Source: Bacteroidia bacterium (lineage in GTDB: Bacteria > Bacteroidota > Bacteroidia > AKYH767-A > JBBKVM01). Taken from it: DNA of 52,761 nucleotides. Of the stretch, positions 1 through 52,761 are shown one piece after another. The DNA is taken from NCBI GenBank assembly GCA_037969175.1, contig JBBKWX010000157.1, positions 1-52,761 of the forward strand. The letters are read 5' to 3'. Position numbers and translations under genes: made by a program. Below the pieces are notes generated by a model, which worked only from the letters and a program-made list of their open reading frames with translations, was not told where the DNA came from and made no database searches. Each line of letters opens with the position of its first letter. The stretch's first letter is position 1.

Positions 1-1277
1 CGCCCTTTGATATAAGGGCGGATAATGAGGCGGATGGCTTTGTCGTAACTGATGTAATGCCAGACCCAGTTTACCAGGACCACGATACGATTGCGGAAGC
101 TCACCAAGTACATGATATGAACAAACATCCAGATCCACCAGGCGAAAAAGCCCTGAGTATGGAAGCCTTTCATGTCGACCACAGCTTTGTTGCGCCCCAC
201 GGTGGCCATAGTGCCTTTGTTGGTATATTTGAAGGGCTTAACTTCTTTGTTTCTAAATATGGCTTTCAGTCTTTTTCCTAAATATTGACCTTGCTGCACG
301 GCCACAGGAGCAACACCAGGCAGTCCATTGGGATAGGTATCCGATTTGATTCCTGCACAATCGCCCAAAGCAAAAATATCTGTGCTATTGCGGACGGACA
401 GAAATTCATCGACATCGATGCGATTCCCGCGAACGGTTATATCAGCCAATCCATCTACCAGGTTACCCATTACACCCGCAGTCCATATGAGAGTGTGTGA
501 TTGGAGTGTTTTATCGTTGCTCAGTAGGACCTTACGCCCTTCATAATTCTTTACTGAGATTCCCGTCCAAACTTCCACTCCCAGGTTCTCGAGAAACTTC
601 TTTGATTTCCGGGATGACCATTCAGACATGCCCGCCAACACTCTTTCATTTGCTTCGATGAGATAAATACTCATTTTACGAAAATCGAGTTCGGGATAAT
701 CATGAGGCAAAACATGGGTCTTTAGTTCGGCCAACGCACCCGAGATCTCGACGCCGGTAGGTCCTCCACCAACGACCACGATATTAAGTCTGCTATTTCT
801 TTCCTCCAGATCCGAGATGAGCAATGCCTTTTCAAAATTCTGAAGCATCAGACTTCTGAGATCCAGAGCCTGGGGAATAGTTTTCAGTGGCATGGCGCTT
901 TCGCGCAGTCCTTCTATCCCAAAATAATTAGTGCGTGATCCGGTGGCAATGACCAGATAATCGTATTTGACATCCCCGATATTTGTAGAGACACATTTCG
1001 CTTCTCTGTGGATGGTCTTTACCTCAGCCATCCTGAAAAACAGGTTGGAATACCCTTCAAAGATAGTACGAAAAGGGGTTGCGATGGAATCCGGTTCCAG
1101 GCCACCTGTTGCTACCTGGTAAAGCAGTGGCTGGAAAGTATGGTAATTATGCCGGTCCAGAAGAATGATCTGAACCTTTTCTTTTTTCAGGCTTTTGATG
1201 AGCTCAATTCCTGCAAATCCTCCACCGATAATTACTATACGGGGAAGGTTTGTTTCCGGTAATGGAATGTTAGCCAT
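1..1277 (-). CDS. ndh: Type II NADH dehydrogenase (NAD(P)/FAD-dependent oxidoreductase), 3' end beyond window
   Basis: Not in the ORF track because there is no stop in the window. Manual translation from ATG 1277: MANIPLPETNLPRIVIIGGGFAG...HTFQPLLYQVATG...VVVGGGPTGVE...IFALGD...KGTMATVGRNKAV; two Rossmann GxGxxG motifs typical of NDH-2. Confidence 0.92.
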   Translation of the reverse strand, partial: MANIPLPETNLPRIVIIGGGFAGIELIKSLKKEKVQIILLDRHNYHTFQPLLYQVATGGLEPDSIATPFRTIFEGYSNLFFRMAEVKTIHREAKCVSTNIGDVKYDYLVIATGSRTNYFGIEGLRESAMPLKTIPQALDLRSLMLQNFEKALLISDLEERNSRLNIVVVGGGPTGVEISGALAELKTHVLPHDYPELDFRKMSIYLIEANERVLAGMSEWSSRKSKKFLENLGVEVWTGISVKNYEGRKVLLSNDKTLQSHTLIWTAGVMGNLVDGLADITVRGNRIDVDEFLSVRNSTDIFALGDCAGIKSDTYPNGLPGVAPVAVQQGQYLGKRLKAIFRNKEVKPFKYTNKGTMATVGRNKAVVDMKGFHTQGFFAWWIWMFVHIMYLVSFRNRIVVLVNWVWHYISYDKAIRLIIRPYIKG

Positions 1278-1296
1278 ACAGGCTGTGTATAGCTAA

Positions 1297-1551
1297 TTAA
1301 GCGTTAGAATCTTCTTTCTTCTCTTCCGTTTTTGGTGCAGAAGGAGCTGAAGCTTTTTGATCTACACGCATTGAATCGTTGATCTCTTGCTGAACACCGC
1401 TCATTGCGTCTTTGAATTCGCGCATTCCTTTGCCCATACCACGAGCCAGATCAGGAATACGTTTTGAACCAAAAAACAACAGAATAACCACCATGATGAT
1501 GAAAATCTCACCACCGCCTAAATTAAAAATTAGATTTATCGGGCTGTACAT
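1297..1551 (-). CDS. tatA: Twin-arginine translocase TatA/TatE subunit
   Basis: GGGEIFIIMVVILLFFGSKRIPDLARGMGKGMREFK: TM helix, FG hinge, amphipathic helix. Confidence 0.95.
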   Translation of the reverse strand: MYSPINLIFNLGGGEIFIIMVVILLFFGSKRIPDLARGMGKGMREFKDAMSGVQQEINDSMRVDQKASAPSAPKTEEKKEDSNA

Positions 1552-1567
1552 GAATTATAATTTGATG

Positions 1568-1575
1568 CAAAGATA
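1568..1575 (-). promoter_or_regulatory. Bacteroidota sigma-A -7 element for tatA(-ndh)
   Basis: TATCTTTG on the minus strand, 16 nt upstream of the tatA ATG. Confidence 0.7.
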
Positions 1576-1587
1576 TGGAAAAAAGAA

Positions 1588-1645
1588 GAGTGTTAGGAGT
1601 GGTTCCTCCACAACAAATTGTGGAGGAACAGTGTTGAGAGTGAAA
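1588..1645. repeat. 9-mer GAGTGTTRR tandem array interrupted by a perfect 28-bp palindrome
   Basis: GTTCCTCCACAA-CAAA-TTGTGGAGGAAC (1602-1629), flanked by AGTG on both sides. Confidence 0.75.
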
Positions 1646-1652
1646 TTTTACA

Positions 1653-1716
1653 TCAAAGATCAATACTCTATGACAATTTGATCAATACTCAATGATCAAT
1701 ACTCAATACTCAATGT
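1653..1716. repeat. Degenerate heptamer tandem array (TCAATAC/TCAATGA)
   Basis: ...TCAATAC TCAATGA TCAATAC TCAATAC TCAATG read directly. Confidence 0.8.
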
Positions 1717-1733
1717 TAAAGTGTTGAGAATTA

Positions 1734-1775
1734 ATCCGTGTTAATCCGCCAAATCCGCGTTATCCGTGTTCTATT
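1734..1775 (-). repeat. 9/10-mer CACGGAT-type array
   Basis: ATCCGTGTTAATCCGCCAAATCCGCGTTATCCGTGTTCTATT; its reverse complement resembles 9962-10004. Confidence 0.8.
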
Positions 1776-1966
1776 AGAAGGATGCAATTAAAGAAATACG
1801 TTTGCCATAAAATCAGGCATTAACAAATAATAAATACTAAACATTAAAGTATTTCAAAATGAAAATTTATATGCGTAAATCATATGGAAGAAGGGATTGA
1901 ACTGAATAAATTATTCCGGTTCGGGGAATGAAAGCAATAGAAAGAATATCTGCGCAGATCTGAACC

Positions 1967-2000
1967 AAAAAAAAAGCTGCCCCGAAAACGAGACAGCTTT
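1967..2000 (-). terminator. Intrinsic terminator of secDF
   Basis: Minus strand GCTGTCTCG-TTTT-CGGGGCAGC followed by T9, 20 nt after the stop. Confidence 0.8.
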
Positions 2001-2020
2001 ATAAGATCTATTGTTAAAAA

Positions 2021-5017
2021 TTATGCTTTCGCAAAAGGGCTGACAACTGGTTTTATCTCAGAATCGTCTTTCATCAAGTCAACAACGATCGGTGTTGCGA
2101 TGAAGAGAGAAGAATATGTTCCTACAACGATACCCATCAACAATGCGAATGAGAATCCTCTGATCACTTCTCCACCGAATAAGAAGATGGCAAGTAATAC
2201 GAAGAAGATAGTCAAGGAAGTATTGATAGTACGACTCATTGTGCTGTTCAAGGCATCATTGATAACAGGTTTCATATCCGTCTTTTTGTGATGGATGTGC
2301 AGGAATTCTCTGATCCTATCGAACACAATTACCGTATCATTGATAGAGTAACCGATTACTGTCAGGACAGCTGCGATGAATGCCTGATCGATCTCCAGAC
2401 TGAATGGAACAATACCATGCAATAATGAGAACAATGAAAGCACGATTAGAACGTCATGCGCCAAGGCCGCAAGGGCACCGGCACTGAATTGCCATCTTTT
2501 GAATCGAATCAAGATATACAAGAAGATAACGATCATTGAGAACAAGATGGACCAAATGGCTGATGTCTTAATGTCATCGGCTATGGTTGGACCTACTTTC
2601 TGGCTACTCATGATCTGGTCAGGTTGAATACCCAATCCATTGATCAAGGCCGTCTCTACTTTAGAATCAGCAGTTTCTGAAGCATCAGAAATGAGATAAG
2701 TAGTTGTGATCTTTACCTGATTATTTGCACCGAATGTTTTCACTTCAGGAGCAGTTCCGAAAGCACCTGCCAATGTATTTCTTACATCAACTGTACTTGC
2801 ATCCTGGTCAAATCTTACAACATAACTACGACCTCCTTTGAAATCGACACCGAAGTTGAAACCACGAACTACAAATGAAACTATACCAATAATGATGATG
2901 GTACTAGAGATAATGTAAGCCATCTTACGCTTTCCGATGAAGTTTATCTTCATATTCTTGAAAGCGCCTTCAGTGTATCTATTCGAGAAATTGATCGTCT
3001 TCCCTTTTTCAACCCTTGCGTCAAACACAAGACGTGTAAGGAAGATAGCTGCGAATAATGAAGTACAGATACCAATAATCAATGTAGTTGCAAAACCCTG
3101 AATTGGACCGCTACCGAAAATATATAGAATGATACCTGTCAATAATGTAGTAACGTTCGAGTCAATGATAGAAGAGAAGGCCATCTTGTAACCATCAGAG
3201 ATAGCAAGTCGCATTCCTTTTCCATTGGCAAGTTCCTCACGAATACGTTCAAAGATCAGGATGTTGGCATCTACCGCCATACCAATCGTCAGAACTATAC
3301 CTGCGATACCGGGCAGGGTAAGAACAGCACCCAATGATGCGAGTACACCGAATACGAAGAATACGTTAGCGAACAATGCAAGATCGGCAACCCAACCAGC
3401 ATTGCTATAATAAAGCACCATGAAAAGAAGAACCAGAACCAGAGATATCACGAATGACATCAAACCAGCATTGATAGCTTCCTGACCCAAAGACGGACCA
3501 ACAACAGCTTCTTCTACGATACGCGCCGGAGCAGGAAGTTTACCCGCTTTCAGAATGTTTGCCAAATCTTTCGCTTCGTTGATCTCGAAGCGTCCGGTGA
3601 TAGAACTTCTTCCTCCAGAGATCTCACCTTGTACAGTTGGGTAAGAATATACATAATCATCTAGAACAATAGCGATGCTACGACCGATATTTTCAGAAGT
3701 GAGCCTTCTCCATTGCTTAGCACCTTCAGGGTTCATGTTCATTGTGATCTCAGGACGTGAATCCAGTTGACCGAAATCCTGACGTGCGTCGGTGATCACA
3801 TCTCCTTCAAGAGGAGCTTTCTGATCTACACCACTAACTTTAATAGCTATAAGTTCAAGAACCTTGCTCTCATTATCTATCGGTTTTACTGTCCAAAGAA
3901 GTTTAAGATCTTTTGGAAGTTTAGCGATAACATCTTCACGTGCAAGGATAGAATTTACTTTAGAAGTATCTTTTGTAGCTGCAAAACCAACAACAGGTCC
4001 TTGACGATATTCACTTTGACCTTGTTCATTTTGGAAGATAGCCGGAGAAAGAACTGCGAAAAGAGGATTCTTTTTGCTGAACTCTTCAAATGAGGCTTGT
4101 CCGGATGTATCTGCTTTTGAGCTGTCAGCTTCGATCTTTGATAGAAGGCTTTCTGTCTCATTTACTGTATCAGTTGCTGCAGCAAGCAAAGTATCAGTAG
4201 TTACGGCTGTAGCTGCAAGTGTATCTGCAACAGGAGCAACTCCATCAACATCATTGCCCAGCAAGGTATTAATAGTATTCAGGTAATCAAATACCTCTTT
4301 ATTCTCATAGGTTTCCCAAAATTCAAGCTTTGCAGTTCCCTGTAGAAGTTTACGTACACGCTCAGGTTCTTTAACACCCGGAAGTTCGATAAGGATACGA
4401 CCACCGGCAAGACGCTGGATGTTTGGTTGAGTTACACCGAATTTATCGATACGTGTACGAAGGATATTGAATGAACGATCGATGGCTGCTTCAGCCTCTT
4501 CACGTATCACCTTCAGTACATCGTCATTTGTTGAATCAAATTTTACACGATCCTGAAGTTCTCTGGTAGAGAATACAGCTGCAAGTTTTGCATTTGGATC
4601 AACCTGACTGAACGCTTGTCCAAACAAGGTTACAAAATCGTCCTGGCTATTTGTTTGCATATTTTTAGCTAAAGCCAATGCTTTAACAAAAGTTGCATCC
4701 GTACTGTTATTAGCCATAGCACGTATCATTTCTTCAACAGAAACTTCAAGGGTAACGTTCATACCACCCTTAAGGTCAAGTCCAAGATTCAATTCACGCT
4801 CTTTACACTCCTGATATGTGTAATTCTTTACAAGCAGATTGTAAACCGGTAAACTCGAGATCGAGTCAAGATAATTCCTTTCCAGGATAGGATCTCCGTT
4901 TGCGTACTCTCTTGCATCATTCTCTATGTTTCGGGTTACCAGCGTAAAAGACAGTTGGTATATACATACCAATGTCAGGGCAATCGCGAAAAACTTAATA
5001 GCACCTTTGCTCTGCAT
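2021..5017 (-). CDS. secDF: Protein translocase subunit SecDF (fused)
   Basis: LNLGLDLKGG, RIDKFGVTQP, GMAVDANILIFERIREE, GVDFKGG and GYSINDTVIVFDRIRE motifs; 998 aa. Confidence 0.98.
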   Translation of the reverse strand: MQSKGAIKFFAIALTLVCIYQLSFTLVTRNIENDAREYANGDPILERNYLDSISSLPVYNLLVKNYTYQECKERELNLGLDLKGGMNVTLEVSVEEMIRAMANNSTDATFVKALALAKNMQTNSQDDFVTLFGQAFSQVDPNAKLAAVFSTRELQDRVKFDSTNDDVLKVIREEAEAAIDRSFNILRTRIDKFGVTQPNIQRLAGGRILIELPGVKEPERVRKLLQGTAKLEFWETYENKEVFDYLNTINTLLGNDVDGVAPVADTLAATAVTTDTLLAAATDTVNETESLLSKIEADSSKADTSGQASFEEFSKKNPLFAVLSPAIFQNEQGQSEYRQGPVVGFAATKDTSKVNSILAREDVIAKLPKDLKLLWTVKPIDNESKVLELIAIKVSGVDQKAPLEGDVITDARQDFGQLDSRPEITMNMNPEGAKQWRRLTSENIGRSIAIVLDDYVYSYPTVQGEISGGRSSITGRFEINEAKDLANILKAGKLPAPARIVEEAVVGPSLGQEAINAGLMSFVISLVLVLLFMVLYYSNAGWVADLALFANVFFVFGVLASLGAVLTLPGIAGIVLTIGMAVDANILIFERIREELANGKGMRLAISDGYKMAFSSIIDSNVTTLLTGIILYIFGSGPIQGFATTLIIGICTSLFAAIFLTRLVFDARVEKGKTINFSNRYTEGAFKNMKINFIGKRKMAYIISSTIIIIGIVSFVVRGFNFGVDFKGGRSYVVRFDQDASTVDVRNTLAGAFGTAPEVKTFGANNQVKITTTYLISDASETADSKVETALINGLGIQPDQIMSSQKVGPTIADDIKTSAIWSILFSMIVIFLYILIRFKRWQFSAGALAALAHDVLIVLSLFSLLHGIVPFSLEIDQAFIAAVLTVIGYSINDTVIVFDRIREFLHIHHKKTDMKPVINDALNSTMSRTINTSLTIFFVLLAIFLFGGEVIRGFSFALLMGIVVGTYSSLFIATPIVVDLMKDDSEIKPVVSPFAKA

Positions 5018-5067
5018 AATAGTTGTGTGATCTTTGGATTAGTATCCGGTTTGTTTTTTTCAGCCCG

Positions 5068-5075
5068 CAAATATA
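5068..5075 (-). promoter_or_regulatory. -7 element for secDF
   Basis: TATATTTG on the minus strand, 50 nt upstream of the ATG. Confidence 0.65.
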
Positions 5076-5321
5076 GAATATCCTTTGTTAATTAACAATT
5101 AAGAAACACGATTGATAATGCCCTAAAAAACAAGTAAAAGGCAATACTACATTCCAACCGTTGTACTTTATTTTCAAAATCAATTTAACCTTACAAAACA
5201 TTTACTAGCTATCTGATTATGAGGTATTCCCATTATTAATTCTAAAATAAAGTCTTAGTTCCCTGACTAAATAGCCCGGAATCTGAGAGAAAATTTTCAC
5301 TCCAAGAAACTTTTTGGAGAA

Positions 5322-5819
5322 TTAATTTCTGAAATTGATGTATTGCAGCGGGAGCCCCAAATCTGCAATTTTACCTTTCATCATCCCGATCACAGCCTGA
5401 AGATCGTCCAGTTTCTTGCCGGTAACCCTCACTTGCTCATCCATGATGGAAGCCTGAACTTTCATTCCGCTGTCTTTGATGATCTTTACGATCTTCTTTG
5501 CGGTTTCTTTGTCCACACCCTTTTTAACTTTGATATCTTTTTTAATTAGTGGACCGGAGGCATAATGTTCTTTTGAAAAATCGAGACTCTCCGGATCAAT
5601 TCCCTGTTTCATACAACGTGAAATCAATATATCACGGATCGCCTTTAACTTCATATCATCTTCTGTGACGATCTCAAGCGTCAAATTCTTCTTTTCTAAT
5701 TCAATGGTAGTCTTTGAACCATTAAAATCATAACGATTCAGGATTTCCTTCTTAGCGTTATTGATTGCGTTATCCAGTGTTTGCTGGTCTATTTCACTTA
5801 CAATGTCGAAACTTGGCAT
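5322..5819 (-). CDS. yajQ: YajQ family nucleotide/c-di-GMP-binding protein
   Basis: MPSFDIVSE...NRYDFNGSK...KVQASIMDEQVRVTGKKLDDLQ...LPLQYINFR; ATG 5819 preferred over TTG 5825. Confidence 0.95.
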   Translation of the reverse strand: MPSFDIVSEIDQQTLDNAINNAKKEILNRYDFNGSKTTIELEKKNLTLEIVTEDDMKLKAIRDILISRCMKQGIDPESLDFSKEHYASGPLIKKDIKVKKGVDKETAKKIVKIIKDSGMKVQASIMDEQVRVTGKKLDDLQAVIGMMKGKIADLGLPLQYINFRN

Positions 5820-5865
5820 AATCAAATTATTGTCATATCAGCACTGGATCGCCTGATATCGAGTG

Positions 5866-5883
5866 CAAATTTACCTATCTTTG
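5866..5883. promoter_or_regulatory. Back-to-back divergent -7 elements (yajQ / FG-GAP gene)
   Basis: TAAATTTG on minus (5866-5873) and TATCTTTG on plus (5876-5883). Confidence 0.65.
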
Positions 5884-5887
5884 GTTG

Positions 5888-8083
5888 ATGAAAAAAACCA
5901 TTTCCGGCATTCTTTTCATAATTGCCACAATTAGCTCTATACAAATCTCTGCACAAGGATTATTTGGCAGGAATGACAATATCATAGTTAATGTCAACAG
6001 TCAATCCTTGCTGAATCCCTGGGCCGGAGGGTTGAACTTTGTTCAGGCAAGTCAGATCGACCTTGATGGAGATGGTTTGCAAGATCTTGTCATGTTTGAT
6101 CGGAGCGGTAATAGATTGACTGCCTTTAAGAATACAGGATTAACCGGAGCCGGGAAATTTAAACATGCACCTCAGTTCCAAAGCCGGTTTCCAAAAGGAC
6201 TTCATGATTGGGTATTACTGGCAGATTATAACTGTGATGGGAAAGCCGATATATTTGGCTATAGCAACGGTGGAATGCAGATCTACAGAAATGATTATAC
6301 TGCTGCTACGGGATTAAAATTTACAAAAGTTACTGACCTTTTATATTCACTTTATTTTGGAACTCCTACAAATTTGTATGTGAGTCCTGTTAATCTGCCT
6401 GCATTCACCGATGTTGATGGAGATGGAGACATGGACATACTCACCTTTGATATTTTGGGGTATAGAGTAGAGTTTCATGAAAATAAAAGCAAAGACGTAT
6501 ATGGGCATTGCGACAGTTTGAAATTTGAATTGAGTACCGGATGCTGGGGAAATTTTTCTCTGAGCTCTATGAATAACAGTGCTGTCCTTAATCAATCCTG
6601 CAGAATGGGCAATTTTATAGAACCCGATCCAAAAAGCGCAGGACTTCATGGTGGTTCAAGCATTTTGGCTCTTGATCTTGACAATGATGGCGATAAAGAT
6701 TTGATAATGGGAGATATATTGGGAGATAATCTTCTGTCATTGACAAATGGAGGTAGCAGTGCCGGAGCAAATATTATAAGTCAGGACACGCAATACCCAT
6801 CCACAAATGTTCCTGTAAATGTCACTACCTACCCTGCCCCATTTTATGTTGATGTAGATTTTGATGGAGTAAAAGATCTATTGGCTTGTCCTACCTATTT
6901 AAGTAACCATGTAGGATTACAGTATTATAAGAATGCAGGAACAAACACATTCCCTAATTTTCAATTTCAAAAATCCGGTTTTATGCAGGATGACATGATT
7001 GATGTAGGTGAAGGTGCCAACCCGGCTTTGTTTGATGTAGATGCGGATGGTAAATTGGATCTTCTGATTGGGAATTATGGTTATTTCAACAGCAGTGGAA
7101 TTTATCCTTCGGGAATATCTTATTACAGAAATACCGGAACGAATGTAGTTCCTGCTTTTACAAAAGTGACAGATGACTGGAATAATTTGATCGCTGAAGG
7201 ATATACCGGGATCTATCCTGCCTTTGGAGACATAGATAAAGACGGCGACATGGATATGTTGATCGGAAATACAGATGGCACTTTGCATCTTTATACCAAT
7301 ACTGCCGGAGCGGGAAATGTTCCCGTATTCGTACTCAGTGCACCTAATTTGGGTGGCATTGATGTAGGTCAGTTCAGCGCACCGCAGATCATAGATGTTA
7401 ATAAAGACGGTTATCCCGATATGCTGGTAGGTAAGCGTTCAGGAGAATTAAGTTATTATCAGAATACAGGAAGTGTGAGCAACCCTCCATCCTTCACTTT
7501 GGAATCAACGGTCTTTGGTGGGGTCTCAGTAAGGAATCCGGGATGGGTTACAGGATATACAAGTCCCTATCTGTACCAACAAAACAATGTGTATCGTCTA
7601 TTGGTTGGCGCTGAGAATGGGTACATTTATCAGTACGATAATATTGATGGAAATTTGAATGGGAATTTTACATTGACCGATTCGATGTATCAGAATATCA
7701 ATGAAGGTTCACGCATCAGTATTGCGCCCGGCGATCTAAACAATGATGGTAAAACAGATCTTGTATTAGGGAATTATGCAGGCGGAGTTGCCGTATATAT
7801 TCAAGATTTTTCAATCAATGTTAATACGGTAAAACCGGAATCTGATATCGTCATTTATCCAAATCCGGGAACAGGGAAATTCAGAATAAAAAATATTCCT
7901 AATTCTATAAATGGAAGTGAATGGATGCTTTTTGATGTAAGTGGAAGAATGATTGAAAGCGGTATGATCCCTGTAACTTCTACCTGGGAAATTGATCTGA
8001 ATAAAACAGATTCCGGAATTTATTTTTTACACATTGAACAAGATAATTTCAAATCGACTCATAAATTATTTATACGAAATTGA
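5888..8083 (+). CDS. FG-GAP/VCBS-repeat secreted protein with T9SS type A C-terminal domain
   Basis: Signal peptide ending SA-Q; many DxDGDGxxD motifs; C-terminus IYPNP...FDVSGR...SGIYFL...KLFIRN. Confidence 0.9.
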   Translation: MKKTISGILFIIATISSIQISAQGLFGRNDNIIVNVNSQSLLNPWAGGLNFVQASQIDLDGDGLQDLVMFDRSGNRLTAFKNTGLTGAGKFKHAPQFQSRFPKGLHDWVLLADYNCDGKADIFGYSNGGMQIYRNDYTAATGLKFTKVTDLLYSLYFGTPTNLYVSPVNLPAFTDVDGDGDMDILTFDILGYRVEFHENKSKDVYGHCDSLKFELSTGCWGNFSLSSMNNSAVLNQSCRMGNFIEPDPKSAGLHGGSSILALDLDNDGDKDLIMGDILGDNLLSLTNGGSSAGANIISQDTQYPSTNVPVNVTTYPAPFYVDVDFDGVKDLLACPTYLSNHVGLQYYKNAGTNTFPNFQFQKSGFMQDDMIDVGEGANPALFDVDADGKLDLLIGNYGYFNSSGIYPSGISYYRNTGTNVVPAFTKVTDDWNNLIAEGYTGIYPAFGDIDKDGDMDMLIGNTDGTLHLYTNTAGAGNVPVFVLSAPNLGGIDVGQFSAPQIIDVNKDGYPDMLVGKRSGELSYYQNTGSVSNPPSFTLESTVFGGVSVRNPGWVTGYTSPYLYQQNNVYRLLVGAENGYIYQYDNIDGNLNGNFTLTDSMYQNINEGSRISIAPGDLNNDGKTDLVLGNYAGGVAVYIQDFSINVNTVKPESDIVIYPNPGTGKFRIKNIPNSINGSEWMLFDVSGRMIESGMIPVTSTWEIDLNKTDSGIYFLHIEQDNFKSTHKLFIRN

Positions 8084-8126
8084 GTTCAAATAAAAACAAA
8101 CAGATCCTGATTTCGTTCTTGATGAT

Positions 8127-9572
8127 ATGAGAAATTTTTGCCTTTTACTTTCATTCTTTTTTATTCTGAGCTCATGTAAATATGACAAGGGTGAGCTACC
8201 GAATGTGAGCGGGTATCCGGATGATGTTGCAAAAATAGTTATTGTGAAATGCGCTACCAGTGGATGTCATAATGATGCGAGTAAAGATGCTGCCAGTGGT
8301 TTATCTCTAAGTTCCTGGGACCGTTTATTTGAAGGGACCCGAAATGGTGCAGCTGTAATTCCTTACCGACCTGATCAAAGCACGATGATGTTTTTTACAA
8401 ATACATTTGCTGATCTGGGACCATCCATTAATCCGACCATGCCCCTGGGAAATACTCCGCTGACACGAACAGAGCTTGAGGTATTGCGCAGCTGGATAGC
8501 ACGCGGTGCGCCTGACCAAGATGGCAATATCGCATATGCTTCTAACAGCAACAGAAGAAAAATGTATCTCACAAATCAGGGATGTGATCTGGTGGCAGTA
8601 CTTGATGCAGCAACCGGCAAAGTGATGCGTTATATTACTGTCGGCACCAAAGCTTCGATCGAGAGTCCGCATATGGTTAAGGTGAGCCCCGACGGACAAT
8701 TCTGGTATGTGGTTTTTTTGGGTGGAGATGTGATACAAAAATTCAGAACTTCGGATGATTCATTTGTAGGAAATATCATGATTGGTGGAGGCAATTGGAA
8801 TACACTTGCGATCACAAACGATTCAAAAAAAGCGGTTGCAGTTGATTGGACAATCAATGGAAAAGTAACTGTCGTGGATCTTGAAAATATGATCAAAATA
8901 AAAGATATCCAGGGTTTGAAATGGCCGCATGGATCTTACTTTGACAATACCGGAAACATCGTTTATATAACTACACAAACCGGAAATTATATCAACAAAT
9001 TAGATATCACAAATATAAATTTGCCACAAGTAGAACAGATCGTTTTACAAGCCGGAATGCCGGTTCTGGATATTTCCTGGTTTGATCCGCATGAAGTAAT
9101 TTTAAACAGTAGCGGAACTCGATTGTATGTAACTTGTCAGAAGACCAATCAGGTGAAGGTGATCAATACTGCAAATGATCAGGTGATCGCAACGATCAAT
9201 GTGGGTATCTATCCGCAAGAGATGGCGATCTCGGAGAGCAAGAATTTGTTGTTTGTAAGTTGCCCGGAAGACACTGCATCGTTTGCAGGAAAAAGAGGTT
9301 CTGTTTCTATCATCGATATGAATACAAATGCAGTAGTAAAAAATGTGTTTACAGGTTATCAACCACATGGAATTATTTCGGATGAACTGAATGGATTCAT
9401 GTACGTTGCAAACAGAAATGCAAGCACTGACGGACCGGCTCCGCATCATTCAACAGAATGTGCAGGGCGCAACGGATATGTGACCCGGATCTCTTTGAAT
9501 TCGCTGACCTTAGATGTAAATTACAAACACGAAGTAACTGTAGACCCCTACTCTTTTGCAATCCGTCCCTGA
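8127..9572 (+). CDS. Lipoprotein with putative c-type cytochrome domain plus YncE/YVTN-like beta-propeller
   Basis: Lipobox LSSC; CATSGCH then GLSLSSW...VIPYRPDQS...MP..PLT..E...WIARGA (PSCyt1-like pattern); propeller repeats SPDG, YVTCQ, INVGIYP. Confidence 0.75.
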   Translation: MRNFCLLLSFFFILSSCKYDKGELPNVSGYPDDVAKIVIVKCATSGCHNDASKDAASGLSLSSWDRLFEGTRNGAAVIPYRPDQSTMMFFTNTFADLGPSINPTMPLGNTPLTRTELEVLRSWIARGAPDQDGNIAYASNSNRRKMYLTNQGCDLVAVLDAATGKVMRYITVGTKASIESPHMVKVSPDGQFWYVVFLGGDVIQKFRTSDDSFVGNIMIGGGNWNTLAITNDSKKAVAVDWTINGKVTVVDLENMIKIKDIQGLKWPHGSYFDNTGNIVYITTQTGNYINKLDITNINLPQVEQIVLQAGMPVLDISWFDPHEVILNSSGTRLYVTCQKTNQVKVINTANDQVIATINVGIYPQEMAISESKNLLFVSCPEDTASFAGKRGSVSIIDMNTNAVVKNVFTGYQPHGIISDELNGFMYVANRNASTDGPAPHHSTECAGRNGYVTRISLNSLTLDVNYKHEVTVDPYSFAIRP

Positions 9573-9954
9573 TAAACCCATCGTATTTTTTGACGGCACT
9601 TGTTTGCTGTGTAATCGCGCGGCTAATTTTATCCTGAAGTTTGATAAAAAAGATAAATTATATCTGGCCACATTGCAAGGAGATACTGCAGATTTTTTAT
9701 TGACAGAAAGACATCTTCCGGACTCTGCTGTTTTGTATGAAGATGGAAAAACTTATATAGAATCTGATGCTGTGATCCGCATTGCACAAAAGTTGGGAGG
9801 GATCTTCAAACTTGCAGGTATTTTCAAATTACTGCCACAAAAATTTCGGGATTATCTCTATAATTTCGTAGCACGACATCGTACATCCTGGTTTGGTCGC
9901 AGCGAATCCTGTCGCTTGCCCAAGGCCGAGGAGAGGCATAAGTTTTTAGATTAA
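9556..9954 (+). CDS. DCC1-like thiol-disulfide oxidoreductase (DUF393)
   Basis: FDGTCLLCN (DxxCxxC) and RDYLYNFVARHRTSWFG; TTG start overlaps the upstream gene. Confidence 0.9.
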   Translation: MQSVPDKPIVFFDGTCLLCNRAANFILKFDKKDKLYLATLQGDTADFLLTERHLPDSAVLYEDGKTYIESDAVIRIAQKLGGIFKLAGIFKLLPQKFRDYLYNFVARHRTSWFGRSESCRLPKAEERHKFLD

Positions 9955-9961
9955 AAAATAA

Positions 9962-10004
9962 AATGGAACACTGATGACACGGATTATTACGGATTTACAC
10001 GGAT
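9962..10004 (+). repeat. 9/10-mer CACGGAT-type array in a convergent intergenic gap
   Basis: AATGG AACACTGAT GACACGGAT TATTACGGAT TTACACGGAT. Confidence 0.8.
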
Positions 10005-10011
10005 AAAAAAG

Positions 10012-10446
10012 TTACTCCTCCTCCTTCAGCTCCAAGGTCAGCTTTTCGAAATTGATCACTGCATTAAATTTCTTAAGAATATCTGAACCTATCACGCCAT
10101 CGATGGCTTCGATACCCAGTTTTTCATAGCTCTCATTTACATGATTCAGATCGAGTAAAACCATTTCATAATCCTGCAAAATAATTTCACCCAGCTTGAT
10201 ATTTTCAAGGATTGTTTGCTGACTCTGCATGGTGTTGGTTCCTAATCCGGTTGAGAGACGTTCGCTGTCTGTAAAGTGCATGGGATCGGCAAAACGGCTC
10301 ACTCTGTTGAGATCCAAGACAGATTTTGATGCTCCGGTATCGAGTAAAAGATGCGCAGGTGATCCGTTTATTTCTACATGGATCATGAGATGAAATCCAT
10401 CACCTTCGATATCCATTAATTGTAAGAGAATGATACTATTTTTCAT
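10012..10446 (-). CDS. Retropepsin-like (clan AA) aspartic protease
   Basis: LLLDTGAS and DGVIGSDIL motifs; ATG 10446 preferred because the longer ORF runs through repeat DNA. Confidence 0.88.
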   Translation of the reverse strand: MKNSIILLQLMDIEGDGFHLMIHVEINGSPAHLLLDTGASKSVLDLNRVSRFADPMHFTDSERLSTGLGTNTMQSQQTILENIKLGEIILQDYEMVLLDLNHVNESYEKLGIEAIDGVIGSDILKKFNAVINFEKLTLELKEEE

Positions 10447-10462
10447 TATTGGAAAGATAGGG

Positions 10463-10677
10463 AAATGAATTAGGAATGGGGAATGTGAAATGTGGAATTT
10501 TAAAACAAAACGGAACACGAAAAATATTTCCCGCAGAACTCGCTGATGAGCGCAGAATATATTCTATAATTAATTGATGATCTCTGCTTCTCATTGTTTT
10601 ATTTTACCACTAAGGTCCTTAGAACACTTAGTGTCACTGAGTGTACTTGTGACCTTTGTAGTAATTTTTAATCAAAA
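10463..10677. repeat. Direct repeat, copy 1 (215 bp)
   Basis: Manual alignment with 14539-14754 shows 4 substitutions and a 1-nt indel. Confidence 0.97.
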
Positions 10678-10686
10678 TAAAGCACG

Positions 10687-10717
10687 AAAAAAGGCCTTGT
10701 TTGCACAAGACCTTTTT
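10687..10717 (-). terminator. Intrinsic terminator of the beta-helix gene (possibly bidirectional)
   Basis: AAAAAA-GGCCTTGT-TTGC-ACAAGACC-TTTTT. Confidence 0.75.
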
Positions 10718-10765
10718 AGGAGCAGATCGCTAAATTATTTATTTGAGATTGGACTTTTGTTATTT

Positions 10766-12805
10766 CTAAACAATATCAGATTCATCAATTAGACCATAGT
10801 ACTTATCCAATGGGAGTTTGGTAGAGTTAATCCCTTCTTCCAAAATCAAATATGGAACATAGTTTAAATTTTGGTAACCGAAAAACACTCTATTTCCAAC
10901 TATTGTATTAGAAGCACAACGGTTGAATTCATCATTAACATCTCCTGCTTCTTTCACTCCATGTTCCATCGTCACAAACTTTATAAAAGATGTACATTCG
11001 TCAAGCGTATACAAATGCTTTGGGTTATAGCCGATCATGATGTTTGAGGATACAATGACAAACCTTGAATTCCAGAGCAAAATGCCTTGGCTTTTATGCT
11101 TCCGGTCAGGAAACTCAGGATCAATTATAGTTCCCGGGTTTTTAATTGTATTCCCGGTTATTGTCCCCGTCATTGAACCAATGAGTTTAATTCCACCTCT
11201 GGTATCATTTTCCAATTCCTTATTTGCAGGCATTTCACTTATATAAACATACGCAGGATTTATTATGACGTTGGATACAATTGTAAATTCAGAACAATCA
11301 TTTAATTGGATGCCACTTCTAGTTGTACTGCCGGAAGGAATATGAATATTACAAGTATTAAATAAGGGAGTTCCAGTAATAAGGTTTGAACTAATTGTTA
11401 TACTTTTCCATTTTCTGGCAGTTATGCCATAAGCTTCATTTCTATCGGCAGGATTCAGTCTTGCTCTTCCACTTCCAATGATTTGATTTCCATGTAATGT
11501 TAAACCGGCTGAATAAGAATGATACGTTTCTCTAAGGATGGGTAACTCACTTTCATGTTCATTGTATCCAAAATCTTCATCGTCTGTTTCTTCCAGAAAC
11601 ATATAAGGTAAATCAATTTCTTGTGTTGGAATACCTGACAAATACAAATCACTTTCTTCTGATGGAATTTGAAAATTAATATTCTCATCTTCAATAAAAC
11701 TTGCATCATTATCACATGTTATGGCAGCCTCAGGTTTGAAAATACCCCATTCACGAATTTGATTATTAATCACATGACAACTTAACTGGCCATATGGAAA
11801 AGACAAATGACCTCCGCCTTCATACGTAAGTTTGATACCTGCCTTACCTGCTTTATAGATGCGATTATTACTGATTCTGATATTGAGTACACCACTTGCT
11901 TCTAAGGTCACCGGTAAATCTTCACTGGCTTTCAAGCCTCTAACACCAATGCAGTTATCACCGGTATATTCAAAATAATTATTTTGAATAACAACTTGGC
12001 TTTGACCGGCACCACTGATAGTCTCTGAATAAAACCCCATTCCTGTGGTTGACTTTTTATCGTTTCTAACAAACTCACCAATAGAACCAGATGGTTCAAG
12101 TTCTTCTAACGGATGATATTCATAAGCCCCGTTTTCTTCCGTGTTTGGATTAAAACCTACAAAATTGTTTTCAAGAAGAATCTGTTTTGATTTAGATATA
12201 TCAATTGCACCTCCATTCATATTGTAAAACCTACAATTTCTGATCACTAACTCATCTGCAACAAATTTAAGTTCATGAGCATCTTCAAAAGTTAGGTTCT
12301 CCAGAATACAAAAACGAAGATGTTCACCGGTAGGATGAGTAAATATTGGTTTTATGAGTGCCACTTGTTGAGAAGTTACATTTGGACTTTGAGCAGTCAA
12401 TATTGGCAGGTAAACTGATTTAAAAACCGTACCACTACCCGAGCCAACCACATAAACTTGATTTCTTAAGACTACATTATCAAATAAGTATTCTCCTTCC
12501 GGAAAATAAAATCCCCACATTTGAAGATGAGATACTGTGTTTGGATCGCCTGGTAATTGGCTGTCATTCTCTGTTCCATCTTTTATGTTAACTTGTGGAT
12601 TCGTATTACCAAGTCCTGGATCGCCCCCTAAAAGATCCACCCATTCTTCAAGTACTCTAACGTATCTTGCTTGAAAAAGAAGTCCTAAATCATTTGTCAA
12701 GCTTGCTCCAGTATCTGGCTTGACAGAAATAAGAACTGCTTCCCAAGGAGTATCAGAATTTGCATATTTCACATGAGTAATAGTTGTTACGTCTATTGTG
12801 TTCAT
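10766..12805 (-). CDS. Right-handed parallel beta-helix protein (pectate lyase 3 / tailspike-like), no signal peptide
   Basis: FYFPEGEYL...LRNQVYVVGSGSGTVFK cap motif; repeated IxNNxF / IxSNxI / ITGNTI rungs. Confidence 0.8.
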   Translation of the reverse strand: MNTIDVTTITHVKYANSDTPWEAVLISVKPDTGASLTNDLGLLFQARYVRVLEEWVDLLGGDPGLGNTNPQVNIKDGTENDSQLPGDPNTVSHLQMWGFYFPEGEYLFDNVVLRNQVYVVGSGSGTVFKSVYLPILTAQSPNVTSQQVALIKPIFTHPTGEHLRFCILENLTFEDAHELKFVADELVIRNCRFYNMNGGAIDISKSKQILLENNFVGFNPNTEENGAYEYHPLEELEPSGSIGEFVRNDKKSTTGMGFYSETISGAGQSQVVIQNNYFEYTGDNCIGVRGLKASEDLPVTLEASGVLNIRISNNRIYKAGKAGIKLTYEGGGHLSFPYGQLSCHVINNQIREWGIFKPEAAITCDNDASFIEDENINFQIPSEESDLYLSGIPTQEIDLPYMFLEETDDEDFGYNEHESELPILRETYHSYSAGLTLHGNQIIGSGRARLNPADRNEAYGITARKWKSITISSNLITGTPLFNTCNIHIPSGSTTRSGIQLNDCSEFTIVSNVIINPAYVYISEMPANKELENDTRGGIKLIGSMTGTITGNTIKNPGTIIDPEFPDRKHKSQGILLWNSRFVIVSSNIMIGYNPKHLYTLDECTSFIKFVTMEHGVKEAGDVNDEFNRCASNTIVGNRVFFGYQNLNYVPYLILEEGINSTKLPLDKYYGLIDESDIV

Positions 12806-12840
12806 AATTTTTGTATTTTTATTTATTCAAAAGCAAATAG

Positions 12841-14497
12841 ATGAAAGTTTTTTTTTTTAGTGCAAGTTTTGTTTATAACTTTTTTTCAGGCATTTAGCCA
12901 ATCTTATCCACAAAAACTTTGGGATAAGCGATATGGGGGTTTTGGTGGTGACCAAACTTTTGCAGCACCTATAAAAATAGCTAAAGATGGCAATCTGCTT
13001 TTTTTAGGTGAGTGTCCAATTGGTCTAAGTGGAGACTTAAGTACAGTGTCTAAAGGTTCAGGAGATTTTTGGTTATTTAAAATTGACACTTCGGGGGTTT
13101 TAATTTGGGAGAAAGGAATTGGAAGCACTAACTGGGATTTTGCCAGAGATTTTGTTGAATTGGATGATGGGGGATTCCTCATTGTTGGGTACACTTCAGG
13201 AGGTATTGGTGGTGATAAAACAGAACCATCAAGAGGTGATGTAGATTTTTGGATAGTTAGGTTAGATTCATTAAGAAATATCTTATGGGATAAAACCTAC
13301 GGTGGTAATACCGAAGATGTGGTAAGGTCTGTTTCTATTACAAATGATGGAGGTTTTTTAATAGCAGGCAAAACAAGGTCTAAACAAGGATTTGATGTAT
13401 CCGAACCCGGCTTTAATCCTGGATTGATTACACTCCGCGACTTTTGGGTCTTGAAATTAGATAGTTTAGGAAATAAACTATGGGATAAGAGATATGGTAC
13501 TGATGGAGATGAAGAGTGTTATACTATCACAAATACATTGGATGGTAATTATTTGTTAATTGGATGGACTTCTAGTTATACAGGTGGGCATGTCTCTCAG
13601 CCTTCTAGGGGTGGGCAAGATTATTGGGTTTTAAAGATTGATACTATTGGTAATAAGATTTGGGATGCCCGTTTTGGTTCCTCAGATAATGATATGCAAA
13701 ATTATACATCCCAAGCCACACCAGATGGAGGGTTTATCACATGTGGTTTATCAAGTGGTCCTGCTGATTACGATAAGTCTGAAAATCTACGGGGAATGCG
13801 TGATTACTGGGTAGTAAAATGTGATAGCCTCGGTATTAAACAGTGGGATAAAACATTAGGTGGTGCGCATGATGAAGTATTTTCGGGTATTGCAATTATT
13901 CCAAGTGGTGGATTTTTAGTATATGGTTCATCAAAAAGTCAAAACACTGGAGATAAAACTCAGAATAACTGGCCAGGTTCCAGCAACAATATGTGGGCTG
14001 TAAAACTTAGTGAAAATGGTACTATTGTATGGGATGTGCGCTGGGGTGGTAATGTTGGAGAGTATGCAGCCAGTGCAGTTGTAAATAATGGAGTTTACTA
14101 TTTATATGGGGGAACTTTTTCAAACATTAGTGGTGATAAATCACAGAATAATTGGAGTGCAACTCCTGTTTCAAATCCTGCATCTGACCTGTGGATTGTA
14201 GCCTTTACAGAACCACCTCTTGGTTATGAAAATCTTGGCGATAGCAAGGGAGGTATTGATGTATTCCCTAACCCATTCAGAGAAATGCTTGAAGTTGGAG
14301 CAGAATTTAAAGAACCCGGAAAAGTCTTAGTAGAATTATTTGACATCACAGGCAGAAAAGTTTTTGGAAATTATTACTCTATCTCTACAGCTTTTTTTAA
14401 TAAAGAAATTGAACTTGGGTTTTTGAAAGCCGGAGTTTATTCTCTTGCTGTAACTACATCTCTTGAAAAAAGGACCAGGTTGGTAGTGAAAAAATAA
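12841..14497 (+). CDS. T9SS type A sorting-domain repeat protein; start frameshifted at T11 (12848-12858)
   Basis: About 8 repeats D(F/Y)W.(K/R).D..G...WDK.YGG; C-terminal VFPNPF...LFDITGR...GVYSL...RLVVKK. ATG 12841 is in frame only with T10 (or T13); the ORF track starts at GTG 12860. Confidence 0.85.
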
Positions 14498-14529
14498 TTA
14501 CGAATTACGAATTACCGTAATTCATAATT
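14496..14529. repeat. Head-to-head heptamer array (AATTACG x3 / CRTAATT x2)
   Basis: AATTACG AATTACG AATTAC C GTAATT CATAATT, overlapping the stop codon. Confidence 0.8.
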
Positions 14530-14538
14530 GAGACACAA

Positions 14539-14754
14539 AAATGAATTAGGAATGGGGAATGTGAAATGTGGAATTTTAAAACAAAACGGAGCACGAAAAA
14601 TATTTCCCGCAGAACTCGCTGATGAGCGCAGAATATATTCTATAATTAATTGATGATCTCTGCTTCTCATTGTTTTATTTTACCACTAAGGTCACTTAGA
14701 ACACTTAGTGTCACTGAGTGTACTTGTGAACTTCGTGGTAATTTTTAATCAAAA
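14539..14754. repeat. Direct repeat, copy 2 (216 bp)
   Basis: Same orientation as and near-identical to 10463-10677. Confidence 0.97.
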
Positions 14755-14760
14755 AAAATC

Positions 14761-14792
14761 AAAAAAAAGCCTCACGAATGCGAGGCTCTTTT
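14761..14792 (-). terminator. Intrinsic terminator of gyrB-mdh
   Basis: Minus strand AGCCTCG-CATTC-GTGAGGC hairpin followed by T8. Confidence 0.8.
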
Positions 14793-14809
14793 GAAATATG
14801 TTTGGTAAT

Positions 14810-15751
14810 TTATTTTGTTACCAATTGCATGTTATCCAAAACTTCCATCACTTCTTTAACAGCAGCGGCAGAATTAACAAGTAACTCTCTTTCGTCTTCG
14901 TTCAGTTGAAGTTCGATGATTTCTTCGATACCGTTTTTTCCAAGTTTAACAGGTACTCCAAGGTAGATATCTTTTAAACCATATTCACCTTGCAACCAAG
15001 CGCAAACCGGGAAAATTCTTTTCTGGTCGCGCACGATTGCTTCTGCCATCTGAGCTGCAGCTGCACCGGGAGCATACCATGCTGATGTTCCCATTAGATT
15101 CACCAATTCTCCTCCGCCTTTCTTAGTTCGATCAACTATCGCTTCGAGCTTATCAGCATCGATCAATTCTGTTACCGGGATACCTGCAACAGTAGTATAT
15201 CTTGGAAGTGGAACCATGGTATCGCCATGACCACCCATCAACACAGCCTGAATATCTTTTGGTGATACATCCAATGCTTCTGCAAGAAATGCACGGTATC
15301 TAGCAGTATCAAGGATTCCTGCCATTCCGAATACACGCTTAGAATCTATGCGTGCTGTAAGGTAAGCACAATAGGTCATCACATCCAGGGGATTTGAAAC
15401 CACAATGATCTTACAATCCGGAGAATGTTTGATTATATTTTCGGTTACCGATTTAACGATACCGGCGTTGGTAGCGATCAGGTCATCACGACTCATACCC
15501 GGCTTACGAGGAAGTCCTGAAGTGATGATCACAACTTCAGAACCTGCTGTTGCAGCATAATCATTGGTAACACCTTTTACTCTTGAATCATACAGATTTA
15601 TTGGTGCAGTCTGCCAGATATCAAGCGATTTTCCTTCAGCAATTCCTTCCTTGATATCAAGCAAGATCACTTCATTCGCTAGTTCTTTATGAGCTATAAC
15701 ATTTGCGCAGGTAGCTCCTACATTCCCTGCTCCAACTACTGTAATTTTCAT
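14810..15751 (-). CDS. mdh: Malate dehydrogenase (LDH-like)
   Basis: GAGNVG, PRKPGMSRDDL, SNPLD, LDTAR, GGHGDTMVP. Confidence 0.98.
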   Translation of the reverse strand: MKITVVGAGNVGATCANVIAHKELANEVILLDIKEGIAEGKSLDIWQTAPINLYDSRVKGVTNDYAATAGSEVVIITSGLPRKPGMSRDDLIATNAGIVKSVTENIIKHSPDCKIIVVSNPLDVMTYCAYLTARIDSKRVFGMAGILDTARYRAFLAEALDVSPKDIQAVLMGGHGDTMVPLPRYTTVAGIPVTELIDADKLEAIVDRTKKGGGELVNLMGTSAWYAPGAAAAQMAEAIVRDQKRIFPVCAWLQGEYGLKDIYLGVPVKLGKNGIEEIIELQLNEDERELLVNSAAAVKEVMEVLDNMQLVTK

Positions 15752-15788
15752 ATCTGAGTTTTATTTTATGTTAGTGTTTGGTTATAAA

Positions 15789-17780
<1,992 letters not shown>

Positions 17781-17794
17781 TTAATTAATGAGAG

Positions 17795-17802
17795 CAAAGA
17801 TA
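17795..17802 (-). promoter_or_regulatory. -7 element for gyrB
   Basis: TATCTTTG on the minus strand, 38 nt upstream of the ATG. Confidence 0.65.
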
Positions 17803-17885
17803 CTAAAATACCCCTTACGAGAAGCCCCTTTAATGGCTTACTTTTCAACAATTTTCGGGATGTGGAAGGAGAATTATTTTAATCC

Positions 17886-18827
17886 CTATCCTTTGTTTTT
17901 CAGATAATTATGCAGGTTTGCAAAAGCCCGGGGAAGATCTGCAGAAAAATGCATGTTAATCGCATTGACCGGATGGATAAAATTGAGCTCAGTTGCATGC
18001 AATGCCTGACCGGGAATTAATTGCGCTATAGCCTCTGAATCATCGTTAAAACCCGGTTTATTGCAAGGGTATCTTCTGTCTCCGGCCAAAGGATGTCCCA
18101 TAGCCTGCATATGTACCCGGATCTGATGGGTTCTTCCTGTTTCCAGCTTTACTTGGATCAATGAATAAGGACCCCATGTTTCAAGAAATTGATAATGTGT
18201 AATGGCCTGTTTTCCGAAACGCTGATCAGTACTTACTTCTATCGAATCGGGTCGGAGAGGATTCCGTCCGATAAAGGATTCTATCCTGCCTTCCTTAGTT
18301 TTGATATGTCCGTGGATCAAAGCTGTATAGATCCTGCCGGCTTTGCGCTGAGCAAAGGATTCAGCAAGGGTTTCAGCTTTGCTGCCTTGTTTGGCTACAA
18401 CGATCAAACCGCTGGTGAACTTATCAAGCCTGTGTACAAGAAAGGGTTGTGACTCTCCTTTCCAATGATGAATCAAAGCATTGACTAGTGTGTTTCCATG
18501 ATCTCCCAGACCTGCATGAACTGCCATCCCGGCAGCCTTGTTGATCACGATCAGGAATTCATCTTCAAAAATAATATCCAAGGGAATATCGGCGGGCTGA
18601 TCCCGCTTTCCATATTCAGCATACTGCTTCAAGAGTTCCAACCTGTCCCCTGCCCTGACCTTTTGAGCCGGCTTGGAACTGATGCCATTCACAAGCAAAA
18701 GATTGCTTCTGCAAAGATTACCAATAGCAGAGCGACTGTAACCATGTCTTGTTGAAACAAACAGATCCAGCCGCATCATTTTTTGTCCGGCCGGAACAAT
18801 TTCTAAAAGATAAGGATATAGCTGCAA
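17886..18827 (-). CDS. RluA/RluD family pseudouridine synthase with S4 domain
   Basis: RLD..., NKAAGMAVH, HRLDKFTSG, TGRTHQIRVH, QALHA. Confidence 0.93.
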   Translation of the reverse strand: MQLYPYLLEIVPAGQKMMRLDLFVSTRHGYSRSAIGNLCRSNLLLVNGISSKPAQKVRAGDRLELLKQYAEYGKRDQPADIPLDIIFEDEFLIVINKAAGMAVHAGLGDHGNTLVNALIHHWKGESQPFLVHRLDKFTSGLIVVAKQGSKAETLAESFAQRKAGRIYTALIHGHIKTKEGRIESFIGRNPLRPDSIEVSTDQRFGKQAITHYQFLETWGPYSLIQVKLETGRTHQIRVHMQAMGHPLAGDRRYPCNKPGFNDDSEAIAQLIPGQALHATELNFIHPVNAINMHFSADLPRAFANLHNYLKNKG

Positions 18828-18840
18828 ATCAAATTATCAC

Positions 18841-20484
18841 TTAAAACGAATATGTGACGCCTCCCAGGATATTAAGTCGCTGGTCAGGATAGTTGATCCA
18901 TCTTTCGTAATTCGATGCACCCAGGTTGTTAAAATTGAGAAACAGAGATAGTATTTTACTGTATCTGTATTCCAATCCAAGATTCACATCAACATATCCA
19001 TCCAATTTTCTTTCTTTTCCTCCATCTGCAAAATCCAGCGCATATATTCCGGATGCATGAAAGATCCCAAGGCTGATATTGATCTTGTCCTCTATGCTAT
19101 AAATTCCTGCAAGACGTAACTCCAGCATGGGTTTGTGATAGGCGCGGGCATAAAGACTTGGTGAATAATTATGATAATCCAGATCCGTCTGGATGCGAAT
19201 CTTCTTTTTTATTCTAAAGGTTAATTCACCATGAATATTTAATTCATTGATATCATCATAAACGATACTGAATTTATTCAAGGGTGTTCTGCTGGTATCA
19301 CTCACATACAAATATTCATTGTTGGAATTCTTGTATTCAATATGTGTGGAATACGAGATAGCATTGCTGAATGCACCTCTGAATCCGGCTTTAAAACTCA
19401 ATTTATTATCGGTATTCAAAGCAACACTGTAAGGACTATAATATCTGTTTTCTTCCAATAATTTTCTGAATCTGTTAGGTCTTACATCTCCATCAAGTTT
19501 ACCAAAGACAACAATAAAATCTTCAACCAATTTATAATCGATATCAACAAATGGATAGAAATGAAATACGGTTGATCCGTTTCCTCCTTCAGAAACAACT
19601 TTCACTCCACCCTTCAGATTAATGTCCTTTTCGTTATAGGCAAGATAAGGCAGGATACGCACCAGGGATGACTTTCCTTCGAATTGAGTCCCTTTCATCG
19701 TTGCCAGATCCACATCGAGATCCATTCCCAATCTCAGGTCATTCAACAATTTATTTGCATCCGCCTTAAAACGAAATGCTCCTTCTTGTCTCAAATAACT
19801 ATCCTGCAATCCGTAGGCATTGACACCAAATTTATACCTGATCGCATCTTTATCTTTATTCTTACTGACCCAATTAAAATTACCATCCAGTGTATTAATG
19901 ATCTGTTCGGTGATCTTTTTTGAGATCAGGGTATCTGCTGTTTTGAAACCGTAATAATGAAATGCATCACGATTATAATTTACATCCGCATCGATACTGG
20001 AAGTATCAAAGAAACGCGTACCGAACAATTTAATTCTGTTGTCGCTGTATCCCGGAAAACCTACATCTGATATGGTTCCGGTTGATGATTTGTGATAGAT
20101 ATGTGTTCCGGCACTATAATTTTTGGAACGCAAACTGTTGATATAAACTTCTCCATACGGAGTGGTATAATTTCCGAATCCGGCTTTGATATAAGATCTG
20201 TATAACTTAACAATATTATCATCCTTGATCTTGACAGCTTTGATGATAGCAGCTTCATACTGCGTGCTGGCCTTTTCACTTTTGATCCCATAATTCATTT
20301 CAGGAACTGTATAGACTGAAGTATCTCTGCCCGGAGAATCACTGATCTTAAAAGCATCAGATAGTACAGGCTGGTATGGTTTCACAACATCTATTTGTTC
20401 TCCTTCAACTGTTCCCTGTGCATTTAGTGATGCAGGAATCAGGATAGCGCAAAATAGGATAGCACTGATCTGTATTTTTTTCAT
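18841..20484 (-). CDS. Outer-membrane beta-barrel protein (TonB-receptor-like)
   Basis: Signal peptide MKKIQISAILF...LNA-Q from ATG 20484; amphipathic strands; C-terminal GVTYSF beta-signal. Confidence 0.8.
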   Translation of the reverse strand: MKKIQISAILFCAILIPASLNAQGTVEGEQIDVVKPYQPVLSDAFKISDSPGRDTSVYTVPEMNYGIKSEKASTQYEAAIIKAVKIKDDNIVKLYRSYIKAGFGNYTTPYGEVYINSLRSKNYSAGTHIYHKSSTGTISDVGFPGYSDNRIKLFGTRFFDTSSIDADVNYNRDAFHYYGFKTADTLISKKITEQIINTLDGNFNWVSKNKDKDAIRYKFGVNAYGLQDSYLRQEGAFRFKADANKLLNDLRLGMDLDVDLATMKGTQFEGKSSLVRILPYLAYNEKDINLKGGVKVVSEGGNGSTVFHFYPFVDIDYKLVEDFIVVFGKLDGDVRPNRFRKLLEENRYYSPYSVALNTDNKLSFKAGFRGAFSNAISYSTHIEYKNSNNEYLYVSDTSRTPLNKFSIVYDDINELNIHGELTFRIKKKIRIQTDLDYHNYSPSLYARAYHKPMLELRLAGIYSIEDKINISLGIFHASGIYALDFADGGKERKLDGYVDVNLGLEYRYSKILSLFLNFNNLGASNYERWINYPDQRLNILGGVTYSF

Positions 20485-20539
20485 TTCAAACATTTTCTCT
20501 GAGAAATATGAATTTGAATTTTGTGTTTGCTTTTTCATG

Positions 20540-23500
20540 TTATTCAGTGCTCTCATTTTCTTCTTTTCCTTCTCTGTTTGTGCCACTGTTTGCCGGTGGT
20601 GAAATCTGATCCAGTTTTTGCTGAGCTATTGTTTTCAGATCTTCACCACTATAATTTTCGATGATACTCTTGTAAGTATGTATTGCCTGGAAAGTATCTG
20701 CCAGAGCCACATAATTATCACCCATCAATATAAATCCTTTAGCAATCCAGTAATCATATGCCGGAACCTGATTGATCAATTCAAACAAGCTAGCCTGTGA
20801 TTCCTTATGCAAGGTTTGCTTATGCTGAACATAGGCAATATTGTATTTTGCTTCTGCTCCCATTTCAGAATTTGCGATCTTTGCTACGGAGCGGAATTCA
20901 CGAAGTGCAGCTATCAGATCATTTGTTTCGAGCAATGATTTTGCTCCTAGTAAGCGGGCTTCCTGCAATATTTCATTAGGAACTTTCTCCATGTTAATGA
21001 GCTTGTCAACAGCATTCATCACATTCGTATATTCTCCCAATTTGTAAGTACAACGAACGATACCCAATCTGGCATCAACCAGATTGTTTCTCACCTCTGC
21101 AACTGTTTCCAACTCTGTATAATTCTTCAGTGCATTGGAATAATCTTTTCTGGAATATGTGATCCCCGCTAATTTCAACAAAGATTTTTCAGTGAAATTA
21201 TTTCTTGGTTTATTCACTACAAACTGATAACCTGTTATAGCCTGATCAAATCTTTTCTCGCGGTAATCGCATTCAGCTTTATAGAATGTTGCATTGATCG
21301 AGAAGAAACCGTTTGGATACTTACTGAGATAATCAGAAAAGCTGGTCATGGATCCGGCACAATCCCCTTTCATGTATTTATTTTCGGCTGCATGATAGGT
21401 CAATGAATCCGATGCAGCTACACTGATAGAAGCGCTGGGTATTCCTTTCACATAATCCAGATAACCCTGAGCATCTCCGTTATTTACATAGATAACTTTC
21501 ATTCCCGAAAGTGCTTCTGCTGCTTCCGAAGAATTTGGGAATTGGCTGATCACGGATTTATAAGTCTCTATTGCTTTGCTATCTTCCTTTTTATTGTACT
21601 GCACAAGTCCTTTTCCAACCAATGCTTTGCGGTAGTATGAACCACTGGGATATTCATTGATGATCTTATCGTAAGCCTGTAAGGACTTATCAAATTCTCC
21701 GATCAGTGAATATGTTCTTGCAGTTTCATAGATCGCATCATCCAGATAAGATGATTTTGGATAATTACTGATCAAGTTTTGCATCACTTTTATCTTCTCC
21801 TCAGACCGGCCTTGTACACCCAGAATAATTCCTTTTTGGTATAAAGCATAATCGGCAGCTTTTGATTTAGAATCAATAGAGTTATTGTAATAATCAACCG
21901 CATTATCATATTCCCGCATCATAAAAAATGCATCCCCAACTCGCATGTTTGCATCATCAAATCTAGCTTTATCCGTCTGTTCTTTTTTAGCAACATACTT
22001 TCTGAAAGCAGTCATGGCAGAAGCATAATCCTCCTTCTTAAAATAGCAATACCCGATATTATATTGAACAAGATTAAAAAATGGAGTTGTAATGGCTGCC
22101 GGAGCAAATACGAATTCCTGATAATTCTTTAAAGCGGCATCAAATGAATTTTGACGGTATAGAGACTCCCCTTTCCAATAGCGGGCAAGTGCTGCAAGCT
22201 TTTCATCAGATGGATTTGCAATTGCTTTATCAAAATTGGAAATTGCATTTTTCAGATCACCATCATTGAACAACTCGAGTGCTCTGTAATAAGCACATTT
22301 CTGTAATGCTGTTCTTACTCTAGGTGTTTTGGTTTTAATACTTTCTATGGCTGAAAGGGCATCTTTATAATTTTTTGTAGTTAGAAATACCTGAGCAAGT
22401 AATTCATTGATCTCATCCATCCTTCCGGAGTTTGGAAAAGACTTCATGTATTCCTGTAATGTAGAAATGGCCACAGGCTGGAAGTTCAACTCTACACTCA
22501 ACTTTGCATAATTAAATAATGCATCTTCCTGGATCGCTTTATTATGTTCCAACTTGGATGCAAACTGAAATGCATTTCTTGCACTTTGTTTATTACTCAT
22601 TTTAATGAAACAATCGGCCAGATGATAGTATGCATTTTGCGCAAGCTCATCCGTTCCATCAACTGATTTTTCAAAATTGACGATGGCTTTCGCCCAGTTA
22701 CTTGTGCGGTAATATGCATAAGCTAGTTGATAATAATCTTCGCGGGTTGGTGAGGAATTATTATCCTGATAATCCTGAAGAAAAGGAATGGACTCGGCAT
22801 ACCTGGCTGTTTTGTAATAGGATTCGCCGATCAGACGCGTAATCTCAATTCTGTCTTTAGGTCCTGCTTGAGGTAGCAGATTCGTGCCATATGAAATAAC
22901 ATCATCATATCGACCTTGAAAATAATAGATCTGAACAATATATTGAGGAACAACCGGACCAAAAGCCGGGTCGTCTTTCAGGCTCATAAAGCCTTTCAAA
23001 GCCGTTTCATAATTCTTGTTGATATAGGCTATATGGGAATAATAATACAAAGCAGGAATAGCATATTTCGAGTTACCATTTTTTACTTCCAAAAACTTTT
23101 CAGAAGCTTTTTCGAATTCGTTTCTATTATAATATGCGTAACCCAATTTGAATTTATGTTCAACAACCTCCTGTTCGGTAAGGTACCAGGCATCCACTTT
23201 CTCAAACCAATCAACTGCATTTTTCCAACTTTTCTTTTTGTAATACAATTTACCCAGTTGGAATGCAGCTTCTTTTGCTCTGGAACTTTCAGGATATTTA
23301 TTAACAAATTCCAACAATAAAAACTCGGCATCTGCATGGAAAAGTTCGAAGGCACATACAGCTCTGAGGTAGAGTGCATCTATCTTCGCTTCATGCGACT
23401 TATCCTTATCTTTTACGATAAAGGACTCGAATGCTTCTCTGGCTGCAGCATACTTTTCTTTTCTGAATAGATCCATTGCTTCTTGAAATTCAGCGGATGG

Positions 23501-23599
23501 GTCTGTATAAATATGAGTTTGCTGTGCATTGACCTCGACAATGCTTAGCAGGATCAATAAGAATACTGATGTAGCTTTAGCAAATTTGTGATATATCAT
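20540..23599 (-). CDS. Large exported tetratricopeptide-repeat protein
   Basis: Signal peptide ending NA-Q; continuous TPRs (A...LG..YY....Y..A...F, YP.S) over about 1000 aa. Confidence 0.92.
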   Translation of the reverse strand: MIYHKFAKATSVFLLILLSIVEVNAQQTHIYTDPSAEFQEAMDLFRKEKYAAAREAFESFIVKDKDKSHEAKIDALYLRAVCAFELFHADAEFLLLEFVNKYPESSRAKEAAFQLGKLYYKKKSWKNAVDWFEKVDAWYLTEQEVVEHKFKLGYAYYNRNEFEKASEKFLEVKNGNSKYAIPALYYYSHIAYINKNYETALKGFMSLKDDPAFGPVVPQYIVQIYYFQGRYDDVISYGTNLLPQAGPKDRIEITRLIGESYYKTARYAESIPFLQDYQDNNSSPTREDYYQLAYAYYRTSNWAKAIVNFEKSVDGTDELAQNAYYHLADCFIKMSNKQSARNAFQFASKLEHNKAIQEDALFNYAKLSVELNFQPVAISTLQEYMKSFPNSGRMDEINELLAQVFLTTKNYKDALSAIESIKTKTPRVRTALQKCAYYRALELFNDGDLKNAISNFDKAIANPSDEKLAALARYWKGESLYRQNSFDAALKNYQEFVFAPAAITTPFFNLVQYNIGYCYFKKEDYASAMTAFRKYVAKKEQTDKARFDDANMRVGDAFFMMREYDNAVDYYNNSIDSKSKAADYALYQKGIILGVQGRSEEKIKVMQNLISNYPKSSYLDDAIYETARTYSLIGEFDKSLQAYDKIINEYPSGSYYRKALVGKGLVQYNKKEDSKAIETYKSVISQFPNSSEAAEALSGMKVIYVNNGDAQGYLDYVKGIPSASISVAASDSLTYHAAENKYMKGDCAGSMTSFSDYLSKYPNGFFSINATFYKAECDYREKRFDQAITGYQFVVNKPRNNFTEKSLLKLAGITYSRKDYSNALKNYTELETVAEVRNNLVDARLGIVRCTYKLGEYTNVMNAVDKLINMEKVPNEILQEARLLGAKSLLETNDLIAALREFRSVAKIANSEMGAEAKYNIAYVQHKQTLHKESQASLFELINQVPAYDYWIAKGFILMGDNYVALADTFQAIHTYKSIIENYSGEDLKTIAQQKLDQISPPANSGTNREGKEENESTE

Positions 23600-23679
23600 T
23601 TCTTTTGTCGGCTTAGACTTCGTGTAATTATCAAATAGAGCGTAAAGATAGGCAAGCTAATGCCCTGAAAGGTTTATTT

Positions 23680-23736
23680 TTATCCACACAGACTTGTTGA
23701 TAAACATGCATATTCATTTCAAACAAATTGTCAACA
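23680..23736. promoter_or_regulatory. Cluster of DnaA-box-like 9-mers
   Basis: TTATCCACA (23680-88, perfect), TGTTGATAA (23695-703, 1 mismatch, inverted), TTGTCAACA (23728-36, 2 mismatches). Confidence 0.55.
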
Positions 23737-23806
23737 GGCTTGTTAGAGAATTGCAATACGAAGAATTCATCTAAAAATTGTATTTGCTGACATTCACACA
23801 TAATCC

Positions 23807-23814
23807 TACCTTTG
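23807..23814 (+). promoter_or_regulatory. -7 element for small protein-ftsE
   Basis: TACCTTTG, 17 nt upstream of ATG 23832. Confidence 0.7.
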
Positions 23815-23831
23815 CCAATAAGCATATTTAC

Positions 23832-24035
23832 ATGTATATTCTGAAAATCAAAGGAACTGCAAAGATCCCTGACTATGTGCAATTGAGAGATGATGAATTT
23901 ACATTATTGGCTTATTTCCGGGTAGATAGGCCTGAGAAAGCACTTACAAAGCTGGGCTATGCAGAAAAGGAAGCGGAGATAATTGCTTTGATCCTGGAGA
24001 TGCCCTTTGGGAAAATTAAAAAACTGGAAATCTGA
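23832..24035 (+). CDS. Small protein (67 aa) of unknown function upstream of ftsE
   Basis: MYILKIKGTAKIPDYVQLRDDEFTLLAYFRVDRP...; promoter position supports ATG 23832. Confidence 0.85.
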   Translation: MYILKIKGTAKIPDYVQLRDDEFTLLAYFRVDRPEKALTKLGYAEKEAEIIALILEMPFGKIKKLEI

Positions 24036-24049
24036 TAAATTGATTTGTT

Positions 24050-24736
24050 ATGGCACTAGATACGATCATTGAACTTACAGATGTTAATATTTATCAGAAG
24101 AAGAATCTGGTACTTTCGGGAATCAATGTAAATATTGATTCCGGTGAGTTTGTTTATCTGATCGGTAAGACCGGTAGTGGTAAGAGCTCGCTTCTGAAGA
24201 CCCTTTATGGTGATCTGCTATTGGATCAGGGTGAAGGAAAAATAGCTGAATTTGATCTCAAAAAGCTAAAATCAAAAGACATTCCTTTTTTAAGAAGAAA
24301 ACTTGGAATTGTGTTTCAGGATTTCCAGCTGCTTACGGACCGGTCTATCATGAACAACCTGATCTTTGTACTCAAGGCTACAGGTTGGAAAGACAAAGTT
24401 TTGATTCAGGCGCGTATCAAAGATGTGCTTGAAAAAGTTGGTTTGGTGACCAAAGGATTTAAGATGCCGCATGAGTTGTCGGGTGGTGAACAGCAGCGTG
24501 TTGCCATTGCCCGTGCATTATTAAATGACCCTTTAGTTATCCTTGCTGATGAACCTACCGGCAACCTTGATCCGGAAACTTCAAATGAGATCATGAATCT
24601 GCTGTTTGATATCAGCAGGAGTGGCAGAGCTGTATTGATGGCTACGCATAACTATGGCTTGATTGAAAAATTTCCTTCCCGCATTTTAAAATGTGAGAAT
24701 GGAAAAATTATCGATTCACAAATACTTGCTCAATAA
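24050..24736 (+). CDS. ftsE: Cell division ATP-binding protein FtsE-like ABC ATPase
   Basis: [46 protein letters not shown]. Confidence 0.88.
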
Positions 24737-25838
24737 ACCGATCCACATTGGATTTGTTTGAGTAATATTTTTTCAAAAGCTGTTCTCTTTCTTTTGCCAT
24801 CTCTTCCGTAAATGGAACATGGAATAGATCTTTTATCTTTCCTACCATTCCCTTGGCATCTGCTTCAATATGACATAAAGATTCAAGTTCAGTATGGGCA
24901 ACCATTTCCGGGTTAACCAAACAATGTCTTCCTGAAAATAAGGCTGTCACTAATTTTAGCTTGATCCCTGTAGGCTGGAAAGTCGGAAGTATATTTATAT
25001 GCGCTTCTTTGATCAGCTCCTGTACAGTTTTCATATCCATATCCGCATGCAGCGTGATATTTCGTTTCTTCGCTATCAGTGCTTTCAATTCCTTGCTGGG
25101 TTTATTCCCGGCAACAACAAAAGATATGTTTTTCAATTCGGAAAATACATTATTGACGAGGTATAATGCCGCTTCATTATTTTCACCGACAGAAAGATTT
25201 CCATGATACAAAACGAATTTACCTTTACCCGGTCGTATGGTCAATTTTTCATGCGGATGGAAGGGTGGTAAGTGAACTACATGTTCAAACTTGCTTTTAA
25301 AATGACTCACGTCAGCCGGAGATATAGCTGCAATCATTGAAGCTTTTGCAAGGCACTTTTCATAATTTTCAAGTTTGGTTGCCTCGTTATAAAAATAATA
25401 GCGTTTGAAAATATTCCCTTCCACTTTTGCCAGACCATTATAATAATCATGTTCCACATTATGTGTTCTGACAATCATAAATCTACCTTTCAGCTCAGGT
25501 GCATTCAAATAAAAACTTGAATGCAAGCCTTCCATCAATATTGGGTGATGATCCAACGAAAGTCGCTTCAGCAAAAGATCCGATGAGCGTGTAATTATAA
25601 TATAGGGCAGGCTGTTGAACAACATCGAGCGGCTTACACTCCGTGGATAATAATTGACACTTTCGCAAATTTTATTCAACTGCCTGTTGCGTTCTCTGCC
25701 ATATTCAAAGCAATGCAGATGTACTTTGATCCCGGCTCTGAATAGCGATTTGATCTTATAATATACATCGATCACACCGCCATAGGATGGAGGATATGGA
25801 ATGTCAAATGATATAACGTGGATATGTCTGCTTGCCAT
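24708..25838 (-). CDS. GT-B glycosyltransferase (GT4-like)
   Basis: PYPPSYGG, HNVEHDYY, YHGNL, PTGIKLKL. Confidence 0.85.
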   Translation of the reverse strand: MASRHIHVISFDIPYPPSYGGVIDVYYKIKSLFRAGIKVHLHCFEYGRERNRQLNKICESVNYYPRSVSRSMLFNSLPYIIITRSSDLLLKRLSLDHHPILMEGLHSSFYLNAPELKGRFMIVRTHNVEHDYYNGLAKVEGNIFKRYYFYNEATKLENYEKCLAKASMIAAISPADVSHFKSKFEHVVHLPPFHPHEKLTIRPGKGKFVLYHGNLSVGENNEAALYLVNNVFSELKNISFVVAGNKPSKELKALIAKKRNITLHADMDMKTVQELIKEAHINILPTFQPTGIKLKLVTALFSGRHCLVNPEMVAHTELESLCHIEADAKGMVGKIKDLFHVPFTEEMAKEREQLLKKYYSNKSNVDRFIEQVFVNR

Positions 25839-25858
25839 AAATGTAGAACGCAGCTAAT

Positions 25859-26980
25859 TTATGAATTTTGCTCTTTGGAAAGACCAACTATTTCCAGCAG
25901 AGTGTTTCTTTCATTCTCCCAGCACAAGGCTTCTGCCGCTTTCCGGCAATTCGCTTTGTAGACAGAATTAATCTTGTCATCCAGTAAATGTTCGATCATT
26001 TTCGCCAAAGTTTTTGGTTCATGAGTAGCAGTGATCTCTCCTACTCTATGAGTAAGAACTATATTGCTTACTTCCGGTAGATCACTTGCCAGCACAGGGA
26101 TACCTGCCTGGATATAATCAAATAATTTATTGGGTAAGCTATAGTAATAATTCAGATTTGTATTCTTATCCAGACTTAATCCCAGATCACAAACTGCTGT
26201 ACAAGCCATGAGTTTGTTGTATGGCTGTCTGTCGAAGAACATCACTTTGCCTTTGAATTCAGCTGCTTCCGCACGTTTCTTTAAGATGGGTATAACATCT
26301 CCGGAACCTGCTATCAGCAACATTGCATTATCGACATGCAGGATAGCCTCCATAGCCTCCTCCGTTCCTCGATCTATATTAATTCCTGCACCCTGAATGA
26401 TCACTATTCGTTTATCATCCGGCAAGCCCAGATCAGATCTTGAGATCTTCGAAGCTGTATATCTGAAGGGAACATTCCTTACAACTTTCACTTGCAATCC
26501 ATAGGCTTTCTCATACAATCCGGCAATCGAATCATTCACGGTATACATATCTGTAAGCTTAGGAACGATAGCACTTTCAATGCGTTTCCATATCCACTGT
26601 ACCCGAGGTCTGTTGATCAATTCAGGAACTTCAGTGAAGTATTCATGACTATCATAAAACAGTGTTGATGATCTTAACTTTGAAACCAGGTAATTTGGCA
26701 ACAGCGTATCCAGATCATTTGCCAGCAATGCATCTGATCTTTTAAAGAGCAGATAAAAGAACAGGCGGAAATTTAATTCGGCATAAAATAAAAAGCCGGA
26801 ATCAAACAACAGGTTTATGCGATGTGTTGCATAATCTCTCAATGGCATTTCGGGGCTATGCTTCCGCAACCGGCCAACTACAGTTACTGAAACACCGGCT
26901 TCATGCAATGTTTGTGCACATCGATGAACTCGCTGATCACTGTGAAGATCATTACTTACTGAAAGGATAATTTTTTTCAA
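25859..26980 (-). CDS. GT4 family glycosyltransferase
   Basis: DQRVHR, ANDLDTL, YDSHEYF, LPNKLFDYIQAGIPVLASD; TTG start. Confidence 0.9.
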   Translation of the reverse strand: MKKIILSVSNDLHSDQRVHRCAQTLHEAGVSVTVVGRLRKHSPEMPLRDYATHRINLLFDSGFLFYAELNFRLFFYLLFKRSDALLANDLDTLLPNYLVSKLRSSTLFYDSHEYFTEVPELINRPRVQWIWKRIESAIVPKLTDMYTVNDSIAGLYEKAYGLQVKVVRNVPFRYTASKISRSDLGLPDDKRIVIIQGAGINIDRGTEEAMEAILHVDNAMLLIAGSGDVIPILKKRAEAAEFKGKVMFFDRQPYNKLMACTAVCDLGLSLDKNTNLNYYYSLPNKLFDYIQAGIPVLASDLPEVSNIVLTHRVGEITATHEPKTLAKMIEHLLDDKINSVYKANCRKAAEALCWENERNTLLEIVGLSKEQNS

Positions 26981-27024
26981 GCTCGGGAATAATGTGCTAA
27001 GTTAATTATTTACCCGGCCTCTGA

Positions 27025-27156
27025 TCACATAGCGTAATACAGGATGATACCTGCAGTAAAAACGAGAATAGTGATCCCGGCTTGCATCCAGATGGGTAAT
27101 TCACCTGTGCTTAAAAATTCTGTAGACTCGCTTGTTCTGACTTGTTTTGATTCCAT
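27025..27156 (-). CDS. 43-aa single-TM small protein (below the ORF-track cutoff)
   Basis: MESKQVRTSESTEFLSTGELPIWMQAGITILVFTAGIILYYAM*; TAATTTTG -7 element at 27181-27188. Confidence 0.6.
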   Translation of the reverse strand: MESKQVRTSESTEFLSTGELPIWMQAGITILVFTAGIILYYAM

Positions 27157-27310
27157 AACTATTGTTTGATAAGGGTTTCACAAAATTACCGGATGAAGAC
27201 CCTCGTTTGCAGGACATAATTTCCAAGTTGTAAACATAATTTTCAACAATTCCCCCAATCATCATTAATTTGAATTATGCTTACTTTAGCCCATCGATTT
27301 CGTTTGAACT

Positions 27311-28765
27311 ATGAAAAAGAAACAATTTATCGAAATCCTAACTGATATAAGATTCTGGTTGGTTTTCTTTTTTATAATAAGGATGGTTGGGATAACTAAT
27401 GCTCCACTTGAGATTTCTCACAACTGGCGGCAATCCCTTACCAATATGGTTGCCCGAAATTTTTTGGAAACTGATGCTAATATCTTCTATCCCAGGATTG
27501 ATATGGCCGGTGAAAAGACAGGAATTATTGGCTCTGAATTCCCATTTTATAATTACCTAATTTATGTGGTTTCATTAATATTTGATTATTCGCATTGGTA
27601 TGGTCGGTTAATCAATTTGATAATATCTAGTATTGGACTTTTCTATTTCTATAAATTAGTCGAAAAGCTTCTCGATAAAAGAACAGCTTTCAATTCCACC
27701 ATAATACTTACAACATCTATTTGGTTTGCCTTCTCCCGCAAAATAATGCCGGACACATTCAGTATATCCTTGATGATGATTGGATTGTATTACGCATTTT
27801 CCTTTTTAAAATATGGCAATAAAATAAACTTTTCACTTTTCTTTATTTTTTGTACCCTGGGAATGCTCTGTAAAATCCCTGCCTTAGGTCTTTTTAGTGT
27901 GCTTGCAGTGGTAGTACTGATCAAGGAAATTCCTATCCAAAGGAAGATTTCAATATTTACTGGAGGTATTATTAGTTTTACTCTAGTTTGTTTATGGTAT
28001 TTTTATTGGGTTCCCTACTTGTTAAAAACCTACAATTATCAATTATATTTCCCAAAAGGATTTAAAGAAGGTATTACTGAAATCTTACCCTTAATTCCTG
28101 AACTCCTTGAAAAATTCTACTTTGCTTCTTTTCATTCCTATTTAGCTTTTGCATGTTTTGTAGCTGGAGTATTTCTACTCATTAAAAGCAAACAAAGAAT
28201 TCTTAAGTTAAGCGTTACAATTATTAGCATTGTATTTATTTTATTCATAATAAAAACCGGATCTGTTTTTCCGCTTCATAGCTATTATATTATACCATAT
28301 ACCCCCATTATGGCTTTGTTGGCCGGGTATTTTGTTATGCATATTCCCATCAATTTTCAATTCATTATTCTTGGATTGATATCAATTGAATCTATTGCAA
28401 ATCAGCAGCATCATTTTTTCATACCTGAAAATAAAAAATACAAACTTGAACTTGAAGAAATAACAAAAAAGTATATTCCAAATAACGACCTGATCATAAT
28501 TAATGGGGGCCAATCTCCTCAAAATATGTATTTTGCTCACAGAAGAGGATGGACAATTGATAATGATGGATTGACGAATGTTGACACATTAAATTCATTA
28601 ATTAATCTGGGTGCCAGATACATGATTATTGATCTAACAGATTTTGATCAAGAATTCAAGCATTTCGAATCTCTATATTCTGATAGTCATTACAATATCT
28701 ACGAATTAAAAAATACTTCACACATCCACTCAAAAACAAATAGGGAAACTCTTTCAAATCAATAA
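27311..28765 (+). CDS. ArnT/PMT-like (GT-C) integral membrane glycosyltransferase
   Basis: HNWRQS, EFPFY, GRLINL, SRKIMPD, LCKIP; many TM helices. Confidence 0.85.
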   Translation: MKKKQFIEILTDIRFWLVFFFIIRMVGITNAPLEISHNWRQSLTNMVARNFLETDANIFYPRIDMAGEKTGIIGSEFPFYNYLIYVVSLIFDYSHWYGRLINLIISSIGLFYFYKLVEKLLDKRTAFNSTIILTTSIWFAFSRKIMPDTFSISLMMIGLYYAFSFLKYGNKINFSLFFIFCTLGMLCKIPALGLFSVLAVVVLIKEIPIQRKISIFTGGIISFTLVCLWYFYWVPYLLKTYNYQLYFPKGFKEGITEILPLIPELLEKFYFASFHSYLAFACFVAGVFLLIKSKQRILKLSVTIISIVFILFIIKTGSVFPLHSYYIIPYTPIMALLAGYFVMHIPINFQFIILGLISIESIANQQHHFFIPENKKYKLELEEITKKYIPNNDLIIINGGQSPQNMYFAHRRGWTIDNDGLTNVDTLNSLINLGARYMIIDLTDFDQEFKHFESLYSDSHYNIYELKNTSHIHSKTNRETLSNQ

Positions 28766-28842
28766 GTATGAGATCATTAATACAGTATATTCGAATCAAA
28801 TATGAACTTATAACTATCGATATTTAGCGGCAAGTTGATATT

Positions 28843-29856
28843 ATGATAATTGAAAATCACTCCCTCAAAAAGTATAACACGTTTGGAATAGACGTAAGTG
28901 CACGCTATTTCTCTGTAGCTGAAAATGAAGATCAATTACTTGATCTGATATCGGAATACAGAAAAAGCAGATCTGAATTATTGATTCTTGGTGGTGGCAG
29001 TAATCTGTTGTTTACCAAGAATTTTGATGGCCTTGTGATCAAACTTCAGTTGCCCGGTATCACTGAACTTGAAGAAAACGCAGATACGGTTTTAGTAAAA
29101 GCAGGAGCCGGAGTTGTGTGGCATGAGTTGGTGATGAAGTGTGTAAGCGAAGGCTGGGGCGGTGTTGAGAATATGTCATTGATACCCGGAAGTACGGGCG
29201 CAGGCCCCATGCAAAATATCGGAGCTTATGGAACTGAAATAAAAGATGTCTTCGAATATTTGGAAGCTATACATATCGAAAGCGGTCTGGTAAAAAAATT
29301 CAATGCTAATGAATGTGAATTTGGATACAGAAGCAGCATATTCAAAAACAAAGTAAAAGGAGAATATATCATCACGGGTGTTGCATTGAGATTGAACAAA
29401 AACACTGTACTTAATACAAGCTACGGCGCTATAGAAAATGAACTCAATGCAATGGGTATCCGGAATCCCGGGATCAGGGATGTAAGTAATGCAGTGATAA
29501 ATATTCGCCAGAGTAAATTACCGGATCCGACCGTGCTGGGGAATGCGGGTAGTTTTTTCAAGAACCCTGAAGTTGATCTGGAATTATTTGAAAAACTAAA
29601 GATCTCTTTTCCGGAAATCCCAGGGTATCCAACGGTTCCGGGTAAGATCAAACTTGCTGCAGGTTGGTTGATAGAGCAATGCGGCTGGAAAGGGAAAGTG
29701 GTAGGAAACACAGGGGCGCATAAGATGCAAGCTCTGGTACTGGTTAATTATGGTAAAGCTTCCGGATCAGAGATCCGGGATCTTGCTTTCAACATACTTG
29801 ATTCTGTTCAAGAAAAGTTTGGTGTGAAGCTGGAACCTGAAGTAAATATTATTTGA
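28843..29856 (+). CDS. murB: UDP-N-acetylenolpyruvoylglucosamine reductase
   Basis: YNTFGI, LGGGSNLLF, IPGSTGA.PMQNIGAYG, FGYRSSIFK, NAGSFFKNP, LEPEV. Confidence 0.97.
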   Translation: MIIENHSLKKYNTFGIDVSARYFSVAENEDQLLDLISEYRKSRSELLILGGGSNLLFTKNFDGLVIKLQLPGITELEENADTVLVKAGAGVVWHELVMKCVSEGWGGVENMSLIPGSTGAGPMQNIGAYGTEIKDVFEYLEAIHIESGLVKKFNANECEFGYRSSIFKNKVKGEYIITGVALRLNKNTVLNTSYGAIENELNAMGIRNPGIRDVSNAVINIRQSKLPDPTVLGNAGSFFKNPEVDLELFEKLKISFPEIPGYPTVPGKIKLAAGWLIEQCGWKGKVVGNTGAHKMQALVLVNYGKASGSEIRDLAFNILDSVQEKFGVKLEPEVNII

Positions 29857-32800
29857 TCTCTTCAAGAATTTTCTTGAGTTCCGTCTCAGTCTGTTTATAG
29901 ATCTCCGACAGATCAGAGATCATGATCGAGATATTTGTCATGTCTGCATTCTTGCCTTTGATCTCAACTTGTTTACATGTTTGTGCAAGAATTTTTGCAC
30001 CCAAATTTAAACTTGTTCCTTTCAATTTATGGGCAAGAGCTCCGACATTTAAATGATCTCCTTTGCTTTCTGCTTCAGATATTTCTTCGATCAGTTTTGG
30101 AGCCTGTTCGAAAAACATATTCATCACGTTCTGCATAAAACCTGAATCGACTTTACTGTTAATATCTTCAAGACGTTTGATCGCATCCTGATCGATAAGT
30201 TCTTCTTTACTAAAAATAATTTTACGAGATCCTTTAGGGTTCACTGTTGAGGGTTTAGACCATTTTTCAATGGTACGTTGTAATGCTTCAAGGAATATAG
30301 GCTTGCTAATATAATCATCCATTCCGGCTTCAAGACATTTTTCTTTATCTCCTTCAAGCGCAAATGCGGTCATAGCTATGATTCTTGGTCGGCGGGAAGG
30401 AGGATAATTCCTTATGATCGTTTTGGTTGCCTCTATACCATCTATCTTAGGCATCTGCACATCCATGAAAATAAGATCATAGATCTTTGTTTTCATCAAC
30501 TCCAAAGCTTCTGCTCCATCATTTGCAACATCCACTTTGTACCCAAGTTGTGAAAGAATGGTTGTGGCCAAGATCTGGTTGATAGGATTGTCTTCTGCAA
30601 GCATGATCTCAATAGGATATTTCCTGGCCAAATCTTCATCCAACTCAATTTGCTCTTCCTTACTTTCTGCCTGCTTATTTCTTTTATGCATTAAAGCAGA
30701 AGCAACGCTGTCAAAGAACCTTGATTCTGTAGCACTCTTAGAGATACGTCCTGTCAATATTCTGTTTGTAAAGCTGATATCTTTTAGGTTTGAAGTATCT
30801 GCATTGAACAGTACGATGGGAAGAAGCGACTCATCCTTAATTTCACGAATAGGCCCGGTAATAGCTTCCCATGCTGAATCATTGATCTCAGCATCCAACA
30901 TCACCAGATCCAATTCAGAATTAGATCTGATATAATTTATAGCTTCTTTTCCGGATGTTGTGAAAGTTGCTTTGATCTCCCATTTATCAAAATACAATTT
31001 TAATTTACTCTTCTCTTCCCTGCTATCCGTAACGATCAATACATTCTTTTCTTTTAATAATTCAGCGTCGATAACAGGAACTGAAATAGTAGATACTTCT
31101 CCTTTTTTGGTAAGAATTGTAAATGAGAATGTACTTCCTTCTCCCAATCTGCTATCTACCCATATATCACCTTTCATCAAGTTTACAAGTCTTGAACATA
31201 TTGCAAGCCCAAGACCTGTTCCACCATATTGTCTGGTTGTAGAGGTCTCTGCCTGTGAGAAAGGTTTAAATAACCTTTCCAGTTTATCCGGAGGAATACC
31301 GATCCCGGTATCTTTTATAGAAAATTTAAGTGTAATTCCATTTTCAGAATCTGCAACTTTACTTACATGGATATTGATGGAGCCACGTGAAGTGAATTTA
31401 ACTGCATTGCTTACCAAATTAACAAGGATCTGTCTCAATCGGGTATGATCACCTATGATCTCAGATGGAATATCAGGTTCAATATTATAGATCAACTCCA
31501 GATCTTTTTCCTTGGCTTTATAATTCAGTATTTCAAATGCCTCATCAATAACTTGCTGAAGTGGAAAAGATTTTTGTTCCAGCTCCATCATATCCGATTC
31601 TATCTTACTATAATCCAGAATATCATTAATGATGGTAAGCAAGGCTTCACTGCTTAATAACACCGTATCTACATATTCGCGTTGTGTCTGTGTCAGCGTA
31701 GTCGTTTTAAGAAGTTCCGACATACCTATTACTCCGTTTAAAGGAGTTCGGATCTCATGACTCATAGTCGCCAGGAAATCACTTTTAGCAGCAGTTGCGG
31801 CTTCGGCTTTTTCTTTTGCTTTGATTATTTCATGTTCATATTGGATTCTGGCAGTGATATCCCTTGAGATACTTGATACACCGGTGATCAATCCCTTGTC
31901 GCTATATATAGCATAATAGGATGTCTCAAGATCCAATGGGCTTCCGGTATTGGGAGCATATTTTTCATCCAGTCGCGGACTTTCTCCACGCATGGTTTTG
32001 CTGAAAATCTCCAACCAATTCTGAAGCGATTCCCCGCTCAACATATCTCTGTAATTGTCGCCCACATTGATATGTCGACCATGTTGTTCGAAGAAACGTT
32101 TCTTGAACTTTGTATTCAATACAGTAATATTATGATGCTGATCAACAGAAAAAATTGCATCACGCGTATTTTCAATGATAGCCGAAAGATTTACTTTCTC
32201 TTCAATAATTGCCAGCTCAATTCTTTTCTTTTCGGTAATATCTTCAAGCATGATGATGCCCTGCTTCAAACTTCCATCCGAATCCATAAGAAAGGATGTG
32301 GTCATATTGACCCAGAGCTGACTTCCGTCCCTACATATAAGTCGGCGCTCAAAACTCCTTTTGGTTTGCTCTTCAGAAAACAAATATTCCGGTCGGTGAT
32401 GACCATTTCTCAGGTCTTCCGGATGTGTGATCAACGTGAGATTCAATCTCAAAAGATCATCCTCTTTATAGCCCAACATGGCACATAAAGCAGAATTCAC
32501 TTTTGAAAATTTCAATTCAGGAGTAAGCATAGCGAGCCCAAAATCTCCTCTTTCTAAGATCCCTGCAACCCACTGATAATCCTCTTCTGAACCTCCGGCA
32601 CCGGAAGATTCCGGAATGGGATTGTTTGGTATTTTTTGTTCAGAGTCGGGTAGTGGAAAATCCAGAATAGCAACCGGATTTGCTTTCGCCGATTCCATAA
32701 TGACAGGCTCTTCATGGATCAAAAATTCTTCTTTCTCGCATGCCGGAGAAACACTCCAGATCGTGCCAAAACCTTTTCCTTTGCCCAGCGCTAACCGGTT

Positions 32801-34009
32801 TTGATTTATTTTGATGTTGGATATTACTCCGGTCAGACTTTGGTATTCAATTTCGAAACTTTGACCATGTCCATTTACATCGCCTTTTTTTATTGCTTCC
32901 TGTATCCCGTATGCAGCAAGTCGTTCCGGAATCTCAATAGATCCGGTCAAATCAACGGGATCCAGATTAAGGAACTGAAGAGCTTTATCATTAAAATAAA
33001 TTACTTTGTTGTCATTATCTGCTGCGATCACACCTTCACTCAGGCTGGATATCATTTCACGATACTGCAAATTTGAATTCAACAATTCCTCATGCGATTT
33101 ACGAATTGAATCAATATCACAGATCCGCAGTAGGTGGAGTTGCCCTTCTTTTACATCAATCTTTATAAATGAAATACTACTCCAGAAATCTGTTTTATCA
33201 TCCTTGTGCCATTTGGCTTCAAAATTAGAACTGACCAGTTCTTCAGAGCCTTTGATCCATGCAGACCAATCATCTTTCCATCCTCCACTGATCAGGTCAT
33301 GTAAATTTCTTCCGATCAATGAATCGTCCGGATGCAATCCAAACAGAGGAGGTGATTGGGAATTATGATCCATGATCCTCAGGGTACCGGGTTGGAATAA
33401 TATCCAGGCATCCGGTGTACTATTGAATAGTTTGCTCAGGGTCTTTTCTCTTTCCTCCAGGTTCTTATGATAATTCAATCTCATGAATCTCCATGTTGCA
33501 GAAAATACCATAAGTCCGGCTATCAGCAATGCAAAGAACATCGGTGTAATGGGTAATGCTTCCGGATTGATGATCACAAGATATTCAAGAACCGACAAAC
33601 AGATCAGGTTATAAATAACTGCTATCCAGATTCTTGAAAAATGAAGATTTGCCACAAGTAACATGGCAATCATAGCTATTTCAAAATCCTGGTGATAATT
33701 ATTTACATGAAGTAGTCCTATTATATATAAAGTGGCGGGCAGAAAAAATGCCTGGATTCCATACGCACTGATTCGTTCACCTTTTTCCGGAATATAACTC
33801 AGGATAAAAATAAATATGGGGAATATTCCCATGAAGTACCAGGGAAAAAGATAGGCTTCAACTTCAGGAACAACACTTTGGGTGAAGAACCAGGAAAAAA
33901 TAAACGATACGGACAGCAACAATGCCAATACACGATTATAGATCAGCCCATAAGCTGAAACAAGTGTACTGGAATTAAAAAGCAGTCTTGCTTTTCCTAG
34001 GATATCCAT
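29849..34009 (-). CDS. Membrane hybrid sensor histidine kinase (TM-PAS-HisKA-HATPase-REC-REC-Hpt)
   Basis: MSHEIRTPLNG, NLVSNAVKFT, DTGIG, GGTGLGL, FMDVQMP, AHKLKGTS. Confidence 0.95.
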   Translation of the reverse strand: MDILGKARLLFNSSTLVSAYGLIYNRVLALLLSVSFIFSWFFTQSVVPEVEAYLFPWYFMGIFPIFIFILSYIPEKGERISAYGIQAFFLPATLYIIGLLHVNNYHQDFEIAMIAMLLVANLHFSRIWIAVIYNLICLSVLEYLVIINPEALPITPMFFALLIAGLMVFSATWRFMRLNYHKNLEEREKTLSKLFNSTPDAWILFQPGTLRIMDHNSQSPPLFGLHPDDSLIGRNLHDLISGGWKDDWSAWIKGSEELVSSNFEAKWHKDDKTDFWSSISFIKIDVKEGQLHLLRICDIDSIRKSHEELLNSNLQYREMISSLSEGVIAADNDNKVIYFNDKALQFLNLDPVDLTGSIEIPERLAAYGIQEAIKKGDVNGHGQSFEIEYQSLTGVISNIKINQNRLALGKGKGFGTIWSVSPACEKEEFLIHEEPVIMESAKANPVAILDFPLPDSEQKIPNNPIPESSGAGGSEEDYQWVAGILERGDFGLAMLTPELKFSKVNSALCAMLGYKEDDLLRLNLTLITHPEDLRNGHHRPEYLFSEEQTKRSFERRLICRDGSQLWVNMTTSFLMDSDGSLKQGIIMLEDITEKKRIELAIIEEKVNLSAIIENTRDAIFSVDQHHNITVLNTKFKKRFFEQHGRHINVGDNYRDMLSGESLQNWLEIFSKTMRGESPRLDEKYAPNTGSPLDLETSYYAIYSDKGLITGVSSISRDITARIQYEHEIIKAKEKAEAATAAKSDFLATMSHEIRTPLNGVIGMSELLKTTTLTQTQREYVDTVLLSSEALLTIINDILDYSKIESDMMELEQKSFPLQQVIDEAFEILNYKAKEKDLELIYNIEPDIPSEIIGDHTRLRQILVNLVSNAVKFTSRGSINIHVSKVADSENGITLKFSIKDTGIGIPPDKLERLFKPFSQAETSTTRQYGGTGLGLAICSRLVNLMKGDIWVDSRLGEGSTFSFTILTKKGEVSTISVPVIDAELLKEKNVLIVTDSREEKSKLKLYFDKWEIKATFTTSGKEAINYIRSNSELDLVMLDAEINDSAWEAITGPIREIKDESLLPIVLFNADTSNLKDISFTNRILTGRISKSATESRFFDSVASALMHKRNKQAESKEEQIELDEDLARKYPIEIMLAEDNPINQILATTILSQLGYKVDVANDGAEALELMKTKIYDLIFMDVQMPKIDGIEATKTIIRNYPPSRRPRIIAMTAFALEGDKEKCLEAGMDDYISKPIFLEALQRTIEKWSKPSTVNPKGSRKIIFSKEELIDQDAIKRLEDINSKVDSGFMQNVMNMFFEQAPKLIEEISEAESKGDHLNVGALAHKLKGTSLNLGAKILAQTCKQVEIKGKNADMTNISIMISDLSEIYKQTETELKKILEEIK

Positions 34010-34333
34010 AGAATCAAATAAGTTTGATTTAGTGTATCATGCTTAACGGCTTAATACTCGGCCAAGTTACGCTCCTACCGCATGAGGTAATGGAAAACTT
34101 ATACGATATCTTACAATGGTATGTAATCTTAAATTACAGATAATGAATTACAAATCAACTATGTCATTCATTAAAATCATAAGAACATAAACATGAAATC
34201 CATGTTAATATATCAACAAACACCTGAAAAAGTGTCTTCTATATCTAAGGAACAAAAAAAGCAGGTATCCAATCAGGTAACTTAATATTTTGGACTAGTT
34301 TATAAAAAACCAGTTAAATCTTACAAAATCAGA

Positions 34334-36055
34334 CTAACAATTTTCTAATTCCTGCTTTATGAAATTGGAAAGTTCAGAAACATAATCAGATGAGAAATCA
34401 AACTTGATCCCTGCAGTTTCATAGATCTCAGAAATGGATCTTGTATATCCCAGTTTCAATGCAGCTAAATAGTTTTTTATTGTAGCTTTTGGGTCTTCTT
34501 TATAACTCTTCCACATGGCAATAGCGCCTAATTGGGCCATTCCATATTCGATATAATAAAAAGGAACCTGATACAAATGCATTTGTTTTTGCCAGGAGGT
34601 ATTGAAGGCATTTTCTAAACCACTGTAATCAATTTCAGGATTTGAATAAGCAGAATGAATCTTTTTCCAGGCCTCCGTTCTTTGCTCAGTGGTATGTCCG
34701 GGGTTTGTATATATCCAATGTTGGAATGCATCAATTGTTGCAATCCATGGCATCACAGAGATTACTTTTTCAAGTGTTTGCCTTCTGGCTCTTCTCAATT
34801 GTTCTTTATCTTCAATGAATACATCCCAATGTTCCATAGCTATGAGTTCCATAGACATAGATGCGAGTTCAGCCACTTCAGAAGGAGTGTCTTTGAAAGC
34901 ACTATATTCAAGATCACGGGTCACAAGTGAATGCACAGCATGTCCTCCTTCGTGAACCATAGTTATCACATCTCTCAATGTGTCGGCACTATTCATGAAA
35001 ATAAAAGGAACTCCTATTTCAGCTAATGGATAATTATATCCTCCGGGTGCTTTTCCTTTGCGACTTTCAAGATCCACATGATTCATTTGTTTGAGGATAT
35101 CCAGACATTCTCCCAAAAAGGGATCGATCTTATAGAAATTCTCAATCGCCTTATCCATCAACTCCACCCCGCCATTAAATGGCTTCAGCCCTTGTAAACC
35201 GCTTGGGTCAACTTCCATATCCCAGGGACGCAGAGGATCCAGCTTTAGTTTCTCCTTTCTGTCCTTATCCAGATAATTGGACAAAGGCAAGATCTGTGTT
35301 CTGATTGCTTCATGAAAACTAAAACAATCTTCAGGTGTATAATCGAAGCGTCCTAAAGCCGCAAACATATAATCCCTAAAGTTATCAAAGCCTGCATTTT
35401 TTGCCACCTGATGACGTAGCACGCATAATCTGGAAAAGAGATCATCCAATTTCTCCTTGTCTTCAGCCCTACGAGAACTGATCGACCTCCAAATATGTTC
35501 TCTCATCTCACGATCTGTCTCTTTCAATAAGCTGGCAGCTTGTTGCAAAGTGAGTTCATTACCGTTATGAGTAATGGTCATTTCACCAGCCAGTGTATTG
35601 AATTCCTGTTCTTCCGTCTGAATACGTGTATAAAGCGGAATATTCTCATCCCTGTAGATCTCAACAGATTTACGCAATCCACGGATGAAGATCTTATAAT
35701 CACCTTTATCAAGCTCAGCTAGAAAAGGGCTTTCAAGCAATTTCTTGTCAAGCTCATTTGAAACAGGAGCAAGTTGAGGTGAGATATCTGTAATGAACAA
35801 TGAATATGCATCAGCAAAATCCTTGTTCGCTGTATCACAAGTCATCCGAATATATCTCCAACCCATATCTTCGCTTACCAATGAATCTATTTCGCTTCTA
35901 TCAGCCAGCCATGACATTAATTCAGGCATACTGCTAATATTGCGATCAGATAAATTTTGGTAATACGATTTAAGACTATCCCAATTTTCTAATTTGAAAT
36001 TTTCGGGCAGGAATTTTCTTGCCGGTCTCTGCGGGAGGGTGATCGTATTCGACAT
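34334..36055 (-). CDS. M3 family oligoendopeptidase (PepF-like)
   Basis: HEGGH zinc motif, EVAELASMSME, PFYYIEY. Confidence 0.95.
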   Translation of the reverse strand: MSNTITLPQRPARKFLPENFKLENWDSLKSYYQNLSDRNISSMPELMSWLADRSEIDSLVSEDMGWRYIRMTCDTANKDFADAYSLFITDISPQLAPVSNELDKKLLESPFLAELDKGDYKIFIRGLRKSVEIYRDENIPLYTRIQTEEQEFNTLAGEMTITHNGNELTLQQAASLLKETDREMREHIWRSISSRRAEDKEKLDDLFSRLCVLRHQVAKNAGFDNFRDYMFAALGRFDYTPEDCFSFHEAIRTQILPLSNYLDKDRKEKLKLDPLRPWDMEVDPSGLQGLKPFNGGVELMDKAIENFYKIDPFLGECLDILKQMNHVDLESRKGKAPGGYNYPLAEIGVPFIFMNSADTLRDVITMVHEGGHAVHSLVTRDLEYSAFKDTPSEVAELASMSMELIAMEHWDVFIEDKEQLRRARRQTLEKVISVMPWIATIDAFQHWIYTNPGHTTEQRTEAWKKIHSAYSNPEIDYSGLENAFNTSWQKQMHLYQVPFYYIEYGMAQLGAIAMWKSYKEDPKATIKNYLAALKLGYTRSISEIYETAGIKFDFSSDYVSELSNFIKQELENC

Positions 36056-36058
36056 TAT

Positions 36059-36610
36059 TTAAATAGATTTTTTAGATCCCGCATTTTTCAATTGGGCACC
36101 TGATGGCTTCTTTACTGCTTTAACTCCGGCATCTGCCTTGGTAGTTTTTTTAGCTGCGGTTTTTTTCTTTGAAGTTGTCTTAACTTCTTTTACTTCCTTC
36201 ACCTCTTCTACAGCTTCATCAGCTTCAGCTTCATCAAAAGCATCCGTGTCTTTCAACAGGTTAAACCAGGTTAGAATTTTCTTAATGTCTGAGTTATATA
36301 CTCTTTCCTGATCAAAAGAAGGAAAACATTTTTCAAATTCACTTCTCAATTTCGCCGGATCTGATTTAACATCAAATTCGTGTTTCAGGCCTTTTGCGTC
36401 AGCGATCGACTTCAAAACTTCAGCAAGCAATACATCTTCATCCGTTGTATAAACACTTATGTCTTCCAACATGCTAATGCGTTGTGTAGATGCCACCGGC
36501 ATACGCTTCTTATCACTTACACCTTCAACTACAAATCCACTGCGGGTTTGAGCTATGATTTTAAAAAGGCCTGGTTGGCCTGCAATCGAAAGAATTCCTT
36601 TCAGCTTCAT
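36059..36610 (-). CDS. DUF5606-type Bacteroidota protein with Lys/Ala-rich tail
   Basis: ILSIAGQPGLFK...LEDISVYT...RVYNSDIKKILTW; -7 element TATTTTTG at 36629-36636. Confidence 0.8.
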   Translation of the reverse strand: MKLKGILSIAGQPGLFKIIAQTRSGFVVEGVSDKKRMPVASTQRISMLEDISVYTTDEDVLLAEVLKSIADAKGLKHEFDVKSDPAKLRSEFEKCFPSFDQERVYNSDIKKILTWFNLLKDTDAFDEAEADEAVEEVKEVKEVKTTSKKKTAAKKTTKADAGVKAVKKPSGAQLKNAGSKKSI

Positions 36611-36637
36611 CTTCTAAATTAATTTGGTCAAAAATAC

Positions 36638-36680
36638 GAAAAATAAAAATGACCCTAACAGTATTATTCAGGTCATTATT
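36638..36680 (-). terminator. Possible terminator of the S8 peptidase gene
   Basis: Imperfect AATGACC...GGTCATT stem followed by a T-rich run on the minus strand. Confidence 0.45.
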
Positions 36681-36684
36681 TGGA

Positions 36685-39543
36685 TTACCTCACAATTGTG
36701 AACTTCTTGGTGATAGCAGAATTTTTTCCTTCAACCTTGAGGATATAAATTCCTGCGTTCATTTCTGTTAATGAAATTTTCAAATTCTGTCCTTCAGTAT
36801 TCAACTCTTTAATATCTGAACTGAAAACCGTTTGCCCCAGAGCATCGAGAATAGAAACTTTGTCGTTCGCACTCCAGGCAGAATTCATAACTACATTAAG
36901 TTCATTCTTTGCAGGCACCGGATACAAGATGAGATCATTTTGCGACAGATCATTTGACGCAGCGCTGAGCCCTGTTACAAAATCATATTTAATTTGAGCG
37001 GCAATGGCCGAACTAATAATATCTGATAAACTATCGCCTCCGATAAGTGCAAAAGCTACAACTATTGAGTTTCCAGGACTAATGGAATAGGGCCCTGTTG
37101 AAACAACATCAATGATGTCATTGCCTACTCCGGCTCCACCTGCTGTTGCTCTGTTTGTTGAAAGACCCTGATATTTTTCAGCTGAACTATATCCGTCAGC
37201 AATATTGATTCCTCCACTTCCACCACCAAGATTATCCATTGCATTATGAATAAACGGACCCGGAGTAAGTAATTTAATTCCTGCAAAAAGTCCATTGTTT
37301 TCAGTACTCCACGCATAACCCATTCTTGTCGCGGCATCTTCAGAGATCTTATTTTTATTGTAATCCATGATGTCCCAATCACTAAAAATTCCTGCATGCA
37401 AACCACTGATATTTGAAGAGCCATTGTTCTTGATGGTATATTCTACGATCACATATTTCCGATCCGCAAAGGTGCTCCAAACATATAGTTGGTGATCAAC
37501 AAGTAAATTCATTGTTGTGGCACCTGCAAGTGCATCATTGAATTTTCCGAACAGATCAAACTCTGATTTTACGGTTGGGATCACAGTTGCTACTTTTAAT
37601 ACAGATTGAAAATCATTATCGGTTTGACCATTGGAAGCGCCTCTCACATTATCCGAAACCTGATTTGAATTGGCACCTATCATCAATCCTCCTTCGTACA
37701 TCATCGTAGCACTGCCCTTATATGTAAAACCAAGACCTTCTGACTGACCTGTATTGTTGTAGCCAAGACGGCCTTTACTTGTTATCGTCGTACCTATGTC
37801 ATTCTTAGTTACATTGATATAATCCACATTTACGATCAATTCGAATTGTTGAATATCAGTATAAGCACCATCATTAAAAGTGAGCCTGAAAAGGATCTTT
37901 GCATTTTGAACCGCCGATGGATTGATCTTTACCAGAAAAGGATCTGCAAGATTATTAGATGTTGCCAAACTTCCCATTGCTCCGGGCGTTGTTGAATTAT
38001 CGATGATCGTTACAGCAGATGAAGTGGTAGACAATGTAACCGTGAGATTTGAAAGCGGGTTCAGGAAATTAATTATATCTCCTGAAATCCGGAGTGTATC
38101 ATTGGCAACAAATGTATCATCATTATTATCTGTAAGGAAAAGATTTTCCATTCTAACTGACTTTGCAGACTCTGATAATGCTCTGAAAAGATTGATCCTT
38201 CCTCTGCCTAGTTTCCCGGCATAGGCGGGATTGATCCCATCTATATTATCACTTGTAACTCTTAGCTGTTCGCCAATTTGTAATCCTGTATAAAACGGAA
38301 ATTGGGCTTTTACAATAGCTGCGGCACCGGCAGCTATTGGAGCAGCCATAGACGTTCCACTTGATCCGGTATATGTATTATTAAAATAAGTAGAATAGAT
38401 ATTTGAACCCGGAGCAGATACATCTACAAAAGTTCCATAATTTGAAAAACCGGATTTTGTATCTGTATCATTCGTTGATGCTACCGATAAAACAAATTTA
38501 TATGCAGATGGAAAGAAATGGATCTCGTTTCCATCATTTCCGGCTGCAGCGACTACAAGTCTGTCTTGATTTATAGTTGCATAATCAATTATATCTTGTC
38601 CAAATTGACCTCCACCGGGTCCTCCCCATGAGCAATTAATAATATGACAACCATGATCGGCAGCATATACAATACCTTCATAAGCAGCAATAAGATTTCC
38701 CAAATTATCCGAGATCTTAACAGGCAAAAATTTAGTTTTGAAACCTGAACCGGCAACCCCTACTCCATTATCCGTAGCAGCAGCAGCACAGCCCGATACA
38801 TGTGAACCATGCGCAGGTACTCCGCTACCCGTTACCATTGGGTCATTGTCATTTGCTGCTACATCCCATCCTCTGTAATTATCTATAAAACCATCATTAT
38901 CATCGTCAATACCATTTATCGGATCCGCATAATTGTATTTTATTGCAGTTACCAGATCTCCATGATCCCAATCTGTACCCGTATCTACAATTCCTACGAC
39001 TATATTCGTATCTCCTTTATTTATATCCCAGGCATTGTATGCATTTATTTTATTTAAAAAGTACATACCTGAATTAGAAAGCAAAGGATCGTTTGGTGTA
39101 TAAGAAACAGAGGAAATATAAGATGGCTCAACATATTCAAATAAGCCGGTAGCCATGAGCAGATCTATTACTTTCTCTATTCTCAGGTCTGTACTAAAAT
39201 CCGCTTTATAGATCAAACTCAGATCGGCCAACTTCAGATCCATATTGTTTCTTTCAACTGCAGGTGCAGTTTTCCCGGGAAAGATCTTCGACATGTTTAT
39301 AATAGATGCTTGTGTAGAAATGCTCCTGAAGCGGGATTCATCAAATCCTGTATTTGTACAAAATTGTCTGTATTCTGTTTTAACTTTCAGAATAATTTTT
39401 CCGGGAACATAATTTTGCTCACTTACCCCTGCCGGAAAACGGAAGTTTTTTTGTTTTTGAGTTGTGTTGATCTCGCTATTACCTGCGATCACATTGAAAC
39501 TTATACCAAAAATGGCAATTATGGTCAGTATACTTTTAGACAT
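36685..39543 (-). CDS. S8 subtilisin-like serine peptidase with T9SS C-terminal domain
   Basis: Catalytic triad IVDTG / HGSHVSG / GTSMAAP, AAAGND; C-terminal LYPVPA...GIYIL...KKFTIVR. Confidence 0.95.
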   Translation of the reverse strand: MSKSILTIIAIFGISFNVIAGNSEINTTQKQKNFRFPAGVSEQNYVPGKIILKVKTEYRQFCTNTGFDESRFRSISTQASIINMSKIFPGKTAPAVERNNMDLKLADLSLIYKADFSTDLRIEKVIDLLMATGLFEYVEPSYISSVSYTPNDPLLSNSGMYFLNKINAYNAWDINKGDTNIVVGIVDTGTDWDHGDLVTAIKYNYADPINGIDDDNDGFIDNYRGWDVAANDNDPMVTGSGVPAHGSHVSGCAAAATDNGVGVAGSGFKTKFLPVKISDNLGNLIAAYEGIVYAADHGCHIINCSWGGPGGGQFGQDIIDYATINQDRLVVAAAGNDGNEIHFFPSAYKFVLSVASTNDTDTKSGFSNYGTFVDVSAPGSNIYSTYFNNTYTGSSGTSMAAPIAAGAAAIVKAQFPFYTGLQIGEQLRVTSDNIDGINPAYAGKLGRGRINLFRALSESAKSVRMENLFLTDNNDDTFVANDTLRISGDIINFLNPLSNLTVTLSTTSSAVTIIDNSTTPGAMGSLATSNNLADPFLVKINPSAVQNAKILFRLTFNDGAYTDIQQFELIVNVDYINVTKNDIGTTITSKGRLGYNNTGQSEGLGFTYKGSATMMYEGGLMIGANSNQVSDNVRGASNGQTDNDFQSVLKVATVIPTVKSEFDLFGKFNDALAGATTMNLLVDHQLYVWSTFADRKYVIVEYTIKNNGSSNISGLHAGIFSDWDIMDYNKNKISEDAATRMGYAWSTENNGLFAGIKLLTPGPFIHNAMDNLGGGSGGINIADGYSSAEKYQGLSTNRATAGGAGVGNDIIDVVSTGPYSISPGNSIVVAFALIGGDSLSDIISSAIAAQIKYDFVTGLSAASNDLSQNDLILYPVPAKNELNVVMNSAWSANDKVSILDALGQTVFSSDIKELNTEGQNLKISLTEMNAGIYILKVEGKNSAITKKFTIVR

Positions 39544-39647
39544 GGTGGGGATTGTATTTGATGCAAGATATTAAATTCAGAATTAATTAAATCGATCTGC
39601 TGAATGAAAGTCAAAAATGTAATGAAAGTTGTGGATCAAATTGACAA

Positions 39648-40109
39648 CTATAACTCAAGAAGTTCCTGAAATGAGGGAAGTTCCCGAAAGAAATCATACT
39701 TTTTGTTCTCATGATCCATCATACATGCAAAATGATCCATTCCATTGGTCACATATAAAAATCGGATCCCAAGTTCCAAAGCATAACGAGCAGCCTGATC
39801 AAATACATCCTGAGAGATCTTAATATCAGGAGACTTGCATTCAACAACCATCAAGGGTTTTCCTGCCTTATCCCAGGATACAATATCTGCCCTTCTCTGC
39901 ATACCTTGAACTTTCAACATTTGCTCTACAGAAATTAATGAAAAGGGAAAGCCCAGTTTGATCTCCAGGTAATTAAGCATATGTTGCCTAACCCATTCTT
40001 CGGGTGTAAGCGTCACGTATTTTCTTCGGAATCTGTCAAATATTTGCTTACTTTGCCCTTCAGTCCTGATATCTGCTTCAAAAGAAGGAAGATTAAGTTT
40101 GAGAGGCAT
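39648..40109 (-). CDS. Stand-alone HsdR N-terminal-like (HSDR_N_2) PD-(D/E)xK protein
   Basis: LTPEEWVRQH, RRADIV, VVECKS, DQAARY, YVTNG; -7 element TATATTTG at 40128-40135 supports ATG 40109. Confidence 0.88.
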   Translation of the reverse strand: MPLKLNLPSFEADIRTEGQSKQIFDRFRRKYVTLTPEEWVRQHMLNYLEIKLGFPFSLISVEQMLKVQGMQRRADIVSWDKAGKPLMVVECKSPDIKISQDVFDQAARYALELGIRFLYVTNGMDHFACMMDHENKKYDFFRELPSFQELLEL

Positions 40110-40136
40110 AGTGCAGGATTTTTTTTTCAAATATAC

Positions 40137-40907
40137 ATGAAAAGCAAGGAAGAAATAGTTACAAACTGGCTTCCCCGGTACACGGGTACCGAGCTGGGGT
40201 CATTCGGGAAATATATCCTGTTAACAAACTTCAACAATTACCTCAATTATTTTGCGGAAACGAATGGTGTTAAGGTAACCGGCCAAGATAAACCGATGCC
40301 AAATGCCACAGCCAATGGCATCACCATGATAAATTTCGGGATGGGTAGCGCGAATGCGGCTACTGTGATGGATCTCCTGAGCGCCATCAATCCCAAAGCC
40401 GTTTTATTTTTGGGTAAATGTGGTGGTCTAAAACGCAAAAATAAATTGGGTGATTTTATTTTACCTATTGCTGCCATTCGGGGCGAGGGTACATCCAATG
40501 ATTATATCCCACCTGAAGTGCCTGCACTGCCTGCCTTCAGTCTTCAAAAAGCAGTATCAACCACTATCCGGAATCATAATTTGGACTACTGGACCGGAAC
40601 GGTTTACACTACTAACCGGAGGGTATGGGAACATGATAAAGAATTTAAAAAATATTTGAGAGTAACCCGTTGTATGGGTATAGATATGGAGACTGCCACA
40701 ATTTTCACAGCGGGATTTGCAAATAAAATCCCAACCGGTGCATTACTCCTTGTTTCTGATCAACCTATGATTCCGGAAGGAGTGAAAACTGCAAAGAGTG
40801 ATGAGGTCATCACCAAAGATTTTGTTAAAAATCACATTCAGATAGGAATTGATAGTTTGAATGAACTACTTAATAACGGACTTACTGTAAAACATCTTCG
40901 TTTTTAA
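40137..40907 (+). CDS. amn: AMP nucleosidase (short Bacteroidota type)
   Basis: NWLPRYTG, INFGMGSANAA, LFLGKCGGL, IDMETATIF, LLVSDQP; ATG 40137. Confidence 0.93.
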   Translation: MKSKEEIVTNWLPRYTGTELGSFGKYILLTNFNNYLNYFAETNGVKVTGQDKPMPNATANGITMINFGMGSANAATVMDLLSAINPKAVLFLGKCGGLKRKNKLGDFILPIAAIRGEGTSNDYIPPEVPALPAFSLQKAVSTTIRNHNLDYWTGTVYTTNRRVWEHDKEFKKYLRVTRCMGIDMETATIFTAGFANKIPTGALLLVSDQPMIPEGVKTAKSDEVITKDFVKNHIQIGIDSLNELLNNGLTVKHLRF

Positions 40908-40913
40908 GCACCC

Positions 40914-41942
40914 ATGACTTTTGATCAAATCCTAAACGACCTGCGCAACAAGGTTTATCATCCTGTTTACTTTTTGATGGGTGAAGAGCCTTATTATATT
41001 GATGAGATCTCTGATCTGATAGAAGACCATGTATTGAATGACATGGAAAAAGAATTCAATCAGAGTATTCTGTATGGTAAAGATGTAGATGTAGCCACTA
41101 TCCTGAGTTATGCCAAGCGGTATCCCATGATGTCAAATTATCAGGTTGTGATAATTAAAGAGGCACAGTCTATCAAAGATCTGATCCGCAAGGAAGACAA
41201 AGAAGATGTCAAAGATCCCTTCCTGACGTATCTCGAAAATCCGCTACCATCAACGATCCTGGTTTTTTGTCACAAATATAAATCGCTTGACAAAAGGAGT
41301 AAAGTATATAAAGTCATCAGTAAAAAAGCTGTTGTTTTTGATAGCAAGAAAATTTATGATGATAAGGTATCCGGTTGGATCACTGCATTTGCAAAAACCA
41401 AAGGTTATCCGGTAAACCCAGCCGCAGCACAAGTCCTGGCTGATCATTTAGGAAATGATCTGAGTAGAGTTGCAAATGAAATGAAAAAACTTTTCCTTAA
41501 TGTAAAAAAAGGTGAAGAAATAAATGTAAAACACGTAGAAGAGAATGTTGGGATCAGTAAAGATTTCAATGTTTTTGAATTTAATAATGCGGTTGCAAAA
41601 AAAGATATCTTAAGAGCAAACAGGATAGCAGAATATTTTGGTTCCAATCCAAAAAGTAATCCGGCTATCGTGGTCCTTGCATCCTTGTTTGGTTTTTTCT
41701 CTAAGCTGATGATGTATCATGGTTTGAAAGATAAAAGCCAGTCGTCAGTTGCTTCCGGTCTGGGAATAAATCCATTTTTTGTAAAAGAATATACCGCCGC
41801 TGCCCGATTATATTCAGCAGATAAAACCATCCGGATAATATCTCTGTTAAGGGAGTACGATGCAAAACTAAAAGGGGTTGATTCTGTGAATGCCGACGAT
41901 GGAGAGTTATTAAGAGAATTGACCTGGAAGATCATCCACTAA
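40914..41942 (+). CDS. holA: DNA polymerase III subunit delta
   Basis: PVYFLMGEEPYYID, AKRYPMM, VIIKEAQ, GISKDFNVFE. Confidence 0.95.
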   Translation: MTFDQILNDLRNKVYHPVYFLMGEEPYYIDEISDLIEDHVLNDMEKEFNQSILYGKDVDVATILSYAKRYPMMSNYQVVIIKEAQSIKDLIRKEDKEDVKDPFLTYLENPLPSTILVFCHKYKSLDKRSKVYKVISKKAVVFDSKKIYDDKVSGWITAFAKTKGYPVNPAAAQVLADHLGNDLSRVANEMKKLFLNVKKGEEINVKHVEENVGISKDFNVFEFNNAVAKKDILRANRIAEYFGSNPKSNPAIVVLASLFGFFSKLMMYHGLKDKSQSSVASGLGINPFFVKEYTAAARLYSADKTIRIISLLREYDAKLKGVDSVNADDGELLRELTWKIIH

Positions 41943-41954
41943 AAAAGAAAAGTT

Positions 41955-42359
41955 ATGAATTATTGGTTAGTAAAATCTGAACCTTTCAAATATTCATGGG
42001 AGGAATTCATGAAAGATAAAAAGACCAGCTGGGATGGGGTAAGAAATTATGCCGCCCGGATTCATTTACGTGATATGAAAAAAGGTGATGAGGTTTTATT
42101 TTATCATAGTAATAAAGGACTCGAGGTAGTTGGGATTGCCAAAGTAGTTAAGGAATCGTATCAGGATCCTACTACAACGGATGAGCGTTGGGTAACTGTT
42201 GACCTTGCTCCTGTAAAAACGTTGAAGAAAACAGTTCCTTTATCCCTAATAAAAAAAGATGCAAGGCTACAGAATATAGCCCTTGTAAGAATAGGTAGAT
42301 TGTCTGTTATGCCACTGTTAAGGGAGGAATTTGATGTCATCCTGGAGTTAGGAAGTTGA
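41955..42359 (+). CDS. EVE domain protein
   Basis: YWLVKSEP, WDGVRNYAAR, FYHS, RLSVMP. Confidence 0.95.
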   Translation: MNYWLVKSEPFKYSWEEFMKDKKTSWDGVRNYAARIHLRDMKKGDEVLFYHSNKGLEVVGIAKVVKESYQDPTTTDERWVTVDLAPVKTLKKTVPLSLIKKDARLQNIALVRIGRLSVMPLLREEFDVILELGS

Positions 42360-42417
42360 AGCTTGTTCCTGCCTTTCAAAAAATTATCTTATTTTAGCGT
42401 TCCCATTTAGTAGATTC

Positions 42418-44736
42418 ATGAAACATATTCTTTTCAGGTTAACCCTGTTATCAGCATTATTTATGCTGACTTTTTCAAATTCAGCTTTTAGTCAAACAGC
42501 CAATTTCAGAGGGTTTGTCTACGATAAAGAAACTGCTGAACCCATCATTTTCTCAAATCTGATCTTCAAAGGCACTACCTATGGAGCTTCGACTGACTTG
42601 AATGGTTTTTTCAGTATTACCAAGATCCCGGCTGGAACTTATAATCTGATAGTATCTTATGTTGGATACGACACGATAATTAATCCGGTAACGATCAAAG
42701 ATGGTGAGATCATTACTAAAAAGTTCTATCTGCAAAAGAAAGCTTTCACATTAGAGACTTTCAATATATCAGCTGAGAAACAAGAAGCCAGAACTGAAGT
42801 TCAGGTTTCGGTGAATAAGATCACTCCGAAAGAAATGAGTCAGGTACCTTCTATTGGTGGTGAACCTGATCTGGCCCAATACCTGCAAGTGTTGCCGGGT
42901 GTCATCTTCACCGGTGATCAGGGAGGGCAGCTTTATATCCGGGGTGGAAGTCCGATACAAAATAAAGTATTATTAGATGGAATGATCATTTATAACCCCT
43001 TCCACTCTATCGGTTTATTCTCAGTTTTTGATAATGATATTATTCGTTCAGCGGATGTATATACCGGTGGTTTCGGAGCTGAATATTCTGGCCGTATCTC
43101 ATCTATCATGGATATCACAACACGTGAGGGAAATAAAAAGAGATACAGTGGTAAGATTTCTTCAAGTCCTTTTACTTCCAAATTAATGATAGAAGGCCCT
43201 TTAAAAAAGGCAACTGAAGGCGGGGGTGGCAATAGTTCTTTTGTGATCTCAGGTAAGACTTCCTACTTACAGGAAAGTTCAAAAATATTTTACACATATA
43301 TAGATACTGCAGGACTGCCCTACAATTTCAATGACATCTATGGCAAAGTATCCATGAATGCAGATAATGGCAGCAAGTTGAATATTTTCGGATTCAATTT
43401 CAGTGATAATGTTCGTTATAAGAATGTAGCTGATATAGATTGGAAGTCTACAGGTTTCGGTTCTAATTTCGTTTTGGTTCCGGGCGGATCTACTGCTTTG
43501 ATAGATGGTGCATTTTCTTATTCCAGTTATGATATAACTTTACAGGAAGCAAATCTAAAACCAAGAACAAGTTCTATCAATGGCTTTAATATGGGTCTTA
43601 ACTTCACCTATTTTATGGGTCAGGATGAAGTAAAATATGGTCTGGAAGTTTTAGGTTTCAGAACCAATTTTGACTTTTTTAATTCTGTAGGAAGAAATAT
43701 TTCTCAGGTTGAAAACACTACAGAGTTAGGTGGATATATTAAGTATAAGAAGATCATAAAAACGAAACTTATCATAGAACCCAGTCTTAGATTACACTAT
43801 TATTCCTCTCTTTCTGAATTCAGTCCTGAGCCCAGACTTGGGATGAAATTTAACATGAGAGATAATTTCAGATTGAAGTTTGCAGGAGGATTATATTCAC
43901 AAAACCTGATCAGTGCAACTTCAGATCGTGATGTAGTAAACTTGTTTTATGGATTCTTAAGTGGTCCGGATAATCTTCAATCAACCTTTGATGGAAAAGA
44001 TGTGACAAGCAAATTGCAGAAAGCGCGTCATGCGATCTTTGGATTTGAATACGATCTTCCCAATCACATGAGTTTAAATGTTGAAGGTTATATCAAACAG
44101 TTCAATCAACTGACGAATATCAACCGGGATAAATTGTATGATGATATTCCTGAAAACAATGCTCAGCCTGATTATCTTAAAAAAGATTACATCATTGAAA
44201 ATGGTGTTGCAAAAGGTATTGACGTAGTATGGAAATATGATAATAAGAAAGTATATCTCTGGGCTGTTTATTCCTTAGGTTTTGTTGACCGATTTGATGG
44301 AAGAAGAGATTATGTTCCGCATTTTGACAGAAGACATAACGTAAATCTGGTTGGAAACTACACATTCGGAAAACGTCTGGATTGGGAAGTAAGTGCAAGA
44401 TGGAATCTGGGATCCGGATTTCCTTTTACACAAACACAAGGATTCTATGAGTTCCTTCCATTTACCCAAGGTATTAACCAAAATTACACAACCGCAAATG
44501 GTAATCTGGGTATCATTTATGGCGATCTTAACGGAGGGCAACTTCCTTGGTATCATCGTCTTGATATCAGTATAAAAAAATCATGGGCCATTTCCAAGAA
44601 CTCCATTCTTGAAGCTAACGGTAGTATTATCAATGCTTACAACCGCCAAAATATTTTCTATTTTGATCGTGTCACTTATAAGCGTGTAGATCAACTTCCC
44701 GCTCTACCAAGTGTAGGTGTCAGCATGACATTCTAA
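42418..44736 (+). CDS. TonB-dependent receptor with carboxypeptidase-regulatory-like N-terminal domain
   Basis: Signal peptide; plug motifs LPGV, LYIRGG, LLDG, GGFGAEYSGRISS; C-terminal F. Confidence 0.92.
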   Translation: MKHILFRLTLLSALFMLTFSNSAFSQTANFRGFVYDKETAEPIIFSNLIFKGTTYGASTDLNGFFSITKIPAGTYNLIVSYVGYDTIINPVTIKDGEIITKKFYLQKKAFTLETFNISAEKQEARTEVQVSVNKITPKEMSQVPSIGGEPDLAQYLQVLPGVIFTGDQGGQLYIRGGSPIQNKVLLDGMIIYNPFHSIGLFSVFDNDIIRSADVYTGGFGAEYSGRISSIMDITTREGNKKRYSGKISSSPFTSKLMIEGPLKKATEGGGGNSSFVISGKTSYLQESSKIFYTYIDTAGLPYNFNDIYGKVSMNADNGSKLNIFGFNFSDNVRYKNVADIDWKSTGFGSNFVLVPGGSTALIDGAFSYSSYDITLQEANLKPRTSSINGFNMGLNFTYFMGQDEVKYGLEVLGFRTNFDFFNSVGRNISQVENTTELGGYIKYKKIIKTKLIIEPSLRLHYYSSLSEFSPEPRLGMKFNMRDNFRLKFAGGLYSQNLISATSDRDVVNLFYGFLSGPDNLQSTFDGKDVTSKLQKARHAIFGFEYDLPNHMSLNVEGYIKQFNQLTNINRDKLYDDIPENNAQPDYLKKDYIIENGVAKGIDVVWKYDNKKVYLWAVYSLGFVDRFDGRRDYVPHFDRRHNVNLVGNYTFGKRLDWEVSARWNLGSGFPFTQTQGFYEFLPFTQGINQNYTTANGNLGIIYGDLNGGQLPWYHRLDISIKKSWAISKNSILEANGSIINAYNRQNIFYFDRVTYKRVDQLPALPSVGVSMTF

Positions 44737-44754
44737 ACAAACATCAATAAATTT

Positions 44755-44789
44755 AAATCCTTCTGAAATTTTCAGGAGGATTTTTTTTT
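44755..44789 (+). terminator. Intrinsic terminator
   Basis: ATCCTTCTGAA-AT-TTTCAGGAGGAT followed by a T run. Confidence 0.8.
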
Positions 44790-44900
44790 ATATCATGAAA
44801 CTCATACCCAGCCTAAGTTTAGTTGTATAAACATTTTGATATTTTATCATTCTGAAAATAGCCTCGATAATTTTCCGTAATATTACATCCCGTCTGGTAG

Positions 44901-46544
<1,644 letters not shown>

Positions 46545-46610
46545 ATCATAATTCTATTGTGGCATTACCAAGGATAATGGTATCTTTGCCGCCTAAATTT
46601 TTATTCCAAC

Positions 46611-48467
46611 ATGGATCGTAATTCCATCATTGGATTAAGCCTTATTGGCTTGATCCTTCTCACATTTAGCTATCTGAACCGTCCAAGCACGGAGGAAGTT
46701 GAAAGATTCAGTCAGCAACAAGATTCGATTGCTTTGATCACCAAAGCAAATGAGATCGAAGCAGTGAAAACACAATCGGAAATAATTCAAGACAGTCTCC
46801 CTGCAGTTGTAGAAAATGACTCTATTGCGATTGAAAACCAGAAACAACAGTTGGGTAGCTTTGCCTCTTCAGCTGCAGGTGAAGAGACTTTCACAACGCT
46901 TGAAAATGAATTGTTGAAAGTAACCTTTAGTAATAAAGGTGGCAGAATGGTTTTTGCTCAACTGAAAAAGTACAAAACTCATGATTCATTACCTGTCATC
47001 CTTTTCGAAGGTGAGGATAGTGAAATGGAATTGAAATTCTTTGCTCAGAACAGAACTATTTCAACCGGCAATTTGTATTTCAAAACACTGGGTGAATCGA
47101 AAAATATTAGCGGAGAAGAATTGGCCACCATCACCATGAGGTTGGAGGTTCAGCCCGGGAGTTTTATCGATCAGATCTATACGCTGAAAGGAAACTCATA
47201 TCTGGTAGGATATAATGTGGTAATGAAGGGGATGCAGGATATTATTGCGCCCAATATCAGTACCATAGAACTGGATTGGAAGCTAAAAGCTCGCAGACAT
47301 GAGTTAAGCAGGAAGAACGAGATTGATAATACCTCTGTATATTATCGATTTGCAGAAAATGATGTTGATGAACTTTCAATTGGAGAAGATCCGGAACAAG
47401 AAACGCTTAAGACAAGTGTAACATGGGTTGCCTTTAAACAGCAATTCTTCTCTTCTGTATTGATCTCAGACTCAGGTTTCGATAAACCTACAACCGTCAG
47501 TGCCGATCCTGAAGCAGATGAGAGTTATGTAAGAAATATGGCAGCAACTTTTTCTTTGCCTTTCAATCACAAATCTGAAGAAAACATTGAAATGCGTTTC
47601 TATCTGGGACCTAATCATTACCAGACCTTAAAAAGTTTTGATCTGGATCTTGAGAAGCTCATCCCGCTGGGTTGGGGGATCTTTGGCTGGGTTAACAGAT
47701 ATCTGGTTATTCCGGTCTTCAATTTCCTGAACAGCTTTGACCTCAATTTCGGATTGATCATATTGATCCTCACCTTGTTCATTAAAGTCCTGATACTCCC
47801 GCTGACTTATAAAGCCTATCTGAGTTCTGCCAAAATGAAGGTGCTTAAACCGGAAATCGATGAATTATCGGCCAAGTTTAAAGAAGAGCCCTTAAAGCTT
47901 CAGCAAGAGACCATGGGCTTGTACAAGAAAGCCGGAGTCAATCCACTTGGAGGCTGTATCCCAATGCTGCTTCAATTCCCTATACTGATCGCCATGTTCC
48001 GCTTCTTCCCTGCAAGCATTGAGCTGAGGCAGGAAAGCTTCTTATGGGCACATGACCTTTCAACTTACGATAGCATCCTGGATCTGCCATTTACAATCCC
48101 ATTCTATGGGGCACACGTGAGTTTGTTTACATTGCTGATGACTATTTCTACTTTGCTTTACACGAAGTATAACAGTAGCATGACGGGCAGTATGAATCCG
48201 CAAATGAAATGGATGATGTATCTGATGCCGGTGATGTTCCTTGGCTTATTCAACAATTTCGCAGCAGGTTTGAGTTATTATTACTTCTTATCTAACGTGA
48301 TTAGTATTGGACAACAATTTGCTATCAAGGGGCTTGTGAACGAAGATGAGATCCACCGCAAGATCCAGGAGAATAAGAAAAAACCTCAAAGCAATAAGAA
48401 ATCTAAATTTCAGCAGCGACTTGAGGACATGGCAAAACAAAAAGGCATCAATGCTCCAAAAAAATAA
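46611..48467 (+). CDS. yidC: Membrane protein insertase YidC
   Basis: N-terminal TM, periplasmic domain, GWGIFGW, NPLGGCIP, FLWAHDLS; -7 element TATCTTTG at 46581-46588. Confidence 0.97.
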   Translation: MDRNSIIGLSLIGLILLTFSYLNRPSTEEVERFSQQQDSIALITKANEIEAVKTQSEIIQDSLPAVVENDSIAIENQKQQLGSFASSAAGEETFTTLENELLKVTFSNKGGRMVFAQLKKYKTHDSLPVILFEGEDSEMELKFFAQNRTISTGNLYFKTLGESKNISGEELATITMRLEVQPGSFIDQIYTLKGNSYLVGYNVVMKGMQDIIAPNISTIELDWKLKARRHELSRKNEIDNTSVYYRFAENDVDELSIGEDPEQETLKTSVTWVAFKQQFFSSVLISDSGFDKPTTVSADPEADESYVRNMAATFSLPFNHKSEENIEMRFYLGPNHYQTLKSFDLDLEKLIPLGWGIFGWVNRYLVIPVFNFLNSFDLNFGLIILILTLFIKVLILPLTYKAYLSSAKMKVLKPEIDELSAKFKEEPLKLQQETMGLYKKAGVNPLGGCIPMLLQFPILIAMFRFFPASIELRQESFLWAHDLSTYDSILDLPFTIPFYGAHVSLFTLLMTISTLLYTKYNSSMTGSMNPQMKWMMYLMPVMFLGLFNNFAAGLSYYYFLSNVISIGQQFAIKGLVNEDEIHRKIQENKKKPQSNKKSKFQQRLEDMAKQKGINAPKK

Positions 48468-48493
48468 TCTGTACAAAATTGTACTTTTATAGC

Positions 48494-49051
48494 ATGAAAA
48501 GCAAAAACATCTTCTTCCTAACGTTTTCGATATTGCTGAGTCTAAGCTTTTTAAGCGCTTGCAAAACAACAACAGATACAACAGATCCTGTATTGGTGGC
48601 AACCGAGGATACTCCGGCCATTTCCCATGAAGCTTCTGAAGTGGATGATACTCCTATATCTCCAATGAAGAATGACAGTTTATTGTTGTCTATGGAAAGA
48701 ACTCCATGTTACGGAACTTGTCCTACTTATAAATTTCATATTTACAAGAACGGATATACTGAATATGAAGGAATCCGATTTGTGAATAAAGAAGGAATGT
48801 TCTATACCATCTTATCAAAGGAACAACTTAAGAAAATCACAGACAGGGCCAAGGAGATCAAATTCTATTACTTTAAAGATGAATATATAGATCGCAACAT
48901 GACCGATTTCCCTACAACCATAATAAAATATAACCTTGAAGGTAATATGAAAACAGTGTTGGACGGCCATAATGAAACGCCACGTGACCTGAAGGAATTT
49001 GAGTTATTCCTGGATCAGATAATAGACAACTCCGTTTGGATGAAAAAATAA
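48494..49051 (+). CDS. Lipoprotein, DUF6438-like
   Basis: Lipobox LSAC; ERTPCYGTCPTY and TDFPT motifs; ATG 48494. Confidence 0.75.
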   Translation: MKSKNIFFLTFSILLSLSFLSACKTTTDTTDPVLVATEDTPAISHEASEVDDTPISPMKNDSLLLSMERTPCYGTCPTYKFHIYKNGYTEYEGIRFVNKEGMFYTILSKEQLKKITDRAKEIKFYYFKDEYIDRNMTDFPTTIIKYNLEGNMKTVLDGHNETPRDLKEFELFLDQIIDNSVWMKK

Positions 49052-49069
49052 ACTATTAAAATTTAGTAT

Positions 49070-49100
49070 AAAGCCCAATCATTGATTTGGGCTTTTTTTT
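49070..49100 (+). terminator. Intrinsic terminator
   Basis: AAAGCCCAATC-ATT-GATTTGGGC-T8. Confidence 0.8.
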
Positions 49101-49146
49101 GATTCCTGCCTTGATTTCGGTAAATTTGTATCCTAAATAAAAAATT

Positions 49147-50241
49147 ATGTCACAAGATTTTTTGCCCCTGAAAGGCACAGACCATGTAGAATTTTATGTT
49201 GGAAATGCCAAGCAAAGTGCATATTACTACCAACATTCATTTGGTTTTGAACTGGTAGCTTATGCAGGCCCTGAGACCGGTATTCGTGACAGAGCGTCTT
49301 ATGTTTTACAACAAGGCAAACTACGGTTTGTACTGACTACTCCATTAAATCCCGAATCTGATATTGCAAAACATATTGCATTGCATGGAGATGGTGTAAA
49401 AGTTTTGGCACTTTGGGTGGATGATGCCGAGAAATCATGGTTGGAAACAATGAAGCGTGGTGCTGTAAACGCAGGCGAATTGAAGGTTCTGAGTGATGCA
49501 GATGGCGAAGTGAAGACTGCATCTATCTGCACTTATGGAGATACCATACATACGTTTGTTGAAAGAACGAATTACAAGGGTGTTTTTCTGCCCGGTTATG
49601 TTCCAATGAGCGCAAAAGTTAAAAGTAAGCCTGTAGGCTTTGAATATGTCGATCATTGTGTAGGTAATGTGGAACTGGGAAGGATGAATGATTGGGTCAA
49701 GTTTTATGAGGATGTGATGGGCTTCAAAACTATCATCACTTTTGATGATGAAGATATCTCAACTGAATACACTGCATTGATGAGTAAAGTTGTTTCGAAT
49801 GGAAATGGCTTTATCAAATTCCCGATCAATGAACCTGCAGAAGGAAAGAAGAAATCTCAGATCGATGAGTATCTTGAATTCTACAGAGGTGCCGGTGTAC
49901 AACATATAGCAATAGTAACAAGTGATATAATTGATACTGTATCTGAATTGCAAAGCCGTGGTGTTGATTTCTTAACAGTACCCGGAACGTATTATGACGA
50001 ACTCCTTGAGCGTGTTGGTAAGATCGAAGAAGATCTTTCGGATCTGCGAAAATTAGGGATCCTGGTTGATCGTGATGAAGAAGGATATTTACTACAGATC
50101 TTTACCAAACCTGTTGAAGACCGCCCTACTCTTTTCTTTGAGATCATACAGCGCAAAGGAGCAAAATCATTTGGAAAAGGGAATTTCAAAGCTTTATTCG
50201 AAGCAATTGAACGCGAGCAAGCATTAAGAGGGAATTTATAA
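49147..50241 (+). CDS. hppD: 4-hydroxyphenylpyruvate dioxygenase
   Basis: HGDGV, DHCVGNV, PINEP, GVQHIA, LLQIFT, FEIIQRKG, FGKGNFKALFE; -7 element TAAATTTG at 49121-49128. Confidence 0.98.
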   Translation: MSQDFLPLKGTDHVEFYVGNAKQSAYYYQHSFGFELVAYAGPETGIRDRASYVLQQGKLRFVLTTPLNPESDIAKHIALHGDGVKVLALWVDDAEKSWLETMKRGAVNAGELKVLSDADGEVKTASICTYGDTIHTFVERTNYKGVFLPGYVPMSAKVKSKPVGFEYVDHCVGNVELGRMNDWVKFYEDVMGFKTIITFDDEDISTEYTALMSKVVSNGNGFIKFPINEPAEGKKKSQIDEYLEFYRGAGVQHIAIVTSDIIDTVSELQSRGVDFLTVPGTYYDELLERVGKIEEDLSDLRKLGILVDRDEEGYLLQIFTKPVEDRPTLFFEIIQRKGAKSFGKGNFKALFEAIEREQALRGNL

Positions 50242-50261
50242 TCCCAACTTCAAAATAGATA

Positions 50262-50306
50262 AAATGAAAAGTCCTGATCAAACATGTTGATCAGGACTTT
50301 TCATTT
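50262..50306. terminator. Bidirectional terminator between hppD and thx
   Basis: Long perfect stem AAATGAAAAGTCCTGATCAA / TTGATCAGGACTTTTCATTT. Confidence 0.85.
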
Positions 50307-50329
50307 ATTACTTATTAAATAAAAGAACC

Positions 50330-50593
50330 TTATTCGGCCTTTTCACTTTCTTCTTTTTTGGTTGCTGCTTTTGCTGCAGGTTTTTTAGTTGCAGTTTTTG
50401 CTTTTGTTGCTTTCTTAGCCGGTGCAGCTTTCTTTTCAACAGTTTCTTCTGCAGCTTCAGCTTTTACCTTTGCAGGTTTAGCTTTTGCAACATTTTCATC
50501 CGGCTTGTAGATCGTCTTTTTCTTTTTTCTAAGCTTTCCGTATGAACCTGCGATTAATTTACCAAGTCTTGTTTTTATATCTCCTTTACCCAT
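50330..50593 (-). CDS. thx: 30S ribosomal protein THX with Lys/Ala-rich C-terminal extension
   Basis: MGKGDIKTRLGKLIAGSYGKLR matches the THX pattern GKGD.KT..GK...GS.G..R. Confidence 0.88.
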   Translation of the reverse strand: MGKGDIKTRLGKLIAGSYGKLRKKKKTIYKPDENVAKAKPAKVKAEAAEETVEKKAAPAKKATKAKTATKKPAAKAATKKEESEKAE

Positions 50594-50676
50594 AATTATT
50601 TTTGAATTTTATTATTAATATTTGATGACTAATCCTATTAAGCCTCAAGTTAAATAAATTTTAACACAAACACATA

Positions 50677-52407
50677 TCATCTGACCATTAGTTTTCCTCT
50701 GATCCGGAAATCTTTGGTGTATAATTCAGCCACAAATGAGCCTGCACTCCAGTTTGTAGTATCAATAAAATATCTATTCTCACCGATAATTATTCTGTTT
50801 TTTTCACTTACAAAAACGACTCTTCCACTTTGATCATAAATTCTAAGTTCGCCCTCTGTTATTTTTTTGGAATCAAACTGGAAACAAGTTATGCCTTTTG
50901 AAGGATTTGGAAAAATGGCTGAGAAACTTGAAGGAATTTCCTGAGAAAAAACTTGCGTAAGTACTCCTACTTTAAATTTATAATACCCTGCTGGGGCCGG
51001 CATGGGTCTATATCCCGTTTTACCACTTGCAGACATTGCTTCCAGAAAATAATAGACGGTAGTGCCGGCAACTTGAGCCGGAATGCTACCAAACCATTCA
51101 TTTCCCGGAACTATTCCTTGCATAAGACTAATGCTGGTATAGGGCTGTAAAGTATCTGTAGTATACCACAACGAAACTGCATTCACACCTGATCTATGTT
51201 GTGCTCTTGCTACCACAGGATATGGATTTGAAGTATCAAATGTGTTTTCAAGTTGTTTATGTGTAATCCATAATGGATCTGAACTTCCTACTTCTTTGGT
51301 GATACAGTGCAATGCTCCGGATGCAGATATGATCGAATTACAATTTATACCGATCACATTGTAACCGGGCAAAGCTTCCCGATAAATTCGCAAAGCTGTA
51401 GTATCGTATTGTTGATAATATGTCGGAACCAGAATAGTATTATTTATGAAAACAGAATTTGTGTAAGTCCGGTAAGAAGCAGAAGGAGGATACGCACCGC
51501 CTGTACTTGGAGGCTGAGGAATTCGTATAACTTTCCAGGGAGTCCCGTAAGTAGTTGGATAATTACTTAATACATACAATAGATTTGCTTCTATCTGTGG
51601 ACCATCCGAAACTCCATTTGGATAGGATCCCATCAGCAGGGTCTCCTCATCTAACAGTTTCATATGCATATCAATATGATGAATCCCATCAAATGGCAAT
51701 ACTGTCATTTTCGCATAGCGGTCGAGCCCCATGAATGCTTTCATGATCGTATCGATATTTGCACTTGTCTTTCCCGGATTCTCATCCAGGATCAAATTAC
51801 TGCTGAAACCCAAGCCCATTCCATCCACCATAAAATTTCCACCGGTATGGATCAGATCATATGGAGCAGATGTCATTGAATAAATTGGCAAACCGGTTTT
51901 GGCTGCCAACACATTTGGAACATTATCGTCAGCAGGTCTTGGGCGATTATAGATCCAATCGATCAACAGTAAACTATCAACATCGTTTGTATATACATTC
52001 CATTGTCCATAATCTCTGGCCCAAACAGAATTGAATGGAGCAACCAGATACGTTATGTTACTCAATGGCACACCTGCACTTGTCAGAGAAGACCTTACAG
52101 CGTTTGAATCCGAACAAACTACATATACATGCGTCTGAACACGTGCATGCCTGACGATCTCCGTCAGGATCGACTGATAACCGGTCCAGGTGACCAACAG
52201 CCCATCTATCTCTTCCCATTCTGCCATAGCCCTGATGGGAGAAGCAGGTGGATTACTTATCTGATTTCTTTGAGTGATCTGATCCAGATACGAAGGCATC
52301 ATACTCCTTTCGGAACCTGACATGATATGAGGTAATTGAGCCAACAGATCAGTGGTAGTAAAGATGCAGTATATAAGACTGATAAACAATATTCTAACTA
52401 AGGACAT
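50677..52407 (-). CDS. Secreted agmatine/peptidylarginine deiminase family protein with T9SS C-terminal domain
   Basis: MAEWE, WARDYG, GGNF, HHIDM, GALHCIT; signal peptide; IFPNPS...IYDQSGR...KLMVR; -7 element TAAATTTG at 52424-52431. Confidence 0.92.
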   Translation of the reverse strand: MSLVRILFISLIYCIFTTTDLLAQLPHIMSGSERSMMPSYLDQITQRNQISNPPASPIRAMAEWEEIDGLLVTWTGYQSILTEIVRHARVQTHVYVVCSDSNAVRSSLTSAGVPLSNITYLVAPFNSVWARDYGQWNVYTNDVDSLLLIDWIYNRPRPADDNVPNVLAAKTGLPIYSMTSAPYDLIHTGGNFMVDGMGLGFSSNLILDENPGKTSANIDTIMKAFMGLDRYAKMTVLPFDGIHHIDMHMKLLDEETLLMGSYPNGVSDGPQIEANLLYVLSNYPTTYGTPWKVIRIPQPPSTGGAYPPSASYRTYTNSVFINNTILVPTYYQQYDTTALRIYREALPGYNVIGINCNSIISASGALHCITKEVGSSDPLWITHKQLENTFDTSNPYPVVARAQHRSGVNAVSLWYTTDTLQPYTSISLMQGIVPGNEWFGSIPAQVAGTTVYYFLEAMSASGKTGYRPMPAPAGYYKFKVGVLTQVFSQEIPSSFSAIFPNPSKGITCFQFDSKKITEGELRIYDQSGRVVFVSEKNRIIIGENRYFIDTTNWSAGSFVAELYTKDFRIRGKLMVR

Positions 52408-52676
52408 TCGCTTGGATTATATCCAAATTTACACATTCAGCATTGAATTGCAAGTATTGATTTACTGAATTGAATTTTGTAAATTTATTTATCAAACGTA
52501 TTGACATGAATGAAGCATGGTCACATATGAGTCAACCCTCAGATTTGGGACCAGTTGGAGAATCAGCAAAAGTGTTCCTTTGATCTTTATTTTTTTCGCA
52601 TTGTTCTCCGGAATCGGGTTTCTAATCCTGTCGAATTGCATAATAAGTACTTATCTACAAGTGGAATCTGTGCTAT

Positions 52677-52720
52677 TTTTACCACAGAGGTCTCAGAGAT
52701 TTACACAGAGTTCTCAGAGA
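52677..52720 (+). repeat. 9/10-mer CACAGAG/CTCAGAG array
   Basis: TTTTACCACAGAG GTCTCAGAG ATTTACACAGAG TTCTCAGAG; its start resembles TTTTACCACTAAGGTC inside the long direct repeat. Confidence 0.75.
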
Positions 52721-52761
52721 TTGAAGTGAAATTTTCTTTCAATGGACTTTATTTGGTGTTT

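Follow-up and report, generated by a model that had tools for sequence, protein, structure and literature searches.

A gene pair encoding a T9SS substrate, bracketed by direct mosaic repeats, in an uncultured Bacteroidia genome

A 4.08-kb unit is inserted between an aspartic protease gene and the terminator of the malate dehydrogenase gene (mdh) in an uncultured Bacteroidia genome, and in this lineage only. The unit comprises one mosaic repeat, a terminator, a beta-helix gene, an SBBP/T9SS gene and an AATTACG hairpin, so that a cargo gene pair stands between two housekeeping genes with a 215-base intergenic repeat on each side (Table 1). We infer, with about even confidence, that the two direct repeats are the footprint of the general recombination that placed the unit at this site. 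The locus looks like an ordinary result of such recombination in a very repeat-rich genome and not like a new class of mobile element; the initial annotation, according to which the cargo entered by recombination at the repeat, is partly supported. The window, i.e., the whole stretch of DNA analyzed (52,761 bp), belongs to a fragmented assembly of the short-read type (3.09 Mb in 254 contigs, 92% complete).

Insertion at the mdh–protease junction

In 11 of the 16 mdh loci of relatives, the protease gene was located 20–170 bp from the 3' end of mdh, the gap containing the terminator only; six of these cases came from 11 unselected loci, five were chosen after a protease match beside mdh had already been seen, and one (L037, genome G018) is from an unpublished genome. 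A second set of 80 gyrB loci included 10 with mdh and six with both mdh and the protease gene, which were adjacent in all six, with gaps of 26–122 bp. The terminator occupies the same place in the relatives as the mdh terminator of the window, and the DCC1-like gene adjoins the protease gene or mdh in several of them. Neither a cargo homologue nor the repeat was detected between mdh and the protease gene in any of these loci. Judged from these comparisons of sequences, the cargo DNA was genuinely inserted, the mdh-terminator/aspartic-protease junction being conserved otherwise. The tidy junction expected after removal of the cargo was thus recovered as far as gene adjacency is concerned, but the single repeat copy expected with it was not, as the empty sites of the relatives, which belong to other genera, hold the terminator only. 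The presence of both genes here without repeats, an observation that would have spoken against the initial annotation, was seen in none of the relatives' loci. The nearest genome belongs to a different genus (best gyrB match 82% amino-acid identity), and therefore the event is not dated by a close relative; searches of public genome and metagenome collections revealed no conspecific genome or contig.

Each repeat copy is directly followed by the terminator of a leftward gene, as had been noted, both terminators being strong minus-strand hairpins with a U-run. The start of the protease gene was assigned to the ATG at 10446, because its relatives align from residue 1; the alternative GTG at 10518, which would enter the repeat, was rejected. 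A search of positions 9500–15200 against Rfam gave nothing significant (best E 0.046, far under the gathering score).

Table 1. Features of the repeat-bounded insertion and its flanks (positions in the window).
Feature	Position	Strand	Evidence or remark
DCC1-like thiol-disulfide oxidoreductase gene, conserved left neighbour	9556–9954	+	Pfam PF04134, E 1e-22
Periodic ACACGGATTA module, outside the duplication, between convergent 3' ends of DCC1-like and protease genes	9977–10004		TRF period 10, 2.8 copies
Clan AA aspartic protease gene, 144 aa, conserved flank	10012–10446	-	Pfam PF13650, E 4.6e-10
Left copy of mosaic repeat, 215 bp	10463–10677		Three cores joined by unique spacers
Intrinsic terminator of the 679-aa gene	10688–10717	-	13-bp stem and U-run, -19.5 kcal/mol, z -4.2
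Cargo gene 1, 679-aa right-handed beta-helix protein, orphan family	10766–12805	-	Pfam PF13229, E 1.8e-10
Divergent intergenic region, 54 bp, common to both cargo genes	12806–12859
Cargo gene 2, 545-aa SBBP-repeat beta-propeller with type A T9SS C-terminal sorting domain	12860–14497	+
AATTACG-repeat hairpin directly after stop codon, 3' flank of cargo	14495–14530	+	-11.6 kcal/mol, z -6.4
Right copy of mosaic repeat, 216 bp	14539–14754		Near-identical direct copy of 10463–10677
Intrinsic terminator of mdh	14759–14794	-	Hairpin and U-run, -18.1 kcal/mol, z -5.7
Malate dehydrogenase gene (mdh), conserved right flank	14810–15751	-	TIGR01763, E 1.5e-130
gyrB, conserved neighbour	15789–17756	-	TIGR01059, E 1.7e-294

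The mosaic repeat and its cargo

The two repeat copies have the same orientation, are 4076 bp apart from start to start and share 98% identity. The five differences reported initially were confirmed as four substitutions (left/right copy: 10515 A/G, 10653 C/A, 10657 T/C and 10660 A/G) and one indel, the right copy having an additional A after 10617; since the left-flanked copy also carries this A in contigs from two public runs, the indel is perhaps not fixed between the copies. The longest stretch identical between the copies is about 100 bp. Identity falls toward the right end, with three substitutions in 8 bp and then about 80% up to 10697, and BLAST stretches the weaker match to 10697/14772 (236 bp, 95.8%). 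The cores of the left copy are of the GGAATGT type (10463–10500), of the CGCAGAA type (about 10520–10560) and a CTTAGTG palindrome (10604–10664). The proposed construction from periodic modules proved correct, as GGAATGT is repeated 3.7 times at 10473–10498 and CACTGAGTGT twice at 10625–10644, both inside the left copy. Further periodic modules lie beside the repeats, namely AATTACG (2.9 copies, 14496–14515) and ACACGGATTA, the latter matched at 85–93% in several genomes from other families of the order. The two ends of the repeat form no inverted repeat with each other and show no conserved recognition-like motif, and no target-site duplication is visible at the insertion. As single-stranded DNA, the repeat folds only mildly better than its shuffles (z -2.1).

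BLAST of the repeat against the 3.09-Mb genome, the check named in the initial annotation, revealed two full-length copies only, whose match greatly exceeds what chance would give (E = 1.8e-101), while the 51 other matches span no more than 71 bp each, and therefore the pair is not explained by abundance. Each core, being short and periodic or palindromic, is scattered elsewhere in the genome, whereas the spacers occur nowhere else; because the 98% identity over 215 bp includes these spacers, the duplication is real and recent. The repeat is, in our reading, one unique mosaic of short cores that litter the intergenic DNA, and no dedicated site. An exact 27-mer of it had no match in 185,579 species genomes, nor had an exact 23-mer among JGI metagenome contigs.

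About 24% of the intergenic bases of this genome match another intergenic region, with families of 24–47 copies. Nine loci contain repeat pairs present in two copies only, intergenic, 0.5–12 kb apart and bracketing 1–11 ORFs, so local repeat pairs are a habit of this genome. All nine pairs are direct and none is inverted; this direct-only bias is partly an assembly artefact where the repeat is longer than the read.

Exactly two genes lie between the copies, as initially described. The 679-aa protein has no signal-peptide-like N-terminus, and its relatives in protein sets of 5.8e9 and 1.84e9 sequences were paralogues from its own genome only. No relatives were found in metagenome contigs or, at E <= 1e-10, in any of 145 other genomes of the order, and searches returned neither a PHROG family nor, by tblastn, a phage record. 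Its predicted structure is poor (mean pLDDT 55.8), and Foldseek with this model gave weak generic matches to beta-helix carbohydrate enzymes and tailspikes (TM 0.14–0.31), for which reasons no enzyme class is named. The 545-aa protein matches Pfam PF18962, NCBIfam NF047494 and TIGR04183 (T9SS substrate) and has nine further paralogues of 43–61% identity.

The divergent beta-helix/SBBP pair recurs with tandem extra copies at three other loci (contigs C171, C222 and C93), with different flanks and no trace of the 215-bp repeat. A homologous divergent intergenic region is present on C222 and C93, and the AATTACG module also lies 3' of three paralogues on C222 and C38. The cargo is, consequently, a native multi-copy unit of this genome, although the cargo proteins share only 38–61% identity with their nearest paralogues as compared with 98% for the repeats.

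Origin of the repeat-bounded insertion

The general recombination proposed above accounts for the direct orientation of the copies and for their position exactly at the two ends of the inserted DNA, and agrees with the lack of specialized machinery in window positions 1–30000 and of terminal inverted repeats or a target-site duplication. The unit could have arrived by a single crossover, of the Campbell type or as an unequal exchange, in which a repeat that already stood there paired with its counterpart on a donor unit, circular or tandem, or else by insertion of a slightly longer-than-unit piece from a tandem donor array. The recurrence of the pair at three other loci, tandem extra copies included, makes a tandem or circular donor plausible. 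RecA readily recombines direct repeats of such length and identity, with loss or amplification as the outcome. The cassette could accordingly be excised as a 4,076-bp circle, with one repeat left behind, or be amplified by unequal sister exchange, and since the repeats are direct, 215 bp long and 98% identical, the gene pair is probably a gain-and-loss polymorphism. Several facts speak against this explanation. The empty sites of relatives carry no repeat, so on sequence comparison the order of repeat before cargo appears unsupported; the donor repeat needed for a Campbell-type event has no counterpart in a third composite copy in the genome or in copies flanking the other pair loci; and the window is part of a metagenome-type assembly made from short reads. 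The cargo proteins are only 38–61% identical to their nearest paralogues and the repeats 98% identical to each other, which means that the donor lay outside the present genome or that the repeats were duplicated after the cargo had been inserted.

The latter case would correspond to a secondary duplication, which we consider rather unlikely: the cargo insertion would be unrelated to the repeat, and the mosaic segment would later have been copied between neighbouring intergenic regions, or a diverged neighbour overwritten by gene conversion, so that the copies bracket the cargo simply as its two nearest intergenic regions. The abundance of intergenic repeats, the nine local two-copy pairs and the divergence of the cargo paralogues (61% identity at most) favour such a duplication, and the decay of identity at the right end is what an older homology, renewed in part by conversion, would leave. 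On the other hand, it requires two events rather than one, copying in random orientation predicts otherwise than nine direct pairs of nine, and the marks of a mobile unit, terminal inverted repeats and a target duplication, are missing from the repeat. In addition, the bracketed DUF2268 gene of another such pair, on C87, is likewise absent at the corresponding position of all 29 loci of relatives.

A broader interpretation, improbable in our estimation, would regard the AT-rich mosaic intergenic repeats as a genome-wide recombination scaffold, similar to the arrays of neisserial intergenic mosaic elements (NIMEs), that captures, duplicates and discards T9SS-cargo cassettes with no recombinase linked to them, the mdh/protease insertion being one example; with the same low probability, direct-repeat-bracketed T9SS genes on C224, C12, C37, C8 and C159 would be further ones. 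The genome has at least 150 genes with a type A T9SS sorting domain, and a dispersed repeat lies within 200 bp downstream of 42/202 T9SS cargo genes versus 212/2169 other ORFs (p = 1.2e-5), a 2.1-fold enrichment obtained from crude ORF calls. The bracketed locus of C224, flanked by purC and a deacetylase gene, is not syntenic, both genes occurring in one of 29 relatives' loci in the other orientation, and the flank gene on C91 was matched at E <= 1e-40 in two of 40 other genomes, both matches being weak (31% and 40% identity).

Improbable as well is an assembly artefact, in which the true order would be protease–repeat–mdh and the cargo with a repeat, originating from another locus or strain or from a circular or tandem molecule, would have been threaded in. 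The assembly graph A-R-B-R-C is identical for an integrated cassette and for A-R-C together with a circle R-B, and in this fragmented assembly (254 contigs) the paralogous pair loci lie on short contigs broken at repeats. The four public runs, all from one sediment sample and available as fragmentary Logan contigs at 3–8x depth, cover the region 9900–15100 in 5–17 short pieces per run; these bridge no junction by >=31 bases and leave the junctions of the right copy uncovered, and in one contig, variants of the left and of the right copy are combined (10515, 10617 and 10653). Against an artefact, the distinct variants of each copy lie 17–53 bp from unique flanks, which with the identical stretch of about 100 bp makes them phasable by reads, and neither an empty allele nor a separate unit of cargo and repeat is represented among the contigs of the genome.

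The least probable, and in our opinion highly doubtful, explanation is a dedicated docking system, in which a trans-acting enzyme, encoded by one of six PF01797 (Y1, IS200/RAYT-type transposase) homologues or an unknown recombinase, would recognize the mosaic or a core and insert and excise cassettes: the twofold repeat enrichment, the several other direct-repeat-bracketed T9SS substrate genes and a CGCAGA-type sequence, 86% like the second core, about 430 bp upstream of one PF01797 gene (C249) favour it, but the composite occurs only as one pair, with no sign of site reuse, is missing from the other pair loci and has no recognition-like ends, so the role of cassette docking site initially proposed for the repeat was not borne out. 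The locus has no linked enzyme gene. In agreement with the initial annotation, the ORFs of 110 aa or more scanned at window positions 1–30000 showed no integrase or transposase domain (one 581-aa ORF had no Pfam match), and no tRNA was found in the whole window; the three PF00589 matches of the genome are all on other contigs (C87, C119 and C8). The six Y1 genes are flanked by GC-rich palindromes quite unlike the repeat cores and unrelated to the repeat, and a link between them and the repeat was dropped.

If the unit was indeed placed by general recombination, the locus would be a natural example of a repeat-rich Bacteroidia genome gaining a secreted-protein gene pair amid housekeeping genes by this process alone and probably losing it by the same route, which bears on the turnover of the very large T9SS cargo repertoire in such organisms. 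It also carries a practical warning, since repeat-bracketed islets in short-read metagenome bins are indistinguishable from assembly loops without long reads.

Comparison with known systems

A MITE or other non-autonomous transposon was rejected, as the repeat has no inverted repeat between its ends and only two copies; a MITE-like family of about 540 bp elsewhere in the genome has only a 40-bp internal core in common with it, and Rfam detected nothing in that element. An integron cassette or site-specific island was likewise rejected, given no integrase or recombinase in window positions 1–30000 and no tRNA in the window. Campbell-type integrations and amplifiable units have direct repeats at both junctions, a one-repeat empty site and RecA-mediated loop-out or tandem amplification; the direct junction repeats are shared by the present locus, whose flanking genes are also adjacent in genomes without the insert. 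No donor copy of the repeat was found, and the fragmentary public-run contigs of 3–8x depth showed no joint of a circle, an empty allele or a tandem amplification.

REP sequences occur at join points of tandem duplications in Salmonella. REP/BIME clusters of enterobacteria and pseudomonads are, like the repeat, extragenic, mosaic, recombination-associated and often situated between convergent genes or after terminators (PMC3184786, PMC2817692). In contrast to the AT-rich cores, REPs are GC-rich 20–40-bp palindromes of alternating orientation linked to RAYT genes. The genome has REP/RAYT sets elsewhere, from which the cores of the 215-bp repeat differ in sequence.

The nearest known analogues of the locus are the mosaic repeat arrays and the minimal mobile elements of Neisseria. 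The latter are exchanged via homology in conserved flanking genes and are not known to need a duplicated repeat. In Neisseria, as far as the relevant part of PMC1797815 describes them, they consist of one to three whole genes between conserved genes, have no recombinase of their own, as here, and are thought to move by homologous recombination. Both such recombinase-less cassettes and mosaic intergenic repeat arrays beside surface-protein genes are already described there (PMC1797815), and the initial suspicion of an undescribed system was not supported. NIME arrays are defined by 20-bp dRS3 inverted repeats (ATTCCCN8GGGAAT) flanking RS elements, and this motif has one site in the 3.09 Mb (C46) and none in the window or the repeat; the present cores are AT-rich 7–10-bp periodic words and one 61-bp palindrome, and the locus belongs to another phylum and has one duplicated mosaic instead of an array per side. 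In the same part of PMC1797815, NIME arrays are proposed as substrates of homologous recombination by which array-flanked genes are exchanged or inserted, and are presented as intergenic mosaics of short repeat families preferentially located beside genes of surface or secreted proteins; similarly, the three cores of the present repeat are common to dispersed families and its cargo is a T9SS substrate.

The duplicated mosaic repeat and its cargo

The source genome (3.09 Mb in 254 contigs, 92% complete), of which the window is the entire contig C157, carries two direct copies of a repeat, 4076 bp apart and 98% identical over 215 bp. The initial annotation had described same-orientation copies with five differences, and the alignment confirmed this, revealing four substitutions (10515, 10653, 10657 and 10660) and an extra A after 10617 in the right copy. 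Identity falls off toward the right end of the repeat, and the homology runs on, weaker, as far as 10697/14772. The annotated periodic modules also proved real: GGAATGT (3.7 units) and CACTGAGTGT (two units) lie within the repeat, and AATTACG (2.9 units) and ACACGGATTA (2.8 units) adjoin it. No terminal inverted repeats were found at the ends of the 215-bp sequence. The ACACGGAT-type periodic module between the DCC1-like and protease genes has 85-93% matches in other families of the order (e.g., in genomes G013, G030 and G032), so that at least some of the short periodic words are order-wide.

The full composite is present in the genome in two copies and no more, the 51 other matches spanning at most 71 bp each; thus, it is not so abundant that a nearby pair should arise by chance. 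A finer search of the genome with the repeat gave 49 matches outside C157, resolving three cores (see the table), the third of which is an imperfect palindrome of 61 bp. As the cores are found elsewhere and the spacers between them are unique, the repeat represents a one-off mosaic built of common parts, and its second copy is a true duplication rather than the second of two chance assemblies. Exact words of the unique spacer were absent from 185,579 species (one genome each) and from the JGI metagenome contigs.

Features of the locus and related sequences elsewhere in the genome (positions without a contig number refer to the window; core positions refer to the repeat)
Feature	Position	Strand	Description
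DCC1-like oxidoreductase and clan AA aspartic protease (144 aa) genes			left flank
ACACGGAT-type module	9959-10010		between the DCC1-like and protease genes
Left repeat copy	10463-10677
Palindrome of core 3	10604-10664
Terminator	10688-10717	-	of the 679-aa gene
Cargo gene 1	10766-12805	-	679-aa right-handed beta-helix protein, PF13229
Cargo gene 2	12860-14497	+	545-aa SBBP beta-propeller, type A T9SS sorting domain
Right repeat copy	14539-14754
Terminator	14759-14794	-	of mdh
mdh, gyrB and rluD			right flank
581-aa ORF	18841-20586	-	flanked by rluD and a gene for a TPR protein; without a Pfam match at E ≤ 1e-5
Core 1	6-37		4 matches outside C157
Core 2, TTTCCCGCAGAACTCGCTGAT	57-98		18 matches outside C157
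Core 3, CTTAGTG-type palindrome	132-208		27 matches outside C157
Other beta-helix family members	C171:2733-4793, C171:4892-6853, C93:234-2261, C222:33-455
Other two-copy-only repeat pairs	C224:7922-8121/13994-14281, C12:2811-2894/8526-8609		also on C37, C253, C159, C8, C87, C52 and C43
MITE-like elements (examples)	C110:2120-2660, C19:21445-22010, C136:11812-12329		about 40 more
PF01797 genes	C104:389-733, C249:513-854, C22:2378-2707, C128:2945-3286, C76:19363-19692, C238:9272-9556

As annotated initially, the copies enclose two genes only, and each copy is directly followed by a strong intrinsic terminator. The beta-helix protein has three full paralogues among 5.8 billion clustered proteins, all of them in the source genome; a profile search of 1.84 billion representatives again retrieved only these, followed by a partial beta-helix match (E = 3.5e-11), and among these representatives the family is an orphan one, confined to this genome. 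No homologue was detected in a further 145 genomes of the order. The N-terminus (14 residues) is invariant across the four paralogues. The predicted structure is of poor quality (pLDDT 55.8), and its structural matches are generic beta-helix proteins (mannuronan epimerase, GH110, PL6 lyases, tailspikes). Searches for phage relatives of the cargo were negative. The SBBP protein has nine further paralogues with 43-61% identity, and a divergently oriented SBBP/T9SS paralogue adjoins the beta-helix gene at each of the family's four loci. Since the divergent pair recurs at three more loci (on C171, C222 and C93, plus extra tandem copies), the cargo belongs to a gene-pair unit that is lineage-specific and present in several copies. 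The flanks of these loci and of the other paralogues contain no part of the 215-bp repeat, an AATTACG hairpin being the sole feature in common with the locus under study.

Insertion between mdh and the protease gene

The cargo between the protease gene and mdh is a real insertion. At 6 of the 11 mdh loci obtained by searching 40 relatives at the DNA level, the protease gene directly followed the mdh terminator, and the same adjacency was observed at five of five further loci, which had been picked because this search already showed a protease match beside mdh; the 11 positive loci include one from an unpublished genome, G018. The gaps between the two genes, 20-170 bp, contain a terminator hairpin and no repeat-like sequence. 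Among the remaining five loci, the DCC1-like gene directly follows mdh in one, and no protease gene occurs within 1.5 kb in four. In a second set, of 80 named gyrB loci from species genomes, mdh was located within 6 kb in 10; mdh and the protease gene were both present in six and adjacent in all six (gaps of 26-122 bp), and mdh was followed by the DCC1-like gene in three more. No homologue of either cargo gene lies between mdh and the protease gene in any relative locus compared. These relatives are all from other genera, with the nearest gyrB 82% identical at the protein level. The adjacency in 11 of 16 and 6 of 6 loci thus supports the earlier proposal that the cargo entered this junction. 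Of the empty single-copy allele that the initial annotation named as a check, the cargo-free junction was recovered in relatives, but a repeat copy at it was not. Gain or loss at the mdh junction also affects the small protease gene itself: it is missing in four relatives (loci L125, L127, L138 and L032), where the DCC1-like gene directly follows mdh.

Dispersed repeats and T9SS genes across the genome

Intergenic repeats are unusually plentiful in the source genome: aligned against itself, it shows 995 inter-contig pairs (80 bp or longer, 85% identity or higher), and 77 of 326 kb of intergenic DNA, as delimited by crude ORF calls, match another intergenic region. One family of MITE-like elements, about 540 bp in length, has sharply defined ends with terminal inverted repeats (TGTCCGGAAT... 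/ ...ATTCCGGACA) and no match in Rfam; about 25 of its copies are long and about 45 partial. Its interior shares a 40-bp CTTAGTG core with the 215-bp repeat. The genome also encodes six Y1 transposase homologues (PF01797), unusually many for 3 Mb; five of their genes lie among arrays of GC-rich palindromes, arranged as in REP/RAYT sets and of a different type for each gene, and these palindromes are unrelated to the 215-bp repeat.

Type A T9SS sorting domains number at least 150 in the 3.09 Mb, and an iterated profile flagged 208 of 2403 crude ORFs (about 8.7%). Dispersed intergenic repeats accompany T9SS ORFs about twice as often as other ORFs, both within 200 bp downstream (42/202 vs. 212/2169, Fisher p = 1.2e-5) and upstream (22/172 vs. 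126/2066, p = 0.002), an enrichment possibly inflated by paralogous flanks.

Repeat pairs present in two copies only, on one contig and 0.5-12 kb apart, were found at nine loci and are direct in all nine, although this census is biased to direct pairs for longer repeats, since a short-read assembler walks A-R-B-R-C but breaks at an inverted pair longer than the read. The mapped pairs bracket 1 to 11 ORFs, and T9SS substrates lie inside 6 of 11 mapped bracketed loci (the mdh locus and those on C224, C12, C37, C159 and C8). Several bracketed loci hold large T9SS substrates; that on C224 is a 1558-aa CHU_C protein, and the repeats around it are 97-100% identical, one of them carrying 88 bp more than the other. 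The DUF2268 gene bracketed on C87 does not occur next to DUF2851 at any of 29 loci in relatives; the other flank is likewise not conserved in relatives.

Origin of the islet and comparison with known systems

On the simplest account, duplication and insertion were a single event of general recombination. This could have been a single crossover between a repeat already at the site and its counterpart on a pair unit in circular or tandem form, or else an illegitimate insertion of a tandem-array piece slightly longer than one unit. Such an event would explain the direct orientation, the exact bracketing and the lack of a recombinase and of transposon ends. Against it stand the absence of a donor repeat copy from the genome and the collections searched, and of a single repeat copy from the relatives' empty sites. 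The repeats are 98% identical vs. at most 61% for the cargo and paralogue proteins; judging by these identities, the repeats look far younger than the split between cargo and paralogues. The leading alternative is local copying or conversion of the mosaic once the cargo had been inserted by an unrelated event, and the decay of identity toward the right end of the repeat fits an older homology partly refreshed. An assembly loop is possible too: the sole public data, contigs of low depth from a single sample, bridge no junction, and one of these contigs mixes left-copy and right-copy variants.

Nothing specific favours a dedicated docking system. The initial annotation was correct, within the scopes searched, in placing no recombinase or tRNA near the cassette: the window has no tRNA, the ORFs at its positions 1-30000 encode no integrase or transposase domain, and the locus region matches no Rfam family; the three PF00589 matches in the genome are all on other contigs, and PF01609 gave no match. 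Its further suggestion of an undescribed cassette system is not supported, as the composite occurs in two copies only, a site without reuse or a linked enzyme. Direct repeats of 215 bp at 98% identity should permit RecA-dependent loss or amplification, and, on this general ground, the 4,076-bp unit should be open to both, whatever its origin.

The nearest described analogues come from Neisseria. Its intergenic mosaic element arrays adjoin genes for surface proteins, and it was proposed that they promote the exchange or insertion of the genes they flank; its minimal mobile elements are small recombinase-less cassettes between conserved genes. Mosaic arrays of this kind are stated not to have been seen outside Neisseria (PMC1797815). 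The dRS3 motif, which defines those arrays, is absent at this locus, which is therefore an analogue and not a member. REP/BIME clusters are likewise described as associated with recombination (PMC3184786), but the 215-bp repeat does not show their hallmarks (GC-rich palindromes, RAYT link). The mosaic repeats and T9SS gene expansions of this genome deserve a closer look in a closed assembly, and beside these systems the locus is best regarded as a new instance of an islet bracketed by repeats, which general recombination probably created and would keep unstable.

What the first reader, a model, noticed from the sequence alone, without database searches (positions are those of the whole stretch)
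12841..12897. T11 tract puts the signal-peptide start of the cassette's T9SS gene out of frame: candidate phase-variation switch
Seen: ATG AAA G(T11)AG. With 11 T the ATG frame stops at TAG 12895-12897 after 18 aa. With 10 T it reads MKVFFLVQVLFITFFQAFS-Q, a typical Bacteroidota Sec signal ending before Gln and fused to the 545-aa ORF. The in-frame GTG 12860 start lacks the basic N-region. Established: T9SS cargo needs Sec export, and 5' homopolymers are classic slipped-strand ON/OFF switches. Inference: the gene is in an OFF phase, or this is a homopolymer sequencing error.
Basis: partly seen in the sequence, partly recalled or inferred. Interest (0 to 1): 0.7.

Follow-up and report, generated by a model that had tools for sequence, protein, structure and literature searches.

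The report
T-run breaks secreted protein's start
A run of eleven T's sits inside the export signal of a secreted surface-protein gene of an uncultured sediment bacterium and puts its start codon out of frame, which looks like a classic slippage-type on/off switch, although no change in the run's length could be shown.

Summary
ATG 12841, AAA, G, then T11 (12848-12858). The ATG frame stops after 18 codons. T10 or T13 fuses it to the 545-codon frame and gives a 551/552-aa protein with a signal peptide like those of its paralogs.

The gene encodes a beta-propeller-repeat protein with a T9SS type A C-terminal sorting domain. It has about ten full-length paralogs in this fragmented, metagenome-like assembly (254 contigs).

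New context:
- Only five A/T runs of 11 or more exist in the 3.09-Mb genome. Three of them lie at this same position in three paralogs, each just after an ATG that needs T10. A fourth paralog has T9 in frame.
- The genome otherwise avoids such runs in coding DNA. Phe-Phe-Phe is all-TTT in 4 of 111 cases, against 34 expected.
- No general homopolymer frameshift problem was seen in the assembly.
- A second surface gene (SprB repeats) is split from its signal peptide at a G8 run.

Not shown: any variation in tract length. Only low-depth contigs of public runs were available, and none bridges the tract.

Best reading (0.45): a slipped-strand contingency tract caught in an OFF phase, and leaky. Rivals: fixed frameshift, programmed transcriptional slippage, consensus error. 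It would be a new member of a known kind; moderate interest.

The parts
12841..12843 (+). ATG, the family-type start codon of the T9SS cargo gene; out of frame with the long ORF at T11
   Evidence: it aligns with the ATG of paralogs C222a and C93; it is in frame only at T10 or T13.
12848..12858 (+). T11 homopolymer inside the signal-peptide coding region; the candidate slippage tract
   Evidence: one of 5 A/T runs of 11 or more in 3.09 Mb; paralogs C222a and C93 carry T11, and C28 carries T9, at the same position.
12841..12897 (+). 18-codon frame from the ATG to TAG 12895-12897, the product of the assembled T11 state
12860..14497 (+). Long ORF (545 aa from GTG 12860, stop included): beta-propeller-like repeats (about seven W-D/E-K..GG units by my reading) plus the C-terminal sorting domain
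   Evidence: 3593 homologs at E<=0.001, and those with a source name are mostly called T9SS type A sorting domain proteins.
12887..12901 (+). Predicted signal-peptidase region Q-A-F-S | Q; the mature protein would start with Gln (codon 12899-12901)
   Evidence: Inference from the alignment with paralog N-termini, which all end before Q-x-Y-P or Q-T-x-F. No signal-peptide predictor was available.
14261..14476 (+). T9SS type A C-terminal sorting domain (residues 468-539 of the 545-aa ORF)
   Evidence: PF18962, 32 bits against a cut-off of 27. TIGR04183, 27.3 bits against a cut-off of 23.
10766..12805 (-). Divergent neighbour: a 679-aa right-handed beta-helix protein with no evident signal peptide. 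Its ATG is 35 nt from ATG 12841, so its promoter must overlap the tract region
   Evidence: 5 copies in the genome, 4 of them seen beside a paralog of the T9SS gene.

Best explanation
The T-run is a hypermutable slipped-strand tract inside the signal-peptide coding region of a T9SS-secreted beta-propeller surface protein. At T10 (or T13), ATG 12841 gives a normal Sec signal peptide that is cut before Gln. The protein then crosses the inner membrane and is handed to the T9SS through its C-terminal domain. At T11, the assembled state, or at T9 or T12, the ATG frame ends after 5 to 18 codons. The long ORF can then start only at GTG 12860, with a crippled signal peptide and with ribosomes from the upstream ATG running across that GTG, so little or no protein should be exported (OFF). 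Replication slippage of one T would switch the gene back. Because the tract lies in the part that is cleaved off, changes in its length never alter the mature protein. The OFF state is probably leaky, because RNA polymerase also slips on runs of this length. Shown: the anatomy, the frame consequences, the homology of the ATG-proximal part, the shared tract in paralogs, and the genome-wide avoidance of such runs. Inferred: instability of the tract, reversibility, the loss of export in the T11 state, and any selective value.
For: (1) Frame logic: only T10 and T13 are ON. The T10 product matches the family's signal peptides and lengths.
(2) Three of the 5 A/T runs of 11 or more in the genome lie at the same 5' position of three paralogs (C157, C222a, C93), and a fourth paralog (C28) has T9 in frame. 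The flanks differ between C157 and C222a/C93, but the pure run is kept.
(3) The genome otherwise avoids such runs in coding DNA. In a crude set of 2214 ATG-ORFs, Phe-Phe-Phe is all-TTT in 4 of 111 cases against 34.4 expected from codon use, and Lys-Lys-Lys is all-AAA in 6 of 234 against 81.6 expected.
(4) No sign of general homopolymer error. Among A/T runs of 8 or more with at least 80 open codons on both sides, 111 are intact. The 6 apparent shifts look by eye like gene junctions or frames on the non-coding strand. The T9 runs in four other N-termini (C23, C28, C101, C188) and many T8 runs are in frame. An A10 run (C39) and two G8 runs in housekeeping genes are in frame.
(5) A second, unrelated surface gene is split from its signal peptide at a G8 run, one of the three longest G/C runs in the genome. 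It encodes SprB repeats (PF13573, E 1e-37).
(6) There is no inverted repeat within 500 nt on either side, so there is no invertase-type switch.
(7) Precedents read: the Neisseria opa family, with CTCTT repeats in the leader-peptide coding sequence of about 11 gene copies (PMC3745409, passages); Gardnerella nanH3, with a poly-C run next to the signal-peptide region that causes annotation without a signal peptide (bioRxiv 10.1101/2020.09.16.300947, passages).
Against: No tract-length polymorphism was seen, because no reads could be examined. All three long tracts are exactly T11, which freely varying tracts need not be. C222a and C93 are about 93% alike in the 60 columns around the tract, so they may count as one event. 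In C222a and C93 an upstream TTG is in frame at T11 and gives a plausible signal peptide (MVKTLARCIFFFLL...). There T11 may simply be the coding length, and the out-of-frame ATG may be a coincidence. Distant homologs lack the tract: 0 of 62 loci have T9 or longer near the start (2 of these loci come from the unpublished genome G018, and without them it is 0 of 60). T-rich runs arise easily in Phe/Leu-rich signal peptides of a 38% G+C genome. The organism is a free-living sediment bacterium, for which a selective reason for ON/OFF switching is not evident.
Confidence: 0.45

Rival explanations
1. Fixed, accidental frameshift. One paralog of a ten-member family has recently lost its start through a +1 slip in a tract that exists only because the signal peptide is Phe-rich. 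The gene is a young pseudogene, or it is made at a low level from GTG 12860. No switching has been selected.
For: The family is large and redundant. T8 and T9 runs are common by-products of Phe/Leu-rich signal peptides. Distant homologs have no such tract. No polymorphism has been shown. The nearest outside homolog, P0003 (65% identity), was also called from an internal M (MLITFFQ...) and so lacks the N-region.
Against: The remaining 545 codons are free of stops and 100% of the length aligns with intact paralogs, so any inactivation is very recent. A pure T11 run is kept in three paralogs even though the genome avoids such runs about 9-fold. A T11 tract is expected to slip back at an appreciable rate (established knowledge on homopolymer instability), so the difference from a switch is one of selection and not of mechanism.
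Confidence: 0.25
2. Consensus or sequencing error. The true length is T10 and the gene is simply intact.
For: The genome is a fragmented, metagenome-like assembly (254 contigs), and the public runs that hold it have a word depth of about 2-5 each. T11 is among the longest runs, where all platforms err most. All three T11 tracts would put the family ATG in frame at T10, which a systematic +1 overcall would explain at once.
Against: There is no length-dependent excess of broken frames at runs of 6 to 10. The genome has 18 runs called as 10 and 153 called as 9, a smooth fall-off. An in-frame A10 and two in-frame G8 runs were called correctly in housekeeping genes. From recall, PCR and short-read artefacts at long A/T runs tend to shorten them rather than lengthen them.
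Confidence: 0.15
3. Programmed recoding. T11 is the conserved, functional length, and the protein is made from ATG 12841 because RNA polymerase (or the ribosome, by a +1 slip) changes frame on the U-run. This would set a low or regulated level of expression.
For: The same length, T11, and the same 3n+1 offset of the ATG occur in three paralogs. An A11 run in Citrobacter rodentium tssM1 yields mRNAs with 10 to 15 A's and restores the frame (PMC4256274, abstract and section 8). Slippage on runs of 9 A or T in bacteria is described in PMC5009743 (one passage read).
Against: No RNA data exist here. C222a and C93 have an in-frame TTG at T11, which removes the need for recoding there. No stimulatory RNA structure is evident: the fold of 12815-12960 has z = -1.37, and 21 of 200 shuffles fold as well. 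No Rfam family reached its threshold. The frame needed is -1 nt or +2 nt in the RNA, whereas the tssM1 case mostly adds bases.
Confidence: 0.12

Closest known systems
Neisseria opa (opacity protein) gene family
   Same: It is a multi-copy family of outer-surface proteins in which each copy carries a slippage-prone repeat inside the leader-peptide coding sequence. The repeat number sets whether the start codon is in frame, and the mature protein is unaffected because the repeat lies in the cleaved part (PMC3745409, passages; also described in bioRxiv 10.1101/2020.09.16.300947, discussion passage).
   Different: There the repeat is the pentamer CTCTT; here it is a mononucleotide T-run. There the bacteria are host-adapted pathogens with measured switching (about 1e-3 per cell per generation, PMC3745409); here the organism is an uncultured sediment Bacteroidota with no measured switching. 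The proteins are unrelated and are exported by a different route (T9SS).
Gardnerella nanH3 sialidase poly-C tract
   Same: A homopolymer next to the signal-peptide coding region makes some genome annotations start downstream and lack the signal peptide. The tract length was shown to vary within cultures (bioRxiv 10.1101/2020.09.16.300947, passages).
   Different: That tract is poly-C of 8-14 placed just after the signal peptide, in an actinobacterial cell-wall enzyme, and its variation was shown by clone sequencing. Here the tract is poly-T inside the signal peptide, and no variation has been shown.
Citrobacter rodentium tssM1 A11 transcriptional slippage site
   Same: A run of eleven A/T in a secretion-related gene separates two frames. 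RNA polymerase slippage yields a mixed mRNA population, part of which restores the frame (PMC4256274, abstract and section 8).
   Different: There the run lies near the 3' end and gives two functional length variants. Here it lies at codons 3-6 and would decide between product and no product. Slippage is untested here.

Membership tests
Slipped-strand (simple-sequence-repeat) contingency locus | A simple repeat lies in the 5' coding region or the promoter of the gene | tested here: met
   T11 at codons 3-6 after ATG 12841.
Slipped-strand (simple-sequence-repeat) contingency locus | Changes in repeat number switch the reading frame between a full-length and a truncated product | tested here: met
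   T10 and T13 give 551 and 552 aa; T8, T9, T11, T12 and T14 give 5 to 19 aa.
Slipped-strand (simple-sequence-repeat) contingency locus | The repeat length varies within a population or between close strains | tested here: inconclusive
   Only contigs of low-depth runs were served. One contig (X3, word depth 2.3) reads T11 but ends 9 nt beyond the run and does not count as bridging. No close strain was found in 41 related genomes or in the JGI metagenome scan.
Slipped-strand (simple-sequence-repeat) contingency locus | The repeat is kept against the genome's general avoidance of such repeats | tested here: met
   All-TTT Phe triplets occur 4 times against 34.4 expected, yet pure T9-T11 runs are found in 4 paralogs. 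The paralogs are kin and therefore not independent.
Slipped-strand (simple-sequence-repeat) contingency locus | Reversible, heritable ON/OFF switching of the phenotype | not testable with these tools
   This needs a culture or single-cell or amplicon data.
T9SS type A cargo protein | C-terminal sorting domain (PF18962 / TIGR04183) | tested here: met
   PF18962, 32 bits (cut-off 27); TIGR04183, 27.3 bits (cut-off 23). Twelve further open frames of the genome match only this part of the query.
T9SS type A cargo protein | N-terminal Sec signal peptide | tested here: inconclusive
   It is present only in the T10 or T13 reading. The assembled T11 sequence offers GTG 12860 with no charged N-region. 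This was judged by alignment with paralogs, not with a predictor.
SBBP beta-propeller lipoprotein, LipL53 family (NF047494) | A score above the family's curated cut-off | tested here: not met
   60.7 bits against a cut-off of 400. The repeats resemble SBBP-type blades, but the protein is not a member of that equivalog.
Programmed transcriptional slippage site | A run of 9 or more A/T separates two frames that together encode one protein | tested here: met
   The run-length criterion comes from PMC5009743 (passage) and PMC4256274.
Programmed transcriptional slippage site | Heterogeneous run lengths in the mRNA but not in the DNA | not testable with these tools
   No RNA run was listed.

The most novel reading that the evidence does not exclude
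An uncultured, free-living sediment Bacteroidota runs a small 'phasome' of secreted surface proteins on mononucleotide tracts placed in or next to their signal-peptide coding regions. The members would be several paralogs of one T9SS beta-propeller family (T9-T11) and an SprB-repeat protein (G8). The cell surface would then be shuffled combinatorially without changing any mature protein. In the cassettes with a divergent beta-helix gene, the same tract lies about 40-50 nt upstream of that gene's start, so one tract might tune both genes. Phase variation in this phylum is known mainly from invertible promoters (recalled, not searched). My two literature searches found no paper linking T9SS cargo with slipped-strand switching.
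Probability: 0.25. Interest if true: 0.6.

Novelty: new member of a known kind. Interest (0 to 1): 0.4.

Why it matters
If the tract really switches, it would extend the classic contingency-locus design, known mostly from host-adapted pathogens, to T9SS cargo of an environmental Bacteroidota. It would also show a whole paralogous surface-protein family wired for independent ON/OFF states. Practically, gene callers start this gene at GTG 12860 (the database protein P0002 has 545 aa) and so hide its signal peptide. Homopolymer-split 5' ends of secreted proteins in assembled genomes can therefore be misread as cytoplasmic proteins or pseudogenes. If it is a consensus error or a fixed frameshift, the finding is ordinary.

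Tried and rejected
Reads: the look-up of sequencing runs listed 4 runs of one sediment sample and 1 of a beach-sand sample. All are kept as contigs only, and no RNA holder was listed. Read laying showed that contigs of X1 stop at 12808 and resume at 13038, and contigs of X2 stop at 12788 and resume at 12891. About half of the 2.1-kb stretch is uncovered in each run, so these holes say nothing. X3 record 12 (12693-12867, no gaps) reads T11 but has only 9 letters beyond the run. X5 covers only 13758-13900.

Close relatives that could show other tract lengths: none in 41 related genomes (best 40% identity) and none in the JGI metagenome scan (best 41%).

Invertible-promoter switch: no inverted repeat in 12300-13300.

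Known RNA element or frameshift-stimulating structure: no Rfam match near its threshold (best 21.2 bits against 45), and the fold is not better than shuffles (z = -1.37).

Phe-rich leader peptide or attenuator (the 18-aa frame has 6 Phe): rejected. The part after the run is homologous, in the other frame, to the paralogs' signal peptides, and the downstream gene has nothing to do with Phe synthesis.

Bacteroidota -7 promoter motif TAnnTTTG (recalled): no exact match in 12806-12900 on either strand. The motif is also no more frequent in the window than in shuffles (57 against 55.7), so no promoter could be placed.

Earlier notes of this scan: none near the finding. The four on the same genome concern other loci.

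Full report
**1. What is in the sequence**

One search shows ATG 12841, AAA, G, eleven T's (12848-12858), A, then GTG 12860. The ATG frame ends at TAG 12895-12897 after 18 codons. The long open frame (12860-14497, 545 aa) is closed upstream by a TGA that overlaps the ATG, and it has no start codon before GTG 12860. I set the run to T8 through T14 in a script. Only T10 (551 aa) and T13 (552 aa) join the ATG to the long frame. T9 and T12 stop after 5 and 6 codons, and T8, T11 and T14 after 17 to 19.

**2. What the gene is**

The product carries a T9SS type A C-terminal sorting domain. PF18962 scores 32 bits against a cut-off of 27, and TIGR04183 scores 27.3 against 23.
- Before that domain lie about seven repeats of a W-D/E-K...G-G unit (my reading). 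They resemble SBBP-type propeller blades but fall far below the LipL53 family cut-off (60.7 against 400 bits).
- Of 8000 candidates scored, 3593 proteins match at E<=0.001. Those that carry a source name are mostly called T9SS type A sorting domain proteins of Cytophagales-like Bacteroidota.
- The window is contig C157 of a 3.09-Mb, 254-contig assembly rated 92% complete, with 38% G+C.
- The genome holds about ten full-length paralogs at 43-61% identity, plus fragments at contig ends. Twelve further open frames match only the sorting domain, so a T9SS is in wide use.
- The gene sits between housekeeping genes (mdh and gyrB downstream).
- It is paired head to head with a 679-aa beta-helix protein. 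The two ATGs are 35 nt apart.
- That beta-helix gene has 5 copies. Four of them are seen beside a paralog of the T9SS gene, so the pair is a repeated two-gene cassette.

**3. Is ATG 12841 the real start?**

Yes, as far as homology can tell.
- Paralogs and close homologs begin with M, then R/K/Q/H, then a hydrophobic core, and end with a small residue before Q-x-Y-P-x-K-[IL]-W-D.
- P0004 begins MRFFFLQLLFITFFQGFSQ and the C28 paralog begins MRFFFLQVLLVTFFQAHSQ. The T10 reading here gives MKVFFLVQVLFITFFQAFSQ.
- The T10 product length (551 aa) matches the family range of 549-560 aa.
- From GTG 12860 the N-terminus would be MQVLFITFFQAFS, with no charged residue and a 7-residue core. That GTG also lies inside the frame translated from the ATG. 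I infer poor export from it; this is not shown.
- The closest outside homolog, P0003 (65% identity), was also called from an internal M (MLITFFQ...). That hints at the same break in another assembly, but its DNA could not be fetched.

**4. The tract in its genome**

The genome has 153 A/T runs of 9, 18 of 10, 4 of 11 and 1 of 12. Its longest G/C runs are three of 8.
- Of the five A/T runs of 11 or more, three lie at the homologous 5' position of three paralogs: this gene, C222a (T11) and C93 (T11). A fourth paralog, C28, has T9 in frame.
- In C222a and C93 the run follows ATG CA. As here, the ATG is at a 3n+1 offset and would be in frame at T10. However, an upstream TTG is in frame at T11 and gives a plausible signal peptide, which is the gene caller's choice in P0006.
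- C222a and C93 are separate paralogs: 81% identity over 255 aligned nt, but about 93% in the 60 columns around the run. They may share the tract through recent gene conversion.
- Of the other runs of 10 or more, one (C39, A10) is in frame in a 216-codon frame. By the open-frame table, nearly all the others lie in leaders, after hairpins or in short frames. One (C56) sits in a repeated region that I did not resolve.

**5. Is the assembly prone to homopolymer errors?**

I found no sign of it.
- I looked at A/T runs of 8 or more that have at least 80 open codons on both sides. Of these, 111 are intact and 6 look shifted.
- On inspection the 6 are three gene junctions or terminators and three frames that look like the non-coding strand. 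This was judged by eye and not checked by homology.
- The share of apparent shifts does not rise from length 6 to 8 (74/1935, 25/521, 4/102).
- T9 runs in four other N-termini (C23, C28, C101, C188) and many T8 runs are in frame with an upstream ATG.
- There are no other coding runs of 11 to compare with, so an error specific to that length cannot be excluded.

**6. Avoidance**

I used a crude gene set of 2214 ATG-ORFs of at least 120 aa. In it, TTT makes up 67.7% of Phe codons, yet Phe-Phe-Phe is all-TTT in only 4 of 111 cases (34.4 expected). Lys-Lys-Lys is all-AAA in 6 of 234 cases (81.6 expected). Long A/T runs are therefore counter-selected in coding DNA of this organism. Pure T9-T11 runs kept in four members of one family stand out against that background. 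Kinship weakens this as a statistical test.

**7. A second case**

On contig C8 a G8 run, one of the three longest G/C runs, separates an ATG-started signal peptide (MQKIYNKITLTFTIMLLSVNSLFGQ...) from a 696-codon frame of SprB repeats (PF13573, E 1e-37). G7 or G10 would join them. The other two G8 runs are in frame in genes that look housekeeping: one plsX-like and one asparaginase-like, by my reading of the translations. In both broken frames the gene concerned encodes a secreted surface protein, which fits contingency loci better than random error. The numbers are small.

**8. Wider homologs**

In 62 loci of distant homologs (at most 41% identity; 54 from metagenome contigs and 8 from related genomes, 2 of these 8 from the unpublished genome G018), the longest T-run near the start is 8. 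None has T9 or more; without the two G018 loci the count is 0 of 60. The tract is thus a feature of the close paralog group only.

**9. Reads**

The decisive test could not be run. Five public runs hold parts of the stretch. All are served as contigs with a word depth of about 2-5, and none is on record as RNA. No contig bridges the run with 31 letters on both sides. One contig (X3) reads T11 without gaps but ends 9 nt after it.

**10. Other mechanisms checked**
- No inverted repeats lie around the start.
- No Rfam family came near its threshold.
- No RNA fold was better than shuffles.
- A recalled Bacteroidota promoter motif could not be placed.

**11. How it most likely works**

The anatomy is that of a slipped-strand switch placed in the cleaved leader. 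This is the design of the Neisseria opa family (PMC3745409, passages), and it is close to the Gardnerella nanH3 poly-C tract, which likewise makes annotations lose the signal peptide (bioRxiv 10.1101/2020.09.16.300947, passages). I rate this reading at 0.45, with the assembled state being OFF.

The OFF state should be leaky. An A11 run in C. rodentium tssM1 gives mRNAs with 10-15 A's (PMC4256274, abstract and section 8), and runs of 9 A/T slip in bacteria (PMC5009743, one passage).

| Rival | Confidence |
|---|---|
| Accidental fixed frameshift in a redundant paralog | 0.25 |
| Consensus error | 0.15 |
| Conserved T11 used for programmed slippage | 0.12 |

The identical length T11 and the identical 3n+1 offset of the ATG in three paralogs are the main unexplained point. 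They fit a systematic +1 overcall, programmed slippage, or chance combined with gene conversion.

**12. Novelty and score**

The mechanism class is well known. Its use in T9SS cargo of an environmental Bacteroidota would be a new member of that class. My two searches found no paper that links T9SS cargo with slipped-strand switching: one search returned 2 unrelated papers and one general review. Without length variation the case remains circumstantial. Interest: 0.4.

Noticed in passing
G000 contig C8:10379-10386 (G8 on the minus strand); ATG at C8:10497; long frame C8:8321-10411 (-); locus L089: An SprB-repeat surface protein gene is split from its ATG-started signal peptide by a G8 run, one of the three longest G/C runs in the genome. 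G7 or G10 would fuse the two frames. It is a second candidate homopolymer switch, or a second homopolymer error.
   Followed up: partly
G000 contigs C222:493-503 and C93:186-196 (loci L003, L090): Two paralogs of the T9SS gene carry T11 at the same 5' position. The family-type ATG is out of frame by the same one base, but an upstream TTG is in frame at T11, so two of the three phases could give the same mature protein.
   Followed up: partly
window 10766-12805 (-) and G000 contigs C171, C93, C222: A 679-aa right-handed beta-helix protein without an evident signal peptide is paired head to head with the T9SS propeller gene in a repeated two-gene cassette. There are 5 beta-helix copies; here the two starts are 35 nt apart. 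Its function and the reason for the pairing are unknown.
   Followed up: partly
whole genome G000: Long A/T runs are strongly avoided in coding DNA: all-TTT Phe triplets occur 4 times against 34 expected, and all-AAA Lys triplets 6 times against 82 expected (crude ORF set).
   Followed up: yes
G000 contig C139:5291-5302: The longest homopolymer of the genome (T12 as assembled, A12 on the gene strand) ends one base before the ATG of a 537-codon frame. It is an extreme A-rich leader, and its length could affect translation initiation.
   Followed up: no
G000 contig C56:22554-22563: An A10 run lies within a region of repeated ~35-nt units (…ttttccaaaatttatttttc…cccgcaa…) that has a 177-codon open frame on one strand. 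Its nature was not resolved.
   Followed up: no
window 13758-13900: A contig from a beach-sand metagenome of a different study matches 143 nt of the gene with no differences. The same or a very close organism probably occurs there, but the tract is not covered.
   Followed up: no
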